This document shows positions 1 through 64,000 of a stretch of DNA of 64,000 bases, piece after piece (positions within the stretch are counted from its first letter, which is position 1; the number at the start of each line of letters is the position of its first letter). The stretch is from Thermoanaerobaculia bacterium. GTDB lineage: Bacteria > Acidobacteriota > Thermoanaerobaculia > UBA5066. The notes beneath the pieces were generated by a model that saw only the letters and a program-made list of their open reading frames with translations, had not been told where the DNA came from and searched no databases. The stretch lies in contig CAVRAY010000001.1 in NCBI GenBank assembly GCA_963719225.1, positions 2,144,001 to 2,208,000 on the forward strand, written 5' to 3'. Made by a program: the position numbers and the translations under genes.

Positions 1-1784
1 CAACCATCCTCCAGCTCGGCGAACGAAAGGTTCGCGCGGCCATCGTCATCACGGGAGGATTCGCCGAATCGGGAGCGGATGGAGCCCGCTTGCAGGAAGA
101 GGTCAAGCGAAACGCCGCTCAATGCGGCATCCGGGTGGTCGGGCCGAACTGCCAGGGCGTGAACTATCCGCACAACGGTCTCTGCGCGTCATGGCCCCTG
201 ATCACCCGGAAGGGCGCGATGGCCATTGCCTCGCAGAGCGGAACGGTCGGGGCCGCTCTCATCGACTGGGCCGCCGAGGAGAGACTCGGCTTCTCGGCGT
301 TCGTGAGCATGGGGAACAGGATCGACGTGGACGAGGCCGACCTGATCGAGTTCTTCGCCGCCGATCCGAACACGAAAGTGATCACGCTCTACATCGAAGG
401 TGTGAAGGATGCTCCGCGCTTTCTGTCGGCCGTCCGGGCATGCCCGAAACCCATCGTGATCTTCAAGGCCGGGCGGACGGACCAGGGACGCAAAGCGGCC
501 GAATCGCACACCCGCTCGCTCGCCGGGAAGGACGAGATCTACGACGCCGTCTTCCGGCAATTCGGCATCCACCGCGCGGCCTCTCTCGAGGAGCTCTACG
601 ACTTCTCCAAGGCTCTGGCCTACGTGCCGGCTCCCGCCGGACCGCGGATGCTCATCGTCACGAGCTCGGGAGGGTCCGCGATCATCGCGACGGACGTCGC
701 AGCGGACAATGGTTTTCGAATCAGCCCGCTGCCCGCTTCCCTTGCAGCGCGGCTACGGGAATTTCTCCCGTCTCACTTCATCGTCGGGAACCCGCTCGAT
801 CTCACGGGGGACGGCGACGCTGAGGTCTTCCGACGCGTCATCGCGACGGCACGGGATCACTACGACGTCGTCCTGACGATCTTCGGCGATCCGATTCCCG
901 GCGCATCGAAAGCGCTGGAGCCGGGGAACACGGACCTCGTCGCGTATCTCGGAGGCGCCGACGTCGAAAGGACCGAGCGTCTGCTCTTTCACGAAAAGGG
1001 GATTGCCGTTTTCCCGACGCCGGACCGCGCCGTGAAGGCGTATTCCTGCCATGTCCGCTTTGCCCGCGACCGGTTTCCCCGGATGCCCGAGGCGCCTGCC
1101 GCTTCCGCGGCTCCGACCTCCTCCGCAAAGTCCCTTTCGCCCGGCGACTCGATGTCTTTCCTGGCGCACGAGGGAATCAACGTCGCGCCTTCGGCGCAGG
1201 CGGGGACGGAGGACGAAGCGGTCGCGGCCGCCCGGAGAATCGGCTATCCCGTGGCAGTGAAAATGAACTCCCCGGACGTGACGCACAAGAGCGACGTGGG
1301 AGGAGTGGTCCTGAACGTGAAGGAGGAGACGGGAGTTCGCGCGGCCTTCCACGACCTCGAGCGCATCGTGCGCCAGCTGGGGGCGCGATCTGGCGGAGTC
1401 CTCGTCAGCGCGATGGCCGCGCGGGGGCTCGAGATCATCGTGGGCGTGACCCGCGATCTCCAGTTCGGCCACGCCGTGATGTTCGGCATGGGGGGAACCC
1501 TCGTCGAGGTCTTCAAGGACGTGTCGTTCCGTATCGTTCCCTTCGGTGAGGAGGACGCGGCCGAGATGATCGGGGAAACCAAGGGAGCGAAGCTGTTGGA
1601 GGGCGTGCGCGGCGGAAGGCCCGCCGACGTGGCGGCGCTCCGCCAGCTTCTCGTTCAGGTCTCCGGCCTCGTGACGCGGCACCCCGAGATCGACGAGATG
1701 GACCTGAATCCGGTCATCGTCCACGAGAAAGGCCTGACGGTCGTGGACAGCAGGGTCGTTCTGTCCGCGGAAAGAACGGGATGA
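1..1784 (+). CDS. Acetate--CoA ligase (ADP-forming) family protein, 5' end cut by window
   Basis: GPNCQG, SQSG, SMGN, ESHT, NPLDLTGD motifs; C-terminal ATP-grasp (HKSDVGGV...DLNP). The frame is open to the window edge. Confidence 0.9.
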   Translation, partial: TILQLGERKVRAAIVITGGFAESGADGARLQEEVKRNAAQCGIRVVGPNCQGVNYPHNGLCASWPLITRKGAMAIASQSGTVGAALIDWAAEERLGFSAFVSMGNRIDVDEADLIEFFAADPNTKVITLYIEGVKDAPRFLSAVRACPKPIVIFKAGRTDQGRKAAESHTRSLAGKDEIYDAVFRQFGIHRAASLEELYDFSKALAYVPAPAGPRMLIVTSSGGSAIIATDVAADNGFRISPLPASLAARLREFLPSHFIVGNPLDLTGDGDAEVFRRVIATARDHYDVVLTIFGDPIPGASKALEPGNTDLVAYLGGADVERTERLLFHEKGIAVFPTPDRAVKAYSCHVRFARDRFPRMPEAPAASAAPTSSAKSLSPGDSMSFLAHEGINVAPSAQAGTEDEAVAAARRIGYPVAVKMNSPDVTHKSDVGGVVLNVKEETGVRAAFHDLERIVRQLGARSGGVLVSAMAARGLEIIVGVTRDLQFGHAVMFGMGGTLVEVFKDVSFRIVPFGEEDAAEMIGETKGAKLLEGVRGGRPADVAALRQLLVQVSGLVTRHPEIDEMDLNPVIVHEKGLTVVDSRVVLSAERTG

Positions 1785-1871
1785 AGAGGAGATTCTCTTA
1801 GAAGGTGAGGGGACTGTCGGACGCCCGACAAACGCCCCAGCGGGTCATGGGCCCCAGCGACACTCACCCTT

Positions 1872-2666
1872 CTAAGAAGGCGGCGCGTAGCGCCGCTGAC
1901 CGAACGCCTTTTTGATGAACCGCGTCGAAGCCCCGAGAACCTCCTCCGGCCGCTCCGAATGCGGGGAGTGGCCGCAACCCGGAAGGATCAGGGACTCCGC
2001 CGGCCCGCCGACCTGCGTCACGATCGCGTCCACCTGCTTTTGAGTGCCGTACTGGTCGTCCTCGCCCTGGACGACGAGCACGGGGCACTCGATCGCCGGC
2101 AAATACTCCTCGAGGTTCCACTGCCGGAACCCGGGGCTGAGCCAGACGTCGGACCACCCTCTGAACATCGAATCGGCGTTGTCGCCGTGGTGCCGGGCGA
2201 GGCGCTCTTTCAGGCGCGTCGTCTCGTAATCCGCCGTGATTCGCGTGATCCCTTCGACGCTGACAGGTTCCACGAAGACGTGCGGCGCCTCGACGACCAG
2301 CGCGCGGACCGAACGTGGATGCGCGCCCGCATGGATGAGCGCGATCGAAGCGCCGTCGCTGTGGCCGAAAAGGACGGCGTGATCGAGCTCGAAGTGATCG
2401 AGAACGGCGGGCAGCATCTCGAGGGCCTCGTCGTGCATGTAATGCACCGGTCGCGGCCCGCGCAAGGGGTCGGATCCGCCATATCCCGTCCTGCTGTACA
2501 CGAGAGCGCCGCAGCCGGTCGCGGCGGCCAGTCGATCGGGGAAGTCGCGCCACATCGCGACACATCCGAGCCCCTCGTGCAGAAAGACGATCGACGGCGC
2601 TTCGCTCGGTCGCGGCCCGACCCAGCGGTATTCCAGGTGCCGCCCGAGTATTTCGAACGTCGTCAA
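1872..2666 (-). CDS. Alpha/beta hydrolase
   Basis: FLHEGLG, GHSDG nucleophile elbow, QGEDDQYG, GHSPH; start inferred at TTG 2666 just after the upstream thioesterase. Confidence 0.85.
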   Translation of the reverse strand: MTTFEILGRHLEYRWVGPRPSEAPSIVFLHEGLGCVAMWRDFPDRLAAATGCGALVYSRTGYGGSDPLRGPRPVHYMHDEALEMLPAVLDHFELDHAVLFGHSDGASIALIHAGAHPRSVRALVVEAPHVFVEPVSVEGITRITADYETTRLKERLARHHGDNADSMFRGWSDVWLSPGFRQWNLEEYLPAIECPVLVVQGEDDQYGTQKQVDAIVTQVGGPAESLILPGCGHSPHSERPEEVLGASTRFIKKAFGQRRYAPPS

Positions 2667-2673
2667 CGGGCCG

Positions 2674-3084
2674 TCAGGCCTTCGGTCCGCGGCGCGCCGC
2701 GCCCGCGACGAGCCTCTCGGTCGTGACGACGGCCCGCTTGTGCGTGCAGCGGCCGATCTCCCCCGCGTCATCCGTGGCGAGGATCTCGAACACGAAGAGC
2801 TTTCCCTCGCGTCCGAGGAACTTCGCGGTGGCCGAGACAGTGGCGCCCACGGGGGTGGCCGCGGTGTGGACGACGTCGAGGGTGACGCCGACCGAGAGCT
2901 CGCCCGGACGAAGGTGCGGCCGGAGAAGGCGCGCCGCCGCGAGCTCCATGAGAGCCACCATGCGGGACGTCGCGAAGACGGCCGGAAACGCGTCCTCGGG
3001 CTCGAGGTTGAGGGCGCTGGCGAGGTCGGAAGGCGCAACGACGAAGTGCGCCGAGGCGGTCGAGTCGGCTTCGGGTTCGCTCAT
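2674..3084 (-). CDS. Hotdog-fold thioesterase (fluoroacetyl-CoA thioesterase FlK-like)
   Basis: VFATSRMVALMELAA, SVG...HTAATPVG, H-x-R motif near the C-terminus. Confidence 0.85.
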   Translation of the reverse strand: MSEPEADSTASAHFVVAPSDLASALNLEPEDAFPAVFATSRMVALMELAAARLLRPHLRPGELSVGVTLDVVHTAATPVGATVSATAKFLGREGKLFVFEILATDDAGEIGRCTHKRAVVTTERLVAGAARRGPKA

Positions 3085-3275
3085 GACGTGGCGGACTATA
3101 TGCCGCTTCGGCAGGCCTGAGTCAGAGCAACTGCCTGACGCGCGGACCCATCAGGCCCTCGGCACGGGCGGGAACCGCCGTCAGCGACCCGCCTTCGAGG
3201 CAAGACCATCGGGTTCACGGCGCGGCATGTTAGATCAGTTCCCCGACGCGTCCCGCGCGCGCCCGGGCGCTCTTC

Positions 3276-4943
3276 CTATTTCGCGGGCACCGGCTCCTTG
3301 TCGCGAAGGACCCGTCGGAGGAGCTTCCCCTGCAGCGTGCGCGGCAGCTCGGTGACGAACTCCACGATCCGCGGCAGCTTGTAGATCGCGACGTGATCCC
3401 GGCAGCTGTCGATGAGCTGCTGCTTCAGCTCCTCGCTCGGCGTGAAGCCGGGTTTCAGGATGACGGCCGCCTTGACGTTCTGCCCCCGGACGGGATCGGG
3501 AATGCCGATCACGCCGGCGTCGGCCACGGCCGGGTGCTTGAGCAGCGCGTCCTCGATCTCCTCGGGGCCGATCCGATAGCCGGAGCTCTTGATCAGGTCC
3601 TCCTGCCGCGAGACGAAGCTGAGATATCCCTCCTCGTCCATCGTGCAGAAGTCGCCGACCAGGACCCAGCCTTCGCGAATGAGCGATTTCTGTTTTTCGA
3701 GAAGGTTCCCTCCCTCCTCGAGCGGGCGCCAGTAGAGCGTTCCCGTGGGGCCGCGGGCATAGAGCCTTCCGAGCTCTCCGGTTTTCGCGACCTTGCCGTC
3801 TTCCGTGATGACCTGGATCTCGTACCCGGGCACCGCCGTGCCGATCGCCCCGGGCTTCACCTTTCGCGTGACGACGCTCGAGACGAAGACGTACATCATC
3901 TCCGTCGTCCCGAGCCCCTCGTAGATCTCCTGGCCGAAACGGGCTTTCCAGTCCAGATACGTCTTCGCGGTCAGAGACTCGCCGCCGCCCGTCAGGACGC
4001 GGAGGCTGGACAGGTCGAACTTCTTGTCGGTGCCCGCGAATTCGAGCATCTTGCGGTAGGCCGTGGGGAGCGCGCTCAGGATCGTCACCTTGTGGCTCTG
4101 GATCTGCTCGAAGAGCCCCTCGGGAGTGAACTTTGCGATCAGGGACGCGGCGGCGCCGAACCGGAACGGAATCGTCGCCACCGTCGAATAACCGCCTGCG
4201 AGCGAGATGGGCGCCGGGCCGCAGAGGACGTCCTCGGGCTGTACGTTCCATCCGTACTTTCCCATCGTGTCCGGAACGATCAGCGCCTCTTCCATGTAGT
4301 GAGCGGTTCCCTTGGGCATGCCCGTCGTCCCCGACGTGTAGAGAAGGACGGAGACCGCCGTGCGCGGACGGCGAACGGGATCGAAAGCCGGAGGCTCGTT
4401 CGCGACCAGCTCTTCGTAGCAGAGAAGCCCCTGCTCCTTCAGCTCCTCCGGCTTTCCACCGAAAACGACGACGTGCTTGGCCGTCTTGAGGTTCGGCCGG
4501 GCCTTGACGACCCCCTCCGCGAACGCCGCCGCGACGACGATCACCTTCGCCTCGGCGTTGTTGGCGATGTGGGCGATCTCGTTGGGCGAGAGCATGTGCG
4601 AGGTCGGGACCATGACGGCTCCGAGCCTCAGAACTCCGAAGTTCGTGAACAGCGCGGGCGGAACGTTCGGCGACCGGAGCATGACCCGGTCCGTCTCCTC
4701 CACCCCCAGCTTCCTCAGGGCATTGCCGATCTTGCAGGCCGCCCCCAGGAGCTGTTTGTACGTGATGACCTTGTCACCGAACAGGATTGCGGGCCTGTCG
4801 CCCCGTCCCGCGGCGATCTGCTTGTCGAGCAGCTCTTCGGTGCTGTTCAGCGGATCGGGATAGCTCGCGAACTCCTTGAGCTTGTAGATCCGCTGGGGCT
4901 GGAATTCCTTCGGGGGCAGGTAGTCCGCGGGAATCGTGCTCAA
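3276..4943 (-). CDS. AMP-forming acyl/aryl-CoA ligase (benzoate/2-aminobenzoate-CoA ligase-like)
   Basis: YTSGTTGMPKG, EGLGTTE, GD...SRQEDLIKSSGYRIGPEEIE, LPRTLQGK; start inferred at TTG 4943. Confidence 0.85.
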   Translation of the reverse strand: MSTIPADYLPPKEFQPQRIYKLKEFASYPDPLNSTEELLDKQIAAGRGDRPAILFGDKVITYKQLLGAACKIGNALRKLGVEETDRVMLRSPNVPPALFTNFGVLRLGAVMVPTSHMLSPNEIAHIANNAEAKVIVVAAAFAEGVVKARPNLKTAKHVVVFGGKPEELKEQGLLCYEELVANEPPAFDPVRRPRTAVSVLLYTSGTTGMPKGTAHYMEEALIVPDTMGKYGWNVQPEDVLCGPAPISLAGGYSTVATIPFRFGAAASLIAKFTPEGLFEQIQSHKVTILSALPTAYRKMLEFAGTDKKFDLSSLRVLTGGGESLTAKTYLDWKARFGQEIYEGLGTTEMMYVFVSSVVTRKVKPGAIGTAVPGYEIQVITEDGKVAKTGELGRLYARGPTGTLYWRPLEEGGNLLEKQKSLIREGWVLVGDFCTMDEEGYLSFVSRQEDLIKSSGYRIGPEEIEDALLKHPAVADAGVIGIPDPVRGQNVKAAVILKPGFTPSEELKQQLIDSCRDHVAIYKLPRIVEFVTELPRTLQGKLLRRVLRDKEPVPAK

Positions 4944-4947
4944 CGGG

Positions 4948-5325
4948 TCACCCTTCGTTCCTGGCCAGGTCGGCCAGGGCTTTTTCACATCCGACGAGGC
5001 CGCCCCGCGCCTGATCCTGCCTCGGGTAGGCATCGGTGGGGTAACGGTCCTTGGGGTCGCCGAAGACGAGAACGGCCGGCGTCACGCGGCCGAAGTCGGG
5101 CTCGAGCGCCCCCTTCATGCCGAAGACCGCCCGGACCGTGGCGGGTGGACCCGTCAGTGCCGAGTGGTAAAAGCGAAACACGTCCGGCACTCCTGAGACG
5201 TCGATCGCCTCGGCGTCGACACCCTTGGCCTTCAGCTCCTTGACTTTTTCCAAGGCGGCCGCCACGTTGCACGGGTACTGCTCGCCTGGCTTGTCCTTGG
5301 TGGAATAGTAGAACTTGACTTTCAT
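4948..5325 (-). CDS. Hypothetical protein (125 aa), possibly thioredoxin-like fold
   Basis: ATG with AGGAG RBS, tightly packed in the operon, GC3-biased codons. Confidence 0.65.
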   Translation of the reverse strand: MKVKFYYSTKDKPGEQYPCNVAAALEKVKELKAKGVDAEAIDVSGVPDVFRFYHSALTGPPATVRAVFGMKGALEPDFGRVTPAVLVFGDPKDRYPTDAYPRQDQARGGLVGCEKALADLARNEG

Positions 5326-5336
5326 TGTGTCTCCTC

Positions 5337-5669
5337 TCAGACATCCATGGGGCAGTTCACCTGCCATTCCGTCTCGAAGTACGCGTCCCCAAGCCACTCG
5401 TGGATGTGGACGCGATGCTCCTCCAGAATCGTAAAATCCTCACCTAACTCGAGGCACACGATGGAACGAGCCTCGGCGTCGAAGTAGCGAAGGGCATACC
5501 GGCCGGCTTCGACCCGAGGGGCATCGATGAGACGAAGCCCCTCGAAGCCGAAACCGATCTTGTGCATCACCACTTCGAGCTCGTAAGTGACGTCTCCGAC
5601 GACGAGACACGAGGCGCCGGACCCGAGCTGTCCGTACCGCTTCTCGAACTCCTCCCGGAGGCTCGCCAC
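5337..5669 (-). CDS. Hypothetical protein (~110 aa)
   Basis: Fills the operon gap; GTG start inferred; ends CPMDV. Confidence 0.6.
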   Translation of the reverse strand: MASLREEFEKRYGQLGSGASCLVVGDVTYELEVVMHKIGFGFEGLRLIDAPRVEAGRYALRYFDAEARSIVCLELGEDFTILEEHRVHIHEWLGDAYFETEWQVNCPMDV

Positions 5670-5686
5670 GAAATTTTCCTGCTGTC

Positions 5687-5881
5687 TTACGCTTTCTTCT
5701 TGATCGGGGGCTTCGGACACTCGCCCTCCAGGCCGCCGATCGGAACCATCACGGTGAAGGGCCACTCGCGGGCCTTGCAGTACCCGAGGTATGCCCGCAG
5801 GATGTTCGGATCCAGCGCCGCCTCGAAATACTCGCAGCACTTGTAGGTCGACCCTTCTTTCTTCTTTTCGGTCTCTGCCAC
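5687..5881 (-). CDS. Small Cys-containing protein (64 aa)
   Basis: GGAGAA RBS; KCCEYFE...GYC...EC. Confidence 0.6.
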   Translation of the reverse strand: MAETEKKKEGSTYKCCEYFEAALDPNILRAYLGYCKAREWPFTVMVPIGGLEGECPKPPIKKKA

Positions 5882-5897
5882 GGCTGTTTCTCCTTCC

Positions 5898-6296
5898 TCA
5901 GGCCTTGTGCTGGTCCACGATGAACCGAGGGCGGCTTCCGATCAGATCTTCTTTCTTGAGCGGACTGCCGCTGACCGGCTTTCCCCTGAGGCTCTGCTTG
6001 ATGTGTTTCTGCTTTCCGCTGAAGGGATCGGGCCGCGCCTGCGGTGCCGGCCGGATCTTGTCACTGGTGATGGGGGTACCGGCCTTGTCCTCGGCGTAAC
6101 CCGGCAGCAGATCGGCCTTCCCGGAGCCTGCCGTCGGTCCGCTCGTGAGCTGGCCCTTGGCGAACGTCACGGCATAGATCGTGTCGCAAGTCGCGCATTT
6201 CGTATTGCCGCTGAAGTTCCAGAACGGGTACGGGTCCAGGAAATTCTTGGTGGAGCACTTGGCGCACGTGAGCACCAGGCCCTGATTGATGGCCAT
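5898..6296 (-). CDS. Zinc-ribbon-like protein (132 aa)
   Basis: CAKC...CATC pair; starts immediately after the CoA-transferase stop. Confidence 0.7.
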   Translation of the reverse strand: MAINQGLVLTCAKCSTKNFLDPYPFWNFSGNTKCATCDTIYAVTFAKGQLTSGPTAGSGKADLLPGYAEDKAGTPITSDKIRPAPQARPDPFSGKQKHIKQSLRGKPVSGSPLKKEDLIGSRPRFIVDQHKA

Positions 6297-6297
6297 C

Positions 6298-7641
6298 TCA
6301 GATCACCTCCATCTCTTCCATCTTCGCGAGCTTCGCCTTCGACCACCCGAGAAGCCGGCCGTAAACCCTCTCGTTATCGGCGCCCACGGGCTTCAGCGCC
6401 CACTTGAGGCGGGGAGGCGTCTCGGACATCTTGAAGGCAGGCCCCTGATGGTGGAGGTCGCCGTAAATCGGGTCGTCGTACCACTGGACCGCGCCGCGCA
6501 TCTTCCAGTGGTCATTCTCCGACACTTCCTTGGCGTTCCAGACCGGCTGGTTGTTGATTCCCGCCTTGTCGAGGAGCTTGGCAACGTCTTCCTTGGTCTT
6601 GTCCTTCGCCCAGGCCTCGATGGCCTCGTAGACGGTGCCCTGGTTCTCGGCCTTGACGCGGTCGTCGTGCTTCGCGAACTTCGTGGCGAGGTCCTTCGCC
6701 CCGATCACGTCGCAGAGCTTCTTGAAGTCCTCGTCCGTGTGGGCCGTGACGAGGCAATAACCCACCTCGGCCTCTTGAGGATTCTTGGAGTCCGGATAGG
6801 ACGACTTGCCGCACTGGATGATCCCGTGCGCGCAGAGCTCCGTGTCCCAGTTGCCCCAGCGCTCGCGGCGAACGCCGTAGCGGCCGTAGAGAGGCAGCGA
6901 ATACTCGAGAAGCCTCTGGACGCCGTGCACCTGGGAGTACTCGATGAACGTGCCCTTGCCCGAGACCGTGTCCCGATAGTAAAGCGCCGCGAGGATCGTG
7001 ACGGCGGCCATCATGCCGCCCCAGTAGTCCGCGAGCCAGATCGTGTGCTTCGCAGGCGTTCCACCCCGGTCGGCGGCTTCACCCGTGATCCCGAACGCTC
7101 CGCCCATGGCCTGACCCAGGATGTCGTAGGACGCCCGGACGCGCCCCGGGCCCCACCCGCCGAAACCGCCGAGCCACTGGTAGATGAGGCGCGGGTTGAC
7201 CTTGGAGAGATGCTGGTAGCCCATCCCCCACCGGTCGAAAGTTCCGGGCCGGAAGTTCTGGACGAAGACGTCCGCCTTGGACGCCAGCTCCAGCATCGCG
7301 GCCTTCGCCTCCGGGCGGTGGAAGTCGAGCGTGATGAACTCCTCGTTCGTGTTCGCCCCGAAGAAACCGAGGCCCGTCCCTGCTTCCGGCACCCAGCGGG
7401 AGAGCGGGAAGAGGAGCGGCTCGTTGAACGGGGTCGTGTGGCGCATCGGCTCGCCGCGCCGAGGCGTCTCGATCTTGATGACCTCGGCTCCCAGCTCGGC
7501 CAGGTAGGCCGCGCAGGAGGGACCGAGGATGTATTGAGTGCAGGAGAGGACGCGAGTGCCCTTCAGGACTTCCGGCTTGCCGGACGCCGTCTTGTGGTCG
7601 AAGAGCTGCTGACAATAGGTTTCGAAGTCGGGTGTTGCCAT
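6298..7641 (-). CDS. Family III (CaiB/BaiF) CoA-transferase, paralog 2
   Basis: LAELGAEVIKIE, DVFVQNFRPG, YDILGQAMGG, catalytic Asp in WLADYWGG. Confidence 0.9.
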   Translation of the reverse strand: MATPDFETYCQQLFDHKTASGKPEVLKGTRVLSCTQYILGPSCAAYLAELGAEVIKIETPRRGEPMRHTTPFNEPLLFPLSRWVPEAGTGLGFFGANTNEEFITLDFHRPEAKAAMLELASKADVFVQNFRPGTFDRWGMGYQHLSKVNPRLIYQWLGGFGGWGPGRVRASYDILGQAMGGAFGITGEAADRGGTPAKHTIWLADYWGGMMAAVTILAALYYRDTVSGKGTFIEYSQVHGVQRLLEYSLPLYGRYGVRRERWGNWDTELCAHGIIQCGKSSYPDSKNPQEAEVGYCLVTAHTDEDFKKLCDVIGAKDLATKFAKHDDRVKAENQGTVYEAIEAWAKDKTKEDVAKLLDKAGINNQPVWNAKEVSENDHWKMRGAVQWYDDPIYGDLHHQGPAFKMSETPPRLKWALKPVGADNERVYGRLLGWSKAKLAKMEEMEVI

Positions 7642-7661
7642 CGTCTGTGCCTCCTAATTCC

Positions 7662-9077
7662 CTAGACCACGCCGCGCTTCTTGAGCTGCGCGAGATCCGA
7701 TGGCCCGATTCCAAGTAGACGCAGGAAGATCTCCCCGTTGTCGTAGCCGAGCGGCCGGCCGATCCACTTCAGCCGCCCCGGACACTCGCTGGCGAGCGCC
7801 GGGCTCGTGCCGTAGAGGACCTTCCCGTAGAGTCGGTCCTCGATCTCGTCGACGTGCCCGCGGTACTTGAAATGCGGGTCCTCGGCGACTTCGTCGATGT
7901 AATTGACGCCGCCGGACGCGACCTGCTGGGCCAGCAGGTGGTGCATGGCGTCAGCCCGCGAGTGGTCCTTCTGCCAGTCGGCGAGGACGGTGTAGGTCTT
8001 CACCTGGCGAAGATGCGGGAGCCTCGCCGTGACGGCGCGCAGGGACTTGTCGTCGAGAATCTCGTCCTCGAGGTCGGGTCGTGTCTGGCCCACCGTCCGC
8101 CAGATCCGGTACCAGAGGCGATCGTGTCCACCGCCCACCATGAAATAGCCGTCCTTGCAGGGATTGACGGCATAGATGTTGATCGCGAGGTCCCAGTTCC
8201 CGTAGCGCGGGCGGATGCTGCCGTCGAACCCGTACCAGCCCCAGTTGTAGTCGAGGATGCGGATGATCCCTTCGGCTGCCGTCGCCTCGATGAACTGACC
8301 CTTGCCCGAAACCTTGTCGCGGTAGAGGAGCGCGGCCAGGATTCCGATCGCCGCGGCGGTCCCGCCGACCTGGTCCGCCACCCAGAGCGCCGAGCGGGTC
8401 GGCCGTCCGCCGAATTCCTTCGGGAGGCCCGTGCCGTGGACGAACCCGCAAGCCGCCTGTGCCGTCGGGTCGAGGTTGCCCGGCTTGTCCTTGGACGGAC
8501 CCCACTGCCCCTTCTGCCCGACCCAGCAGTAGACGAGACGCGGGTTGATCTCCTTCAGCTGCCGGTAGCCGATGCCCCACGCGTCGAACTGCCCCGGCGG
8601 GTAATTCTCGATGAGAACGTCGCAGTGAACCGCCAGCTTCTTGAGGAGCTCGCGGCCCTCTTCCTTTTCGAGATTGAGGGTGATGGACTGCTTGTTCCTC
8701 ATCTCGTGGAGGAAGTGGAGGCCGATCGGCTCGCCGGTCTCGGCGTCCTTGAACATGTACTCCTTGCGGCCGAACGGTGTCTGCCACCTGAGCGGGTCGC
8801 CATCGGGCGGCTCGCACTTGATGGTGTCGGCGCCGAGCTCAGAGAGCATCGAGGAGGCCCAGTTGCCGATGATCATTCCCTTGCTCAGGTCGAGAACCCG
8901 AACCGTCGTCAGGTTCTCGGGCTTCTTGAAGTTCTCGGACTGCCTGAGATCTTTTTCGAGGGATAGGGGATATTCCTTGGCCTGGTCCGTCATCCCGGCG
9001 TAGACCTCGTCGGGTGTCGGGATCGGAACCGCCGGCCACGGCAGGACTTTGTGCTTTGGATACGTGGAATCAGCCAT
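7662..9077 (-). CDS. Family III (CaiB/BaiF) CoA-transferase, paralog 1
   Basis: LSELGADTIKCEPP, RNKQSITLNL, DVLIENY, WVADQVGG. Confidence 0.9.
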   Translation of the reverse strand: MADSTYPKHKVLPWPAVPIPTPDEVYAGMTDQAKEYPLSLEKDLRQSENFKKPENLTTVRVLDLSKGMIIGNWASSMLSELGADTIKCEPPDGDPLRWQTPFGRKEYMFKDAETGEPIGLHFLHEMRNKQSITLNLEKEEGRELLKKLAVHCDVLIENYPPGQFDAWGIGYRQLKEINPRLVYCWVGQKGQWGPSKDKPGNLDPTAQAACGFVHGTGLPKEFGGRPTRSALWVADQVGGTAAAIGILAALLYRDKVSGKGQFIEATAAEGIIRILDYNWGWYGFDGSIRPRYGNWDLAINIYAVNPCKDGYFMVGGGHDRLWYRIWRTVGQTRPDLEDEILDDKSLRAVTARLPHLRQVKTYTVLADWQKDHSRADAMHHLLAQQVASGGVNYIDEVAEDPHFKYRGHVDEIEDRLYGKVLYGTSPALASECPGRLKWIGRPLGYDNGEIFLRLLGIGPSDLAQLKKRGVV

Positions 9078-9129
9078 TCTCTTCTCCTGTGGTTTATCGA
9101 AAAGCGTTCCGTGTCACGATCTGTGCCCG

Positions 9130-10392
9130 CTACGCGCGCGCCGACGCCGGCGGCGACGGCCGCCGCGCCAGGAACTCGGCGATAAGCGCGACCACCGCCA
9201 GCACAGCGGCCGTGTAGAAAGCTGCCTGGTAGTTCTTGTACTTGTCGAAGAGCACGCCGCCGATCCTCGGTCCGATGAAGCCCGCGACGCCCCAGGCGGT
9301 GAACAGAATGCCGTAGTTGATGCCGACGTTCTTCGTCCCCCAGAAGTCGGCGGTCGTGGAGGCGTTCACAGAAAGCTGCGTGCCGTAGCACCAGTAGACG
9401 ATGAACACCATGATGTAGAGCATCGCGACGTTGCTGCCGGTGAGGTAGAGAATGGGCATGGAAATGGCCGAAATGGCGATCATCAGGCGCAAGACGTTGA
9501 GGCGACCCATGGCGTCGGACATCCAGCCTGACAGGATTCGACCGGAGGCGTTGCCTGCTGCGCCGATGACGAGTCCGATGACGGGGAGAGCCGACCCGGG
9601 AATCCCCTCGCTCTTGGCGAACGGGATCAGCTGGCTGATGACCATGAGGCCGGCGGCGCAGCCCAGGCAGTAGGCGATCCACATGAAATACGCCGCAGGG
9701 GTTTTCCACATCTCGCCGGGGGTGAACTCGTACGTCGTCGCCAGGGACTTCGGTTTCGACGCCGGCACCCAGCCCGGCACCGTGTACCCGGCCGGAGGGT
9801 TCTTCAGCAGGAACGCTCCGACGAGGGTCATCACGAAGAAGATGACGCCGAGGATGGCGAACGTGGCGCGCCACCCGTACGTCGGGATCAGCCAAAGGTT
9901 GGCGAGCGGCCCGAAGATCGCCGAGCCGCCGCCGTAGCCGGCGACGGCAAGGCCGACGGCCAGACCGCGCTTGTCCGGGAACCATTTCGACATGACGGGG
10001 ATCGGCGTCGCGTAGCCGAATCCGTTACCGATGCCGACGAGGATTCCGAAGCAGACGATCAGGTACCCGAGGCTGCTCGTCCACATGCAAAGGATGAAGC
10101 CCGTAGTCAGGAGGATGCAGCCGATGAGCGAGACCATGAAGGGACCCAGCTTGTCCTGGAGGCGTCCGGCGACTATGAAGGCGATGGCAAAAACCACGAC
10201 GGCCCACGTGAACACGGCGGACGTGTCCGCTCGCTTCCAGCCGAACTCCTTTTCCAGAGGCGCCACGAAGACGCTCCAGGCGTAGAGCGAGCCCAGGGCC
10301 AGATTCATCAGGAGCCCGCCCACCACGCGCCACCATCGATTCAACCCGACATCCACGGCAGCGGCCCCCGGGCTTGCAGCAGCACTTGACAT
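9130..10392 (-). CDS. MFS transporter, oxalate:formate antiporter (OFA) family
   Basis: YAWSVF, KWFPDKRGLAVG, GRILSGWMSD, NYGILFTAWG; about 12 hydrophobic segments. Confidence 0.88.
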   Translation of the reverse strand: MSSAAASPGAAAVDVGLNRWWRVVGGLLMNLALGSLYAWSVFVAPLEKEFGWKRADTSAVFTWAVVVFAIAFIVAGRLQDKLGPFMVSLIGCILLTTGFILCMWTSSLGYLIVCFGILVGIGNGFGYATPIPVMSKWFPDKRGLAVGLAVAGYGGGSAIFGPLANLWLIPTYGWRATFAILGVIFFVMTLVGAFLLKNPPAGYTVPGWVPASKPKSLATTYEFTPGEMWKTPAAYFMWIAYCLGCAAGLMVISQLIPFAKSEGIPGSALPVIGLVIGAAGNASGRILSGWMSDAMGRLNVLRLMIAISAISMPILYLTGSNVAMLYIMVFIVYWCYGTQLSVNASTTADFWGTKNVGINYGILFTAWGVAGFIGPRIGGVLFDKYKNYQAAFYTAAVLAVVALIAEFLARRPSPPASARA

Positions 10393-10719
10393 ACTAGAGC
10401 CTCCCTTCCTTTCGGTTCATGGCGTTCCAGAAACTGGGGAACGACGACGATCTTGTCTTAGTCTCCTTTTTCAGTTCGATCCAGCTTTTTGTGTCGCGTT
10501 AACGCAAAAGAATAAGAGCGCGCCCTGCGCGTCGAGACGGCCGGCCCGAACCTCACGACGGCCGGGTCGCCGCTACGCAATCGCGCGGAGCGGACTCCAA
10601 ATCCTGAATTCATGGCAAACAAGACTGGGCGCGAGTCTTTCACTCTGGCGTTTTAAGTCAAGTGCAAAGACCGGCTCGGGGTTAGTGCAGATGCATCACC
10701 TCGGTACGGAAGATTCCTG

Positions 10720-10749
10720 TTGACGCGGAATCCACCTAGTGACTATCGT
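10720..10749 (+). promoter_or_regulatory. Possible sigma70 promoter for the porin gene
   Basis: TTGACG-18 bp-TATCGT upstream of an AAGGAGG RBS. Confidence 0.35.
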
Positions 10750-10812
10750 TTTCTCCATAAGATGCGCTTCAGTGTTGCCGCTCATCGGCGTGCTGACTTG
10801 AAGGAGGATGGT

Positions 10813-11949
10813 GTGCGTTCAAGGATTCTTTCGAATCGATTGACCCTCGTCTCCGTGGCTCTGCTCGTCCTGCTGCTGCCGGCCGTCGCGAATGCGCAGG
10901 CCATCGTCAAGGTGAACGACGTCGTGAACTTCCGGCTCGGCATCCTGCTGCAAGCCTGGGGCGACTGGAACGGCCAGTCCACTGCCACGGGCGATACGGC
11001 CGGCTTCCAGCAGAACCTGTTCCTGCGCCGAGCGCGCTTCTTCCTCGGCGGGCAGGTGGCGAAGGACGTCACGTTCTTCTTCATGACCGACAACCCGAAC
11101 CTCGGGAAGTCGACCCAAACGGTGGCGGGCGGCGCGGGCGGCAAAGCGCCCGGCACGGGGTTCATCGTTCAGGACGCGTTCTTGTCCTGGAAGGTCGCGA
11201 ACGAGTTCAGCCTCCAGGGAGGCCTGATCCTCATTCCGCTCTGCCGCAACTGCAACTCGAGCGCCGTGAGCCTCGTGACGATGGACTACGGGACCTGGTC
11301 GTTCCAGGAGAGCGGCTCGACGCAGTCGTCGGTCGGGCGCGATACCGGGTTCCAGGCCCTGGGCTACTTCGCGGGTGACCATCTCGAGTACCGAGCCGGC
11401 GTCTACTCCGGCTTCCGGGCTCCCGGCGTGAAGAACTCCTTCCGGTTCACGGGGCGCCTCCAGTACAACGTGTTCGACGTGGAGAAAGGCCAGTTCTACG
11501 CGGGCACGTACTTCGGCAAGAAGAAGATCCTCGCGATCGGCGGCAGCTACGACGTGCAGAGCGACTACAGCGCGTACGCCGGCGACGTCTTCTTCGACTA
11601 TCCCGTCGGCGACAACGGCATCACGGTGCAGGGCGACTTCATTCACTATGACGGCGGCGTCACGTTCAACACCGCGGCGCTCTTGAAGCAGGACGACATC
11701 TACGCCGAGGCTGGGTTCTTCATCAAATCGCTCAAGCTCATGCCGTTCGTGCGGTACGAGCAGCAGGAGTACTCGGACGACGTGAACAAGGGGCTCAACA
11801 GGCAGAAGTTCCAGGGGGGCTTCGGCTGGTACCCCTACATGTCGAACTTCAACATCAAGGCCGGGTTCACGCGCACGGAGGCTCCAGACAACAAGAACGT
11901 GGCCTCGACGAACCAGTACACGATCCAGGTTCAGGTCTTCTACTACTAA
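10813..11949 (+). CDS. Outer-membrane porin (phosphate-selective porin O/P-like beta-barrel)
   Basis: Signal peptide (ANA/Q), LRRARF, GRDTG, aromatic C-terminus (QVFYY); AAGGAGG RBS. Confidence 0.75.
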   Translation: MRSRILSNRLTLVSVALLVLLLPAVANAQAIVKVNDVVNFRLGILLQAWGDWNGQSTATGDTAGFQQNLFLRRARFFLGGQVAKDVTFFFMTDNPNLGKSTQTVAGGAGGKAPGTGFIVQDAFLSWKVANEFSLQGGLILIPLCRNCNSSAVSLVTMDYGTWSFQESGSTQSSVGRDTGFQALGYFAGDHLEYRAGVYSGFRAPGVKNSFRFTGRLQYNVFDVEKGQFYAGTYFGKKKILAIGGSYDVQSDYSAYAGDVFFDYPVGDNGITVQGDFIHYDGGVTFNTAALLKQDDIYAEAGFFIKSLKLMPFVRYEQQEYSDDVNKGLNRQKFQGGFGWYPYMSNFNIKAGFTRTEAPDNKNVASTNQYTIQVQVFYY

Positions 11950-11967
11950 GTCCTCTCCGTGCAGCTC

Positions 11968-11990
11968 CGCGGGGCGCGATGCGCCCCGCG
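11968..11990. terminator. GC hairpin between convergent genes
   Basis: CGCGGGGCGC-GAT-GCGCCCCGCG perfect 10-bp stem; no clear U tract. Confidence 0.45.
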
Positions 11991-12008
11991 TGAGCCCGGA
12001 GCGCCCGT

Positions 12009-14627
12009 TCAGGCGACCTTCAGGCTTCCGTCCTCGACCCACCGCGCGAGCAGTCTCCTGACCCGGAACGAGTCGGTTGCGGCCGCGGTCTCGATGGCGC
12101 GCGCGTTGAGGCCTGAAATCGCTTTCGAGAAGACCGACTGCTGGAAAGCGGAATCGGATTCTTCCGGCTCCGCCGAAGGCTCCCCGCTCCCCTGCCTGAA
12201 GATCGCTTCGTCCGGCACGAGCGCGGAACAGCGCTGGAGCTCGTCGTACCGCCGCATCCCCTCGAGAAGGACCGAGACGACCTCACGGAGCGGCTCGTTC
12301 TCGCCGCGGGGGGCGAGGTCCGCCTGCCTGACGAACGCGAACGTCGCGCCTCCCGGCCGCTCGAAGAGCTGATAGCACGCCGCGTCTCCCTGCAGCGGTC
12401 CGCTCTCGGCGGCCCGGATCCGGCCGCCCTCGAGGACGAGTCGCCCCGAGACGGCGCCGGACGCGTTTCGGAGGGTCAACGTCCCGGTAACCTCCGAAGC
12501 CGCGAGGCTCTGGAGAAGAGCCGGCAGCTCGAAGATGGCGAGGTCGCCGGAGAGGCTGGCGGCGCCCGCGCTCTCGTCGGGCCGGGGAGCGTCGAAACCC
12601 GCCAGGGCGCGCGCAGCCGCCTTCGCGAACTCGGTCCCCGGATGACGTTCGACGATGCCCTCGAACGTGCTTCTCACCTGAGGCAGCGGCGTCGAGGAAA
12701 GGGCGTCGATGATCGGCCCGATCTTGTCGTCCTTCTTCTTGAGCGTCAGGCCGAACACCTTGAACGGGAGCTCGGCTTTCAGCCCCTTGAGGAGGACGGC
12801 CACGAGGTCGACGTCCTCCGAGAGATCCTGCCCCGCGAGCTCCGTGAGGCGCGCCCGCGCGTCCCCGAGGCCTCCTTTCCGGCGCAGCCCGTGCTCGACG
12901 ACCACCCTCCTCGCGGTGGCGCTTCCGAAGCGTGCGAGAGCCGAGACCGCGCGGTCGAGAAGGGGTTGCAGCTCGGCTTCATCGAACGGGGAGTCTCCCT
13001 TCTTCACGAGCATCGACTCGAGCCCCTGGACGACCGAAACGAGCGCGGCCTCGGATCTCTCGTGCCGCGCGGTCCCGAGCCCGGCGATCGCTTCCTTCAC
13101 CAGGGGTGGAGGCAGCGCGGGGTCCGCGAGCGAAATCAGCACGTCGAGCTCGCCGCTGGTCGGCTCTTCCGTCGCGCGCGGGATGCGCCGGACGAGGTAG
13201 AGGAGGTTGCGCTTGAAGTGCCAGTCGGCCGCGAGATCGCCTCCCGGCGTTCCCTCGAGGAGGCCGAGAGCCGTCGCGCGGGCCTCCGCGCCGTGGATTT
13301 CGAGAAGCGAGAGCAGCAGGCGCCGGCGTTCGCGCTTTTCTTCGACGTGCAACTCGTCGATCAGCCTGGACGCCGTCAGGCCCGGGAAGAACGAGAGGAT
13401 CCGGGCGAGAGGCTCGTGGTTTCGGGAGTCCTCGCCGAGAGAGCGAACGCGCTCGAGGTCCACGTTCTCCTGCGCTTTTCGGCGCGCGCTTTCCGCCTGC
13501 ACGGAGTCGACCTTGTTCTCGGCGACGATCTTTTCGGCGACCGCGAACATGCGTGCCGCCCGCGCGAGCGAGCCCTGATTGAGCTGCTCCACGGCGGCGT
13601 TCACCATTTCGCCGAAGCGGCGGCCGATCTCCTCGGGATTCTCGGGCAGCGTGACGATGCGCCGCATCGCCGACGTCGGGGCGCGCGTCGACGCCATGAG
13701 CGCCTGTTCGATCGGTGCGGACGGGGCCGACACCGACCAGGGCGAAACCTGGCGTCCGAGCGTCCGAAACGCCTCGGCCGTCGGGACGTCCACACCCATG
13801 CTCCGAAGCTTGTCGAGCGCGGCGTGCAACTCGGCATCCGTACGCGCGGCCATCGCCGCCACCGAGAGAATCTGCGACAGGAGGACGTCGCGCCGCTGCG
13901 CACTCGCTCCCGGCAGCGCGGCGGCGGCCGCCCCTCCCACGAGGGCGGCCCCGGCCGCGCTGGCGGCGGCTCTCGCAGACGTGGACGCGCCCGCGACACC
14001 GCGGCTTGCGACCGGCTGTGCCGGGGGGGCAGATCCGCCCGGGGCGAGCATCGGACCGAGGCGCTCGATCAGGAACGAGAGCTCGCGCAGGTGAGAGGCG
14101 GGTTCGGGAAGCCTTTCTCCGCCCCTGCGACCGCTCGCCGTCACGGCGTCTTCGGCGAGGCCGCCCTGGCGCCGAAGGAATTCGACCGGGGCCGCCAGCA
14201 TGCTCTCCGTCATGCCCAGGCGGCCGAGATTCTGGGCGAGAAGCTCGCGGTCCGCGGCCGGACAGAGGTCGAGAACGAGCGGTTTCAGATCGTCGAGGTA
14301 GCGCTGGAGCGAGTCTTTCGGTACGAGGTGGTACTGACCCATCGCGTGCAGCTTTTCCACGGCGTGGTAGAGATAGTCCGACACCGGCACCGGCTTTCCG
14401 CTCCGAAACTGCGCCGCGGTCCAGGTCTGGATCTCGTTCGCCGCGAGGTCGACGGGATAGTCGAGCAGGAGATTGACGGAATCGGCGACCATGAGCGGCG
14501 CCAGGGTGTCGGACAGGTACCGCTGGAGCTCGAAGAGCGCCTCCCGGACGTCCGGGTCGAGCGGTTGCTGTTCCTCTTCCCTCGACACGCTGGAAAGCTC
14601 CCCCGAGGCCTCCGGTCGCCGAGGCAT
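12009..14627 (-). CDS. Large helical protein with C-terminal DUF4388-like domain
   Basis: C-terminal LSGDLAIFELPALLQSL...TGTLTL...LLEGMRRYDE; HEAT-like repeats in the middle. Confidence 0.7.
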   Translation of the reverse strand: MPRRPEASGELSSVSREEEQQPLDPDVREALFELQRYLSDTLAPLMVADSVNLLLDYPVDLAANEIQTWTAAQFRSGKPVPVSDYLYHAVEKLHAMGQYHLVPKDSLQRYLDDLKPLVLDLCPAADRELLAQNLGRLGMTESMLAAPVEFLRRQGGLAEDAVTASGRRGGERLPEPASHLRELSFLIERLGPMLAPGGSAPPAQPVASRGVAGASTSARAAASAAGAALVGGAAAAALPGASAQRRDVLLSQILSVAAMAARTDAELHAALDKLRSMGVDVPTAEAFRTLGRQVSPWSVSAPSAPIEQALMASTRAPTSAMRRIVTLPENPEEIGRRFGEMVNAAVEQLNQGSLARAARMFAVAEKIVAENKVDSVQAESARRKAQENVDLERVRSLGEDSRNHEPLARILSFFPGLTASRLIDELHVEEKRERRRLLLSLLEIHGAEARATALGLLEGTPGGDLAADWHFKRNLLYLVRRIPRATEEPTSGELDVLISLADPALPPPLVKEAIAGLGTARHERSEAALVSVVQGLESMLVKKGDSPFDEAELQPLLDRAVSALARFGSATARRVVVEHGLRRKGGLGDARARLTELAGQDLSEDVDLVAVLLKGLKAELPFKVFGLTLKKKDDKIGPIIDALSSTPLPQVRSTFEGIVERHPGTEFAKAAARALAGFDAPRPDESAGAASLSGDLAIFELPALLQSLAASEVTGTLTLRNASGAVSGRLVLEGGRIRAAESGPLQGDAACYQLFERPGGATFAFVRQADLAPRGENEPLREVVSVLLEGMRRYDELQRCSALVPDEAIFRQGSGEPSAEPEESDSAFQQSVFSKAISGLNARAIETAAATDSFRVRRLLARWVEDGSLKVA

Positions 14628-14753
14628 CCGAGCTGCGTGGTGACCTTGAAGCGCAACGATCGTAGCACGCAGCGGGGGCGTGCTCGCCGATCAACCGGAG
14701 GCGCCAAGGTCCCCGCTTGGCTTCCGCCGCCGGAGAAACGTATCGTCCGGGCC

Positions 14754-16514
14754 ATGCCTCTCGAGGAATATCGCAAGAAGCGCCGCTTCTCGGTCACGAA
14801 AGAGCCCGCGGGCGGGAACGCACCTAAAAAACGGGCGGCCGGCCTCGCCTATGTCATCCAGAAGCACCGCGCCACCGCGCTGCATTACGACTTCCGCCTC
14901 GAGTGGAAAAGCGTGCTGTTGTCGTGGGCCGTGCCGAAAGGCCCGTCGCTCGACCCGTCGGTGAAGCGGTTCGCCACCCACGTGGAGGATCACCCGATCG
15001 AATACGCTGCCTTCGAGGGGATCATTCCGGCGGGCGAGTACGGCGGGGGCACCGTCATGATCTGGGACAACGGGACGTGGACTCCGGAGACGCCCGACGT
15101 GGAGGCCGCCCTGAAGAAGGGCGAGCTGAAATTCGCACTTTCCGGAAAGAAGCTGAAGGGCTCGTGGGTTCTCGTGCGGACGAAGGGCTGGGGCAGCTCG
15201 TCCAAGCCCACGTGGCTCCTCATCAAACACCGGGACGACTTCGCCTCGGTGGAGGACATCGCGGAAACCCAGCCCCGGTCCGTCGTGTCGAATCGACTGC
15301 TGACCGAGATCGCGATCGACGAGGGCGGCGACGTCGAGAAAGCCTCGACGGGCGATCCCGTGAGCGAGGTCGAGAAGCTCCTGAAGCAGCCGAAGCTCCT
15401 CGATCGGAAGAAGAAGAAAACGCCTTCGGTCTGGCATTCGAACAGGAGCGTGGCGGAAAACGTGAAGTCCGAAGAGCACGAGGAGAAGATTTCTTCGAAG
15501 GGTAAGAGGGGGAAGGAAACCGCGCAGGCGACGCCGACGCACGGCGAAAAGTCGACGCGCGCATCGAAAGCCATACCCCTTTCTAAGAGATCTTCGTCTT
15601 CCTCTTCGTCTCCCTCTTCGTCTCCCTCTTCCTCAAAATACTCGTTCCCCGTCCCCGTCTCGAACCCCGACAAGGTTTTCTGGCCCGAAGAGGGATACAC
15701 GAAGGCGGATCTCGTCGCGTTCTATCAAGGCATCTTTCCGAGCCTGAAGCCCTACGTGGACGAGCGTCCGCTCTCCCTCGAGCGGTGTCCGGACGGGATG
15801 GGGGGCCAGTGCTTCTACCAGAAGGAGAAGCCGGCCGGGATGCCGAAGGACACCCGCACGGTGCCGGTCAAGCACGGGCGCGGCGTCACGAACACCGTCG
15901 TGGGCGGGAAGCTCGAAACGCAGCTCGCCCTCGCGAACCTCGGCTGCATTGCCGTCCACGCGTGGAACAGCCGCGCCGAAGACCTCGACCGGCCCGACTG
16001 GGTGTGCTTCGACCTCGACCCGGACACGGGCGAGATGGTCGACGCCGTGAACGCCGCGCTGAAGGTGAAGCAGGCCCTGGACGCGCTCGACCTCGTGGCT
16101 TTCGTGAAGACGTCGGGAGGGAAGGGCCTGCACATCTTCCTGCCGATCAAGCCGGGCCCGGACACGAAGGAAGTCACCTGGTTCGCCAAGGAGCTGGCGA
16201 CGCGCCTCACCGCCGCGTACCCGAAGGAGCTGACCGTGGAGATGCGCATCGCGGCGCGGAAAGGCCGCGTCTTCCTCGACTCTTTCCGAAACGCGCTCGG
16301 CCAGACCGTCGTCACGCCGTACTCGGTACGCAGGCGCCCGCACGCACCGGTCTCGACGCCGCTCGAATGGTCCGAGGTGAAGACATCCCTGAAGGCGGCC
16401 GACTTCAACCTCGGCAACTACGCCGAGCGGCTCCGGAAGAGAGACCCGTGGGCCAGGTTCTTCCGAAGCCGTCAGTCGCTGAAAAAGGCGATGGGCGCGC
16501 TGAAGAAGCTCTGA
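14754..16514 (+). CDS. LigD-type 3'-phosphoesterase + primase/polymerase fusion (no ligase domain)
   Basis: LEEYRKKR, QKHRATALHYDFRLE, WAVPKGPS; SNPDKV, RCPDG, FDLDP, KTSGGKGLH. Confidence 0.88.
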   Translation: MPLEEYRKKRRFSVTKEPAGGNAPKKRAAGLAYVIQKHRATALHYDFRLEWKSVLLSWAVPKGPSLDPSVKRFATHVEDHPIEYAAFEGIIPAGEYGGGTVMIWDNGTWTPETPDVEAALKKGELKFALSGKKLKGSWVLVRTKGWGSSSKPTWLLIKHRDDFASVEDIAETQPRSVVSNRLLTEIAIDEGGDVEKASTGDPVSEVEKLLKQPKLLDRKKKKTPSVWHSNRSVAENVKSEEHEEKISSKGKRGKETAQATPTHGEKSTRASKAIPLSKRSSSSSSSPSSSPSSSKYSFPVPVSNPDKVFWPEEGYTKADLVAFYQGIFPSLKPYVDERPLSLERCPDGMGGQCFYQKEKPAGMPKDTRTVPVKHGRGVTNTVVGGKLETQLALANLGCIAVHAWNSRAEDLDRPDWVCFDLDPDTGEMVDAVNAALKVKQALDALDLVAFVKTSGGKGLHIFLPIKPGPDTKEVTWFAKELATRLTAAYPKELTVEMRIAARKGRVFLDSFRNALGQTVVTPYSVRRRPHAPVSTPLEWSEVKTSLKAADFNLGNYAERLRKRDPWARFFRSRQSLKKAMGALKKL

Positions 16515-16515
16515 G

Positions 16516-17163
16516 CTACTTCTTCCGGGTGTACTGGACTTCGAGCGACTTGAACATCTTGCCGTCGGGCCCCGTCGCCCACATCTGGTAGGTGTGGTGG
16601 TCGTCGTCCGTCACCGTCAGAATTCCCTTGACCTTGGTGGGCTTCTTCATGACGACGTCGTCCATCGTGGACCAGAAGGTGAACTTCTTCCCGGAGGCGT
16701 CCACGGTCCCGGTCGAGGTCATGAGCATCGTCCCCATGCTGTCCGCCCACGAGCCGACGTATTTCTTCTTGTAATTGTCGTACCCGGTCAGTCCCATGCC
16801 GTGGAACGGCTGGCCCATCGCCGTGCCTTCCACGTGCTCCTCCACGAACCGGCCGCCGAGCACCCACTTGCTCTCGGTCGTGCCGGTCGACTCCTCCGGG
16901 GGTTTCGAGGGATCCATCCACATTTTCGTCACCGCCGTGAAGGAGCCGACCATCGGCTCCAGCTTCTTGTGCGCCTCGCCGGGCGTCGCCACCGCCATCC
17001 AGGCCTTCATCATTTCGTCGTGGCTGGGCATGGACGGCTTCGCGGCAGCGGTTCCAGCGGGCTTCGCGGCTTCCTTGGGTTTCTCGTCCCCCAAAGCCGA
17101 ATAGGGGATGAGAAGTGAAAGAGCTGCTGAGAAAATAAGAGCGGAGGTTCGGAAGGGCTTCAT
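16516..17163 (-). CDS. DUF1579-family exported protein
   Basis: Signal peptide; TPGEAHKKL, LGGRF, GYDN...WADSMGT. Confidence 0.75.
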   Translation of the reverse strand: MKPFRTSALIFSAALSLLIPYSALGDEKPKEAAKPAGTAAAKPSMPSHDEMMKAWMAVATPGEAHKKLEPMVGSFTAVTKMWMDPSKPPEESTGTTESKWVLGGRFVEEHVEGTAMGQPFHGMGLTGYDNYKKKYVGSWADSMGTMLMTSTGTVDASGKKFTFWSTMDDVVMKKPTKVKGILTVTDDDHHTYQMWATGPDGKMFKSLEVQYTRKK

Positions 17164-17177
17164 CGTTTTCTCCTCCT

Positions 17178-17603
17178 TTAAACCAGCTTCGCGTTCAGGT
17201 TGATCTGCGCCCCGGTGAAGAGCTTCGAAATCGGGCAGCCCTTCTTGGCGGCGGCCGCGATCTCCTGGAACTTCGCGTTGTCGATCCCGGGCACCTGGGC
17301 CTCGCAGTCGAGGTCGATCCGCGAAATCGCGAAGCCGCCTTCGCCTTTTTCGAGGTGGACCTTCGCGGTCGTGGCGACGCGAGTCGGAACGAAGCCCGCC
17401 TTGGAGAGCTCGTTCGAGAAAGCCATCGAGAAGCAGCCGGCGTGCGCTGCGCCCGCGAGCTCCTCGGGATTCGTGCCGGTGCCTTCCTCGAAGCGCGACG
17501 CGAACGAGAACTGACCTTCGAAGGCCCCGCTCCCGAGGCGCATCGTGCCCTTTCCCGACTTCAGGTCTCCCTGCCAGACGGCGCTGGCGCTGCGTGCCGG
17601 CAT
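17178..17603 (-). CDS. osmC: OsmC peroxiredoxin
   Basis: SFASRFE, GTNPEEL, AHAGCFSMA, AKKGCPISK. Confidence 0.92.
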   Translation of the reverse strand: MPARSASAVWQGDLKSGKGTMRLGSGAFEGQFSFASRFEEGTGTNPEELAGAAHAGCFSMAFSNELSKAGFVPTRVATTAKVHLEKGEGGFAISRIDLDCEAQVPGIDNAKFQEIAAAAKKGCPISKLFTGAQINLNAKLV

Positions 17604-17641
17604 GTGACGTCTCCTTCCCGGGCGGATTCTACGAATCTCCC

Positions 17642-18400
17642 TCAGGAACGCTGCAGAAAAAGCACTATGGTGATGCCGAAACCAATCACGACGATGGCGA
17701 CCCGCGCCTTCACCTTTCCGATTCTCCGTGCGAACCCCGCGCCGATCCATCCCCCCGCGATGGCGCCCGTCATCATCAGGAGGGCGAGCGGCCAGATCAC
17801 GACGCCGTTGAAGATGAACCACGCCGAGGCGACGGTGTTGATGCAGATCCCGAAAAAGTTCTTCAGGCCGTTCATGGCGTGGATGTCCGTCAGGCCCAGG
17901 AAGCCGAGGATCACGAGCATCAGGATGCCGACGCCGGCGCCGAAATAGCCTCCGTAGACGGCGACGAAGAACTGGGCGACGGACGCGAGGGCCCACGAGG
18001 AACGCTCCCCGCCGTCCCGGGACGAGTTCCGGGGCGACCAGAGAACCTGGAAGAGAAAGAGGAGCGTTGCAAAGAGCACGAGATAGGGCGCGAGCCGGGC
18101 AAAGATCTTCTCCGGGGTCAGGAGAAGCAGGACGGAGCCGAGAGCACCCCCGAGGAGGCTCGGGACGAGGAGGCGCGAGAGCCACTGCCGGTGCGTGCTG
18201 ACTTCGCGCCGGTATCCGGCCAGGCTCGAGAGGGCGCCCGGGACGAGGGCCACGGTGGATGTCGCGTTCGCCTGGATCGCGGGTACGCCCGCGAGGAGCA
18301 AAGCGGGAAACGTGAGGATCGTGCCGCCGCCCGCGAGCGCGTTCATGATTCCGGCTGCGATCGCCGAGCCCACGAGGAGCGCGATCCGGGCGGCCGTCAC
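17642..18400 (-). CDS. Sulfite exporter TauE/SafE (TSUP) family
   Basis: NALAGGGTILTFPAL, ANATS, YGGYFGAGVG. Confidence 0.85.
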   Translation of the reverse strand: MTAARIALLVGSAIAAGIMNALAGGGTILTFPALLLAGVPAIQANATSTVALVPGALSSLAGYRREVSTHRQWLSRLLVPSLLGGALGSVLLLLTPEKIFARLAPYLVLFATLLFLFQVLWSPRNSSRDGGERSSWALASVAQFFVAVYGGYFGAGVGILMLVILGFLGLTDIHAMNGLKNFFGICINTVASAWFIFNGVVIWPLALLMMTGAIAGGWIGAGFARRIGKVKARVAIVVIGFGITIVLFLQRS

Positions 18401-19488
18401 GGCGTTCCCGGCGGTCCGGGAAGGCCCGCTCCCGAGACGAGGTAGACCGCGAACGTTCCGAGCCAGTGTCCGCCCTCGTAGTGCGCCCCCGTCACGGACC
18501 CGAGCCCGGAAGCGCGGTGCTCGGCGGCAGCAGAGCGGAGAGCCGGACGGCGCGGGTCGTTCGGCGGTAACGAGGCCGCGATGCCCTCCAGCATCCAGGC
18601 GCGGGAGAGGTTCAATCCATCGAGATGGGCGAGCTTCCCATCGGAGGGGTCGGTGACGGTGGCAACCTTCAGCCAGGACGTTCCTTCTTTGGGAATTCCG
18701 GGCAGGAAGTCCCGCAGCCACGAGGCGTACGCGGACGGCGCCAGCAGCCGGCGCATGAGATCGGCCTCCGCGAGACACGGCGAGAGGAAGTCCTGCCCGG
18801 AAGGCTCGTACGCGATGGGGCAGTTTCGATCCGCCGAATAGAGATCGAGTGTCCGGGCCGTCAGCAGGCGTTCCATCCGCGGGTCTCCCGCGGTGCGGGC
18901 CCAATCGAGAACGAGGCCGAAGGCGAACGCGGTCTGCGCGTGTTCTCCCTCGCGGATCGGATAGGCGAGCTTGGGCAGCCACTCCGCGAGACGGGATGCG
19001 GCGGCCTTTTCGAGTGGTGCGAGAGCCGCCGCCCAGGCGCGCGACTCGGGGTCGTCCCACATCCGGAGCTCGGCGCCGAGCCGCAACAGCCACGCGAGAC
19101 CGTAAGGCCGCTCGAACGTCGCGCGGCCTTTCCCTTCGAGGTACGCGACCTCCCCCGCCACCTTCTCGGGCGTGAAAGACGCGCGAAGAGCGGCCCTCGC
19201 GGGCGCGACGAACGGGGCCCCCGGGAAGCGCCGCGCGAGACGCGCGAGAAGCCAATGCCCGTGAACCGAGGAATGCCAGTCGTAGCATCCGAAGAAAACC
19301 GGCGTCAGAAGACGCGGGGGTTTCGCGTCGGCATCGCTCTCCAGCGTGTGGGCCACCTTGTTCGGGTACTCGCGCGCCAGGCAGGCGAGCGCGAGATTCG
19401 CGAATCGCTCTGCGGCGGCCTCGTCGAAGGCCGGGACCCCAGACGGAGGCCGGGGAGCCGCGAGGAGGACGAAAGCCAGGGCGAGCAC
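18397..19488 (-). CDS. DUF2891-family protein
   Basis: REYPNK, FFGCYDWHSSVHGHW, FERPYG, HLDGLNLSRAW, YEGGHWLGTFA. Confidence 0.85.
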   Translation of the reverse strand: MLALAFVLLAAPRPPSGVPAFDEAAAERFANLALACLAREYPNKVAHTLESDADAKPPRLLTPVFFGCYDWHSSVHGHWLLARLARRFPGAPFVAPARAALRASFTPEKVAGEVAYLEGKGRATFERPYGLAWLLRLGAELRMWDDPESRAWAAALAPLEKAAASRLAEWLPKLAYPIREGEHAQTAFAFGLVLDWARTAGDPRMERLLTARTLDLYSADRNCPIAYEPSGQDFLSPCLAEADLMRRLLAPSAYASWLRDFLPGIPKEGTSWLKVATVTDPSDGKLAHLDGLNLSRAWMLEGIAASLPPNDPRRPALRSAAAEHRASGLGSVTGAHYEGGHWLGTFAVYLVSGAGLPGPPGTP

Positions 19489-19527
19489 GACGGGAATGCT
19501 AACGCGCCTCCGCTATCCTCTCTGGAC

Positions 19528-20529
19528 GTGCGGTTTCGAAACCCGGAGGGAAGCCTTCCCCAGATCGCAGGGGTTGCCGAGTTCGCACCCTTCTTCCTTC
19601 GCCGTCTTCGCGACCGCCATCCGCAGACGATCCCGGCGGGCCACGTCGTGCCCCTTGCTGAAGCGAAGGAGCAGCTCCGAAACGCGGGCCCGGAGTCGCT
19701 CACGTGGCTCGGCCACGCGTCGTTCCTCCTTCGAACCCGTGGCGTGACGATTCTGACCGATCCCTTCCTTTCGGACTGCGCGAGCCCCCTTCCCGGTTTC
19801 GGGCCGAGGCGATACGCGCCGCCGGGCCTGCCCCTCGAGGCGCTTCCGAAGATCGACGTCGTGCTGATCTCTCACAATCACTACGACCATCTCGATGCGA
19901 GGTCCGTAGAGGAGATTTCTTTGAAGGGAAAAGGGGAAGGAGCAGGCACGGCTGCAATCGTCCCCTCGGGGCTCGGCCGGTTCTTCGCGTCGCGGGGATA
20001 CTCGGATGTCCGCGAGCTCAGATGGGGCGAGGGCGCGCTTCTAAGAAATTCTTCATCTTCATCTTCGTCTTCCCCTGCCGTCTCCCTCTCCTGCCTCCCC
20101 TGCATCCACTTCTCCGGGCGCACGCCGTTCGACCGGAACGCGACCCTCTGGTGCTCGTGGTCGATCGTCTCCCCATCGCTCAAGCTCTTCTTCGCGGGCG
20201 ACACGGGTTACGGGCCGGTCTTCGCCCAACTCGGCGCTCGGTACGGCCCGTTCGACCTGGCCCTCGTGCCGATCGGCGCGTACGAGCCCGCGTCCATCAT
20301 GCGGCCCGTCCACTGCAATCCCGAGGAGGGCGTGGCCCTGGGCCGCGACGTGGGCGCGGCCACGCTCGTCGCGATGCACTGGGGCACGATCGTCCTGACG
20401 GACGAGCCCGCGTTCGAGCCGCCCGGCCGGTTCCGCGCCGCCGCCAGCCGCGCCGGTTTCACCGACGCCCGGACGTGGGTCATGCGGATCGGGGAGACTC
20501 GCGCGACGCCTCCTCGAGAAAAGTTTTGA
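19528..20529 (+). CDS. MBL-fold metallo-hydrolase (NAPE-PLD-like)
   Basis: TWLGHAS, SHNHYDHLD, FAGDTGY, PIGAYEP, MHWGT; start inferred. Confidence 0.85.
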   Translation: MRFRNPEGSLPQIAGVAEFAPFFLRRLRDRHPQTIPAGHVVPLAEAKEQLRNAGPESLTWLGHASFLLRTRGVTILTDPFLSDCASPLPGFGPRRYAPPGLPLEALPKIDVVLISHNHYDHLDARSVEEISLKGKGEGAGTAAIVPSGLGRFFASRGYSDVRELRWGEGALLRNSSSSSSSSPAVSLSCLPCIHFSGRTPFDRNATLWCSWSIVSPSLKLFFAGDTGYGPVFAQLGARYGPFDLALVPIGAYEPASIMRPVHCNPEEGVALGRDVGAATLVAMHWGTIVLTDEPAFEPPGRFRAAASRAGFTDARTWVMRIGETRATPPREKF

Positions 20530-21130
20530 CCAGCACGACGGCCTCCGCGATGTTCTGGGCCTCGGTGCGGCCGGACGAGACACGGGGCTTGAAGGAGTGG
20601 TCGCCGTCCTCGAGGAACGCCACGCGCAGCGAAGGAGATAGGCGGTACTTCAAGACTTCGTCCCGGCCGCCGAAGGGATCGCGAGTGCCCTGAATGACGA
20701 GGCCGCGCGTCTTGAGGCTCTCGAGGTGCCGGACGCGAAGGACGTCGGGCCTTCCCGGCGGATGGAAGGGGTAGCCGAGGCAGACGAGGCCGCCCACACC
20801 GGCCTCGTCCGCCACCATGCTCGCGATACGCCCTCCGAGGGACTTTCCGCCGATGACGAGCGTGCGCGGTCCGTCGCCGCCGCTCAGCGTGCGGATCACC
20901 TCGCGCCAGCTCTCGGACAGTACGGGCCCGCGATCCGGCGGCCCCTTCTTCCCGTCCTCGCGTCGGGCGCGCATGTACGGAAACTCGAAGCGCGCGACGC
21001 GGAAGCCCGCGGCGCCGATGCCCTTCGCGACGACGTTCAGGAACGGAGAGTCCATTGGGGCTCCTGCTCCGTGGGCGAGGACGAGCGTCCGGGCCGAGCG
21101 AGCCGGGCCGTCGAAGAGAAACCGCTCCAC
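20480..21130 (-). CDS. Alpha/beta hydrolase (KANL3/Tex30-like)
   Basis: LAHGAGAPMDS, GGKSLGGR, LGYPFHPPG, QGTRDPFG, GDHS. Confidence 0.85.
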   Translation of the reverse strand: MERFLFDGPARSARTLVLAHGAGAPMDSPFLNVVAKGIGAAGFRVARFEFPYMRARREDGKKGPPDRGPVLSESWREVIRTLSGGDGPRTLVIGGKSLGGRIASMVADEAGVGGLVCLGYPFHPPGRPDVLRVRHLESLKTRGLVIQGTRDPFGGRDEVLKYRLSPSLRVAFLEDGDHSFKPRVSSGRTEAQNIAEAVVLVKTFLEEASRESPRSA

Positions 21131-21143
21131 CTACAATCGCTCC

Positions 21144-21890
21144 GTGGGGAACAAGTATCTCTCTTACGACGACGAGCGTGCACCGAAGGTACGCGCGATG
21201 TTCACGCGCCTCGCGCGCCGTTACGACGTCGTGAACGACGTCATGAGCTTCGGGCTCCACAGGCGCTGGAAAAAGGACACGATCCGGCTCGCTCTCGAGG
21301 GTCGGACCGGGCCGGTCCGCATTCTCGATCTGTGTTGCGGCACTGGCGATCTCACGTTCCTCGCCGAGGCCAGCGCCGGACCCGGTTCGACGATTACGGG
21401 TCTCGATTTCACGCTGCCGATGCTCGGCATCGCGATCCGGCGCCGATCCGTCGGGCGGCGCCGGACCGCGTTCATCCAGGGCGACGCCCTTCGCCTTCCG
21501 TTCGCGGCCGCATCTTTCGACATCGTGACGGTGGGCTACGGGCTGCGCAACATCGCCGACCCGCTCGCGGCCCTTCGCGAGATGCGGCGCGTGCTCGCCC
21601 CCCGTGGACGCGTCGTCGTCCTCGACTTCGGAAAGCCGGACAGCCGGGCGGCCGATGTCCTCTATCAGACCTTCCTGCGGACGATGATGCCGTTCATGGG
21701 CTGGCTCTTCCACGGGGATCCCGAGACCTACCTTTACATTCCGGAGTCGCTCGTGCGCTATCCGGCCCAGAGAGGCGTGCAGGCCCTCATGCGCGAGGCG
21801 GGCCTCGACGGCGCGCGCTACGAGAGCCGTCTTCTGGGGACCATGGGTCTCAACGTCGCCGAAGCGCCGGCCGCGCCCCGGCCCCTATAA
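21144..21890 (+). CDS. UbiE/MenG-type quinone C-methyltransferase
   Basis: YDVVNDVMSFGLHRRWK, LDLCCGTGD, YGLRN, YLYIPES. Confidence 0.85.
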   Translation: MGNKYLSYDDERAPKVRAMFTRLARRYDVVNDVMSFGLHRRWKKDTIRLALEGRTGPVRILDLCCGTGDLTFLAEASAGPGSTITGLDFTLPMLGIAIRRRSVGRRRTAFIQGDALRLPFAAASFDIVTVGYGLRNIADPLAALREMRRVLAPRGRVVVLDFGKPDSRAADVLYQTFLRTMMPFMGWLFHGDPETYLYIPESLVRYPAQRGVQALMREAGLDGARYESRLLGTMGLNVAEAPAAPRPL

Positions 21891-21896
21891 TTCCCC

Positions 21897-24353
21897 GTGC
21901 CGAATTCGGAAAACCCGAGCGCGCCCCGCGGCCGCGCTGGAGCGGTCCCCGCCGTCGAAGCGCCGCTACCCGTGGCGCGGTGGATCGCGATCCTGGTCGT
22001 CCTCTTCCTGATCGTGATCGGCGCCATCGTGGCCCTCGGCACGTCCGGGCTGAACGTCCTGGCGGGCCTTCAGGCGTTCGTGAGCGCGGAGTCCCACTGG
22101 TCGAAGGGTCAGAAAGACGCTTCGCTCGCGCTTTCACGCTACCTCAGTTCGGGCGACGACGCCGATTACCGCCGCTTCCTCGGCCGCCTTGCCGTGCCGC
22201 TCGGAGACCGGAAGGCCCGGCTGGCGCTTCAGCAGTCACCCCCAGACGTTCGCGCGGCGCAGCAGGGATTCCTCGAGGGTCGAAACAGCCTTTCGAACGT
22301 CGAGGAGATGGCTCGGCTTTTCCTGCGCTACAAGGACCTCCCGGTCTTCACGCGCGCCATCGAGGTCTGGGAGCGCGCGGACCTTCTCATCGACGAGATG
22401 GTCGATCTCGGCACGCGGATTCACGAGTCCCCGACCCCGTTCCCTGAGGCGACTCACAACGCGTTCGCGAAGGAGATCGACAGACTCAACGAGCGCGCCA
22501 CCATCCTCGAAGACGCTTTTTCCGCGGCGATAGCTCAAGCCACGCGCTGGGCCCGCACGCGACTCATCGTCGCGATCCTCGTCATGACGTGCCTTCTCGG
22601 AGCTCTTTCCGTGGGCGCGTCGGCCCTGATCGCTCGCCTGCTCCGCCGCCACGACGAAGCGCTCCGTGCTTCCGAGCGCCGGTTCCGCCTCCTCTTCGAG
22701 CGAAATCTCGCCGGCCTTTTCCGGACGACGCTCGACGGCAGGATCCTCGACTGCAATTCGGCCTTCGCGCGGATCCTCGGCTATCCCTCCCGGGAGGACG
22801 TTCTCAAGGTTTCCGCCCTCGACCTCTATTCCGAGCCGTCCGACCGGGAGTCCTTCCTGGCTCGCCTCGCCCATCAGCGGGTGCTCGTGAACTTCGAGCT
22901 TTGTCTGAAGCGCCAGGACGGCACGATGGTCTGGGTCCTCGCGAACGAGAGCCTCCTCGAGCCGGAAGGTGGAGGCGAGCCCGTCATGGAAGGCAGCCTC
23001 ATCGACATCACCGACCGCAAGCGCGCCGAGCAGCAGCGCTGGCACCAGGCGAATCACGATGCCCTGACCGATCTGCCGAACCGGGTGCTCTTCAACGACC
23101 GGCTCTCCCTCGCGATCCTGCATGCGCAGCGCCGCCGCCAGTCGCTCGCCGTCATGTTCCTGGACCTCGACCATTTCAAGCGCGTGAACGACACGCTCGG
23201 CCACTCGGCCGGCGACGAGCTTCTCGTCAAGGCGGCCGACCGGCTCCGCCGCTGCATCCGGGCGGACGACACGGTGGCGCGCGTGGGCGGGGACGAGTTC
23301 CTGCTCCTTCTGAACGGCATCGCCCGCGAGAACGACGCCGCCACGATGGCGCGCAAGATCCTGGAGGTGCTTTCCGAACCGTTCCTCGTCCAGAAGCGCG
23401 AGCTCTTCATCGAGGCCTCCATCGGGATCGGCCTCTATCCCAGCGACGGTCTGGACGCCGAGGCGCTCGTGGCGAACGTGGACACGGCTATGTACCGCGC
23501 GAAGGAAACCGGCCGCAACTCCTTCCAGTTCTTCACGCGGAAGATGCAGGAGCAGTCACAGGCGCGCGCCGCGATGGAGAGCGGGCTGAGGCGCGCGCTG
23601 CCCCGCGGTGAATTCGTGCTCCATTACCAGCCGATCCTGCGCCTGGCCACTCGCGTTCCCATCGGCGTCGAGGCTCTCGTCCGCTGGCGCCATCCGGAGA
23701 AAGGCATCCTGTCCCCGCGCGAGTTCATTCCCCTCGCGGAGGACGTGGGTCTCATCACCCGCGTGGGCGAGTGGGTCCTGAGACGCGCCTGCGAGCAGGC
23801 GAAGTCATGGCAGGTCCGCGGCGCGACGCATCTCCGGATCTCCGTGAACGTCTCCGCGCGGCAGTTTCACCAGCGTGATTTTGCCGCGGCCGTGCGGCGC
23901 ATCGTCGAGGAGACCGGCCTTCCCCCGGCCTCCCTCGAGCTCGAGATCACCGAGAGCATCGCGATGCAGGACGTGACGCACACGGGAAAGATGCTCGCCG
24001 AGCTGTCGGAGTTCGGAGTCCAGATTTCCATGGATGATTTCGGAACCGGCCATTCCTCGCTGAACTACCTCAAGCATTTCCCAATCCGTCGCCTCAAGAT
24101 CGACCAGTCGTTCGTCGCCGGGATGACCCACGACGAGAAGGACAAGGCGATCGTCGCGACGATCATCTCGATGGCGGTCAATCTCGGCCTCGACGTGACG
24201 GCCGAGGGCGTCGAGACCGAGGAGCAGGCCGCGCTCCTCGGCGCCCTCGGATGTCCGGACGTCCAGGGCTTCCTGTTCGGCCGTCCGGCTCCCGCGGAGG
24301 AGGTCGAGCCGGCGCTCGGACTCGGCCCCGGCATCGCGGTTTCGCTCCCGTGA
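21897..24353 (+). CDS. Membrane PAS-GGDEF-EAL diguanylate cyclase/phosphodiesterase
   Basis: Two TM segments, PAS, HDALTDLPNR, GGDEF, EAL, DDFGTG. Confidence 0.93.
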   Translation: MPNSENPSAPRGRAGAVPAVEAPLPVARWIAILVVLFLIVIGAIVALGTSGLNVLAGLQAFVSAESHWSKGQKDASLALSRYLSSGDDADYRRFLGRLAVPLGDRKARLALQQSPPDVRAAQQGFLEGRNSLSNVEEMARLFLRYKDLPVFTRAIEVWERADLLIDEMVDLGTRIHESPTPFPEATHNAFAKEIDRLNERATILEDAFSAAIAQATRWARTRLIVAILVMTCLLGALSVGASALIARLLRRHDEALRASERRFRLLFERNLAGLFRTTLDGRILDCNSAFARILGYPSREDVLKVSALDLYSEPSDRESFLARLAHQRVLVNFELCLKRQDGTMVWVLANESLLEPEGGGEPVMEGSLIDITDRKRAEQQRWHQANHDALTDLPNRVLFNDRLSLAILHAQRRRQSLAVMFLDLDHFKRVNDTLGHSAGDELLVKAADRLRRCIRADDTVARVGGDEFLLLLNGIARENDAATMARKILEVLSEPFLVQKRELFIEASIGIGLYPSDGLDAEALVANVDTAMYRAKETGRNSFQFFTRKMQEQSQARAAMESGLRRALPRGEFVLHYQPILRLATRVPIGVEALVRWRHPEKGILSPREFIPLAEDVGLITRVGEWVLRRACEQAKSWQVRGATHLRISVNVSARQFHQRDFAAAVRRIVEETGLPPASLELEITESIAMQDVTHTGKMLAELSEFGVQISMDDFGTGHSSLNYLKHFPIRRLKIDQSFVAGMTHDEKDKAIVATIISMAVNLGLDVTAEGVETEEQAALLGALGCPDVQGFLFGRPAPAEEVEPALGLGPGIAVSLP

Positions 24354-24441
24354 GACCCGTGCGTCGAGACGCCTGATTCAGGGGAATCATCGCGCCTTCC
24401 GTCGAGACCGGATTCAATTCAGGTCCCGACGGAGGTTTGCC

Positions 24442-25089
24442 ATGCGCGTCTCGAAGTGGATGTCCCCGAAGGTCGTCACGCTCCAGCCGACCGACTCGAT
24501 CTCGACCGCCATCCACCTCATGAAGGAGAAGCGCATCCGGAGAATCCCGATCGTGAACGAGACCGGTAAGCTCGTCGGGATCGTGTCCGACCGGGACCTC
24601 AAGGACGTCTCGCCTTCGCGCGCCACGACACTCGACATCTGGGAGCTGCACGCCGTCCTCGACAAGCTGAAGGTCGCCGACGTCATGACGAAGAAGCCCT
24701 GGACGGTCAACCCCGAGACCCCGATCGAGAAGGCCGCCGCCCTCATGCTCGAGAAACGCGTCGAAGGCCTTCCGGTCCTGGACGGCAAGGGCAATCTCGT
24801 CGGGATCCTGACCGAGGGCGACGTTTTCCGGGCGCTCGTCGACGTCACGGGCGCCTCCAAGAAGCGCACGCGCGTGAACCTCGTGATTCCCGACCGCGCC
24901 GGCAGCATCCGCGAGGTCGCCGATACGATCCGCGCGCAGGGAGGAACGATCTTCTCCATCCTCTCGTCGACGTCGAAGGTCCCGGCGGGAAAGCGCGAGC
25001 TCGTGATGCGCGTCGAGGGTCTCGTCCCCGAGAATCTCCGGACCGAGCTCATGAAGTCGTGGAGCGGCGTCGCCGTCGAGACGGACTGA
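24442..25089 (+). CDS. CBS-ACT domain protein (AcuB-like)
   Basis: Two CBS repeats (LVGIVSDRDL, LVGILTEGD), C-terminal ACT-like domain. Confidence 0.85.
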   Translation: MRVSKWMSPKVVTLQPTDSISTAIHLMKEKRIRRIPIVNETGKLVGIVSDRDLKDVSPSRATTLDIWELHAVLDKLKVADVMTKKPWTVNPETPIEKAAALMLEKRVEGLPVLDGKGNLVGILTEGDVFRALVDVTGASKKRTRVNLVIPDRAGSIREVADTIRAQGGTIFSILSSTSKVPAGKRELVMRVEGLVPENLRTELMKSWSGVAVETD

Positions 25090-25141
25090 CGCCCGAGCCG
25101 TCGTGGCATCCCGATTGCGTTTGGTGGATCAGGGGTGTGCC

Positions 25142-25591
25142 ATGAGAAAAAATCTCCATGTGTCGATCGCAACCATGTCCTTGCTCGTATTGACGTCGTT
25201 GCCTGCGATGGCCCAGGTCGAAGGCCGGATCGACATTCCGCTCCCGGGACTCGAGATCCACGTCGGGCGAACGGCGCCGCCCAGGCTGCGTGTCGAACGA
25301 CGGCCGGTACGGCCGGGCCGGGGCTACGTCTGGCTCCCGGGCTTCTGGCACTGGCAGGGCAACGACTGGGGATGGATTCCCGGTCGTTGGGAGCGTCCCT
25401 CGGAGCGCGGTGCCCGCTGGAGGCGCGCGCGCTACGTGCGCGAAGGCTCGGGGTGGCGTTACGAGCCCGGCCATTGGTCGAACCAGCGCGTGATCGAAGG
25501 TGACGACTATCGGCGTTGGCGGGAGGAGCACCGGCGCGGCCGGGATCACGACCGCGACCGGGATCACGACAGGGATCACGACCGCCGCTGA
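25142..25591 (+). CDS. Exported YXWGXW-repeat protein
   Basis: Signal peptide; GYVWLPGFW, WIPGRW, YEPGHW; DHDR tail. Confidence 0.8.
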   Translation: MRKNLHVSIATMSLLVLTSLPAMAQVEGRIDIPLPGLEIHVGRTAPPRLRVERRPVRPGRGYVWLPGFWHWQGNDWGWIPGRWERPSERGARWRRARYVREGSGWRYEPGHWSNQRVIEGDDYRRWREEHRRGRDHDRDRDHDRDHDRR

Positions 25592-25612
25592 AGGCCCGAG
25601 CGGTCGCCGGAT

Positions 25613-26437
25613 CTATTTTCCGAGCTCGCCCGCGACCCGCGCCGCGGTTTCGACGCCGCGCGCGAGAACCGACCGGATGCGTCCGTCCTCCAGGGCGAGG
25701 ATGCCGGCGATCGTGCAGCCGGCGGGCGTCGTCACGTCGTCCTTGAGCGCCGCGGGATGGCGGCCCGTGGTGAGAACCATCTCCGCCGCGCCGAGCGTCA
25801 TCTGGGCCACGAGAGTCGTCGCCACGCTGCGCGGGAGCCCGCGCATGACCCCTCCGTCCGCGAGAGCCTCGATGATGATGTAGATGAAAGCCGGCCCGCT
25901 CGCGGACAGCCCCGTGACGGTGTCCATGTGCTTCTCCTCGAGCTCGAGGACGCGTCCGAGGGGAGCGAAGACCTCCGTGGCGAGCGCAATGTCGTCGTCG
26001 GTCGCGTGACTGCCCTTCGCGAGAACGGTCATGCCTTTTCCGATGAGGCACGGCGTGTTCGGCATGGCCCTCAACACGGGCGTCCCCGCTTCGAAGAGGC
26101 CCTCCAGGAAAGCCGTGCTGATTCCCGCCGCGATCGAGAGGACGAGCGGACGGCTGCTGCCGCCGCGGAGGCTGTCCGCAGCCTTCGCGACGTCCTTCGG
26201 CTTGACGCACAGGATCACGAGATCGGCCCCCTCGACGGCTTCGGCGTTCACCGTCGTGCAGAAGACGGAGAGCTCCTTCGCCAGCTTCTCGGCGCTGGCT
26301 TTCGTTCGGGCCGTCGCACGCACCTGGGAGGGTTTGACCTTCCCGGATTCCAGAAGGCCGGAGGCGATGGTCCGTCCCATCGTTCCGGATCCGATGATCG
26401 CGATACGCTTGTCGGCGAGCATGAGAGCCACCTCCAA
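25613..26437 (-). CDS. proC: Pyrroline-5-carboxylate reductase
   Basis: IGSGTMG, CVKP, SIAAG, RAMPNTP, SGPAF, VTTPAGCTI. Confidence 0.95.
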   Translation of the reverse strand: MEVALMLADKRIAIIGSGTMGRTIASGLLESGKVKPSQVRATARTKASAEKLAKELSVFCTTVNAEAVEGADLVILCVKPKDVAKAADSLRGGSSRPLVLSIAAGISTAFLEGLFEAGTPVLRAMPNTPCLIGKGMTVLAKGSHATDDDIALATEVFAPLGRVLELEEKHMDTVTGLSASGPAFIYIIIEALADGGVMRGLPRSVATTLVAQMTLGAAEMVLTTGRHPAALKDDVTTPAGCTIAGILALEDGRIRSVLARGVETAARVAGELGK

Positions 26438-26527
26438 CCGGGATTAGTTCATCCGAATCATCGCAAGACGAGGTCTCAATCGCCAAAGATGCACGGACAC
26501 GGACTAAACCCCTTACGGAGGTGGAAG

Positions 26528-27730
26528 ATGACGAAACGACGCCCTATGCAATTCGTGACGCTCGCGCTCCTCGCTGCCGGCTTGAGCGCCTTCCCCGCCC
26601 TCGCCCAGGGCAAGACCTTCAAGGTCGGCGTGCCCCTTCCGCTGACCGGCGCTGAAGCGAAGTTCGGCGAGATGGAGAAGCAGGCCTACGAGATGGCTGT
26701 GGACGAGATCAACGCGAAGGGTGGCGTGAAGGGCACGAAGATCGTGCTCGACATCCAGGATTCGGGCGGGAAGCCCGAGACGGCGACGGCGATCGTCGAG
26801 AAGTTCATCACGATCGAGAAGTACCCGATCGTCGTGGGCGAGTACACGAGCCAGTGCAGCTACGCGGTGGCCGGGATCGCCGAGAAGTACAAGGTGCCCT
26901 ATCTCGTCGTGACGGGCGCCGCCGACAAGATCACGCAGCAGGGCTGGAAGTACGTTTATCGCCTGAATCCGCCGTCGAGCCTCTACAACATGGGGATCTT
27001 CAGCTTCTTCGAGGCGGTCGCGAAGCCCAAGAGCATCGCCATCCTGTACGAGAACACCGATTTCGGGACTTCCACATCGAAGGCGATGAAGGAGTACGCC
27101 GAAGCCAAGGGGATCCAGGTCCTCCTCTACGAGGGTTATTCCGCGGGCGCGGTCGACTTCAAGCCGATCCTCCAGAAGGTCAAGTCGCTCCGTCCCGACG
27201 TCATCTACATGGTGTCGTACCTGATGGACGCTTCGATGCTCATGCGGCAGTCCAAGGAGCTCGACATCAACCCGCAGGCGTTCATCGGGGGCGCTGCCGG
27301 CTTCACGCTTCCCGAGTTCCTCCAGAACGCCGGCGAGGCCTCCGAACTCGTCATGTCGGGCACGCTCTGGACGCCCCAGGCGAAGTACCCCGGCGCGAAG
27401 GAGTTCTTCGACAACTTCAAGAAGAAATTCAACAAGGAGCCGGACTACCACGGCGTGGAGGCGTACGCCGCTGCCTACGTCCTCGCCGATACGCTGAAAC
27501 GCGCGAAGGCCTGGACCCCCGAGGACCTGCGCGCCGCGCTGGCCGAGACGAACATGATGACCGCCTTCGGACCCGTGAAGTTCGTCTCCTGGGACAAGTT
27601 CACGAACCAGAACAGGATGGACACGCTTCTCCTCCAGGTCGTCGGCAAGAAGTTCGAGACGATCTGGCCGAAAGAGGGCGCATCCGCGAAGTACGTCTTT
27701 CCGGTCCCGAAGTGGCGCGACCGCAAGTAG
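26528..27730 (+). CDS. Branched-chain amino acid-type ABC substrate-binding protein
   Basis: Signal peptide, PLTG, EINAKGGV, YENTDFG. Confidence 0.9.
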   Translation: MTKRRPMQFVTLALLAAGLSAFPALAQGKTFKVGVPLPLTGAEAKFGEMEKQAYEMAVDEINAKGGVKGTKIVLDIQDSGGKPETATAIVEKFITIEKYPIVVGEYTSQCSYAVAGIAEKYKVPYLVVTGAADKITQQGWKYVYRLNPPSSLYNMGIFSFFEAVAKPKSIAILYENTDFGTSTSKAMKEYAEAKGIQVLLYEGYSAGAVDFKPILQKVKSLRPDVIYMVSYLMDASMLMRQSKELDINPQAFIGGAAGFTLPEFLQNAGEASELVMSGTLWTPQAKYPGAKEFFDNFKKKFNKEPDYHGVEAYAAAYVLADTLKRAKAWTPEDLRAALAETNMMTAFGPVKFVSWDKFTNQNRMDTLLLQVVGKKFETIWPKEGASAKYVFPVPKWRDRK

Positions 27731-27755
27731 GCGCTGAGGAATCGGAACGGCTCTC

Positions 27756-28679
27756 ATGTCGCCTCAGGTCGCCGGACAAATAGAGCTGCTTTTGCAGGTC
27801 CTGATCTCGGGAGTCCTCCTGGGCGGCCTCTATGCCCTCATCGGGCTCGGGATGTCCCTGATCATGGGCGTGATGAAGATCATCAACCTCGCGCACGGCG
27901 AGCTGATGATGGTCGGGATGTACATCACTTTCTGGGGGTTCACGCTGGTGAAGCTGGACCCCTACGTCTCGATCCTGCTCGTCTTCCCGGCCCTGTTCGT
28001 CCTCGGCGCTCTCCTCCAGAAGTACCTCGTCGCCCCCGTCATGGAGGTCGACTCCATCCTTCCCGAAAACCAGGTGCTGCTGACGGTCGGCATCGGCATG
28101 GTCCTGTCCAACCTCGCGCTCCTCTTCTTCAGCGCGAACTACCGGTCGGTCCCCGTTTCCTACGCCAACAAGACGATCTACTGGGACCTGAAGGCGGGCG
28201 GGCAGACGATCTCGCTCTCCTTCAGCGTCCCGATGCTCATCGCCTTCGGCATCGCTCTCACTCTCGGCACGGCCCTGTTCCTGTTCCTGGGGCGAACCGA
28301 CCTCGGCCGGATGATCCGGGCAACCGCCCAGGACAAGCGCGCCGCCGCCCTGATGGGTGTCAACACGAAGCGAATGACCTACGTGACGTTCGGGCTGGGC
28401 TCGGCGCTCGTGGGCGCGGCGGGCGCCTTGCTCGTCCCGGTGTATTACCTCTTCCCGCAGATCGGCGGCCCGTTCACACTGAAGGCCTTCATCATCACGG
28501 TCCTCGGTGGGATGGGAAACATCCCCGGGGCCGTGCTGGGCGGCGTCGTCCTCGGGCTCGCCGAATCGCTCGGCTCGGTCTACATTTCGCTCGGCTACAA
28601 GGACGCCTTCGGCTTCATCATCTTCGTTCTCGTCCTGATCTTCCTGCCGAAGGGCCTGCTCGGAAAGGGGCGCGCGTGA
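27756..28679 (+). CDS. ABC permease (LivH-like)
   Basis: INLAHGE, AALMGVN, LGGMGN. Confidence 0.9.
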
Positions 28680-29626
28680 AACTGGCCCCGATCCTCGGCG
28701 CGGCCGCGGTCATCCTCGTCCCGGTGGCGACGCAGAACCCGTACGTCCTTCACATGCTGATCATGGTCCTCCTGTGGGTCGTTCTCGGACAAAGCTGGAA
28801 CCTGCTCGGCGGCTACACGGGACAGGTCTCTTTTGGCCACGCCGCCTTCTTCGGCATCGGAGCGTACACGGCCGGAATCCTCATCAAGGGGGGAGCCCCT
28901 CCCGCGACCGCGTGGGCGGGCCTGCTCCTCGGCGGCCTGACGGCCACGATCGCCGCCGCCGTCATCGGCTGGATCTGCTTCCGCCTGCGCGGCCCGTATT
29001 TCGCGCTGTCGGTTCTGGCGCTGGCGGAAGTCCTGAGGCTCGTCGCGGTGAACTGGAAACAGCTCACGAACGGCGCCGAAGGGATCCTCCTGATTCCCGC
29101 ATTCAACACGAAGGCCTACTACTACTACATCGTCCTCGCGATCGCCGCCCTGAATTTCGTCGTCATCAAATCCGTCATGCGGAGCAAGCTCGGCTACTAC
29201 TTCCTCGCGATCCGTGAGGATCAGGACGCCGCCGAGTCGCTGGGCATCGACACGACGAAGTACAAGCTTTATTCGCTCCTCATCAGCGCCTTCTTCACGG
29301 GCGCGGCGGGAGCGTTCTACCTGAACTACATGGGGTTCATCGACCCGGGCATCGTCTTCTCGATCCACGACATCTCGGTCATGGTGATCCTCGTCACGAT
29401 GCTGGGGGGCGTGGCGACCTACTGGGGCCCCGCGGTGGGCGCCGTTCTCTACATCCTCGTCTCCGAGATCTTTCGTGTCTGGCTGAAGTCGGGACATCTC
29501 GTCTTTTTCGGCATTCTCATCATCATTCTCATCGTCTTCTTCCCGAACGGAATCGTCGGAACCTGGAACGAGCGGGCGGCGAAGAGGAGCCGGCGCCGTG
29601 CGCCGGCCCCTCCGGAGACGGCGTGA
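28676..29626 (+). CDS. ABC permease (LivM-like)
   Basis: [36 protein letters not shown]. Confidence 0.9.
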
Positions 29627-30342
29627 GCCTCCTCGAGCTGAAGGACGTCACGAAGCGTTTCGGCGGCCTGCAGGCCGTCGGTCACATGACGTTCTCGCTG
29701 AACAAGGGAGAGGTCCTCGGGCTCATCGGGCCCAACGGTGCCGGGAAAACGACGATCTTCAACCTCATCAACGGCTACATCCCGCCGACGTCCGGCCAGG
29801 TCCTCTTCAAGGACGAGCGCATCGACGGGCTGAAGCCGCACGTCGTCTGCCTTCGCGGGCTCGCACGGACGTTTCAGGTCGTCAAGCCCCTCGCCCGCCT
29901 CACCGTTCTCGAAAACGTCATGGCTTCCGCCTTCTGCCGGACGAACAGCCGGGAGACGGCGCGTGAAATGGCCCTGGAGGCGACGGCCTTTGCCGAGATG
30001 GAAGCCTGGCGCGATCGGTCCGCCGGAAGCCTGCCGCTCGGCATGCGAAAGCGCCTCGAGATGGCGCGCGCCCTCGCAACGAAGCCCGAGCTGCTCCTGC
30101 TCGACGAGAACTTCGCGGGTCTGAACCCCGCGGAGGTCGAGAACACGATCGAGATCGTGAAGAAGATCCATGGAAGCGGCGTGACGATCCTCATCATCGA
30201 GCACATCATGCGGGTCATCATGTCCATCTCGCACCGGCTGATCTGCATCAACTACGGCGAAAAGATCGCGGAGGGAACACCGCGCGAAGTCGCGGAGAAT
30301 CAGCAGGTCATCGACGCGTATCTGGGCGTGGCCAATGCCTGA
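29623..30342 (+). CDS. ABC ATPase (LivG-like)
   Basis: GPNGAGKTT, ARTFQ, LLDE, IEH. Confidence 0.92.
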   Translation: MSLLELKDVTKRFGGLQAVGHMTFSLNKGEVLGLIGPNGAGKTTIFNLINGYIPPTSGQVLFKDERIDGLKPHVVCLRGLARTFQVVKPLARLTVLENVMASAFCRTNSRETAREMALEATAFAEMEAWRDRSAGSLPLGMRKRLEMARALATKPELLLLDENFAGLNPAEVENTIEIVKKIHGSGVTILIIEHIMRVIMSISHRLICINYGEKIAEGTPREVAENQQVIDAYLGVANA

Positions 30343-30350
30343 GGTGCCGC

Positions 30351-31055
30351 GTGCTTGAGGTCAAGGGTATCGACGTCTCGTATGGCGACGTGCAGGTCCT
30401 CTGGGACGTCTCCTTCGACGTGAAGAAGGGCGAGATCGTCGCCCTGATCGGGGCCAACGGCTCCGGAAAGACGACCACGCTGTCGACGATCTCTTCGCTC
30501 GTGAAACCGCGGAAGGGCTCCATCGAGTACGAAGGGCAGCCGATCCACGGCCGGGAGCCCCACGAGATGGTCGACCTCGGCATCGCGCACGTGCCCGAGG
30601 CGCGCCGTCTTTTCCCGGAGATGACCGTGAAGGAGAACCTCCTCCTCGGAGCGCTGACGCCGGCGGCGAAGAAGACCCGGCCGGAGATGCTGGAGAAGGT
30701 CTTCGCGATCTTTCCGCGCCTGAAGGAGCGCGAGAAGCAGCAAGCCGGCACCCTCTCGGGCGGCGAGCAGCAGATGGCCGCGATCGGCCGCGGGCTCATG
30801 TCCAAGCCGCGCCTTCTCATGCTGGACGAGCCGTCGCTCGGCCTGTCGCCGATCCTCGTCGCCGACATCTTCAGAGTCATCAAGGACGTCCACGAGGCGG
30901 GCGTCACGGTCCTCCTCGTCGAGCAGAACGTCTTCAAGACTCTCCAGATCGCGGACCGGGCGTACGTGCTCGGCAACGGGCGCATCGTGCTCAGCGGCAC
31001 GGGTGCCGCTCTCCTCGCGGACGACAACGTCCGCCAGGCATACCTCGGCCTCTAG
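30351..31055 (+). CDS. ABC ATPase (LivF-like)
   Basis: GANGSGKTT, LSGGEQQM, LDEPSLGL. Confidence 0.92.
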   Translation: MLEVKGIDVSYGDVQVLWDVSFDVKKGEIVALIGANGSGKTTTLSTISSLVKPRKGSIEYEGQPIHGREPHEMVDLGIAHVPEARRLFPEMTVKENLLLGALTPAAKKTRPEMLEKVFAIFPRLKEREKQQAGTLSGGEQQMAAIGRGLMSKPRLLMLDEPSLGLSPILVADIFRVIKDVHEAGVTVLLVEQNVFKTLQIADRAYVLGNGRIVLSGTGAALLADDNVRQAYLGL

Positions 31056-31597
31056 AGAGCCCGCTCAGGCTCGCCGTCGCCATCGCAAGGTGCGGTTCGG
31101 CGCCTCGTCGCGCCGAGAGCGCGATCGGATGGAGAAGAAGAAGATCTTCTGCGAATGCGTAAGAGCGGCGGATCGTCCGGCCGATACGGTTCGGGACGAA
31201 GCCGGTCTCGACGTGATGCAGGACTTCCTCCCGAGCCTCGATCACCTCCCACCGCCCCGCGTACCCGCCGTACGCGGCGCCTGCCGCCGCCAGCTCCGAG
31301 AGGGTCGGAGAGAATTCTCTGTGAAAGGGAGGACGGGAGGATCCCCGCGAAGTGGACGGACATCTCGAACCCGGAAGGCAGGTAGATCAGGATCCCCGCG
31401 GGGCGCTCGAACTCCCGAGGCGAACCCCCTCCCTTTTACCTTCGAAGGAATCTCCCTCTCTTCGATCCCCTCCAGCTCCCACACCCCGACGAACCGCTCG
31501 GAATCGCGTCACGACGCCTTCTTCCCACTCCGCACGCGAAATCCCTCGGGTATAGTTCCCGGCACAAATACGAAAACCTGGTCACAGGAGGCATCCG

Positions 31598-32816
31598 ATG
31601 AAGCGTACCGCGACGGTCTCGTTGCTCGCACTCGCACTCGTCCTCGGGTCTTGCCGGCCCACGCCGCGGACACGATCACTTCGGCGCCGCCGTTTCGCTC
31701 ACGGGCAAGACGGCGAAGGAAGGCGAGTACACCCGCGACGGCTACAACTTCCCATCGAGAAGGTCAACGAGAGGGCGGGATCACCGTCGGCGGAAAGAAG
31801 TACAAGGTCGGGTCAAGTACTACGACGACGAGTCGAAATCCGAGCGGACGGCCCAGCTCATCGAGAAGCTCATCAACGAGGACAAGGTCACGTTCATCCT
31901 CGGCCTTACGGCTCGGGGCCCTCGGGAACGGCTGCGCCGATCTGCGAAAATACAGGATCCCGATGATCGAGGCGAACGGCTCCGCCGAATCGATCTTCAA
32001 CAAGGGCCACAAGTACACGTTCGCCGTCCTGTCCCCCGCGAAGCTCTACCTCAAGGGCGTCATCGACCTCGTCCTCACGAAGGACAAGAACATGAAGACG
32101 GTCGCGGTCCTCGGCGAGAACGAGCCGTTTTCGAAGGAGGTCGCGGGCGGCGGGGCCGACTACGCGCGAGGAGAAGGGCCTGACGGTCGTCTACCAGGAG
32201 CTCTACCCGACCGGCACCCAGGACGTCAGCGCGCTCCTCACGAACATCAAGGCGAAGAACCCGGACATCGTGCTCGGGCGCGGGCCACCTGCAGGACTCG
32301 CTCCTCATCGTCAAGCAGGCCAAGGACCTCGACGTCTCGCCGAAGGCGATGGGCTTCTCGGTCGGGCCGTCGTCGCCGGAGTTCCGGGCGAACCTGAAGA
32401 CCAACGCGGACTACATCCTCGGCGCGACGCAGTGGACGGAGGCGCTCAAGTACAACGGCGACGACCCGTGGAAGACGCCGAAGGCCTACGCGGACGCTTT
32501 CCGCGCGAAGAACCCGAAGTACCACGATATCCCCTACCAGGTCGCCGAGTCCTCCGCCGCCGTCATCGCGTTCTGGCGCGCGATCGAGAAGGCGGATTCG
32601 CTCGACCCGACGAAGGTCCGCGACGCGATCGCCGCGTCTGGACCTCATGACGTTCTACGGCCAGATCAAGTTCGACAGCGCGCGGAATCAACATCTACAA
32701 GCCGATGGCCGTCGAGCAGCTCCAGCCCGACGGGCAACAAGTACACGGTGTTCCCGCCGAGCGTCGCGGAGAAGGAAGCCCTGTACCCGATGCCCGCCTG
32801 GGACAAGCGGAAGTGA
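31598..32816 (+). CDS. Second branched-chain-type ABC substrate-binding protein, several frameshifts
   Basis: GGAGG RBS; SBP segments distributed over three frames; probably sequencing errors or a pseudogene. Confidence 0.65.
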
Positions 32817-33683
32817 GCCTCGGCGGGCTGGCTCGGCAGATCTTCGTCAACGCGGTTCTCCTGAGCGGGATCCTCGCGCTCGTCGCGCTCGGGTTCTCGC
32901 TCGTGTGGGGGATCATGAACATCGTGAACCTCGCGCACGGGGCGTTCATCGTCCTCGGCGCGTACATCACGTACTTCCTGCACGAGCTCCTCCACGTCGA
33001 CCCGTTCCTGTCGATTCCGATCTCGATGCTCGCCCTCTTCACGCTCGGCTGGGCGATCCAGCGCGGGCTCATCAACCAGATCATCAAGGCGCCGCTTCTC
33101 GCGACGTTCCTCCTGACGTTCGGGCTCGAGCTCCTGATCGTCAACCTCATCAACTTCTTCTTCAAGGCCGACCTGCGCTCCGTGACGACGCCGTACAGCG
33201 GGACCGGCTTCACGCTCGGAACGGTGCGGATCCCGTACATCCGGCTCGGCGCGCTCGTCGTCTCGCTCCTTCTCGTCGCGGCCCTCGCCTGGTACGCTCA
33301 AGACGACGCGGATCGGCCGCGCGATCCGGGCGACGGGAATGGACCTCGACGCGGCGCGTCTCACGGGCGTCAAGGTCGCGACGGTGTATGCCGCCACGTT
33401 CGCGATCGGCGCCGCGATGGCCGGCGCCTCCGGCTCCCTCCTCTCGATGATCGTCCCGTTCGACCCGAACCTCGGCGGGACGTACACGCAGCGCGCCTTC
33501 GCGATCTGCGTTCTCGGCGGCCTCGGGAACGTCGCGAACGTCGTGATCGGAGCCGCGATCTACGCCTTCGTGGACGTGTTCGTCGGCGCGCGATTGCCGT
33601 CCCTGTCGCGCGCCGTCACGTTCGCGCTCCTCGTGGTTCTCCTCATCCTTCGCCCGCAGGGCATCGCCGGGAAGGCGGTGTGA
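32813..33683 (+). CDS. ABC permease (LivH-like), one frameshift near 33300
   Basis: VNLAHG; continues in ORF 33339-33683 (LGGLGN, RPQGI). Confidence 0.75.
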
Positions 33684-34661
33684 GCGGGCCGGAGGATCGC
33701 CGCCTGGGGCGCGGGCCTCGCGATCCTCGCGCTCCTCCTGTGCCTGCCGAAGCTCGTCTCGAGCTACAGGCTCCTCACGTACACGCGCTTCCTCCTTCTC
33801 GCGCTCATGGCGCAGGGCTGGAACTTCATCGGTGGATACACGGGTTACGCGGCGTTCGGCAACGTCGCGTACTTCGGGATCGGCGCTTACACGACGGGCC
33901 TCCTCATGCTCGGCAGGTGGCACGTGCCCTTCTTCCCGGCCCTCGGGGCCGGGGCTCTCCTCGCGGCCTGCGTCGCCGCGCTGCTCGGCCTTCCGATCCT
34001 CCGCCTCAAGGGCCATTACTTCGCGATCGCGACCCTCGGGGTGGCCGAGGCGCTCGCGCAGGTCGCGGACACGTGGGACAGCGTGACCGAGGGCTCCACG
34101 GGGATCGACCTGCCCCTCAAGACCGAAGGCGCGTTCTTCTACTACACGGCTCTGGGATTCGTGATCCTCGGAATCCTGTGCACGGCGGGCTTCGCGCGCT
34201 CGAAGCTCGGGCACGGATGCGTCGCGATCCGCGAGGACCAGGACGCGGCGAAGATGCTCGGGATCAACACGACGCTCTACAAGGTCGCCGCGTACGCGAT
34301 CTCGGCGGTTTTCGCCGCGATCGCGGGCGGCATCACGGCCTACCAGAACATCCACGTGACGCCGGGCGATTTCTTCAAGATCGACTACACCCTCCAGATG
34401 ATCATCGCGTCGATCATCGGCGGGGTCGGGACCGTGATCGGGCCGGTCCTCGGCGCCGCCGTCTACCAGCTCCTCTCGACGTACATCTGGAGCAGGTTCA
34501 TCGAGCTCCATCCGACCGTCCTCGGCCTCATCATCGTGTTCTTCATCGTCTTCCTCCCGCGCGGCCTCATGACGGTCATCGCCCGGCGCCGGACGGGCGG
34601 CGAGCGGCCGTTCCGGCTATCCGACCTCCTCGCGAACGTCCGCGCGCACCGGGTCACCTGA
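33680..34661 (+). CDS. ABC permease (LivM-like), frameshift near 5' end
   Basis: [32 protein letters not shown]. Confidence 0.8.
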
Positions 34662-36223
34662 TGAGCGCGGCTCCCGCTCCGGCGGCGCGCATCTCCGGCG
34701 AGCCCATCCTCGTCGCGACGGGAATCACGAAGAGGTTCGGCGGGCTCGCGGCCGTGGACGGGGTGGACCTCGCGATCCGCCGCGGCGAGATCCTCGGCGT
34801 CCTCGGCCCGAACGGCGCGGGCAAGACGACGTTCGTGAACTGCGTGACGGGTCTCGACAAGCCGACCTCCGGGACCATCGTCTTCGACGGGCAGGACATC
34901 ACGAGAACGCCGAGCTACCGGATCGGGCGCCTCGGGATGGCCCGCACGTTCCAGGTCGTCAAGCCTCTCCGGCAGCTGACGGTCCGCGAAAACGTCGCGA
35001 CGGGGGCGATGTTCGGCGCCGGCGGGCATCGGCGGACGGCCGCCCAGGCCCGCGCCCACGCGGACGAGATCCTCGAGCGCGTCGCGCTCGCCGACCGGCG
35101 GAACCGGGCCGCGACCGAGCTCACGATTCCCGATCTCAAGAGGCTCGAGCTCGCGAAGGCCCTCGCGATGGACCCGCGGCTCCTCTTCCTCGACGAGGTC
35201 ATGGCGGGGCTGAATCCCTCCGAGATCGAGAAGGCGATGGAGCTCATCCTCTCGATCAACCGGAGCGGGGTCACGATCTTCGTGATCGAGCACGTCATGA
35301 AGGCGATCATGGGGATCTCCGATCGCCTCGTCGTCCTCCACTACGGCCGGAAGATCGCCGAGGGCGAGCCCCGGGAGATCGTCGAGAGTCCCGCCGTGAT
35401 CGAGGCCTATCTCGGGGAGCGGTTCGCGCAGCGCGCTCAGGCGGCCGGGGACGGCGCCACGGCCTTCGTCGCGTCGGGAGAGTTCCGCAAGGCTCCCCCC
35501 GTCGCCGCGGGCCCGGCTCTGCTCTCCGTGAACGGGCTCTCGTCCGGCTACGGCGACGTCCAGATCCTGCGGGAGGTCTCGCTCGAGGTGCGGGACCGGG
35601 AGATCGTCGCGCTCATCGGGGCGAATGGCGCCGGAAAGACGACGCTCCTGAACACGATCTCGCAGCTCCTCAGGCCGAAGGCCGGTTCGTTCTCCTTCGC
35701 CGGGCGAGACATGACGGCCGCCCGCCCCGAAGAGGTCGTCGCCGCCGGGATCGTCCACGTCCCGCAGGGCCGGCGCCTCTTCGCCGGACTCACCGTGGAG
35801 GAGAACCTCCTGCAGGGCGCCTACGCGCGACGCGACGCCGCCGGGATCGAGGAGGACCTCGAATGGGTCTTCGGGCTCCTGCCGCGCCTGAAGGAACGCG
35901 CGGCGCAGCTCGCGGGGAGGCTGTCGGGAGGGGAGCAGCAGATGGGCGCGATCGGGCGCGGGCTCATGAGCCGCCCGCGCCTCCTCCTGATCGACGAGCT
36001 CTCGCTGGGCCTCGCCCCGCTCGTCGTCGACCACCTCCTCGAGCTCATCTCGCGGATCAACGAGAAAGGCACGACCGTCCTCCTCGTCGAGCAGGACGTC
36101 CAGGTGGCGCTCGAGCACGCGCACCGGGGCTACGTCCTCGAGACCGGCCGCATCGTCCAGTCGGGGCCCGCGGAGGAGCTCCTCGACGACACGCGGATCC
36201 GCCAGGCCTACCTCGGGCTGTGA
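34661..36223 (+). CDS. Fused LivG-LivF double ABC ATPase
   Basis: Two Walker A motifs (GPNGAGKTT, GANGAGKTT) in one frame joined by a ~25-aa linker. Confidence 0.8.
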   Translation: MSAAPAPAARISGEPILVATGITKRFGGLAAVDGVDLAIRRGEILGVLGPNGAGKTTFVNCVTGLDKPTSGTIVFDGQDITRTPSYRIGRLGMARTFQVVKPLRQLTVRENVATGAMFGAGGHRRTAAQARAHADEILERVALADRRNRAATELTIPDLKRLELAKALAMDPRLLFLDEVMAGLNPSEIEKAMELILSINRSGVTIFVIEHVMKAIMGISDRLVVLHYGRKIAEGEPREIVESPAVIEAYLGERFAQRAQAAGDGATAFVASGEFRKAPPVAAGPALLSVNGLSSGYGDVQILREVSLEVRDREIVALIGANGAGKTTLLNTISQLLRPKAGSFSFAGRDMTAARPEEVVAAGIVHVPQGRRLFAGLTVEENLLQGAYARRDAAGIEEDLEWVFGLLPRLKERAAQLAGRLSGGEQQMGAIGRGLMSRPRLLLIDELSLGLAPLVVDHLLELISRINEKGTTVLLVEQDVQVALEHAHRGYVLETGRIVQSGPAEELLDDTRIRQAYLGL

Positions 36224-36230
36224 GCCGGGA

Positions 36231-37397
36231 GTGACGATCCGCCAGGCCGACCCGCGGCTCGCGCTCCCGGCCCTCTTCTTCGCGACGGTCGCGGTCTTCG
36301 CCGACCTCTACGTCACCCAGCCGATCCTTCCCCTTCTCTCGCGCGAATTCGGGGTGCCGGCCCCGACGGCGGCCCTGACCGTATCCGTCGTCGTCCTGAT
36401 GATCGCGCTCTTTTCCAACGCCTACGGGCCTCTCGCCGACGCCTGGGGCCGAAAGCCCGTGATGGTCGCGAGCTGCGCCGCTCTGGCCGTCCCGACGCTC
36501 CTCTGCGCCGCCGCGCCGACGTTTCCGATCCTCGTCGTCCTGCGCGGGTTGCAGGGGCTCCTCATGCCGGGGGTCGCCGCCGTCGCCGTGCCGTGGATCG
36601 GAGACAATACGCCGGCGCGGCGCTCGGACCGGCGGTCGGAAGCTATGGTCGCGGCGTCGGTCCTCGGCGGCTTGACCGGCCGCGTCAGCAGCGGGTGGAT
36701 CGCGGGCCATTGCAGCTGGCGCGGGCGCCTTTCTGCTCTTCGGAGCCTGACGCTGCTCGGCGCCCTCGGGATGGCGCTCCACCTGCCCGCGGTCGCCGCG
36801 GCCGGGAGGTCCACGTGATCGGGCGCGCGTTCCGCGAGATGGCGCGCCACATGCGGAACCGGCGGATCGTGGGCGGGCTCGTCATCGGCTTCTCGATCTT
36901 CTTCGGGTTCATCGCGGATCTTCACGTACCTTCCTTATTACCTCACGGCTCGCTCCGTTCGGCCTCTCGTCTCGCGCAAGTTTCCGGCGATCTATCTCGT
37001 CTACGTCGCGGGGATCGCGACCTCCTGGACGTGCGGGAGGGCTGCCGGCGGCTCGGGAGACGGACGATCATGGCCGCGGGATTCGTCCTCGCTTGCCGGA
37101 GCGGTGATGCGGAACTCTCGTCCGGTCGATTCCCGTCGTGGTCCTCGGCCTCGTCGCCCTCTGCGTCGGGATGTTCTTCGTCCAGGGGACCGCCCCGGCG
37201 TTCGTGAATACGACGGCGCACGGGAAGCGAAGGGAGGAGCGGGAGCGCTCTACACGACTTTCTATTACGTCGGGGCGACTTTCGGGTCGGTCCTGCCCGG
37301 GTTCGCGTGGCAGGCATTCGGGTGGCCCGGCGTCGTCGCGACGTGCCTGGCCTCGTTCGCCGTCGGCCTCCTGTCGGATCTGGCCCTGTGCGCGTAA
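36231..37397 (+). CDS. MFS transporter (YnfM-like), frameshifted
   Basis: LYVTQPILP, GPLADAWGRK, LRGLQG; C-terminal LYTTFYYVGAT in another frame. Confidence 0.7.
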
Positions 37398-37433
37398 GCG
37401 CACTACAGGACCGGCGCTCCCCCGCAGGACTAT

Positions 37434-39967
37434 TCATCGTGTTGGCGATCGTGGCGTCAAATCGGACGGAGTTCCGGCTTTGGCAGGATCGAGAATCCGA
37501 TACGCGAGCAGTTTCACGCGGTCATTCACGAGGAACCACGCCAGCGCATAGCCCCAGACGAAGAGTGCCCAACCCCAGCCGAGGGGTGTCATGAACAGTC
37601 CATAAACCGCGATCAACGTCGCCACGATTTGCGTCCCGACCACCGCCACCCACAGAATCCTCGGCGGGCCGGATGGACCAGAACGGCCCGCGCGTGCGGG
37701 TCAAGAAAGATCGTCAGGTGTCCTGCTACGGACAGCTTCAGGTACATCAGCGTCTGAACGTGCGTCATGGTCGAGATGGAACACGCGCAAACCGAGGATA
37801 GAACAAGCCGAACGCAGAGACGACCCCGATGACGCCGAGCACGGTGGAGACCCCGAGGACGAGCCGCATGTTCCACGCCTCGGGCTTGATCCTTGTAATG
37901 AACGTTGTCATACGCGATGGACAGGATGGCGCCGTCGTTCAGCAGCGCCAGCATCACGATCATCACGGCCGTGACCGGATAGAAGTTGAAGATCAGGATC
38001 GCCAGCGTCATGAAGAACAGGACGCGTAGCGTCTCGGCGATGCGGTAGATCGCGTAGCTGTTCATCCGCTGGAAGATGCGGCGGCTCTCCTTGATCGCGT
38101 CGATGATCACCGACAGGCCGGACGCCGTCAGCACGATGGAGGCCGCAGCCCGCGCTGCGTCCGTCGCGCCCGAAACGGCGATGCCGCAGTCGGCCTTCTT
38201 CAGCGCGGGCGCGTCATTCACCCCGTCGCCCGTCATCCCGACGATGTGCCCGCGCTTCTGCAGGACGTCCACGATGTGGAATTTGTGCTCGGGGAACACC
38301 TGGGCGAACCCGTCGGCCGTTCTCGATCGATTCGGCCGTCGCCGTGGACTCCTCGTGCTTGGAGTCGCCCAGTGCGGCCGCGTCGAGGATATTGGTGCCC
38401 AAGTCCAGCTTCTTGGCGGTTTCCTTGGCGATCGCCAGTGCATCGCCCGTCACCATCTCGACCTTCACGCCCATCTCTCGAGCGGTCGCGATGGTTGCCT
38501 TGGCGTCGTCCCGCGGCGGGTCGAACAACGGCAGGACGCCCATGAGCTGCCATGCGCCGCCGCCGTCGGCCCGCGCCACGCCCGAGCGAACGGAAGCCAC
38601 GCGCCGCGAATTCGTCGACCGCCTTCTCGACGGCGGGCTTCAGTTGCCCGGCGTTGGCCGACAACGTCCAGGATCACCTGCGGCGCGCCCTTCGTCACCT
38701 TGAACGTTGATCCGCCGGTCGCCTTGACAGTGGCCTCCGTACGCTTATGGACCGGGTCGAAAGGCTGGAAGTGAACGACCTCGTAGCCCTTCAAGGCGTT
38801 CTTGTCCTTGAGACCACCCAGAACGGCCAGGTCGATGGTGTCGTTGTCGTCGGCCCGGGAGGCCAGGGCGCCGTTGAGGATGACCTGATCGGCGGAAACA
38901 CCGCTCATGCGGAAGGGGTCGCCGAGGGTCAGCTTGTTCTGGGTCAGGGTTCCGGTCTTGTCGGCGCAGAGCACGTCCACTCCCGCCAGCTCCTCGATCG
39001 CGACCAGCTTGCTGACGATCGCCTTCTTCTTCGCGAGCAGGCGCGCACCGACCGCCATCGTCACCGACAACACCGTCGGCATCGCGACCGGGATCGCGGC
39101 GACCGTCAGGACGAGCGCGAACTGCAGCGTCGTGAGGATCGGGTCGCCGCGGAGAATCGCGACCGCGACGATTCCCGCCACGAGAGCGACCGCGAGAATG
39201 ATGAGGTAATTCCCGATCTTCAAGACCGCCTTCTGAAAATGGCTGACGGTGTGCGCCTCCTGCACCAGTTGTGCGGTCTTGCCGAAATAGGTCTTTTCAC
39301 CCGTGGCATACACCAGCGCACCGATTTCACCCCGCCGAAGGATGGACCCGGAGAAGACGGCGTCACCGGGCTTCCGGGTTGCGGGCAACGACTCTCCGGT
39401 GAGCGCCGACTGGTCCACCTCCACCGGGTCGCCCTCCAGCAGGCGCGCGTCGGCCGGCACGATGTCGCCGAGCCGCATGCGGATCACGTCCCCCGGCACC
39501 AGCTCACGCGCCAGTGGGGTGACCCACTTCCCATCACGTTTGACCCTGGCCTTGATCGCCAGTTTGGCTTTCAGGGCTGCGATGGCGTCGCCCGCCTGGC
39601 GCTCTTCCCAGAACCCGACGACGGCGTTCGCCACCAGCAAGAGGAGGATGATGCCGAAGTCCGGCCAGTGCCGCGCGACCGCCGAAAGGATTACGGCCGC
39701 TTCGATCATCCAGGGGATGGGGCCCCAGAAATAGGTCAGGAGCTTCAATAGCGGGTTGGTCTTCTTTTCCTCGAGCTCGTTGGGCCCGTATTGAATCAGG
39801 CGCTTTTCCGCCTCGGCTTGAGTCAGACCGTCTGGCGATGACCCCAGCTTCTTTTCCACATCCGCCACGGGCAAGGATTTCAGATCGTCCTTCACGTCGG
39901 GTGTGGTACCGGTCTTCGCCGCCGGCTTCGATGCGGGAGCCTTGGAAGGCTTGTCTCCTGATGTCAT
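37434..39967 (-). CDS. P-type IIIA plasma-membrane H+-ATPase (PMA1-like), frameshifted
   Basis: [48 protein letters not shown]; pieces in several frames. Confidence 0.85.
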
Positions 39968-40079
39968 GACGGGTGTTCTTTCTATGTTTCTACGCTGCCG
40001 GCTTCGTGCGCTTCGAGCATGCGGATCGATGTCCGCAACGTGTCGCAGTCGAGAAGAACGACGACGTCGTTCGGTGACG

Positions 40080-41450
40080 TCACGGGGTCGTCTCGTGGAG
40101 GATTGGGTTGTGCCAGCCACCGTCCGCCGCGATGAGCGCGTCCGCCTCTTTGGGGCCCCAGCTCCCCGGCTTGTAGGGACGGACTCGGCGGTGGGTCTTC
40201 AGGACCCGATCAACGGCAGCCCACGCGGCCTCGACGGCGTCCTCCCGCGTGAAGAGAGCCCCGTCGCCGGCCATGGCGTCCGTCAACAGCCGCTCGTAAG
40301 GCGTTTCCTCTCCCGGCTGTTGATCGACGAGGTAGAGCTCGCGCTGGTCGCCCACGAACTCCTTGCCGGCGCGCTTGACGCGAGCGGCGATGGCGACGGC
40401 GGAATTCGGGGAAAGCCTGAACCGCAGATAGTTCGCCGGGCCGGCCTTCGGCGCCGAGTCCGTGAAGAGCCGTTGCGGCGGTGGTTTCAGCTCGGCGAGG
40501 ACCTCGCAAGCCGTCTCGGGCAGAAGCTTGCCGGAGCGCAGGTACCAGGGCACTCCGGCCCAGCGCCACGAGTCGATGAAGAGCCGCACGGCGCAGAACG
40601 TCTCGACGTCGGAGTTCCGCGCCACGCCCGGCTCCTTGCGGTAGCCGGCGTACTGGCCGCGGACCACGTCGGCGCCTCGCAGCGGCCGCATGGCCTGGAA
40701 GACGGCTGCCTTCTCGGCGTGCACGGCCCCGAAGCCCTGGTAGGCCGGCGGCTCCATCGCGAGGAGGGCGACGATCTGGAAGAGGTGATTCTGGATCACG
40801 TCGCGCAGGCAGCCGGCCGTTTCGTAGAACGCGCCGCGCCCATTCACCCCGAAGTCCTCCGAGAGGGTGACCTGTACGCTGGCCACGTAGTTGCGGTTCC
40901 AGATCGGCTCGAGGAACGAATTGGCGAACCGGAAATAGAGGATGTTCATGATCGCTTCCTTGCCGAGGAAGTGATCGATGCGGAAGATCGCGGACTCCGG
41001 AAACACCGCCCGCGCGACACGATTGAGCTTGCGCGCGGAGGCCAGGTCGCGGCCGAACGGCTTCTCGACGATGACGCGCGCGCCGTCCGCCAGGCCCGCC
41101 GCCCCGAGCCCCGTGATGACCGTGGCGAAGAGCGATGGCGGAATGGCGAGGTAGTGCGCCGGGCGGCGGGCACCGCCCAGCGCGCTCTTGAGCGCCGCGA
41201 AGGTTGCCGGATCGTTGTAGTCGCCGTGCACGTAACGCAGCAGGGAAAGCAGATGGCTGAGGGCGCGCTTGCTGTCGATCCCACCAGCTCTCCTGACGCT
41301 GTCCGCCGCACGCCTGCGCAGTCGCTCCAGACTCCATGGCGGGAGGGCGACGCCGACGACCGGGACGTCGAGAACGCCGCGCTTCACCATGGCGTAGAGC
41401 GCCGGGAAGATCATCTTGTGGGCGAGGTCACCCGTCACGCCGAAGAGCAC
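40080..41450 (-). CDS. zwf: Glucose-6-phosphate dehydrogenase
   Basis: FGVTGDLA, VEKPFG, RIDHFLGK, RDVIQNH, YERLL; the true start is probably the ATG at 41479, one base out of frame. Confidence 0.92.
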   Translation of the reverse strand: MLFGVTGDLAHKMIFPALYAMVKRGVLDVPVVGVALPPWSLERLRRRAADSVRRAGGIDSKRALSHLLSLLRYVHGDYNDPATFAALKSALGGARRPAHYLAIPPSLFATVITGLGAAGLADGARVIVEKPFGRDLASARKLNRVARAVFPESAIFRIDHFLGKEAIMNILYFRFANSFLEPIWNRNYVASVQVTLSEDFGVNGRGAFYETAGCLRDVIQNHLFQIVALLAMEPPAYQGFGAVHAEKAAVFQAMRPLRGADVVRGQYAGYRKEPGVARNSDVETFCAVRLFIDSWRWAGVPWYLRSGKLLPETACEVLAELKPPPQRLFTDSAPKAGPANYLRFRLSPNSAVAIAARVKRAGKEFVGDQRELYLVDQQPGEETPYERLLTDAMAGDGALFTREDAVEAAWAAVDRVLKTHRRVRPYKPGSWGPKEADALIAADGGWHNPILHETTP

Positions 41451-41475
41451 GAGAGCGTCGCGGAACGAGGCGCGG

Positions 41476-43128
41476 TCATACCGCTTCCCCTCGGAGCGCC
41501 GCGTCCACGATCGCCTGCGCCTCCTTCACGATGCGGCGCAGGTGATTCCCCCCACGAAAGCTCTCCGCATAGATCTTGTAGATGTCCTCGGTGCCCGACG
41601 GTCGCGCGGCGAACCAGCCACTCTCGGCAATGACCTTGATCCCTCCGATCGGCGCGTGGTTTCCCGGAGCCTCATTGACGATGCTCTGGACTTTTTCGCC
41701 GGCCAGCTCTGCGCATCGCACCTGTTGCGGCGAGAGCGCCGCGAGTCGCTTCTTCTGTTCGGCGGTCGCCGGCGCCTCGACCCGGTCGTACACCGGCTGG
41801 CCGAATTCGCGCGCCAGGTCGCCGTAGATCTCGCCGGGATCCCGGCCCGCCCGCGCGGTGATCTCCGCTGCTAGCAACGCCGGCACGATGCCGTCCTTGT
41901 CCGTCGTCCACACCGTCCCGTCGCGGCGAAGAAAGGAAGCCCCGGCGCTCTCCTCGCCACCGAAACCGAGCGAGCCGTCGAACAGGCCGTCGACGAACCA
42001 CTTGAAGCCGACCGGGACCTCGTAGAGCTTCCGGCCGAGTTTTCCGGTGACGCGATCGATCATCCGGCTGCTCACCACCGTCTTGCCGACCGCCGCGTCC
42101 TTGCGCCAGCCCGGTCGATGCTGGAAGAGGTAGTCGATGGCCGCGGAAAGGTAATGGTTCGGCGGCAGCAGTCCCCGGCTCTTGGTTACGATGCCGTGCC
42201 GGTCGTGGTCGGTGTCGCAGGCGAAGGACAGGTCAAAGCGGTCCTTCATCCCGATCAGTCGCTGCATCGCGTAGACCGAGGAGGGATCCATCCGGATCCG
42301 CCCGTCCCAATCCACCGTCATGAACCGGAAGGCCTGGTCCACCACGTCGCTCACGACCGTGAGATCGAGGCGATAGCGTTCCGCAATGGGGCCCCAGTAG
42401 TGGACGCCGGCCCCGCCGAGGGGGTCCACGCCGAGACGAAGGCCCGCACCGCGGATGGCGTCCATGTCGAGGACGTTCCCCAGGTCGCGGACGTAGGCGT
42501 TGAGGTAGTCGTGCCGGTGCGTCGTTGCGGCGCGCAGCGCCTTCGCGTGTGGCATGCGCTTCACGCCGTCGAGACCGTGCTCCATGAACTCGTTGGCCCG
42601 GGCTTCGATCCCGCTCGTGACGTCGGTGCCGGCCGGCCCACCGTCGGGGGGGTTGTACTTGAAGCCTCCGTTGTCGGGTGGATTGTGGGATGGCGTGATC
42701 ACGATCCCGTCGGCGAGCCCTCCTTTGCGCCCGCGGTTGTAGCCGAGGATCGCGTGGGACACCACGGGCGTCGGCGTGTATTCGTCGTGCTCGGCGAGCA
42801 TGACGTCGACATCGTTGGCCGCCAGCACCTCGAGCGCGGACGCGCAGGCCGGCACCGACAGCGCGTGCGTATCGAGGCCGAGAAAGAGCGGCCCGTCGAT
42901 GCCCCGGCCCCGGCGATCGCGGCAGATGGCTTCGCTGATCGCGAGCACGTGCCATTCGTTGAAGGACGTCTCGAATGCCGAGCCGCGATGCCCGGACGTG
43001 CCGAAGGCGACGCGCTGCGCGCCCACCGAGGGATCGGGAATTTCGGTGTAATAGGCCGTGACCAGCCTGGAGACGTCGAGAAGCATCGCCGGCGGAGGCG
43101 GATGGCCCGCGAGAGGACTGATCTTCAT
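41476..43128 (-). CDS. pgm: Phosphoglucomutase (alpha-D-glucose-1,6-bisphosphate-dependent)
   Basis: FGTSGHRG, TPSHNPP, DTDHDRH, GEESAG, RPSGTE. Confidence 0.95.
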   Translation of the reverse strand: MKISPLAGHPPPPAMLLDVSRLVTAYYTEIPDPSVGAQRVAFGTSGHRGSAFETSFNEWHVLAISEAICRDRRGRGIDGPLFLGLDTHALSVPACASALEVLAANDVDVMLAEHDEYTPTPVVSHAILGYNRGRKGGLADGIVITPSHNPPDNGGFKYNPPDGGPAGTDVTSGIEARANEFMEHGLDGVKRMPHAKALRAATTHRHDYLNAYVRDLGNVLDMDAIRGAGLRLGVDPLGGAGVHYWGPIAERYRLDLTVVSDVVDQAFRFMTVDWDGRIRMDPSSVYAMQRLIGMKDRFDLSFACDTDHDRHGIVTKSRGLLPPNHYLSAAIDYLFQHRPGWRKDAAVGKTVVSSRMIDRVTGKLGRKLYEVPVGFKWFVDGLFDGSLGFGGEESAGASFLRRDGTVWTTDKDGIVPALLAAEITARAGRDPGEIYGDLAREFGQPVYDRVEAPATAEQKKRLAALSPQQVRCAELAGEKVQSIVNEAPGNHAPIGGIKVIAESGWFAARPSGTEDIYKIYAESFRGGNHLRRIVKEAQAIVDAALRGEAV

Positions 43129-43163
43129 GGCGTCCCGCTAGGACGGCGCGTACGGATTCGGGA

Positions 43164-43958
43164 TCACTCCGATCGCCCCGGATGGTGCGCGCGCTGCGCC
43201 TCCTCGGGACGGTCGCTTCCCACAGGGCGTCCGTAATAGTCGGAGAGACGTGCTTCGTACTCGCGGTCAATGGCCGCGCTCGAATTCCACTCGGGGCTGT
43301 TCTTGATGTCTTGTCGAGACATGTCTACATAGACCTTGCGTTCGTCCCAGCTGATGCGACTTGCCCAGTGCGGCGCAATCAGCACCTTTTTGCCGAACCA
43401 CCAGTGGCTGGTGTCGATCACCAGGTAGCGGACTTCCCAGGTTTCATCATCGACGAGAAAATCGTCGACGTGACCGATCGCTCCGTCGGTTCCCTGTATC
43501 TGATATCTGCGAAGCTCCCTTTCGCTCCGTAAATGCACGTCACGGGACAGCTCGGAATGCCCGGCGGCGGTTTCGTCGGACCCGGCCGCCGCGAGCGCGT
43601 CTGGGTAAGAACCCCAGCCCCAGAGTCCCGGGGCCCTCCAGTAGTAGGGAAATCCGTAGTAGCGGGAAAAATCTCCTTCGTGCTGGCGGGAGACAGGTTT
43701 GTCCACATCGATACTCGGGCTGTTCCTGACCTTTTCCATCGTCAGCGCCAGGTGGAAGTGGCGGGTCGCCCACTCGGCCTTGCGGAAAGAGGCGGGTGAG
43801 ACGAGCACCTGGCGCCCATCGAGGAAGCTGCCGGGCTCGATGACGAGGTAGCGCACGATCCAACGCTCGTCGTCCAGAAGGAAGGACACGACCCTTCCGA
43901 TGTCGCCGTCGGTGGCGCTCGCCTTGTACCGCTCGAGATCTCTCAGGCTCCGTAGCAC
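43164..43958 (-). CDS. Tandem PRC-barrel protein
   Basis: Two A/GTDGxIG...LxDDxxWxVRYLV repeats. Confidence 0.8.
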   Translation of the reverse strand: MLRSLRDLERYKASATDGDIGRVVSFLLDDERWIVRYLVIEPGSFLDGRQVLVSPASFRKAEWATRHFHLALTMEKVRNSPSIDVDKPVSRQHEGDFSRYYGFPYYWRAPGLWGWGSYPDALAAAGSDETAAGHSELSRDVHLRSERELRRYQIQGTDGAIGHVDDFLVDDETWEVRYLVIDTSHWWFGKKVLIAPHWASRISWDERKVYVDMSRQDIKNSPEWNSSAAIDREYEARLSDYYGRPVGSDRPEEAQRAHHPGRSE

Positions 43959-44233
43959 GGATATTTCCTCGCCGCTTCGCGGTCCCGTTCGAAACCGTAT
44001 AGACACCTACGCATAATTGGCGCCATACCGCGGACATCGCCCAGCGGCGCCAGCCGGCTCGTTTTCGGCAGTCGGACGGTTCGCTCGCCGCGTCACGGCC
44101 CCGGCCGTGTGGGCGGTCCCGGTGCAAGATTTGCCGATCGACGGAAGGGACTGCAACCTCGGCGATCGGGGCACGGAGCCGACGGGATTGGACAGCCGCT
44201 TGGCCGCGCGCTTCCTCTTCTGCCGGCCCGCTC

Positions 44234-45562
44234 TCATTCGCGTCGACCGTCGTTCGACAGCCATCCTCCGGTGAACCCGGCGCGACGCAAGCCCTCGCGG
44301 ATCGAAGGACAGCGTTTCATGAGGTCCCAGAAGAACCCCGACCGATAGTTCTCGATCATCAGGACGATGGGGCCCTGGTTCAGGCCGTAGGTCCAGGGCG
44401 AGACCCAGCCGAGGCGGCCACCCTGTTTGCCCGGGTATGTCGCGTTGAACGTCGCCTCGAAGCCATAGGGATGGTTCTTGAGGTGGATCTCCTCGATGAA
44501 ATGGCGAATCGTCGGGAGCACGATCTCGGGCGCGAACGGAAGAGACGCGACGACCGACCACGGCGCGATCGTGCCGTCGTCCGGCCCGAACGGCGCGCCC
44601 CGTGCGACGTAATCGTAGAAGCGCCTTTCGACGCCGTCCACGACGAGCGTCGTGTTGCCCGGGCCGTCGCAGGCCGTGAGCCCCCAGCACCACTCCCCGT
44701 ACAAGGCATGGCCGAGCGGGTTGCGAATCGCGTACTGCTGGTGGACGAGCGTCGCCCGCCGGCTATTCTCGAAGTAGTCGATCCCGCGCTCGCGCATGGG
44801 AGCGTCCTGGATCTTCCGAAAGTCGATCCAGACGTGGGACAGCTGGTGGGTGAAGAGCGGCCCCGAGTAGAGGTACTCGTGACCGTAGATCTTCTTCCAC
44901 GAGTACGTCGTCGCCCACGCGGCGTAGGACCGGGCCGGGATCGGGTGCGTCGGCGAGGCGAGCGCGAGCACGTAGAGCAGGAGCGCTTCGTCGTACCCCT
45001 GCCAACGCCACGGGAGGAATCCGCTTTCCGGCCTCCAGCCATGGGTCAGGGTCGGGCCGTCGTTCAAGGCCCACTCCCAGTCGACGCGCTCCCAGATCTG
45101 CCGCGCGAGCGCCCGGATCCGCCGTTCCGATTCGGACGGCCCCTCGAAGTACACGGCCGCCGCTAGAACGCCGGCGATCAGAAAGGCGCTGTCGACCGTC
45201 GAGAGCTCGCACCGCCACGCTCGCCGCCCCGTCTTCATGTCGAGGAAGTGGTAGAAGAACCCCCGGTATCCGCTCGCGCCCGGCTCCTTTCCCTGGGGAG
45301 CGTTCCAGAGGAATTCGAGCGTCGTCTCGACCCGGCGGACCGCCTCCTCTCGATCGAGCAGCTTTCGCTCGACGCCCACCGGAAAGGCGGAGAGCGCGAG
45401 GCCGACCGCGGCGATGCTCGACGGCCAACCGGGAATGGTCTTGTCGGCGATCAGGCCGGTCGTCGCATTGAACTCGTTGAGGAAGTAGCCGAAGGTCTCC
45501 TTCTGAAGCTCGTGGCATAGCGCCGCGTCGTCGACGACGCCTGCCGGAGGTCGAGTGCTCAC
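44234..45562 (-). CDS. Glucoamylase-like / GH144-type glycoside hydrolase
   Basis: SIAAVG, GFFYHFLD, ELSTVDSA, PLFTHQ, WGLTACDGP, GLNQGP. Confidence 0.8.
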   Translation of the reverse strand: MSTRPPAGVVDDAALCHELQKETFGYFLNEFNATTGLIADKTIPGWPSSIAAVGLALSAFPVGVERKLLDREEAVRRVETTLEFLWNAPQGKEPGASGYRGFFYHFLDMKTGRRAWRCELSTVDSAFLIAGVLAAAVYFEGPSESERRIRALARQIWERVDWEWALNDGPTLTHGWRPESGFLPWRWQGYDEALLLYVLALASPTHPIPARSYAAWATTYSWKKIYGHEYLYSGPLFTHQLSHVWIDFRKIQDAPMRERGIDYFENSRRATLVHQQYAIRNPLGHALYGEWCWGLTACDGPGNTTLVVDGVERRFYDYVARGAPFGPDDGTIAPWSVVASLPFAPEIVLPTIRHFIEEIHLKNHPYGFEATFNATYPGKQGGRLGWVSPWTYGLNQGPIVLMIENYRSGFFWDLMKRCPSIREGLRRAGFTGGWLSNDGRRE

Positions 45563-45612
45563 CGCGAGCCGACCGACCGCGCGACAAACATGCTAAGGGG
45601 CGCACATTTCAT

Positions 45613-46614
45613 TCAACGGTGGCGCCTCACGGCGAGAACGGAGCAAGGAGCCCAGCGGACGACCCTCTCGGCCACGCTCCCGACGAGGGCGTTTGCGAGA
45701 CCGGTGCTGCCCGAGTTGCCGACGACGACGAGGTCCGCCGGCAGTTCTCCCGTCAGCCGAAGAATGGACGCGCTAGCCCCACCGTGCGTGATGACGGCTT
45801 CCCCTTCCACGCCGAGGCGTTCAAGTGCTGCCAACAGCCGGTCTCGAGCGCAGCGGTCGCTTTCCATCTTCAAATCGCCCGAGAACAGCTGCAGGAGCGT
45901 TGCAACGACTTCCGGTCCGAATGCGTCCGGCTCCGGCTCGACGTTGTGGACAACGGTCAGGCTCGCTCCGCGACGGCGTGCTTCCTCCGCGGCCGACGTG
46001 ATCGCGGGGAGCGACCGATCCGAGAAGTCCGTGGCTGCGAGGATTTTCCCGCTTCGGGGACCGCGCCGCGCCACGAGGACGGAACAGCGCGCATGTCGGA
46101 CGACCCTCTCGGCCACCTCGCCGAGGTGCTGCATCCCGAGGCCCGTCGCTCCCTTGCTTCCGACCACGATCAGGTCGGCGCCGAGCTCGTCGGCTCGGTG
46201 CACGATCGCGGCGTGAGGCGCGCCCTCGACCACGAGTGCCTTGGCCTCGCTCGACGACGCGCCGGCCAGCGAGTCGACCCTCGAGATCAGTTCCTTCCGG
46301 GCCTGCTCGCGGGCGGCTTCGAAGGCCGCCCGAGCTCGGAGGTGGCGCCTCAGGCGAGTGAGCGCCGGATGTCTCCCGTCCGGGCTCGACGTCACGTGGA
46401 GGACCTCGAGAGAAGCGCCGTAGGCGTGGGACAGGATGCCGGCCTGGCGGATCGCCTCGTCGGCGCCTTCGCTCAGGTCGCTGGCGCAGACGATGCGGCG
46501 AAGCGGGCTGACGCTCCTTGCCTGGCGTTCCGGACCGAGCGCTCTCACGGCGTCGACCGCCGCTGCGTCAGGCTGCGACCCAGGCCGTGGCATCGTCGAA
46601 TTCATGGTCACCAA
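45613..46614 (-). CDS. Universal stress protein (two USP domains)
   Basis: DLIVVGSKG...LGEVAERVVR and DLVVVG...GSVAERVVR. Confidence 0.88.
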   Translation of the reverse strand: MVTMNSTMPRPGSQPDAAAVDAVRALGPERQARSVSPLRRIVCASDLSEGADEAIRQAGILSHAYGASLEVLHVTSSPDGRHPALTRLRRHLRARAAFEAAREQARKELISRVDSLAGASSSEAKALVVEGAPHAAIVHRADELGADLIVVGSKGATGLGMQHLGEVAERVVRHARCSVLVARRGPRSGKILAATDFSDRSLPAITSAAEEARRRGASLTVVHNVEPEPDAFGPEVVATLLQLFSGDLKMESDRCARDRLLAALERLGVEGEAVITHGGASASILRLTGELPADLVVVGNSGSTGLANALVGSVAERVVRWAPCSVLAVRRHR

Positions 46615-46930
46615 AGACCCTCACCGGGCAAGAGACGAGGAACCCGAGTACTTTTACTGCGTCGGCGACCCAGTGCGAGTCCGTGACGATTGCAACCCGC
46701 TCGAAGGCCTTGCGGTTCCTCAGGCCGACCACGGCGTCGTCCCAGAGGGCGGCGGCCGTGAAGCCGGCGAACTCGGATCCGATCCGATAGAGGAAGCGGA
46801 TCTTCTCGTGTTGCGTGAGCGCCTTCTCGACTGCCGGTATCAGGACAGACTCGTAGTCTCTGCCCGTGACCTTGCCTTTTGCCGAGATGGCGACGACGTT
46901 TTCCGGAACTCCGGCGATTACCTCAAGCAT
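46568..46930 (-). CDS. STAS/SEC14 (SpoIIAA-like) protein
   Basis: GKVTGRDYE, AALWDDA, ERVAIVTD; GGGA RBS. Confidence 0.75.
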   Translation of the reverse strand: MLEVIAGVPENVVAISAKGKVTGRDYESVLIPAVEKALTQHEKIRFLYRIGSEFAGFTAAALWDDAVVGLRNRKAFERVAIVTDSHWVADAVKVLGFLVSCPVRVFGDHEFDDATAWVAA

Positions 46931-47666
46931 GAGATCCCTCTTTCTTTGTAGGTCCTTCCCCCTGAACCCCCCGGCCGGCTGATGAACTCGCAAACCGTGT
47001 ACCCGTGAGCACCTCCGTACAGAGCCCGAACGAACAGACGACCTCACGGTGGGCGACGAGCCAGCCAGGCGGAATGAACGGTACGAGACGAAGGGGGCGG
47101 CATCCCCCGACGAGCCGCGGGCTTCGGGAATGGACGGCCGTCCAAAGCCGGCTCAGGAGACGCGACGGCAGACTCTCGCCGAACGTCAGGCTCGCCAGGC
47201 AGAGCATCCCGCCCGGAGCGAGGACGCGTGCCGCCTCGAGAAGCGCGGCACGGATCTCGTCCTCGCCGAGCAGGTCGAGGACGTACGTCGAAAGAAACCG
47301 GTCGCAGGCTGCGTCGGCAAGAGGAAGGGCCGGCGGCCCCGATGTCAGGTGCACGCGCGCCCGACCGGCCCACGGTCTCAGCCGAGCCTCGGCCAGCCCG
47401 ACCATCGTGGGGCTGACGTCGATCCCGTCGTACGTGGCGTGTGCGGAGAGCCGTTCGCGCAGGAGGCGCTCCGCGAGGCGGCCGGTTCCGCACCCGAGCT
47501 CCACGACCGCGCTCGCGCTCTCGAAGAAAGCATGGTCGAGAAGAGCGTCGATCGGCCGGTCTTCGTAGAAACGCTGGAGGTCCTGCTTGGAGCCGAAGGC
47601 GTCGTAAAACGCCCGTGCCTCCTCTTGGGAAAAGACGCCCCGCTTCTCCGTGTGGTCACGGCCCAC
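46923..47666 (-). CDS. Class I SAM-dependent methyltransferase
   Basis: VVELGCGTG, YVLDLL, LAPGG. Confidence 0.8.
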   Translation of the reverse strand: MGRDHTEKRGVFSQEEARAFYDAFGSKQDLQRFYEDRPIDALLDHAFFESASAVVELGCGTGRLAERLLRERLSAHATYDGIDVSPTMVGLAEARLRPWAGRARVHLTSGPPALPLADAACDRFLSTYVLDLLGEDEIRAALLEAARVLAPGGMLCLASLTFGESLPSRLLSRLWTAVHSRSPRLVGGCRPLRLVPFIPPGWLVAHREVVCSFGLCTEVLTGTRFASSSAGRGVQGEGPTKKEGSHA

Positions 47667-47674
47667 GCTCCGGA

Positions 47675-47980
47675 TTATCCAGCGTGTTCGATCCTGTGGA
47701 AGACCAGGGTGATCTCGTCCTTGCCCTTCCGGACCACGAATCCGTTCGGATCCGCGCCGGCAGGAAGGGGAAGGACCTTCTCGACGCTCTCGGTCGTCTC
47801 GAAGTCGCTCCCGCCCTTCTTCACGTCCTTGCTGGCTTCATAGCGGAAGCGGATGCGGTTCGCGTTGACGTCGAGCTTGACCGAGTTCTCCTTGAGCCCG
47901 GGGATCCCGAGCCCTCCTTCGACGGCCGAAGGGCGGGCCCGAACGGCCCTGATCCGACCGCCGCAACGCTCGTGTTGCAA
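47675..47980 (-). pseudogene. Possible Hsp20-like fragment
   Basis: IPGLKENSVKLDV...LPLPAGADP resembles an alpha-crystallin domain; no credible start. Confidence 0.35.
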
Positions 47981-48040
47981 CGCGCGTACCGGCAGAAATG
48001 GCGCGGTGATCCGGCCCCAGGCGAACTAATATTTTGACCT

Positions 48041-48356
48041 GGGATTCCTCATCGCCTCGGGAGCAGCGAGCCTGAGTCTCGTCCGCTCGCTTCCCGTCGT
48101 GATCCTGTCGCTCGTCGTCCTCTGCGTCGGAATGTTCTTCGTCCAGGGCACGGCCCCGGCCTTCGTGAACACGACCGCCCGGGAGGCGAAGGGCGGCGCG
48201 GGCGCTCTGTACACGACTTTCTATTACGTCGGGGCGACTTTCGGCTCGGTCCTGCCGGGCTATGCGTGGCAGGCGTTCGGCTGGCCGGGCGTCGTTGCGA
48301 CGTGTCTGGCGGCGTTCGCCGTCGGCCTCCTGTCGGATCTGGCCCTCTGCGCCTAA
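48041..48356 (+). pseudogene. Orphan 3' end of the YnfM-like MFS gene (diverged duplicate of ~37079-37397)
   Basis: Same C-terminal peptide (LCVGMFFVQGTAPAFVNTTA...LSDLALCA*) with many synonymous changes; no 5' part. Confidence 0.8.
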
Positions 48357-48386
48357 ACACGGCATATGATTCATTCGCATCAGCGA

Positions 48387-48415
48387 TTGAACTGCCCGGC
48401 ATGTTCCATTATCCT
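48387..48415 (+). promoter_or_regulatory. Possible sigma70 promoter for second porin
   Basis: TTGAAC-17 bp-TATCCT upstream of an AGGAGG RBS. Confidence 0.4.
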
Positions 48416-48458
48416 TTTCGCCATCCAATACGTCCGGCCTAGGAGGAGAGAAGCTCTC

Positions 48459-49627
48459 ATGCCGATTTCCGCGTACCGCGCATTGCGGACGACGACCGTC
48501 CGGGGCCTCACCGCCGCCTTTTTCCTGCTTGCCTTCGGCCGGGCCCAATGCGTTCGAGCCCAGGCCATCATCAAGGTGAACGACAGCATCAACTTCAAGC
48601 TGGGCATCCTTCTCCAGCCGCAGGTGGACTTCCAGGAGCTCGCGAACGCGACGCAAAACGGAACCAACGGCTACCAGCAGAACATGTTCATTCGCCGCAC
48701 GCGCCTCCTCCTCGGCGGCCAGGTGGCGAAGAACGTCTTCTTCTTCGCGGAGACGGAGAACTCGACGCTCGGAAAGTCGACGCAGGCCGTGGGCGGAACC
48801 ACGGGAACGAAGGCGCCCGGGTCGGGTTTCAACCTCGTCGATGCGGTCGCCGAGTGGCGCATCGCGAAAGAGTTCAACATCCAGTTCGGCGAGATCCGGT
48901 CGCCGTACAGCCGCGAGGGTTTGAAGAGCAGCCCGAGCCAGTTCATGCTCGACCTCTCGGCCTACGCGTTCCTCACGAGCTCGCCGCTCCAGAACAACGC
49001 CGGTCGCGACACGGGCATGATGTTCCGCGGCTATTTCCTGTGCGACCGCCTGGAGTACCGCTCCGCGATCTTCGGCGGCGTCCGCCTGCCGGGCGTCAAG
49101 AACTCGCCGCGATTCGTCGAGCGCCTCCAGTACAACTTTTTCGATACCGAGGTCTACAACTTCGTCTCGTACGCGGGTTCGTATCTCGGCACGAAGAGGA
49201 TTCTCGCGGTGGGCGCTGCGTACGACGTCCAGGGCGATTACCGGTACGCCTCGGCCGACATGTACCTCGACTGGCCGATTCCGATCGGCTCGTTCGAATC
49301 CACGATCCAGTACCAGTACGTCAACGGCGGCAGGTTCGTCACCGCGCTGCCGCAGCAGAGCACCTTCCAGATCGAGGGCGGCGTCTACATCAAGCCGATA
49401 GGAGTGGCCCCGATCGCCCGGTACGAGCAGAAGACGTTCCCAGCCGCCAACCCGAGCCTTCGACCGCGCCGAAGAACGAAGATCGCGTCGCCCTCGGCCT
49501 GAACTTCTATCCGATCCAGAAGTCTCCTTACAACTTCAACCTCAAGGTCTGGTGGCAGCGCGTGCATGTCAAGCCGGGTTACGCCACGAACCAGTTCACG
49601 TTCCAGATGCAGGCCTACTACTTCTGA
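48459..49627 (+). CDS. Outer-membrane porin, paralog of 10813-11949, frameshift near 49460
   Basis: AQAIIKVND..NFKLGILLQ, GGQVAK, GRDTG; C-terminus TNQFTFQMQAYYF in another frame. Confidence 0.75.
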
Positions 49628-49718
49628 TCTCGCCGCGCCACAGGGCGCGTTTCCGGAATCGATCGCACAAACCACCGCCCCTCTTTCCGAGGGGCGGTCC
49701 CGTCATGGAGGAGAGCTC

Positions 49719-50932
49719 ATGAAATCGAACCGACCCTCCCGCTTGCTCCTCGTCCTCGCCGGCGCGCTCCTGGCGGCCCTTCCCGCCCCCGCCCAGGACG
49801 TCATCAAGATCGGAGCCGTGCTGCCCGTCACGGGCAAGGAATCCAAGATCGGGGGCGCCTTCAAGGCGGCCACGGAATACGCCGTCAAGGAAGTGAACGA
49901 CGCCGGCGGGCTCGACGTGGGCGGCAAGAAGATGAAGGTCGAACTCTCCCTTCTCGACGACACCTCGGACGGCGCCCGCAGCGCGCAGCTCGTCGAGCAG
50001 CTCATGGCCCAGCAGAAGGTCCACGCCGTCATCGGCGGCTACGGCTCCCAGCTCGTGCAGGCGCAGAGCGTCGTTCCCGACCGCTACGGGATTCCGTACG
50101 TCTCCGGCGGAGCGGGCGCGACGAGCATCTACGGGCGCAGCAAGTGGGTCTTCGGAGTGCTTTCGCCCGTCGAGAACCTCGCGTCGACGCAGATGGATTT
50201 CCTCTCGGATCTCGTCGCCCAGGGGAAGCTGAAAAAGCCGCTGACGATCGCCCTCCTGATGGAGAACACCGAGCACGGAAAGGACTTCCAGAAGGGAGTC
50301 AAGGACTACGCGAAGGCGCATGCCCCGAGTTCTCCGTCGTCCTCGACGAGAGCTTCGAGCTTTACGCGCCCGACTTCAAGCCGCTCCTGGGCCGCGTCGC
50401 GGCGGCGAAGGCCGACCTCTTCATGTGCGACGCGCACCTCGAGGACTACATCTCGATGCAGCGCGCATACACGCAGATGGGCCTGTATCACCAGATGGTC
50501 ACTTACGGAGCTCGCGGCGCGGACGAGGCGGGACGAAAGGGCCTTGGAGCCGCGACGGACTACATCTTTGCGAGCGGCTGGTGGTCCGACCTCCTGCCCT
50601 ATCCGCAGGTAAAGGCTTTCACGGCGAAGTGGAAAGCGGCTGCCGGATCCGCGCCGCAGTGGTACCACGCGACGGCTTACGAGGCCGTGCGCGCGCTCTT
50701 CTCGGCGATCCACAAGGCCGGATCGCTGAAGCCCGAGCCCATCCGCGCGGCGCTCGCCGGAATCGAGCTGAAAGACTCGATCCTGCCGGGCGGCGTCCTG
50801 AAGTTCACGAAGACGGGCCAGGCCGTCCTCCCCTTCGTCGTGACGCAGAACAAGCCGAACGGCAAGGTCGATCTCGTGTGGCCGAAGGAGGCGCGTACGG
50901 GGGAACCCGTCGCCCCGATGCCGAAGCCGTGA
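49719..50932 (+). CDS. Third branched-chain-type ABC substrate-binding protein, frameshift near 50325
   Basis: Signal peptide, IKIGAVLPVTG, ENTEHG; continues in ORF ending PMPKP. Confidence 0.8.
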
Positions 50933-51402
50933 GGAACGGGACCCGCGTCGTCGCTCCGCTCGCCCCCGTCTTCGAGAGCGTCGTCGGGTCGACGATGAGG
51001 CCCGGCGATCGCGGCACCGCGAAGCTCGTCCGCGACTGGGGCGACCGGCTCGTCACCATCCGCTACCGCTACAGCAATTCGCCGCCAACGCGGTTCACGA
51101 CAGTCGAGCTCGTCGTCGCGTCGGCGCCATGGGCCCCTAAGGCTTCACGGAGCGTCCTCGTCGAGGTCCGGTCGTGGGAGGGAGAGCTCAGGGAGAAGAT
51201 TCGAGCCGCCGGCGGGCGGTTCGTTCTGAAGGCCATGCGCTGGCGAATCCGCTACGACAAGGCGATCGCCCTCGGCCTGAAGGATCGTGTTTCGTTCCTG
51301 GTCCCGCATGCCCCGCCAACCCCGAGAACCTCTACACCCGTAGGGACGCGAAAATCACTACCTGCACAGACATCCGGTCGGTTCAAGGGCAAAAGCACCT
51401 AG
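50929..51402 (+). CDS. Small basic hypothetical protein at the head of the cassette array
   Basis: GTG overlaps the SBP stop (alternative ATG 50995). Core MRPGDRGTAKLVRDWGDRLVTIRYRY...TTVELVV...ELREKIRAAGGRF...WRIRYDKAIALGLKDR; no tyrosine-recombinase motifs. Confidence 0.7.
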   Translation: MRNGTRVVAPLAPVFESVVGSTMRPGDRGTAKLVRDWGDRLVTIRYRYSNSPPTRFTTVELVVASAPWAPKASRSVLVEVRSWEGELREKIRAAGGRFVLKAMRWRIRYDKAIALGLKDRVSFLVPHAPPTPRTSTPVGTRKSLPAQTSGRFKGKST

Positions 51403-52731
51403 CAGGCTGCTGAAGAAAGGGCTCTTTTTCAAAGGAGCTTGAGCGGGAGAAGACACGTCAAGCTGAAAGAGGGGATTGCTTCGAGAGAGTGAGTCCGTGC
51501 TGCTCGCCTTTTTCGGCCCGCTTCGGTCGCACCGAGGGGCGCTTCAGGGGGAATCAGGCGGTCGAGGACTCCATTCGCGCCATTCGGACGAGGTTGTAGG
51601 CCGTCATCACGCTGAGGACGTGAGCCGCCACGCGGGCGAGTCCTCGGAAGCGCGTCTTGGCCAGGCCTCCGATGGTCTTACTCCAGCCGAAGATTTCTTC
51701 GACGCGCTTCCTGATTCGCTGGCTCACGGCGTAGCCCGCGTGTCTCGTCGTCCTTCGGTCGATGGCGCTGCGCCTGTTGGTGGTGTTCTGGGCCACGTGG
51801 GGCGTGACGCCTCTCTCTCGGAGCCTTTCGATGAAATCCCTCGTGTCGTAGCCCTTGTCGCCGGCCAGCGTGATGCGCTTGTCCGAGCCCAGCTCGTCGA
51901 CCATGCCCAGTGCGGCCGACCTCTCCCCGTAGCCGTCGGCCGTCGTTACGCGCGCCTTCACGCACAGTCCGTTTCTGTTCTCCATCAAGACGTGGCCGAG
52001 GTAGCACAGCTGCGAAGGCTGGCCGTCTCCCTTCTTGTAGAGCTTGGCGTCGGGATCGGTCGTCGAGGCGTGCGTGTCGTTGCGCCTCTTCTGGCCGCGA
52101 AAGTCGACATCGGCGTTGCGGCCGCCAGGAGCTGGCGGCTCATCGCCGCCCTTACCGTCCTTGTCCTTCCGGGGCTGGAAGCTCTTCAAGGAGGCGTTCG
52201 CTTCGATCAGCGTGCCGTCCACGGTGAAGTGCTCGTCCGAGAGAAGAAACTTCTTGCGGGCCTGTGCGACGACTTCCGAGAAGAACTCCCCGAAGACCTC
52301 GGCCTCCAACAGTCTCTGGCGGTTCTTCGAGAAGGTCGTCGGATCGAAGGCCGGTGCAAGCCCCGGCATGTCCAGGAACCAGCGGAAGAGAAAGTCGTAC
52401 CCGAGCCGCTCGCAGAAGAGCCGCTCGCTTCTCACGCTGTACAGCGCGATGAGGATCTGCGCCTTGAGAAGCATCTCGGGCGGAATCGATGGACGCCCTC
52501 GCTCCGAGTACAGCCTGGCGAGCTTGGGCTCGAGACGCCTGAGCGCTTCGTCTGCAAGCGCCTTCACCTTGCGGATCGGGTGGTCCCGCGGCACGAGCTC
52601 CTCGGGCGTCATCGTCACGACAAGATCGACCTGCTTTTCGTTGTCTCCACGCATGCACACCAAGGTGCAGCCGCATCGCGCAGCAGTCAATGCCTCGCCG
52701 CGATTTTCAGGAGCCCTTTTTCAGCAGCCTG
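51403..52731 (-). mobile_element. IS5-family insertion sequence
   Basis: Terminal IRs CAGGCTGCTGAA(G)AAAGGGCTC; CTAG duplicated at 51399-51402 and 52732-52735. Confidence 0.92.
51554..52654 (-). CDS. IS5-family DDE transposase
   Basis: GRPSIPPE, YSVRSER, VDGTLIEA, GDKGYD, RKRVEEIFGWSK, AYNLVR. Confidence 0.92.
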   Translation of the reverse strand: MRGDNEKQVDLVVTMTPEELVPRDHPIRKVKALADEALRRLEPKLARLYSERGRPSIPPEMLLKAQILIALYSVRSERLFCERLGYDFLFRWFLDMPGLAPAFDPTTFSKNRQRLLEAEVFGEFFSEVVAQARKKFLLSDEHFTVDGTLIEANASLKSFQPRKDKDGKGGDEPPAPGGRNADVDFRGQKRRNDTHASTTDPDAKLYKKGDGQPSQLCYLGHVLMENRNGLCVKARVTTADGYGERSAALGMVDELGSDKRITLAGDKGYDTRDFIERLRERGVTPHVAQNTTNRRSAIDRRTTRHAGYAVSQRIRKRVEEIFGWSKTIGGLAKTRFRGLARVAAHVLSVMTAYNLVRMARMESSTA

Positions 52732-52755
52732 CTAGATGCAGATACCGCTCTTGCC

Positions 52756-52777
52756 GTCTAATACTAGTTAGGCGGCC
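52756..52777 (+). other. attI-like array head recombination site
   Basis: GTCTAAT-ACTA-GTTAGGC with no preceding attC body; GTTAGGCGGCC is the exact reverse complement of the far end of cassette 1 (GGCCGCCTAAC, 53216-53226). Confidence 0.7.
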
Positions 52778-52787
52778 ATCAAGCGCA

Positions 52788-53225
52788 ATGCGTCGCTTCC
52801 GCGTCCTCCTCGCATTCATCCTGCCAGCTCTGCTGCTGCTCGAATACCTCTGCTTCTCCAACGTCTCGCTCTTTGACGATAGCGGGCGCGACGGCCTGCG
52901 CTTTGGCACGAGTTACTCATTCCTGCCTGTCGGGGACCGCGCATCGCACGTGCTCTACTGGTGCCAGCCCGTTCTAACATTTCCCGTCCGTCCGGTACTT
53001 CAACTCTCGGGTCGCGGTCTACCCGTGCCCTCTGCATTCCCACCCACCGGTATTCGAGGCGTCGCGTTTCGCGTCGCCTATCCCTTCTTCCGCAACCCGC
53101 TAACCGAACGTGCGGTGCGCTTGAACCTCGCGTGGCTCGCGGTTCTAAATCTCACCCTCCAGGCGAGCATCCTTTTTCTCCTCGTGCGGCTACGTTCGGC
53201 TCTCCGGCCGGCCGAGGCCGCCTAA
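52788..53225 (+). CDS. Cassette 1: hypothetical membrane protein
   Basis: Hydrophobic N and C termini; TAA stop inside R''. Confidence 0.7.
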   Translation: MRRFRVLLAFILPALLLLEYLCFSNVSLFDDSGRDGLRFGTSYSFLPVGDRASHVLYWCQPVLTFPVRPVLQLSGRGLPVPSAFPPTGIRGVAFRVAYPFFRNPLTERAVRLNLAWLAVLNLTLQASILFLLVRLRSALRPAEAA

Positions 53226-53279
53226 CAACGCGCTGCAGCGGACTCGCTACGCTCGCCGCTGAGCTTGATATCGTTAGGC
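53220..53279 (+). repeat. attC site 1
   Basis: R'' GCCTAAC, L'' GCTGCAGC / L' GCTGAGC (one extrahelical base), R' GTTAGGC; 60 bp. Confidence 0.93.
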
Positions 53280-53317
53280 CGCATTCACGGGTTTCCGGAG
53301 ACACTGGAGGCCACATC

Positions 53318-53794
53318 ATGCTCGGCGCATTACTCCCGCGGCGTATGGACAATGAGTATCGCGGCCACACGTTGGCGCTCTGGCTCTTTGGCCTGGTAAT
53401 CGCAATGAAGAGCACCCAGAGCCTAGCCATCATTTTCAACGGGTACCCGACGGCAAGAGATGCCGACGGGATTCCACTCGATTCATTCACACCGGCGGTC
53501 GCGCAAACGGTGGTCGCGGTTTTTGCTCAAGGATCGCTTTGGCGCCTATTCTTCTGTCTCCTGTGCGTGCTCGTGCTCTTTCGATATCGAAGCGCGGTCC
53601 CCTTGATGTTCGGGCTCCTCGCGTTGAACTACCTGGCCGCACAGCTGATCCTGATCTTCGTTCCACTACCTCGCGTGGGGGCGCCGGTCGGGCCGCTGGT
53701 GAACCTAGGCTTGTTCGTCGTCATGCTCGTTGGCCTAGGGCTTTCGCTGTGGCGCCGCGGTGGCTCCGTCGCGAACGAGTCACGCGCGGCCTAA
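53318..53794 (+). CDS. Cassette 2: hypothetical membrane protein (DADGIPLDSF motif)
   Basis: GGAGG RBS, about 4 TM segments, stop in R''. Confidence 0.8.
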   Translation: MLGALLPRRMDNEYRGHTLALWLFGLVIAMKSTQSLAIIFNGYPTARDADGIPLDSFTPAVAQTVVAVFAQGSLWRLFFCLLCVLVLFRYRSAVPLMFGLLALNYLAAQLILIFVPLPRVGAPVGPLVNLGLFVVMLVGLGLSLWRRGGSVANESRAA

Positions 53795-53848
53795 CAACGC
53801 GCTGCAGCGGACTCGCTACGCTCGCCGCTGAGCTTGATATCGTTAGGC
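53789..53848 (+). repeat. attC site 2
   Basis: Same 60-bp sequence as attC1. Confidence 0.93.
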
Positions 53849-53852
53849 GCCG

Positions 53853-54337
53853 ATGAGTCGACCTTTAGGAGGTTCCGTGCTGCCTCGAAGCCCGTTTCCC
53901 GCCGGACTAGCAGTTTTTAGCGGCGGCATCGCCGGGCTGCTGGGGTCCTTCATTGTATTCTTCGTTCTAGGCACCTCTAGCATCTTTGTTACTGCATCAT
54001 CCACCCGCAACCCAGCATTCCCCTGGGTGTTCTGATTGCATTCAGCGAGGCAGTTATGGGCGCAGTGGCCTACGGCTGGCTATCGCTGCCTCTCGGTATC
54101 CTTTCAGCCTTCGCAATCGCGGCCACAACGCGCACCTTCCCGTCGTCCGCGCCACTCGTAGTCGGCGGTGTTTCGGCTCTACTGGTTGGCGTCATGGCCT
54201 ACTTCGCGGTTGCACTCGTGCCGAGTCGCTGGGAGCTCTCGCCTGTTTACATCAGCGCGGTCACCGCCGGCTTCACCTGGCTCGGAGGTGTCTTCTTCGC
54301 GCGCCGCACCCGTTTAGCTACACCAGACGGCGCCTAA
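53853..54337 (+). CDS. Cassette 3: membrane protein split by a frameshift
   Basis: Hydrophobic ORFs 53853-54035 and 54056-54337 fill the cassette; stop in R''. Confidence 0.55.
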
Positions 54338-54391
54338 CAACGCGCTGCAGCGGACTCGCTTCGCTCGCCGCTGAGCTTGATATCGTTGGGC
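54332..54391 (+). repeat. attC site 3
   Basis: GCCTAAC...GTTGGGC. Confidence 0.92.
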
Positions 54392-54426
54392 GGCGAAGGG
54401 CTAAACTGAGCATGAAGGAGCGGCAC

Positions 54427-54810
54427 ATGCGAATTTCTAAGCTGGCGCTCGTACTTCTATTCGCCGCAACTCCCCTAGCCGCCGACACACCCTGCGCGCG
54501 AACCATTGGTGGCCGGCACATTCCTGCATTTGTCGGCGTCGGCTCGGAGGGCCTCGATTTTCAGAAGCGCTGCCTCGTCTGGGAATACTCCGCTGAGCCC
54601 AAGGCTGAATTCATCCCTGCTCCGGAGGCACCGTCCTTTTCCCCAGCCTCACAGGTCGTCGTAATCCAGCCGGCTCCCAACCGCCAATCGGGCTCACTGG
54701 CCCTCTCGGATCTCCTCTCGCGGAGTCTCAGCATTAAGCCAGGTATTTCCGAATCCGCGCTCACCTCCGTGTCAGAGGGTTCGGATCCCCAGCTTCCTGC
54801 GGTTAAGTAG
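54427..54810 (+). CDS. Cassette 4: exported hypothetical protein
   Basis: AAGGAG RBS; signal peptide MRISKLALVLLFAATPLAA. Confidence 0.7.
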   Translation: MRISKLALVLLFAATPLAADTPCARTIGGRHIPAFVGVGSEGLDFQKRCLVWEYSAEPKAEFIPAPEAPSFSPASQVVVIQPAPNRQSGSLALSDLLSRSLSIKPGISESALTSVSEGSDPQLPAVK

Positions 54811-54959
54811 CGGGTTCCGGCGCCGCCCAACACCTCATATCTGGACTCCTCCTTGGGATCAAGTGCGGGCGGTCTGTGGTTTTTCTCCTTCTAAGAAATC
54901 AGGCGATCCTGGGTCGTCGGGGCGATTCCTGCGTGGGAACGCGATCGATGGTGATGAGC

Positions 54960-55110
54960 GGAGAAGGTCGCGACGGCACTCGTATCTACGGCCTCTTCTG
55001 TTGGAGCCTTCGTGGGCTCCGGGCCAGGATGAAATCCGCACACGGGGGGCCAATCGTTGTGCAACGGCTTCTTGGAGCCAGAGGTGTTATCGGCTTTGCC
55101 CCGTGTCGGT
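54960..55110 (-). ncRNA. Predicted bridge/seek RNA of the IS1111-type element (same in copies 2 and 3)
   Basis: Two stem-internal-loop-stem modules; loop strands match the attC target (AACACCUC, CCGUUGCA) and the IS ends (UUCAUCC, AGAUA). Boundaries approximate. Confidence 0.72.
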
Positions 55111-55187
55111 CGGACCGAGCTCATCTGTCGCATCTTTCGCGTTCGTCGGCGGGAAGGGCTGACGGGTTTCTCTCCCACTTTCTCGTT

Positions 55188-56243
55188 TCAGGCAGAAGCG
55201 GTTGCTGGAGGGTTCTGAGCGGCGAACCTGGCCTTGAACGGCTCGCCCCGCGTCGCGACGGCCCAGATGATCCGGGCGAGCTTGTTTGCGACGGCGACTG
55301 CGGCGCGGTTTCGCCCGCGCCTGTTCTCGACCTCGAGCGCCCATCGCTGCAGGTCATGCGGCCTTTTCCTGCGATGGGCCGAGAGCAGCATCGAGCGGGC
55401 CCCGCCGATCAAAAGCGTCCTGAGGTACGGGTCTCCGGCCTTGCTGATCGACCCGAGCCACCTTCTCTTTCCGCTCGAGCTTTCCTTCGGCGTCAGCCCG
55501 AGCGAGCTCGCAAACTTCCGTCCCGACTTGAAGCGCAGGAAGTCTCCGACCATCGCAGAAAACGCCGTGGCGTTCAGGAGACCTACACCCGGAATCGTCT
55601 CGAGCCTCTCGACGAGAGGAGCCGTCCGGGCCAGGGCCTTCAGCTGCTTTTCGACCTGCCCGCTTCTTTCCTCGAGCTCTCGGGCCTCGGCCATCATCGC
55701 CATGAGCGCCGCGTGAAGGGGTTCGGGCACGGGCGAGGAAGACTGCGAGAGGGCTTCGAAAAGCGCCGGCTGGACTCTCTCGGCTCCCTCGGCAATCACA
55801 ACCCCGAATTCCCTCAGCAGACCTCTCACGGTGTTCAGCCGGGCGGTCCGGGTCTTCATCAGCGCCGCGCGCACCCGGTGAAGCGCGCAGATGGTCTGCT
55901 GCTCGACCGTCTTGACGGGCACGGCGACGATCGTTTCTCGGTGCCGCGCGCTCAGGATCGCTTCGGCGTCCCTGCGGTCGATCTTCTGGCCGATGCGGTA
56001 CGGCCTGACGTGCTGCGCCGGAAGCAGCCGCACGTCGTGCCCGAGCTCCTGCGCCTTGCGGCCCCAGTAGTGCGAGGTGCCACACGTCTCCATGAGGATC
56101 GTGGCCCTGGGGCACTGCGAAAGAAACGTGATCATCTGCCCTCGGCTCAGCCGCTTCCTCTGGCAGATGCGCCCCCCGCGCTCGACGGCAATCTCGAAGA
56201 CGCTCTTGGACAGGTCGATCGCGATCGTCGTAGGATTCTCCAT
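55188..56243 (-). CDS. IS110-family (DEDD RuvC + Tnp20) recombinase, copy 1
   Basis: IAIDLSK, METCG, KIDRRDA, IPGVG, GLTP..SSSGK, ANKLAR. Confidence 0.95.
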   Translation of the reverse strand: MENPTTIAIDLSKSVFEIAVERGGRICQRKRLSRGQMITFLSQCPRATILMETCGTSHYWGRKAQELGHDVRLLPAQHVRPYRIGQKIDRRDAEAILSARHRETIVAVPVKTVEQQTICALHRVRAALMKTRTARLNTVRGLLREFGVVIAEGAERVQPALFEALSQSSSPVPEPLHAALMAMMAEARELEERSGQVEKQLKALARTAPLVERLETIPGVGLLNATAFSAMVGDFLRFKSGRKFASSLGLTPKESSSGKRRWLGSISKAGDPYLRTLLIGGARSMLLSAHRRKRPHDLQRWALEVENRRGRNRAAVAVANKLARIIWAVATRGEPFKARFAAQNPPATASA

Positions 56244-56407
56244 GGACTCCTCCTTTTCGGCTTCACTCTCCGACTCGATGACGTTGGCACACAGATGCCG
56301 TTTTCACGTCATGAAGGAGGAGTCCACTTCATCCCTGCAGCGGACTCGTCGTCAGTCGCTGCGCTCCTTCCTCCTCGCCGCTGAGCTTGATATCGTTAGG
56401 CCGCTCA

Positions 56408-56791
56408 ATGGTGCAAGTGGAACAAGCGGCATGGCCTCGCGAGCGCCGAATCAGGTTTGCCAGAGTAACGGCCCTTCTCGCCGGTGCCGCATCCGTCATT
56501 CCCTCCTGCTGGATGCTTTCTCTCGGGCCCTTCAAACCCTCGGAGTGGAACCTCGTCCACCTCGTGGTACTGCTCCTGCCGTGGCCCGGCCTCGTCGGCG
56601 CGTTTATCTTGCGGCGGCGACCTGACGAGGCCATCGCGCTTTTCCTGTTCAGCGCGGCCGGTTGCGGTTACATGTCCGTGTTTCTTTTCCCCTTGCCCTT
56701 CTGGGTCCCAGCCGCCCTGTTCTGGTTCGTTGCCGTGGGCTTCGCGTGGGGCCCGGCGCCCACGGCACAACTTCCCGCGCCCCACAGCTAG
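56408..56791 (+). CDS. Cassette 5: hypothetical membrane protein
   Basis: About 4 hydrophobic segments; starts 7 nt after R'. Confidence 0.65.
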   Translation: MVQVEQAAWPRERRIRFARVTALLAGAASVIPSCWMLSLGPFKPSEWNLVHLVVLLLPWPGLVGAFILRRRPDEAIALFLFSAAGCGYMSVFLFPLPFWVPAALFWFVAVGFAWGPAPTAQLPAPHS

Positions 56792-56823
56792 CCTGCCAGG
56801 CCACAAGGAGCGGCCTAACAACG

Positions 56824-58320
56824 TATCTGGACTCCTCCTTGGGATCAAGTGCGGGCGGTCTGTGGTTTTTCTCCTTCTAAGAAATCAGGCGATCCTGGGT
56901 CGTCGGGGCGATTCCTGCGTGGGAACGCGATCGATGGTGATGAGCGGAGAAGGTCGCGACGGCACTCGTATCTACGGCCTCTTCTGTTGGAGCCTTCGTG
57001 GGCTCCGGGCCAGGATGAAATCCGCACACGGGGAGCCAATCGTTGTGCAACGGCTTCTTGGAGCCAGAGGTGTTATCGGCTTTGCCCCGTGTCGGTCGGA
57101 CCGAGCTCATCTGTCGCATCTTTCGCGTTCGTCGGCGGGAAGGGCTGACGGGTTTCTCTCCCACTTTCTCGTTTCAGGCAGAAGCGGTTGCTGGAGGGTT
57201 CTGAGCGGCGAACCTGGCCTTGAACGGCTCGCCCCGCGTTGCGACGGCCCAGATGATCCGGGCGAGCTTGTTTGCGACGGCGACTGCGGCGCGGTTTCGC
57301 CCGCGCCTGTTCTCGACCTCGAGCGCCCATTGCTGCAGGTCATGCGGCCTTTTCCTGCGATGGGCCGAGAGCAGCATCGAGCGGGCCCCGCCGATCAAAA
57401 GCGTCCTGAGGTACGGGTCTCCGGCCTTGCTGATCGACCCGAGCCACCTTCTCTTTCCGCTCGAGCTTTCCTTCGGCGTCAGCCCGAGCGAGCTCGCAAA
57501 CTTCCGTCCCGACTTGAAGCGCAGGAAGTCTCCGACCATCGCAGAAAACGCCGTGGCGTTCAGGAGACCTACACCCGGAATCGTCTCGAGCCTCTCGACG
57601 AGAGGAGCCGTCCGGGCCAGGGCCTTCAGCTGCTTTTCGACCTGCCCGCTTCTTTCCTCGAGCTCTCGGGCCTCGGCCATCATCGCCATGAGCGCCGCGT
57701 GAAGGGGTTCGGGCACGGGCGAGGAAGACTGCGAGAGGGCTTCGAAAAGCGCCGGCTGGACTCTCTCGGCTCCCTCGGCAATCACAACCCCGAATTCCCT
57801 CAGCAGACCTCTCACGGTGTTCAGCCGGGCGGTCCGGGTCTTCATCAGCGCCGCGCGCACCCGGTGAAGCGCGCAGATGGTCTGCTGCTCGACCGTCTTG
57901 ACGGGCACGGCGACGATCGTTTCTCGGTGCCGCGCGCTCAGGATCGCTTCGGCGTCCCTGCGGTCGATCTTCTGGCCGATGCGGTACGGCCTGACGTGCT
58001 GCGCCGGAAGCAGCCGCACGTCGTGCCCGAGCTCCTGCGCCTTGCGGCCCCAGTAGTGCGAGGTGCCACACGTCTCCATGAGGATCGTGGCCCTGGGGCA
58101 CTGTGAAAGAAACGTGATCATCTGCCCTCGGCTCAGCCGCTTCCTCTGGCAGATGCGCCCCCCGCGCTCGACGGCAATCTCGAAGACGCTCTTGGACAGG
58201 TCGATCGCGATCGTCGTAGGATTCTCCATGGACTCCTCCTTTTCGGCTTCACTCTCCGACTCGATGACGTTGGCACACAGATGCCGTTTTCACGTCATGA
58301 AGGAGGAGTCCACTTCATCC
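56824..58320 (-). mobile_element. IS1111-type element, copy 2
   Basis: Same ends and length as copy 1, with a few substitutions. Confidence 0.92.
57174..58229 (-). CDS. IS110-family recombinase, copy 2
   Basis: Differs from copy 1 at LQQW vs LQRW. Confidence 0.95.
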   Translation of the reverse strand: MENPTTIAIDLSKSVFEIAVERGGRICQRKRLSRGQMITFLSQCPRATILMETCGTSHYWGRKAQELGHDVRLLPAQHVRPYRIGQKIDRRDAEAILSARHRETIVAVPVKTVEQQTICALHRVRAALMKTRTARLNTVRGLLREFGVVIAEGAERVQPALFEALSQSSSPVPEPLHAALMAMMAEARELEERSGQVEKQLKALARTAPLVERLETIPGVGLLNATAFSAMVGDFLRFKSGRKFASSLGLTPKESSSGKRRWLGSISKAGDPYLRTLLIGGARSMLLSAHRRKRPHDLQQWALEVENRRGRNRAAVAVANKLARIIWAVATRGEPFKARFAAQNPPATASA

Positions 58321-58373
58321 CTGCAGCGGACTCGCTACGCTCGCCGCTGAGCTTGATATCGTTAGACGGCCAA

Positions 58374-58865
58374 ATGTGCAGAAACCCCAGCAGACTCGTC
58401 GTAGTAGCGGTGTTTCTTCTTCTCGTGCGCCATGTCCATGGCCAGAAGGCTAACGCCCGGCTGGACGGCCGCGTGACCGCGGCGGACGGCGCATCCCTGC
58501 CAGGTGTCGCAATCCGGCTCGAGTCATCAACTATTTCGGGCATGCCGGTTCACGTCACGAACGCGTATGGCGAGTACTACGTGGTGTTTCTGGCTCCCGG
58601 TACGTATTCAGTCACGGCCGAACTAAGCGGCTTCGTCCCTCAAACCCAGTCGGCCACCCTGTCGGCCCAGCGGCCAGCGGTTATCGCTAACTTCAAGCTC
58701 GCCCTCCAGCAACCGCAGACGCCTATTCGGGTCGCCTTTGTCGACCCCAGCTTCTCGGTCGGCGCTACCACCGCTCCGTCGGGTCTGCCTTTCCTACCCC
58801 CGGCCATTCCATCACTTCCAATCACTCGCTCTTACGGCCCCACCTTTGTGGGGCGGGGTCCCTGA
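58374..58865 (+). CDS. Cassette 6: exported carboxypeptidase-regulatory-like domain protein
   Basis: Signal peptide; GRVTAADGASLPGV...TNAYGEY...LAPGTYSVTAELSGF. Confidence 0.75.
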   Translation: MCRNPSRLVVVAVFLLLVRHVHGQKANARLDGRVTAADGASLPGVAIRLESSTISGMPVHVTNAYGEYYVVFLAPGTYSVTAELSGFVPQTQSATLSAQRPAVIANFKLALQQPQTPIRVAFVDPSFSVGATTAPSGLPFLPPAIPSLPITRSYGPTFVGRGP

Positions 58866-58884
58866 GTGGTTCGGCCGCGTGGCC

Positions 58885-58944
58885 GTCTAACAACGCGCTC
58901 CAGCGGACTCGCTGCGCTCGCCGCTGAGCTTGATATCGTTAGCC
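58885..58944 (+). repeat. attC site 6
   Basis: GTCTAAC...GTTAGCC. Confidence 0.92.
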
Positions 58945-58960
58945 GCCGTATAATCACGAC

Positions 58961-59182
58961 ATGTCGACGCCCGTACTCGACGACGCTCTTCGCCTCCCGG
59001 TTACGGAGCGAATCGAGCTCGTTCAGGCCATCTGGGACAGCATCGTGGCGGAATCCGCTTCGGTGCTGGTCACGGACGAGCAGCGTGCCGAAATCGACCG
59101 GCGGCTCTCGGACGCGGCGTCGAACCCTAAAGACGAACGGCCGTGGTCCGAGGTTCGCTCGTCCTTAGAACGTAGCCGGTGA
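58961..59182 (+). CDS. Cassette 7: putative addiction-module antitoxin (TIGR02574-like)
   Basis: LPVTERIELVQAIWDSI...EIDRRL...PWSEV. Confidence 0.85.
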   Translation: MSTPVLDDALRLPVTERIELVQAIWDSIVAESASVLVTDEQRAEIDRRLSDAASNPKDERPWSEVRSSLERSR

Positions 59183-59481
59183 GCCTGCCGGTCGTTTTTC
59201 GCGGCCTCGCGGATCGCGAGGTTCACGCAATCCAGGCCTGGTACGAGGCACGGCAAGCCGGCCTCGGGGGCCGGTTTAGGGCTTCACTCGATCTTGTCGT
59301 GCAACTCATCTCTGAGCATCCTCTCGCCTGCCCTCTGGCTCACCGCGACGCCCGGCGCGCGCTCGTCCCTGGCTTTCCGTACGCGCTGTTCTACGTCGTG
59401 CTTCCTGACCGCATTCGGGTTCTGGCCTGCCTGCATCAGCATCGCGGGCCAGCGGCCGTCCGGGAAGCGCTCACCCGTTAG
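59179..59481 (+). CDS. Cassette 7: ParE/RelE-family toxin
   Basis: GTGA overlap with the antitoxin; WYEARQAGLG.RF, RRALVPGFPY, VLACLH..R.P. Confidence 0.85.
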   Translation: MSLPVVFRGLADREVHAIQAWYEARQAGLGGRFRASLDLVVQLISEHPLACPLAHRDARRALVPGFPYALFYVVLPDRIRVLACLHQHRGPAAVREALTR

Positions 59482-59485
59482 CGGC

Positions 59486-59545
59486 GGCTAACAACGCGCT
59501 GCAGCGGACTCGCTTCGCTCGCCGCTGAGCTTGATATCGTTAGGC
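59486..59545 (+). repeat. attC site 7
   Basis: GGCTAAC...GTTAGGC. Confidence 0.92.
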
Positions 59546-59564
59546 AGCAGAAAGCGCTGCCACG

Positions 59565-59798
59565 TTGGATTTCGAGCTTCTCTCTCCGATCACCGGCATC
59601 GAGACCATCGCGCGCGGCGCGGCCATTCGCGAAGTGGCGAGGCTACGTCGAGCGTACGGTTCAGGGCGCTGGCTTAAGCGGAAGGGCTTCGCTTTCGTCC
59701 GCGCCGCCGATGGTCTAACCTATCGTGCGGAGATTCACTGGTATGAAGCGAGCGGCATCGGGCGCAAGGAACTCAAGGTCAAGCGGTACTTCCCGTAG
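59565..59798 (+). CDS. Cassette 8, gene A: small basic hypothetical protein
   Basis: IETIA..IRE..RLRRAYG.GRW.K.KG...AEIHWYEA.GIG.KE.K.K. Confidence 0.75.
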   Translation: MDFELLSPITGIETIARGAAIREVARLRRAYGSGRWLKRKGFAFVRAADGLTYRAEIHWYEASGIGRKELKVKRYFP

Positions 59799-59802
59799 CG
59801 CG

Positions 59803-60033
59803 GTGCCAGCGCGTCGGTGGGTCATCTGCGTCAACTCGGCGGGCTACGCGGCCTCGCTCGAGGTCGGTAAGGTCTATCGCACGCTCGGTGCGCCGGCACA
59901 CGGGCCCGCGGACCACCTGCGCGTTGTCGACGAGTCGGGCGAGGACTACGTCTATCCGAAGAACCTCTTTAGGGCCATCACTCTTCCTGCCCAGGTTCAG
60001 CGCGCACTCGGTCACGCGGTCCCTGCTGCCTAA
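59803..60033 (+). CDS. Cassette 8, gene B: small hypothetical protein
   Basis: ICV...Y.ASLE.GKVY...LRVVDESGEDYVYP; stop in R''. Confidence 0.75.
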   Translation: MPARRWVICVNSAGYAASLEVGKVYRTLGAPAHGPADHLRVVDESGEDYVYPKNLFRAITLPAQVQRALGHAVPAA

Positions 60034-60087
60034 CAACGCGCTGCAGCGGACTCGCTGCGCTCGCCGCTGAGCTTGATATCGTTAGCT
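60028..60087 (+). repeat. attC site 8
   Basis: GCCTAAC...GTTAGCT. Confidence 0.92.
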
Positions 60088-60144
60088 GGCTAAGACTCAC
60101 GGTCGCGAGTAGACTGCATTCGACACTCCAGTCTGGAGGACACT

Positions 60145-60525
60145 ATGCGACACATACGTTCCAGTGTCGTCATCGCATCCGTCACGGCTCTTCTCGCCGC
60201 TTGCGGATCCTCTCCAACCGAACCTACCAACACTCAGGGCCTGCGCACGACCGTCAAGATCACAGTCACGACGTGCGAACTCGGCGGAAGCGTGGTGGTT
60301 CTCTCTGACGGCGGCGGTGCTCCCGTTACCCTATTAACACCAGGAGAGGCCACGCTCAGCCTCACTCCGGGCCCGCATTCCCTGTCATACCAGCGTGGCA
60401 ACCAGGTGTTTGGGGGCGACGTGCTTCTCATCGGTGGTAACACTCTTGGCACGCTTCCGCCCGGCACCACCGCGTCAATCGCAATCCTTAATCCACCCGG
60501 CGCCTGCATGGCAGCACCACAGTAA
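60145..60525 (+). CDS. Cassette 9: lipoprotein
   Basis: GGAGG RBS; lipobox LAAC followed by GSSPTEP. Confidence 0.8.
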   Translation: MRHIRSSVVIASVTALLAACGSSPTEPTNTQGLRTTVKITVTTCELGGSVVVLSDGGGAPVTLLTPGEATLSLTPGPHSLSYQRGNQVFGGDVLLIGGNTLGTLPPGTTASIAILNPPGACMAAPQ

Positions 60526-60574
60526 GAGCATTCTTCCTGCAAAGGGCCTCTTCGGGCGCACGCTCCTGCGCGCC

Positions 60575-60634
60575 AGCTAACAACGCGCTGCAGCGGACTC
60601 GCTGCGCTCGCCGCTGAGCTTGATATCGTTAGGC
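60575..60634 (+). repeat. attC site 9
   Basis: AGCTAAC...GTTAGGC. Confidence 0.92.
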
Positions 60635-60648
60635 GCCGAAGCAGAGTC

Positions 60649-60949
60649 ATGTCACTAGAACGCACCGTCTTCGCTCCAGTAGAGCGCCTCGCAGACGCGC
60701 TCTACCCTTATCGTTGGCGCTTCGTCCTCTCCACGCTGCTCCTGTCTGCCTTTCCTCTCGTGCTCGCCTTCGCCGGGCGGCGCCTTTGGCCCGAGGAGGC
60801 GGTCCGAGTCGTCTTGTATGTGGCTCCCGTTGTAATGACCCTGGTCGTCTGGGTCTGGAGCGCAAACCTCATCGCGGTATGGTTCGGCCCAGCCCGGCTC
60901 AGGCCCCGTCGCATGCCACACACCCTTAAACGCGCCCGCGAGGCTCTTT
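60649..60949 (+). pseudogene. Cassette 10: membrane protein interrupted by IS3
   Basis: Two TM segments; the frame runs into the IS3 left end; only ~26 bp of cassette remain after the IS. Confidence 0.65.
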
Positions 60950-60999
60950 TGAATCGCCCCGGCTTTTCCGGAGGCTCCAACACTTGAGAGGATGGAGCC

Positions 61000-62231
<1,232 letters not shown>

Positions 62232-62300
62232 ACCAGTCTCCGGAGAACCCGGGGTGATTCATTGCCTTTTCGCCACTGCATTAGGGCGCCTAACACCTCA

Positions 62301-63797
62301 TATCTGGACTCCTCCTTGGGATCAAGTGCGGGCGGTCTGTGGTTTTTCTCCTTCTAAGAAATCAGGCGATCCTGGGTCGTCGGGGCGATTCCTGCGTGGG
62401 AACGCGATCGATGGTGATGAGCGGAGAAGGTCGCGACGGCACTCGTATCTACGGCCTCTTCTGTTGGAGCCTTCGTGGGCTCCGGGCCAGGATGAAATCC
62501 GCACACGGGGAGCCAATCGTTGTGCAACGGCTTCTTGGAGCCAGAGGTGTTATCGGCTTTGCCCCGTGTCGGTCGGACCGAGCTCATCTGTCGCATCTTT
62601 CGCGTTCGTCGGCGGGAAGGGCTGACGGGTTTCTCTCCCACTTTCTCGTTTCAGGCAGAAGCGGTTGCTGGAGGGTTCTGAGCGGCGAACCTGGCCTTGA
62701 ACGGCTCGCCCCGCGTTGCGACGGCCCAGATGATCCGGGCGAGCTTGTTTGCGACGGCGACTGCGGCGCGGTTTCGCCCGCGCCTGTTCTCGACCTCGAG
62801 CGCCCATTGCTGCAGGTCATGCGGCCTTTTCCTGCGATGGGCCGAGAGCAGCATCGAGCGGGCCCCGCCGATCAAAAGCGTCCTGAGGTACGGGTCTCCG
62901 GCCTTGCTGATCGACCCGAGCCACCTTCTCTTTCCGCTCGAGCTTTCCTTCGGCGTCAGCCCGAGCGAGCTCGCAAACTTCCGTCCCGACTTGAAGCGCA
63001 GGAAGTCTCCGACCATCGCAGAAAACGCCGTGGCGTTCAGGAGACCTACACCCGGAATCGTCTCGAGCCTCTCGACGAGAGGAGCCGTCCGGGCCAGGGC
63101 CTTCAGCTGCTTTTCGACCTGCCCGCTTCTTTCCTCGAGCTCTCGGGCCTCGGCCATCATCGCCATGAGCGCCGCGTGAAGGGGTTCGGGCACGGGCGAG
63201 GAAGACTGCGAGAGGGCTTCGAAAAGCGCCGGCTGGACTCTCTCGGCTCCCTCGGCAATCACAACCCCGAATTCCCTCAGCAGACCTCTCACGGTGTTCA
63301 GCCGGGCGGTCCGGGTCTTCATCAGCGCCGCGCGCACCCGGTGAAGCGCGCAGATGGTCTGCTGCTCGACCGTCTTGACGGGCACGGCGACGATCGTTTC
63401 TCGGTGCCGCGCGCTCAGGATCGCTTCGGCGTCCCTGCGGTCGATCTTCTGGCCGATGCGGTACGGCCTGACGTGCTGCGCCGGAAGCAGCCGCACGTCG
63501 TGCCCGAGCTCCTGCGCCTTGCGGCCCCAGTAGTGCGAGGTGCCACACGTCTCCATGAGGATCGTGGCCCTGGGGCACTGTGAAAGAAACGTGATCATCT
63601 GCCCTCGGCTCAGCCGCTTCCTCTGGCAGATGCGCCCCCCGCGCTCGACGGCAATCTCGAAGACGCTCTTGGACAGGTCGATCGCGATCGTCGTAGGATT
63701 CTCCATGGACTCCTCCTTTTCGGCTTCACTCTCCGACTCGATGACGTTGGCACACAGATGCCGTTTTCACGTCATGAAGGAGGAGTCCACTTCATCC
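62301..63797 (-). mobile_element. IS1111-type element, copy 3
   Basis: Same ends, 1497 bp, appears identical to copy 2. Confidence 0.92.
62651..63706 (-). CDS. IS110-family recombinase, copy 3
   Basis: Same protein as copy 2. Confidence 0.95.
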   Translation of the reverse strand: MENPTTIAIDLSKSVFEIAVERGGRICQRKRLSRGQMITFLSQCPRATILMETCGTSHYWGRKAQELGHDVRLLPAQHVRPYRIGQKIDRRDAEAILSARHRETIVAVPVKTVEQQTICALHRVRAALMKTRTARLNTVRGLLREFGVVIAEGAERVQPALFEALSQSSSPVPEPLHAALMAMMAEARELEERSGQVEKQLKALARTAPLVERLETIPGVGLLNATAFSAMVGDFLRFKSGRKFASSLGLTPKESSSGKRRWLGSISKAGDPYLRTLLIGGARSMLLSAHRRKRPHDLQQWALEVENRRGRNRAAVAVANKLARIIWAVATRGEPFKARFAAQNPPATASA

Positions 63798-63861
63798 TTG
63801 CAGCGGACTCGCTTGCGCTCGCCGCTGAACTCGATATCGTTAGACCGCACAGGGGACGAGC

Positions 63862-64000
63862 GTGAAGCGTGCCGACCCGAGCAAACGGATCAATCGCCTC
63901 CTCCGGGAGCTCGCGGGTCGCGCTCATGCGGAGGCGCTCGGCCGAGAACTTTTGGAGCTTCACGAGGACTTCCATGCTTGGCAGAAGGGCAACCTCTCGG
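63862..64000 (+). CDS. Cassette 11: hypothetical protein, cut by window end
   Basis: GTG after an AGGGG RBS; open frame VKRADPSKRINRLLRELAG... to the window edge. Confidence 0.55.
   Translation, partial: MKRADPSKRINRLLRELAGRAHAEALGRELLELHEDFHAWQKGNLS

Follow-up and report, generated by a model that had tools for sequence, protein, structure and literature searches.

Why does a cassette array begin with the gene for a small basic protein, with no integron integrase gene (intI) beside it? This question is raised by the window, the whole stretch of 64,000 nucleotides of a Thermoanaerobaculia genome that was analysed. Integrons are described as an integrase, an attI site and a promoter, which host proteins assist; that scheme would gain a part if the platform itself encoded a protein with its own array of sites at attI. 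The initial annotation of the window had suggested that the gene may encode a dedicated array-head factor standing in the place of an integrase, possibly as the partner of one acting in trans. The features of the locus are as follows.

49719..50932, plus strand: branched-chain amino-acid ABC binding-protein gene, Pfam Peripla_BP_6 on both of its pieces
50929..51402, plus strand: head (companion) gene; 157 aa, pI 11.6, core of two beta-alpha-beta-beta domains and a disordered tail
51330..51347, no strand: palindrome 1; 6.1 bits by position weight matrix (PWM), weak; inside the gene tail; its orthologues lie 94-95 bp from the crossover
51354..51371, no strand: palindrome 2; 5.9 bits (PWM), weak; its orthologues lie 70-71 bp from the crossover
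51395..51402, no strand: palindrome 3, left part; ends in the IS5 target duplication and the stop codon of the gene
51403..52731, minus strand: IS5-family insertion sequence sitting in palindrome 3; transposase 51554-52690, Pfam DUF772 and DDE_Tnp_1
52732..52745, no strand: palindrome 3, right part, with the right target duplication; about 30 bp from the crossover
52754..52773, plus strand: attI core, with the crossover at position 52767, the G of GTT; a near-identical core lies at the intI locus of the genome
52788..53279, plus strand: first cassette; its ORF, 52788-53225, is without a Pfam match, and its attC lies at 53220-53279
53280..64000, plus strand: remaining cassette array; attC at 53789, 54332, 56322, 58308, 58885, 59486, 60028, 60575 and 63785

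The head ORF had been described as encoding about 135-157 aa and as co-oriented with the cassettes, with only an ABC binding-protein gene further upstream. Both statements hold: the ORF occupies 50929-51402 on the plus strand (157 aa from a GTG, 135 aa from an alternative ATG at 50995), and the upstream gene, identified by Peripla_BP_6, is frameshifted into two pieces (49719-50320 and 50144-50932). The GTG overlaps the stop codon of the upstream gene, the stop codon of the head ORF sits within the left IS5 target duplication, and the part of the gene that encodes the disordered tail overlaps palindromes. The duplicated target is CTAG (51399-51402 and 52732-52735), and the nine near-identical IS5 copies found genome-wide lie at CTAG in every case. 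From the right CTAG to the G of GTTAGGC (52767) there are 31 bases, in agreement with the earlier estimate that removal of the IS5 would leave the ORF stop about 30 bp before that site.

The GTTAGGC at 52767, which had been called attI-like, has the behaviour of attI: relatives share the sequence that precedes GTT, and the 300 bases after it gave no cross-hits among ten orthologous sites. The window holds ten attC sites (53220-63845), all on the strand of the head gene and none matched by an attC family in an Rfam search; IS110 copies are inserted in attC sites of the array, which also carries one IS3-type element. Neither intI nor a remnant of it was found within the window (best tblastn E 0.27), as the initial annotation had stated for tyrosine-recombinase genes in general. 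With no fewer than two attC sites, and with no nearby intI, the array falls under the definition of a CALIN, a cluster of attC sites without a neighbouring integrase (passages of PMC4889954). Its far end, ~2.6 kb beyond the window, meets permease genes and no intI. Because these permease genes belong to the same ABC system as the binding-protein gene, we conclude that the element in its entirety was inserted into an operon, with the insertion point directly after the binding-protein gene (the host gene).

A genome-wide search for intI, which had been proposed as a check, returned a sole IntI above the TIGR02249 cut-off (C1:1115046-1115984), 1.08 Mb from the window locus. This intI is co-oriented with its own cassette array, whose attC sites are 92-100% identical to those of the window over the aligned cores; the genome therefore has an integrase of the kind envisaged as a partner in trans. 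The head gene has a paralogue here (39% identity, E 5e-18), placed between this intI and its attI and preceded by a YdeI/OmdA-type ORF. Neither intI nor the head gene is present at a third platform, C1:290811, which does have attI and cassettes. Exact matches to the attI core occur at these three platforms only, and the three arrays have the attC type and the attC-inserting IS110 in common, and no cassette gene. The left border of satellite platforms may also carry an IntI secondary-site signature.

A word-indexed search yielded 56 homologues of the head protein. With one conserved peptide pattern, 134 loci were confirmed across GTDB genomes, and the best 80 were analysed (8 of them duplicate genus loci, and kin among them not independent). 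These best 80 of 134 loci come from Acidobacteriota, Chloroflexota, Proteobacteria, Rhodothermota, KSB1, Rokubacteria and other phyla; among the matches listed, the closest named records to the head protein are from Thermoanaerobaculia. An intI lies directly upstream of the gene in 35 of the 80: 21 of these are in tandem with it and 14 divergent, and 29 are of full length and six truncated. At none of the 80 does an intI lie downstream. An attC covariance model built from 28 sites (cut-off E <= 0.01) found 64 matches, all on the expected strand and 63 of them downstream of the family gene (38 of 39 outside the training sites), in 193 kb of downstream versus 412 kb of upstream DNA. Such matches occur at 29 of the 46 loci with at least 500 bp downstream (13/30 without training loci). 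In 34 of the best 80 loci the contig ends within 500 bp downstream of the gene, and in one it does so upstream.

Ten loci with 1.5 kb of downstream sequence had neither intI nor a match to the attC model; three of them have attC-like repeats and three an attI-like core by eye. No integron context was visible at the other four (L033, L088, L089 and L091) or at L313, and at L200 and L202 the family gene and intI stand tail to tail. Most homologues nevertheless lie at arrays and not away from them, and the claim that the head gene is a dedicated array-head factor rather than a chance neighbour stands. The expectation that such arrays would lack intI does not, given the 35 loci with intI directly upstream among the best 80 of 134. 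Since the usual place of the family is between the intI and attI of complete integrons, the protein accompanies IntI and is not present "instead of" it, as had been supposed.

We also sampled independently, from 90 loci picked by intI (some contigs short, one locus repeating L065, one locus from an unpublished genome excluded). The family gene was adjacent at 10 of the 90 (6/47 in Acidobacteriota, 4/14 in Chloroflexota and 0/29 in Gammaproteobacteria) and is thus an optional part. In the genus of the window (24 genomes), all 16 intI genes above the cut-off have the family gene; in the sister family an intI match is present in 16/16 genomes, the unpublished G025 and G030 included, and the family gene in 0/16. 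Across 201 Acidobacteriota genomes, intI was present in 11 of the 12 with the gene versus 49 of the 189 without it (the 49 include the unpublished G088 and G190; Fisher p 8e-6, overstated by kinship). The gene-linked IntIs are scattered over a 148-row IntI tree, with 14 changes, six of them forced by strong branches. Phages gave no family match and plasmids one partial match. The association of the gene family with integrons is near certain, and the arrangement is a real, undescribed variant of the integron platform.

AlphaFold2 with 86 sequences predicted two beta-alpha-beta-beta domains joined by a linker (pLDDT 94.7). The folded core of the family comprises 110 residues, among them the invariant or near-invariant R31, R33, R41, T44, E46, W91 and R106, and its pI exceeds 9 in 75 of the best 80 of 134 loci. 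The C-terminal half matches DUF5710 (PF18974) in 17 of 86 members at E <= 0.05 (best E 5.6e-7), and its fold superposes on DUF5710 over 44 columns with an rmsd of 2.0. The window protein itself received no assignment in Pfam, NCBIfam, PHROGs, PDB sequences or the ESM Atlas, which gave unnamed clusters at 0.93-0.95 and DUF5710 at 0.80 only. Structural searches gave no match at E <= 0.001 in the PDB (Foldseek) or in BFVD, and generic VIA-align matches only (best Z 4.2, on a shorter model). An internal repeat between the two domains found no support (3% probability in profile comparison), and a HARP-like reading, which rested on one weak BFVD row (probability 0.30), was dropped.

Between the gene and attI lies a repeat, an 18-bp palindrome of the form N4-CTA-N4-TAG-N4 with lineage-specific flanks. 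Palindrome 3, interrupted by the IS5 in the window, is intact in the site of the closest relative (L101/L256, 18.1 bits), and spacings of 24 and 40-41 bp are common to all three platforms of the genome. We scanned the 4.75-Mb genome with a palindrome matrix whose 66 training loci lie outside the genus of the window. It gave 78 single matches and three clusters only, of which one is at the intI platform, one at the third platform and one in a low-complexity patch. We placed attI by eye in 35 loci; since these are mostly training loci, the counts that follow are no test. Two to six palindromes were present in 33 of the 35, the nearest palindrome centre lay 28-33 bp from the crossover in 17/34 and 41-42 bp in 8/34, and the commonest step between palindromes was 20 bp (27/89). 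None of 5000 random shifts matched the observed value for the 10.5-bp phase of the palindromes to the crossover. Free motif discovery returned alternating TA only. The palindrome core is shared across phyla and is unlike CTGT-N8-ACAG, the LexA box of Gammaproteobacteria (passages of PMC8946536).

In three genomes (G240, G122 and G095) the intI-proximal attI has neither the gene nor palindromes, whereas the gene-headed attI has palindromes. In G122 the same short first cassette follows both attI types at contig ends, and an assembly effect is therefore possible there. Fifteen sister-family loci from 14 genomes and the intI locus of G009 have no palindrome cluster; core-like repeats are found instead, which at the sister-family loci read GCCTA. 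In a blind test on the intI-picked loci, at least two palindromes were found at 1/10 gene-bearing versus 0/74 gene-less loci (p 0.12), and a rank test gave p 0.09; four of the ten gene-bearing loci have no array. Palindrome-bearing attI sites without the gene in cis occur at the third platform of the genome and at L241, L249, L263 and L267; the last of these belongs to G009, a 99% complete assembly in which no copy of the gene was found. As gene and palindromes are adjacent, their co-occurrence may reflect linkage.

Ten copies in the genus that lack intI form one clade (SH-aLRT 99 in a quick tree). We compared the DNA after the same host gene in 21 genus genomes. Five have an empty operon, in which the binding-protein gene is followed directly by the permease gene; seven have the gene and attI directly, one a gene fragment and attC, one a paralogue hybrid and seven other inserts. 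With up to 1.5 kb examined, intI followed the host gene in none of the 21. An intI at this position in close relatives or at the far end of the array would have pointed to a simple deletion, and what we found was 0/21 and permease genes. Within the clade the median dN/dS over 44 non-independent pairs is 0.24 for the core and 0.63 for the tail, and the first cassettes at the ten orthologous sites gave no cross-hits. We conclude that the copy without intI is old and maintained, under purifying selection. Four genus genomes (81-98% complete) have only the platform lacking intI and no intI match, which counts against a strict trans model.

The reading that we prefer, and hold somewhat more probable than its negation, is that the window carries a satellite capture site, loaded in trans by the sole IntI, at which the protein binds the palindromes and aids attI recombination. 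The companion gene, the phased palindromes, attI and the cassettes would together constitute such a site in an ABC-transporter operon, and the single distant IntI likely loads it in trans. Binding of the palindromes by the small basic protein is likely, in the form of a dimer; such dimers, lined up along one face of the helix at 30-95 bp from the crossover, might bend or hold the DNA and so let IntI integrate attC cassettes, the task of DR1/DR2 in attI1. Operon transcription would read through into the cassettes, and the copy in the window is probably impaired by the IS5. As the companion protein and IntI would both act in trans, the scheme fits platforms without one or both of the genes. Its parts differ in strength: the protein is likely to be an architectural helper of attI recombination, and for the binding mechanism the chances are about even or a little better. 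More tentative, and on balance doubtful, is a general role as a self-encoded fourth integron part, which would mark attI, allow one IntI to run several sites and help to seed new sites in operons. If true, the integron would be a distributed system, and many "orphan" cassette arrays its live satellites.

The main rival to a recombination helper is a role in transcription only, in which the protein would bind the palindromes as a regulator of the cassette promoter or to block read-through. We regard this as unlikely, although arrays of palindromes with lineage-specific flanks resemble operators, the palindromes sit where Pc would be, and satellite platforms stand directly after co-oriented host genes. 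The phasing is to the crossover, however, the palindromes lie at the 3' end of the gene rather than at its promoter, and a weak scan of 50700-52900 found no sigma-70-type promoter. Binding of the palindromes by IntI itself, as an equivalent of DR1/DR2, with the companion acting otherwise (for instance on folded attC or a junction via its DUF5710-like domain), appears less probable again. The genus attI core does hold the same CTA-N4-TAG word, palindromes are kept in G009 and at platforms that have no copy of the gene in cis, the companion family has its DUF5710 match, and attI1 has IntI-bound direct repeats (passages of PMC8946536 and PMC3146285). Against this, the 15 sister-family loci have an IntI 57-70% identical and similar attI cores and yet neither the gene nor a palindrome cluster, and in three genomes a single IntI serves both attI sites that have palindromes and attI sites that lack them.

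That the window holds an ordinary CALIN left by loss of intI, with the gene as a linked passenger without a role at attI, we consider improbable. CALINs have been proposed to arise when intI is lost (passages of PMC4889954), the gene is absent at 80 of the 90 intI-picked loci, and intI does decay beside the gene, as 6 of the 35 adjacent copies among the best 80 of 134 loci are truncated. But no intI occupies the site in any of the 21 genus genomes, five of which have an empty operon; the copies lacking intI form one clade with purifying selection and changing first cassettes; and a passenger would not hold its place beside attI across phyla and with intI in either orientation. It is nonetheless conceivable that intI was deleted from the window locus long ago. 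Least probable, and very much so, is that the ORF acts solely via its translation, bringing ribosomes to the first cassette as ORF-11 of attI1 does. The overlap of its start with the upstream stop, its own stop 31 bp before the crossover, and the precedent of ORF-11/17/18 (passages of PMC8876359) would suit such a role. A 110-residue folded core with a pLDDT of 94.7, invariant residues and a dN/dS of 0.24 argues otherwise, as do the many members in which the stop codon lies 100-150 bp before attI.

In the full-text literature that we searched, which includes few subscription papers, we found no account of either a palindrome array or a conserved gene in the interval from intI to attI; supplementary cassette tables might list the gene as a first cassette. 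Annotation misses it because genes located in the stretch from intI to the first attC are scored as cassettes. IntegronFinder does not look for the attI sites of such arrays, and the gene offers a marker by which attI sites, beyond the reach of current tools, could be located. With it, one can also test whether cassette clusters that lack an integrase are relics or depend on one acting in trans.

Compared with known integron platforms, including the co-oriented "inverted" ones, the genome has the same parts, namely an IntI above the TIGR02249 cut-off, the attI core and attC cassettes, and its complete integron is likewise co-oriented. It differs in the protein gene and palindrome array between intI and attI, in the absence of intI at the window locus, and in having three attI platforms for one intI. 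According to passages of PMC4889954, about half of CALINs have intI elsewhere in the replicon, and the attI sequence is unknown for most integrons. The window array, with at least ten attC sites, no intI near and one elsewhere in the replicon, resembles these CALINs; unlike them, it keeps attI and an inherited head module that is orthologous across species, with changing first cassettes.

The DR1/DR2 repeats of attI1 are likewise accessory repeats upstream of a simple site. Passages of PMC8946536 and PMC3146285 describe them as core-like 7-bp direct repeats that are bound by IntI1 and favour cassette integration, and, in PMC3146285, environmental attI sites as mostly without direct repeats. 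Here, in contrast, there are two to six palindromes of 18 bp, tied to a separate gene. As with ORF-11/17/18, a coding sequence ends near the crossover; ORF-11, however, is an 11-codon peptide whose residues matter little (passages of PMC8876359), and these non-functional peptides of 11-18 residues contrast with a folded, selected core of 110. DUF5710 proteins correspond to the C-terminal half of the family by sequence (17/86) and by fold, which here is fused to a more conserved N-terminal domain without a family match. Other tyrosine recombinases have accessory-site systems, such as ArgR/PepA at cer and IHF/Xis at lambda att. The proposed mode is the same, with small proteins on phased sites beside the crossover core; the companion has no sequence or fold match to these proteins among those found, and in this case the factor is encoded inside the platform.

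The head of locus L281 (G015:C278) is a hybrid, in which the 5' end of a companion gene of the type found in the window is fused to the 3' half of the intI-linked one, and the palindromes and attI that follow are likewise of the intI-linked type; this structure suggests that recombination has taken place between platforms. At four further loci (L114, L119, L120 and L251), the companion genes belong to one clade, and the repeats that precede attI are of another variant, to which the palindrome matrix gives no score. It is possible that the companion protein and its repeat site co-vary in this clade. In the complete integron of G000 (L009), an ORF with a YdeI/OmdA domain (L009:14547-15041) separates intI from the companion gene, whereas the two genes are adjacent in most relatives. 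At two Chloroflexota loci (L200 and L202) they are oriented tail to tail, and the palindrome-matrix scan found no palindromes behind the companion gene.

The third attI platform of G000 lies at L011:5811-5925 (C1:290811-290925), immediately preceded by a DUF4920 gene. Its palindromes, three in number, are all strong and its cassettes number at least two, and neither a companion gene nor intI is present there. attI platforms lacking the companion gene were also detected in three genomes of the genus (L246, L249 and L271), all 3' of one same host gene and with different repeats upstream. The ABC binding-protein gene of the window (49719-50932), after which the window's own platform is inserted, contains a frameshift near 50320, due to either mutation or sequencing error.

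One cassette of the window array (58961-59481) carries an ORF for a putative addiction-module antitoxin (PF09720), followed by a partner ORF downstream. Insertion elements were located as follows:

Insertion elements in the arrays
Window 54831-56330, IS110-family copy
Window 56824-58316, IS110-family copy
Window 62294-63793, IS110-family copy
L009:11439-12934, IS110-family copy
L010:2330-3166, IS110-family copy
Window 61000-62231, IS3-type element within a cassette
Window 61278-61394, ALIL frameshift pseudoknot in the IS3-type element

All five listed IS110-family copies, which involve two of the G000 arrays, reside in attC sites right behind the first core box. The attC type of G000 (window 53220-53279 and others) has an 8-base spacer ahead of the final GTT, compared with 5-7 bases in most attC sites of other loci. 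In the attI core of the window (52754-52773), TAA and TTA are 6 bases apart, and gaps of 6 and of 7 bases both occur among related attI loci. The 6-base gap is shared by dif sites, and that of attI1 is 7 bases.

Follow-up and report, generated by a model that had tools for sequence, protein, structure and literature searches.

The stretch flagged by the initial annotation in the 64,000 nt of DNA analysed here (the window) is very probably the downstream non-coding end of an IS1111-type element inserted in integron attC sites and, judged from its sequence, would encode a bridge/seek RNA that steers the element's own DEDD recombinase there. Natural insertions further suggest, on balance, that attC-targeting IS1111 recombinases are not always scarless, with about a quarter of the insertions losing target bases at an off-register right-end junction and the left-end junction being exact. 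This one-sided loss is a detail without a match in our literature search; the RNA class itself was shown experimentally in 2024.

The initial annotation held, in that we recovered an IS1111-type element with a putative two-loop guide RNA matching attC and the abutted IS ends, and with three insertion products in the window. Its rating of novelty was, however, too high, because the seekRNAs of the attC-targeting elements ISKpn4 and ISPst6 have been purified and that of ISPa25 predicted (Siddiquee et al. 2024, PMC11187229), and what this RNA contributes is a further natural set of guides within a class already published.

The element and its insertion sites

Three copies of the element are present in the window and five in the genome, one of the two outside the window being truncated, and all five interrupt attC-type sites. 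To fix the ends (Table 1), we set empty attC sites, the boxes of which are named R'', L'', L' and R', against 64 right-end and 47 left-end junctions. Copy 1 differs at four bases from the other two copies in the window.

Elements of the IS1111 group have terminal extensions of 7 and 3 bases outside their subterminal repeats, which measure 11-13 bp, and the 13-bp perfect repeats of the element leave 8 and 4 bases outside, or 7 and 3 counting the first, mismatched repeat position. As in that group, a long non-coding region follows the transposase gene (350 bp downstream of the ORF, with about 90 bp upstream), the target is not duplicated (of 38 two-ended insertions, 28 restore the site at full length, 10 leave it shorter and none makes it longer), and a DEDD RuvC-like domain is combined with a C-terminal domain carrying the GL-P----SG serine. 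Both IS110-family domains (PF01548 and PF02371) were found in the 351-aa protein, S257 of which aligns in the GLTP....SG motif of IS621.

Insertion occurs at one position and in one orientation of attC, both in the five genome copies and in the 43 of 47 left-end junctions that run into YTGCAG. Measured from the AAC of R'', the insertion point is 9 bases away, as in the IS1111-attC elements (Table 1 of PMC13604230), which likewise have the downstream non-coding region and subterminal repeats with 7- and 3-base extensions; the differences here include the Acidobacteriota host lineage and the guide letters. Close relatives, with 73-87% identity, occur in Acidobacteriota assemblies, and the best named plasmid match is ISPa25, with a transposase 47% identical. 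By these sequence features, the element is a new Acidobacteriota member of the published IS1111-attC group.

Table 1. Positions in the window of the element, its insertion site, its recombinase and its predicted guide RNA.
Feature	Position	Strand	Remarks
IS1111-type insertion sequence, copy 1, 1497 bp	54838..56334	-	Ends set by junctions against empty attC sites
IS copy 2	56824..58320	-	R''-side flank 2 bases shorter than intact sites of its type
IS copy 3	62301..63797	-	Identical to copy 2; site matches perfectly, without loss
Right-end subterminal inverted repeat, 13 bp	54842..54854		
Left-end subterminal inverted repeat, 13 bp	56314..56326		
Third inverted-repeat copy, over ribosome-binding site and start codon	56243..56255	-	Predicted leader hairpin with left repeat
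R''-side half of attC site split by copy 1	54825..54837	+	
L''-to-R' half of attC site split by copy 1	56335..56401	+	
attC target types			AACACCTCA, AACAACGCG, AACATCGGC
351-aa DEDD recombinase/transposase	55188..56243	-	D10, E52, D89, D92; PF01548, PF02371
-35-like hexamer	54857..54862	-	-10-like TAGGAT 17 bases on only once both ends are joined
Predicted full-length bridge/long seekRNA	54962..55130	-	Comparative structure, covariance model
Target-binding module, equivalent of short seekRNA	55041..55105	-	
First target guide, same sense as attC R''-side flank	55080..55089	-	Covaries with flanks, 0/20,000 permutations
Second target guide, pairs attC L'' side	55053..55067	-	Followed by CGAU, putative core/handshake bases towards incoming donor
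First donor guide, matches IS left end	55027..55035	-	Last base tracks left end in 33/38
Second donor guide, matches IS right end	54979..54988	-	Followed by CGAG, putative core/handshake bases towards incoming target

The predicted hairpin between the third and the left repeat (-38.4 kcal/mol, z -4.0) is conserved in close relatives and would likely damp translation. A circular intermediate with a junction promoter is a mark of the IS1111 group, and the ends of the element, once joined, would give a -35/17/-10 arrangement of predicted activity. A promoter scan of the linear element returned one plus-strand match only, the junction promoter being absent, as expected for the linear form. In a search of sequencing runs the best share of words was 0.12, from relatives of the element only, and the circle junction was not seen in the contigs of two RNA and two DNA runs, which hold only these relatives. 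The same contigs cover parts of the element, with one RNA run covering all 30 bins, and contigs cannot show the strand or ends of an RNA.

Structure and homologues of the guide RNA

Folding reproduced the minus-strand module described in the initial annotation, with its 9-nt and 10-11-nt strands unpaired, and the four guide segments lie where they had been placed (UAACACCUC at 55081-55089, CCGUUGCA within 55055-55067, UUCAUCC at 55027-55033 and AGAUA at 54983-54987). The G-U pair ascribed to the GCCGAU/AUUGGC stem is present, but inside the stem rather than closing it. Folding z-scores were -2.4 for the minus strand (291 nt) and -0.7 for the plus strand; the 165-nt core alone, with a z of -0.9, is not unusually stable, so support for the fold comes from comparison and not from energy.

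For the comparison, 43 distinct RNA variants were reduced to 28 and aligned. Stems were paired in 97.6% of cells, with two-sided change in 10 of 39 pairs; none of 500 shuffles came as high and slid controls reached 29-51%, but the shuffles overstate significance because a single sequence, ISPa25, supplies many of the two-sided changes and the aligned elements are related by descent. The covariation analysis proposed in the initial annotation bore the RNA out across related IS, the stems being kept with compensatory changes and the guides changing with flanks and IS ends.

A covariance model of the RNA matched ISKpn4, ISPa21, ISPpu24 and one unnamed relative in their non-coding regions, over the full length and with 58-61 bits, none of the four having been in its training set. 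The ISKpn4 region scored 60.2 bits over model positions 1-169, which establishes homology to a purified seekRNA. The RNA is therefore alike over its full length in ISKpn4, ISPa21 and ISPpu24, and these elements, ISPst6 and ISPa25 have the same guide order; the second target guide is here 2 bases longer than in ISPa25 and ISKpn4, the excess likely forming a bulge. For the elements in PMC11187229, the accessible text maps no donor guides and reports insertion without added bases and no lost bases. Within the genome of the element the model found only the five IS copies, and an Rfam scan returned no family for the guide RNA, its sole match being the ALIL pseudoknot of an IS3-type element.

Guides and the DNA they match

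One internal loop of the predicted RNA carries the sequence found on either side of the insertion point in attC, and a second one that of the two IS ends as they would abut in a circle. As in seekRNAs and bridge RNAs, the guides for both target strands share an internal loop, the top-strand match coming first in IS orientation, and, as in IS621, the donor-binding loop matches the circle junction. In 20,000 dinucleotide shuffles of the non-coding end, the chance of a match was 0.00015 and 0.069 for the first and second target guides, and 0.020 and 0.13 for the donor guides, while both target guides together, and likewise all four guides, were found in none (0/20,000). The AGAUA match (0.13) is not significant by itself and is backed by covariation.

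Guides changed together with the DNA that they match. The agreement of the first target guide with its own flank was 0.77, as compared with 0.60 when permuted (0/20,000; five variable positions, 25 guide-flank types). The first donor guide ends in ATCC or ATCA in step with the IS left end in 33 of 38 cases, and the second is AGAUA with the right end TATCT in 48 of 49 and AUAUA with TATAT in ISPa25, the IS end and the second donor guide having both changed again in ISKpn4 (ATATG). A 52%-identical relative (L010/L102, genome G030) occupies a non-attC site, and both of its target guides have changed to match. Together, the attC subtypes, the non-attC target and three donor-end variants make a useful natural reprogramming series.

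attC sites form hairpins. Recognition of this hairpin by the protein, with the guides matching by chance, would agree with the target having been noted as a potentially folded structure (PMC11187229), but it is scarcely credible given the absence of both target guides from all shuffles, the covariation of guides and flanks, the relative retargeted outside attC, and the co-purification of the homologous ISKpn4 RNA with its transposase (PMC11187229). It is also improbable that the target module alone guides, as a short seekRNA, with module 2 as a scaffold and the protein reading the IS ends via the subterminal repeats. An 82-nt seekRNA of ISEc11 sufficed for movement and only target matches were mapped (PMC11187229), AGAUA is common by chance, and the first donor guide of ISKpn4 matches just 5 bases of the left end; against this, donor guides track IS ends in separate lineages (ATCC/ATCA, AGATA/ATATA, and ATATG in ISKpn4), and an IS110-group element needs its full RNA for circle formation and integration (bioRxiv 10.1101/2025.10.25.684509).

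In the genome of the element, 4 of 5 occupied sites and 1 of 13 empty ones have at most one mismatch to the first guide, all three sites that match it fully are occupied and the common AACAACGCG sites are mostly empty, counts that are descriptive only because kin are not independent. Mismatches are tolerated, as several relatives lie in sites with 1-2 mismatches, and well-matched sites are empty in genomes G006 and G021. A small correction to the initial annotation concerns copy 2, the flank of which departs from the first guide at two positions and lacks 2 bases.

Crossover and junctions

Judged from the junction sequences, the crossover would fall after the first base of the attC L'' box and before the second. 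All 62 true right-end junctions, 4 of 66 rows having been dropped as chance matches, begin with the IS bases TATC or TATA, and the base retained at the left-end junction is that of the target, as the L' box predicts. The junctions read CR|TATC and ATCC|YTGCAG, and donor (CC|T) and target (CR|Y) differ on both sides of the crossover, in contrast to the core dinucleotide common to both in the IS621 type. We rejected a shared CT core, since the first base past the crossover is the target's in left-end junctions and the donor's in right-end ones.

The + strand sequence of the window is retained in the two junctions alike. This fits the IS621 repair model, which predicts top-strand retention (PMC11208158), or top-strand-only integration, described together with direct transfer for CazIS110-1 (10.1101/2025.10.25.684509). 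Of 35 full-length junctions (mostly from one clade), 33 end in four target bases with which the four bases after the second donor guide can pair in at least three positions, as would be expected of handshake bases. Handshake bases and mismatched bottom strands have been described for IS621 (Hiraizumi 2024, PMC11208158; 2026, PMC13626964), and it is from PMC11208158 that we infer a handshake role for CGAU after the second target guide.

As in the IS621 bridge RNA, there are two loops, each with a guide for either strand, and the bases past the right-hand guides can pair with the incoming strand. Unlike in IS621, the RNA region follows the gene and the orientation in which the DNA is read is the opposite one, the donor loop is a multiloop, as predicted for IS1111 bridge RNAs (Durrant 2024, PMC11208160), a common CT core is missing, and protein similarity was detected in the C-terminal half only. 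The element works like IS621, yet is not filed under the IS621 type. CazIS110-1, in which a target-loop-only RNA is the major species, as for seekRNAs, belongs to the IS110 group and not to IS1111, and the accessible part of the preprint reports no junction losses for it.

From homology with ISKpn4 and IS621, the IS ends would join into a circle and create the -35/17/-10 promoter, from which a transcript would yield transposase and guide RNA. The RNA would bind the 351-aa protein, as its homologues suggest; its target loop would pair with both attC strands, opening attC, and its donor loop would pair with and open the circle junction. Strand exchange would take place at the crossover point named above, within the L'' box, and would need no full core common to donor (CC|T) and target (CR|Y).

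Some junctions depart from the general pattern. Right-end junctions at L167 (G012:C77), L128, L055 and L182 end in CC, the donor's two last left-end bases, and may be rare products of the other strand; a strict rule that junctions always end in a purine was rejected, exceptions having been found. Relative lineages L124, L125, L106 and L177-L179 insert one base earlier in attC without loss, and in L124 and L125 the second target guide is adjusted to the earlier insertion point. L100 (G021:C14) has a 15-base duplication of the right end at a two-short junction. We also rejected the idea that the IS brings in AACACCTCA, as empty sites with AACACCTCA are common in relatives.

One-sided loss of target bases

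The 64 unique right-end junctions lie 9 bases from the AAC of R'' in 44 cases, 8 bases in 6 and 7 bases in 12, and 2 were unplaceable. Once these 2 (no placeable AAC) and then 24 of 62 with one end only had been dropped, 38 two-ended insertions comprised 28 with a full site, 7 two bases short and 3 one base short, with all loss at the right-end junction. Seven further two-ended insertions from other Acidobacteriota lineages (7 of 14 rows dropped, without a left end) included 2 short, 3 shifted without loss and 2 exact. For instance, window copy 2, one of the 10 short insertions, is preceded by AACAACG, and intact sites of its type read AACAACGCG. The loss is deduced from site families and not from an empty allele of the same cassette, as our searches found no such allele for any short site. 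In 63 genomes, the cassette that precedes copy 2 was not found in empty form, and the one homologue of the cassette preceding copy 1 has no attC after it.

These junctions indicate that the right-end junction is probably, at times, made or repaired 1-2 bases off, which would remove target bases. The short junctions might alternatively not stem from insertion but reflect attC variants that were already short, subsequent slippage at CGCG or errors in the assemblies, which we regard as unlikely. A few empty two-base-short sites do exist, one genus has a natural one-base-shorter attC type (26 of 41 short matches), and several genomes appear to be long-read assemblies (few contigs). However, two-base-short sites are 2 of 767 empty pattern matches in 175 genomes (9 of the 767 from genomes flagged unpublished), as compared with 12 of 62 occupied junctions; in genome G040, short sites are 4/4 of the occupied and 0/28 of the empty ones and the lost bases are not a repeat; and short junctions recur in many separate assemblies. 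The two-base-short empty sites, at C1:1103061 (minus) in the genome of the element and at L043 and L140, are such as a rejoined short insertion would leave, and are possibly excision scars or simple slippage.

Given loss during insertion, its likeliest cause, which we put forward tentatively, is that the free target 3' end re-registers on the CG bases of the donor loop. Ten of 12 two-short junctions end in CG, the dinucleotide next to the donor-loop guide, and the two-short register of G040 pairs 4/4 with donor-loop bases. Loss varies with target type, 4 of 6 AACAACG-type junctions being short versus 1 of 20 beginning with AACACCT. The CG rule fails for AACAACGCG sites, where the unshifted register pairs at least equally well (for this RNA 3/4 versus 2/4 shifted, by hand), for the three one-base-short products, which pair only 1/4, and for junctions L187 and L189, which end in GC and look untrimmed (other end unseen).

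Direct transfer without a circle would make the loss by two separate top-strand transfers, with the second nick 1-2 bases from the first. For CazIS110-1, the two junctions have been reported to be transferred directly, one after the other (10.1101/2025.10.25.684509), the losses seen here affect a single junction, and L125, L106 and L177-L179 shift both junctions together without loss, so that the cut position is adjustable. We nevertheless find it doubtful for the element, because a route through a circle is favoured by the well-spaced promoter that arises on joining the ends and by the match of the donor loop to the circle junction.

Base loss made by the insertion reaction itself, through re-registering or otherwise, would matter for engineering bridge/seek recombinases as scarless tools and would bear on the debate over how the second strand is joined. 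If insertion is not always scarless, the two junctions would be set by different pairings (the target loop, and either the donor-loop handshake or a separate transfer) with no common core; if so, sequence alone would offer a simple read-out on whether four-strand, top-strand-only or direct-transfer schemes hold, a matter in dispute, and the few empty attC sites that are short would be scars of excision. An attC site with an insertion and lost bases in its R''-L'' spacer would likely be inactive, with its cassette fixed. In our literature search, no IS1111/attC element was reported to lose bases at its junctions; the two founding papers on IS1111-attC elements, Tetu and Holmes 2008 and Post and Hall 2009, may mention such losses.

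The surrounding cassette array

No integrase lies near the cassette array of the window, and a single IntI, about 1.08 Mb distant, exceeded the cut-off. In the attC sites between 53220 and 64000 of the window, R' is preceded by a spacer of 8 bases (TTGATATC or TCGATATC), longer than the classical one of 6, and two attC subtypes pair their own R''-side spacer with distinct L boxes. Copy 1 joins a AACACCTCA-type left half to a CTGCAG/GCTGAGC-type right half, the body of which equals the attC at C1:2208222; similar hybrid sites occur at L058 and L033, and none is among the listed empty sites. Recombination between IS copies may shuffle cassettes in this array without an integrase of its own.

Other mobile elements are also present. 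An IS3-type element with an ALIL frameshift pseudoknot (window about 60956-62261) splits the cassette before copy 3, and another DDE element (DUF772 and DDE_Tnp_1; window about 51400-52735) lies at the start of the array. Copy 4 (C1:2209336-2210165 in the same genome) has kept the RNA and the right end, has lost the left 670 bases and is fused to the 3' half of an attC-like site.
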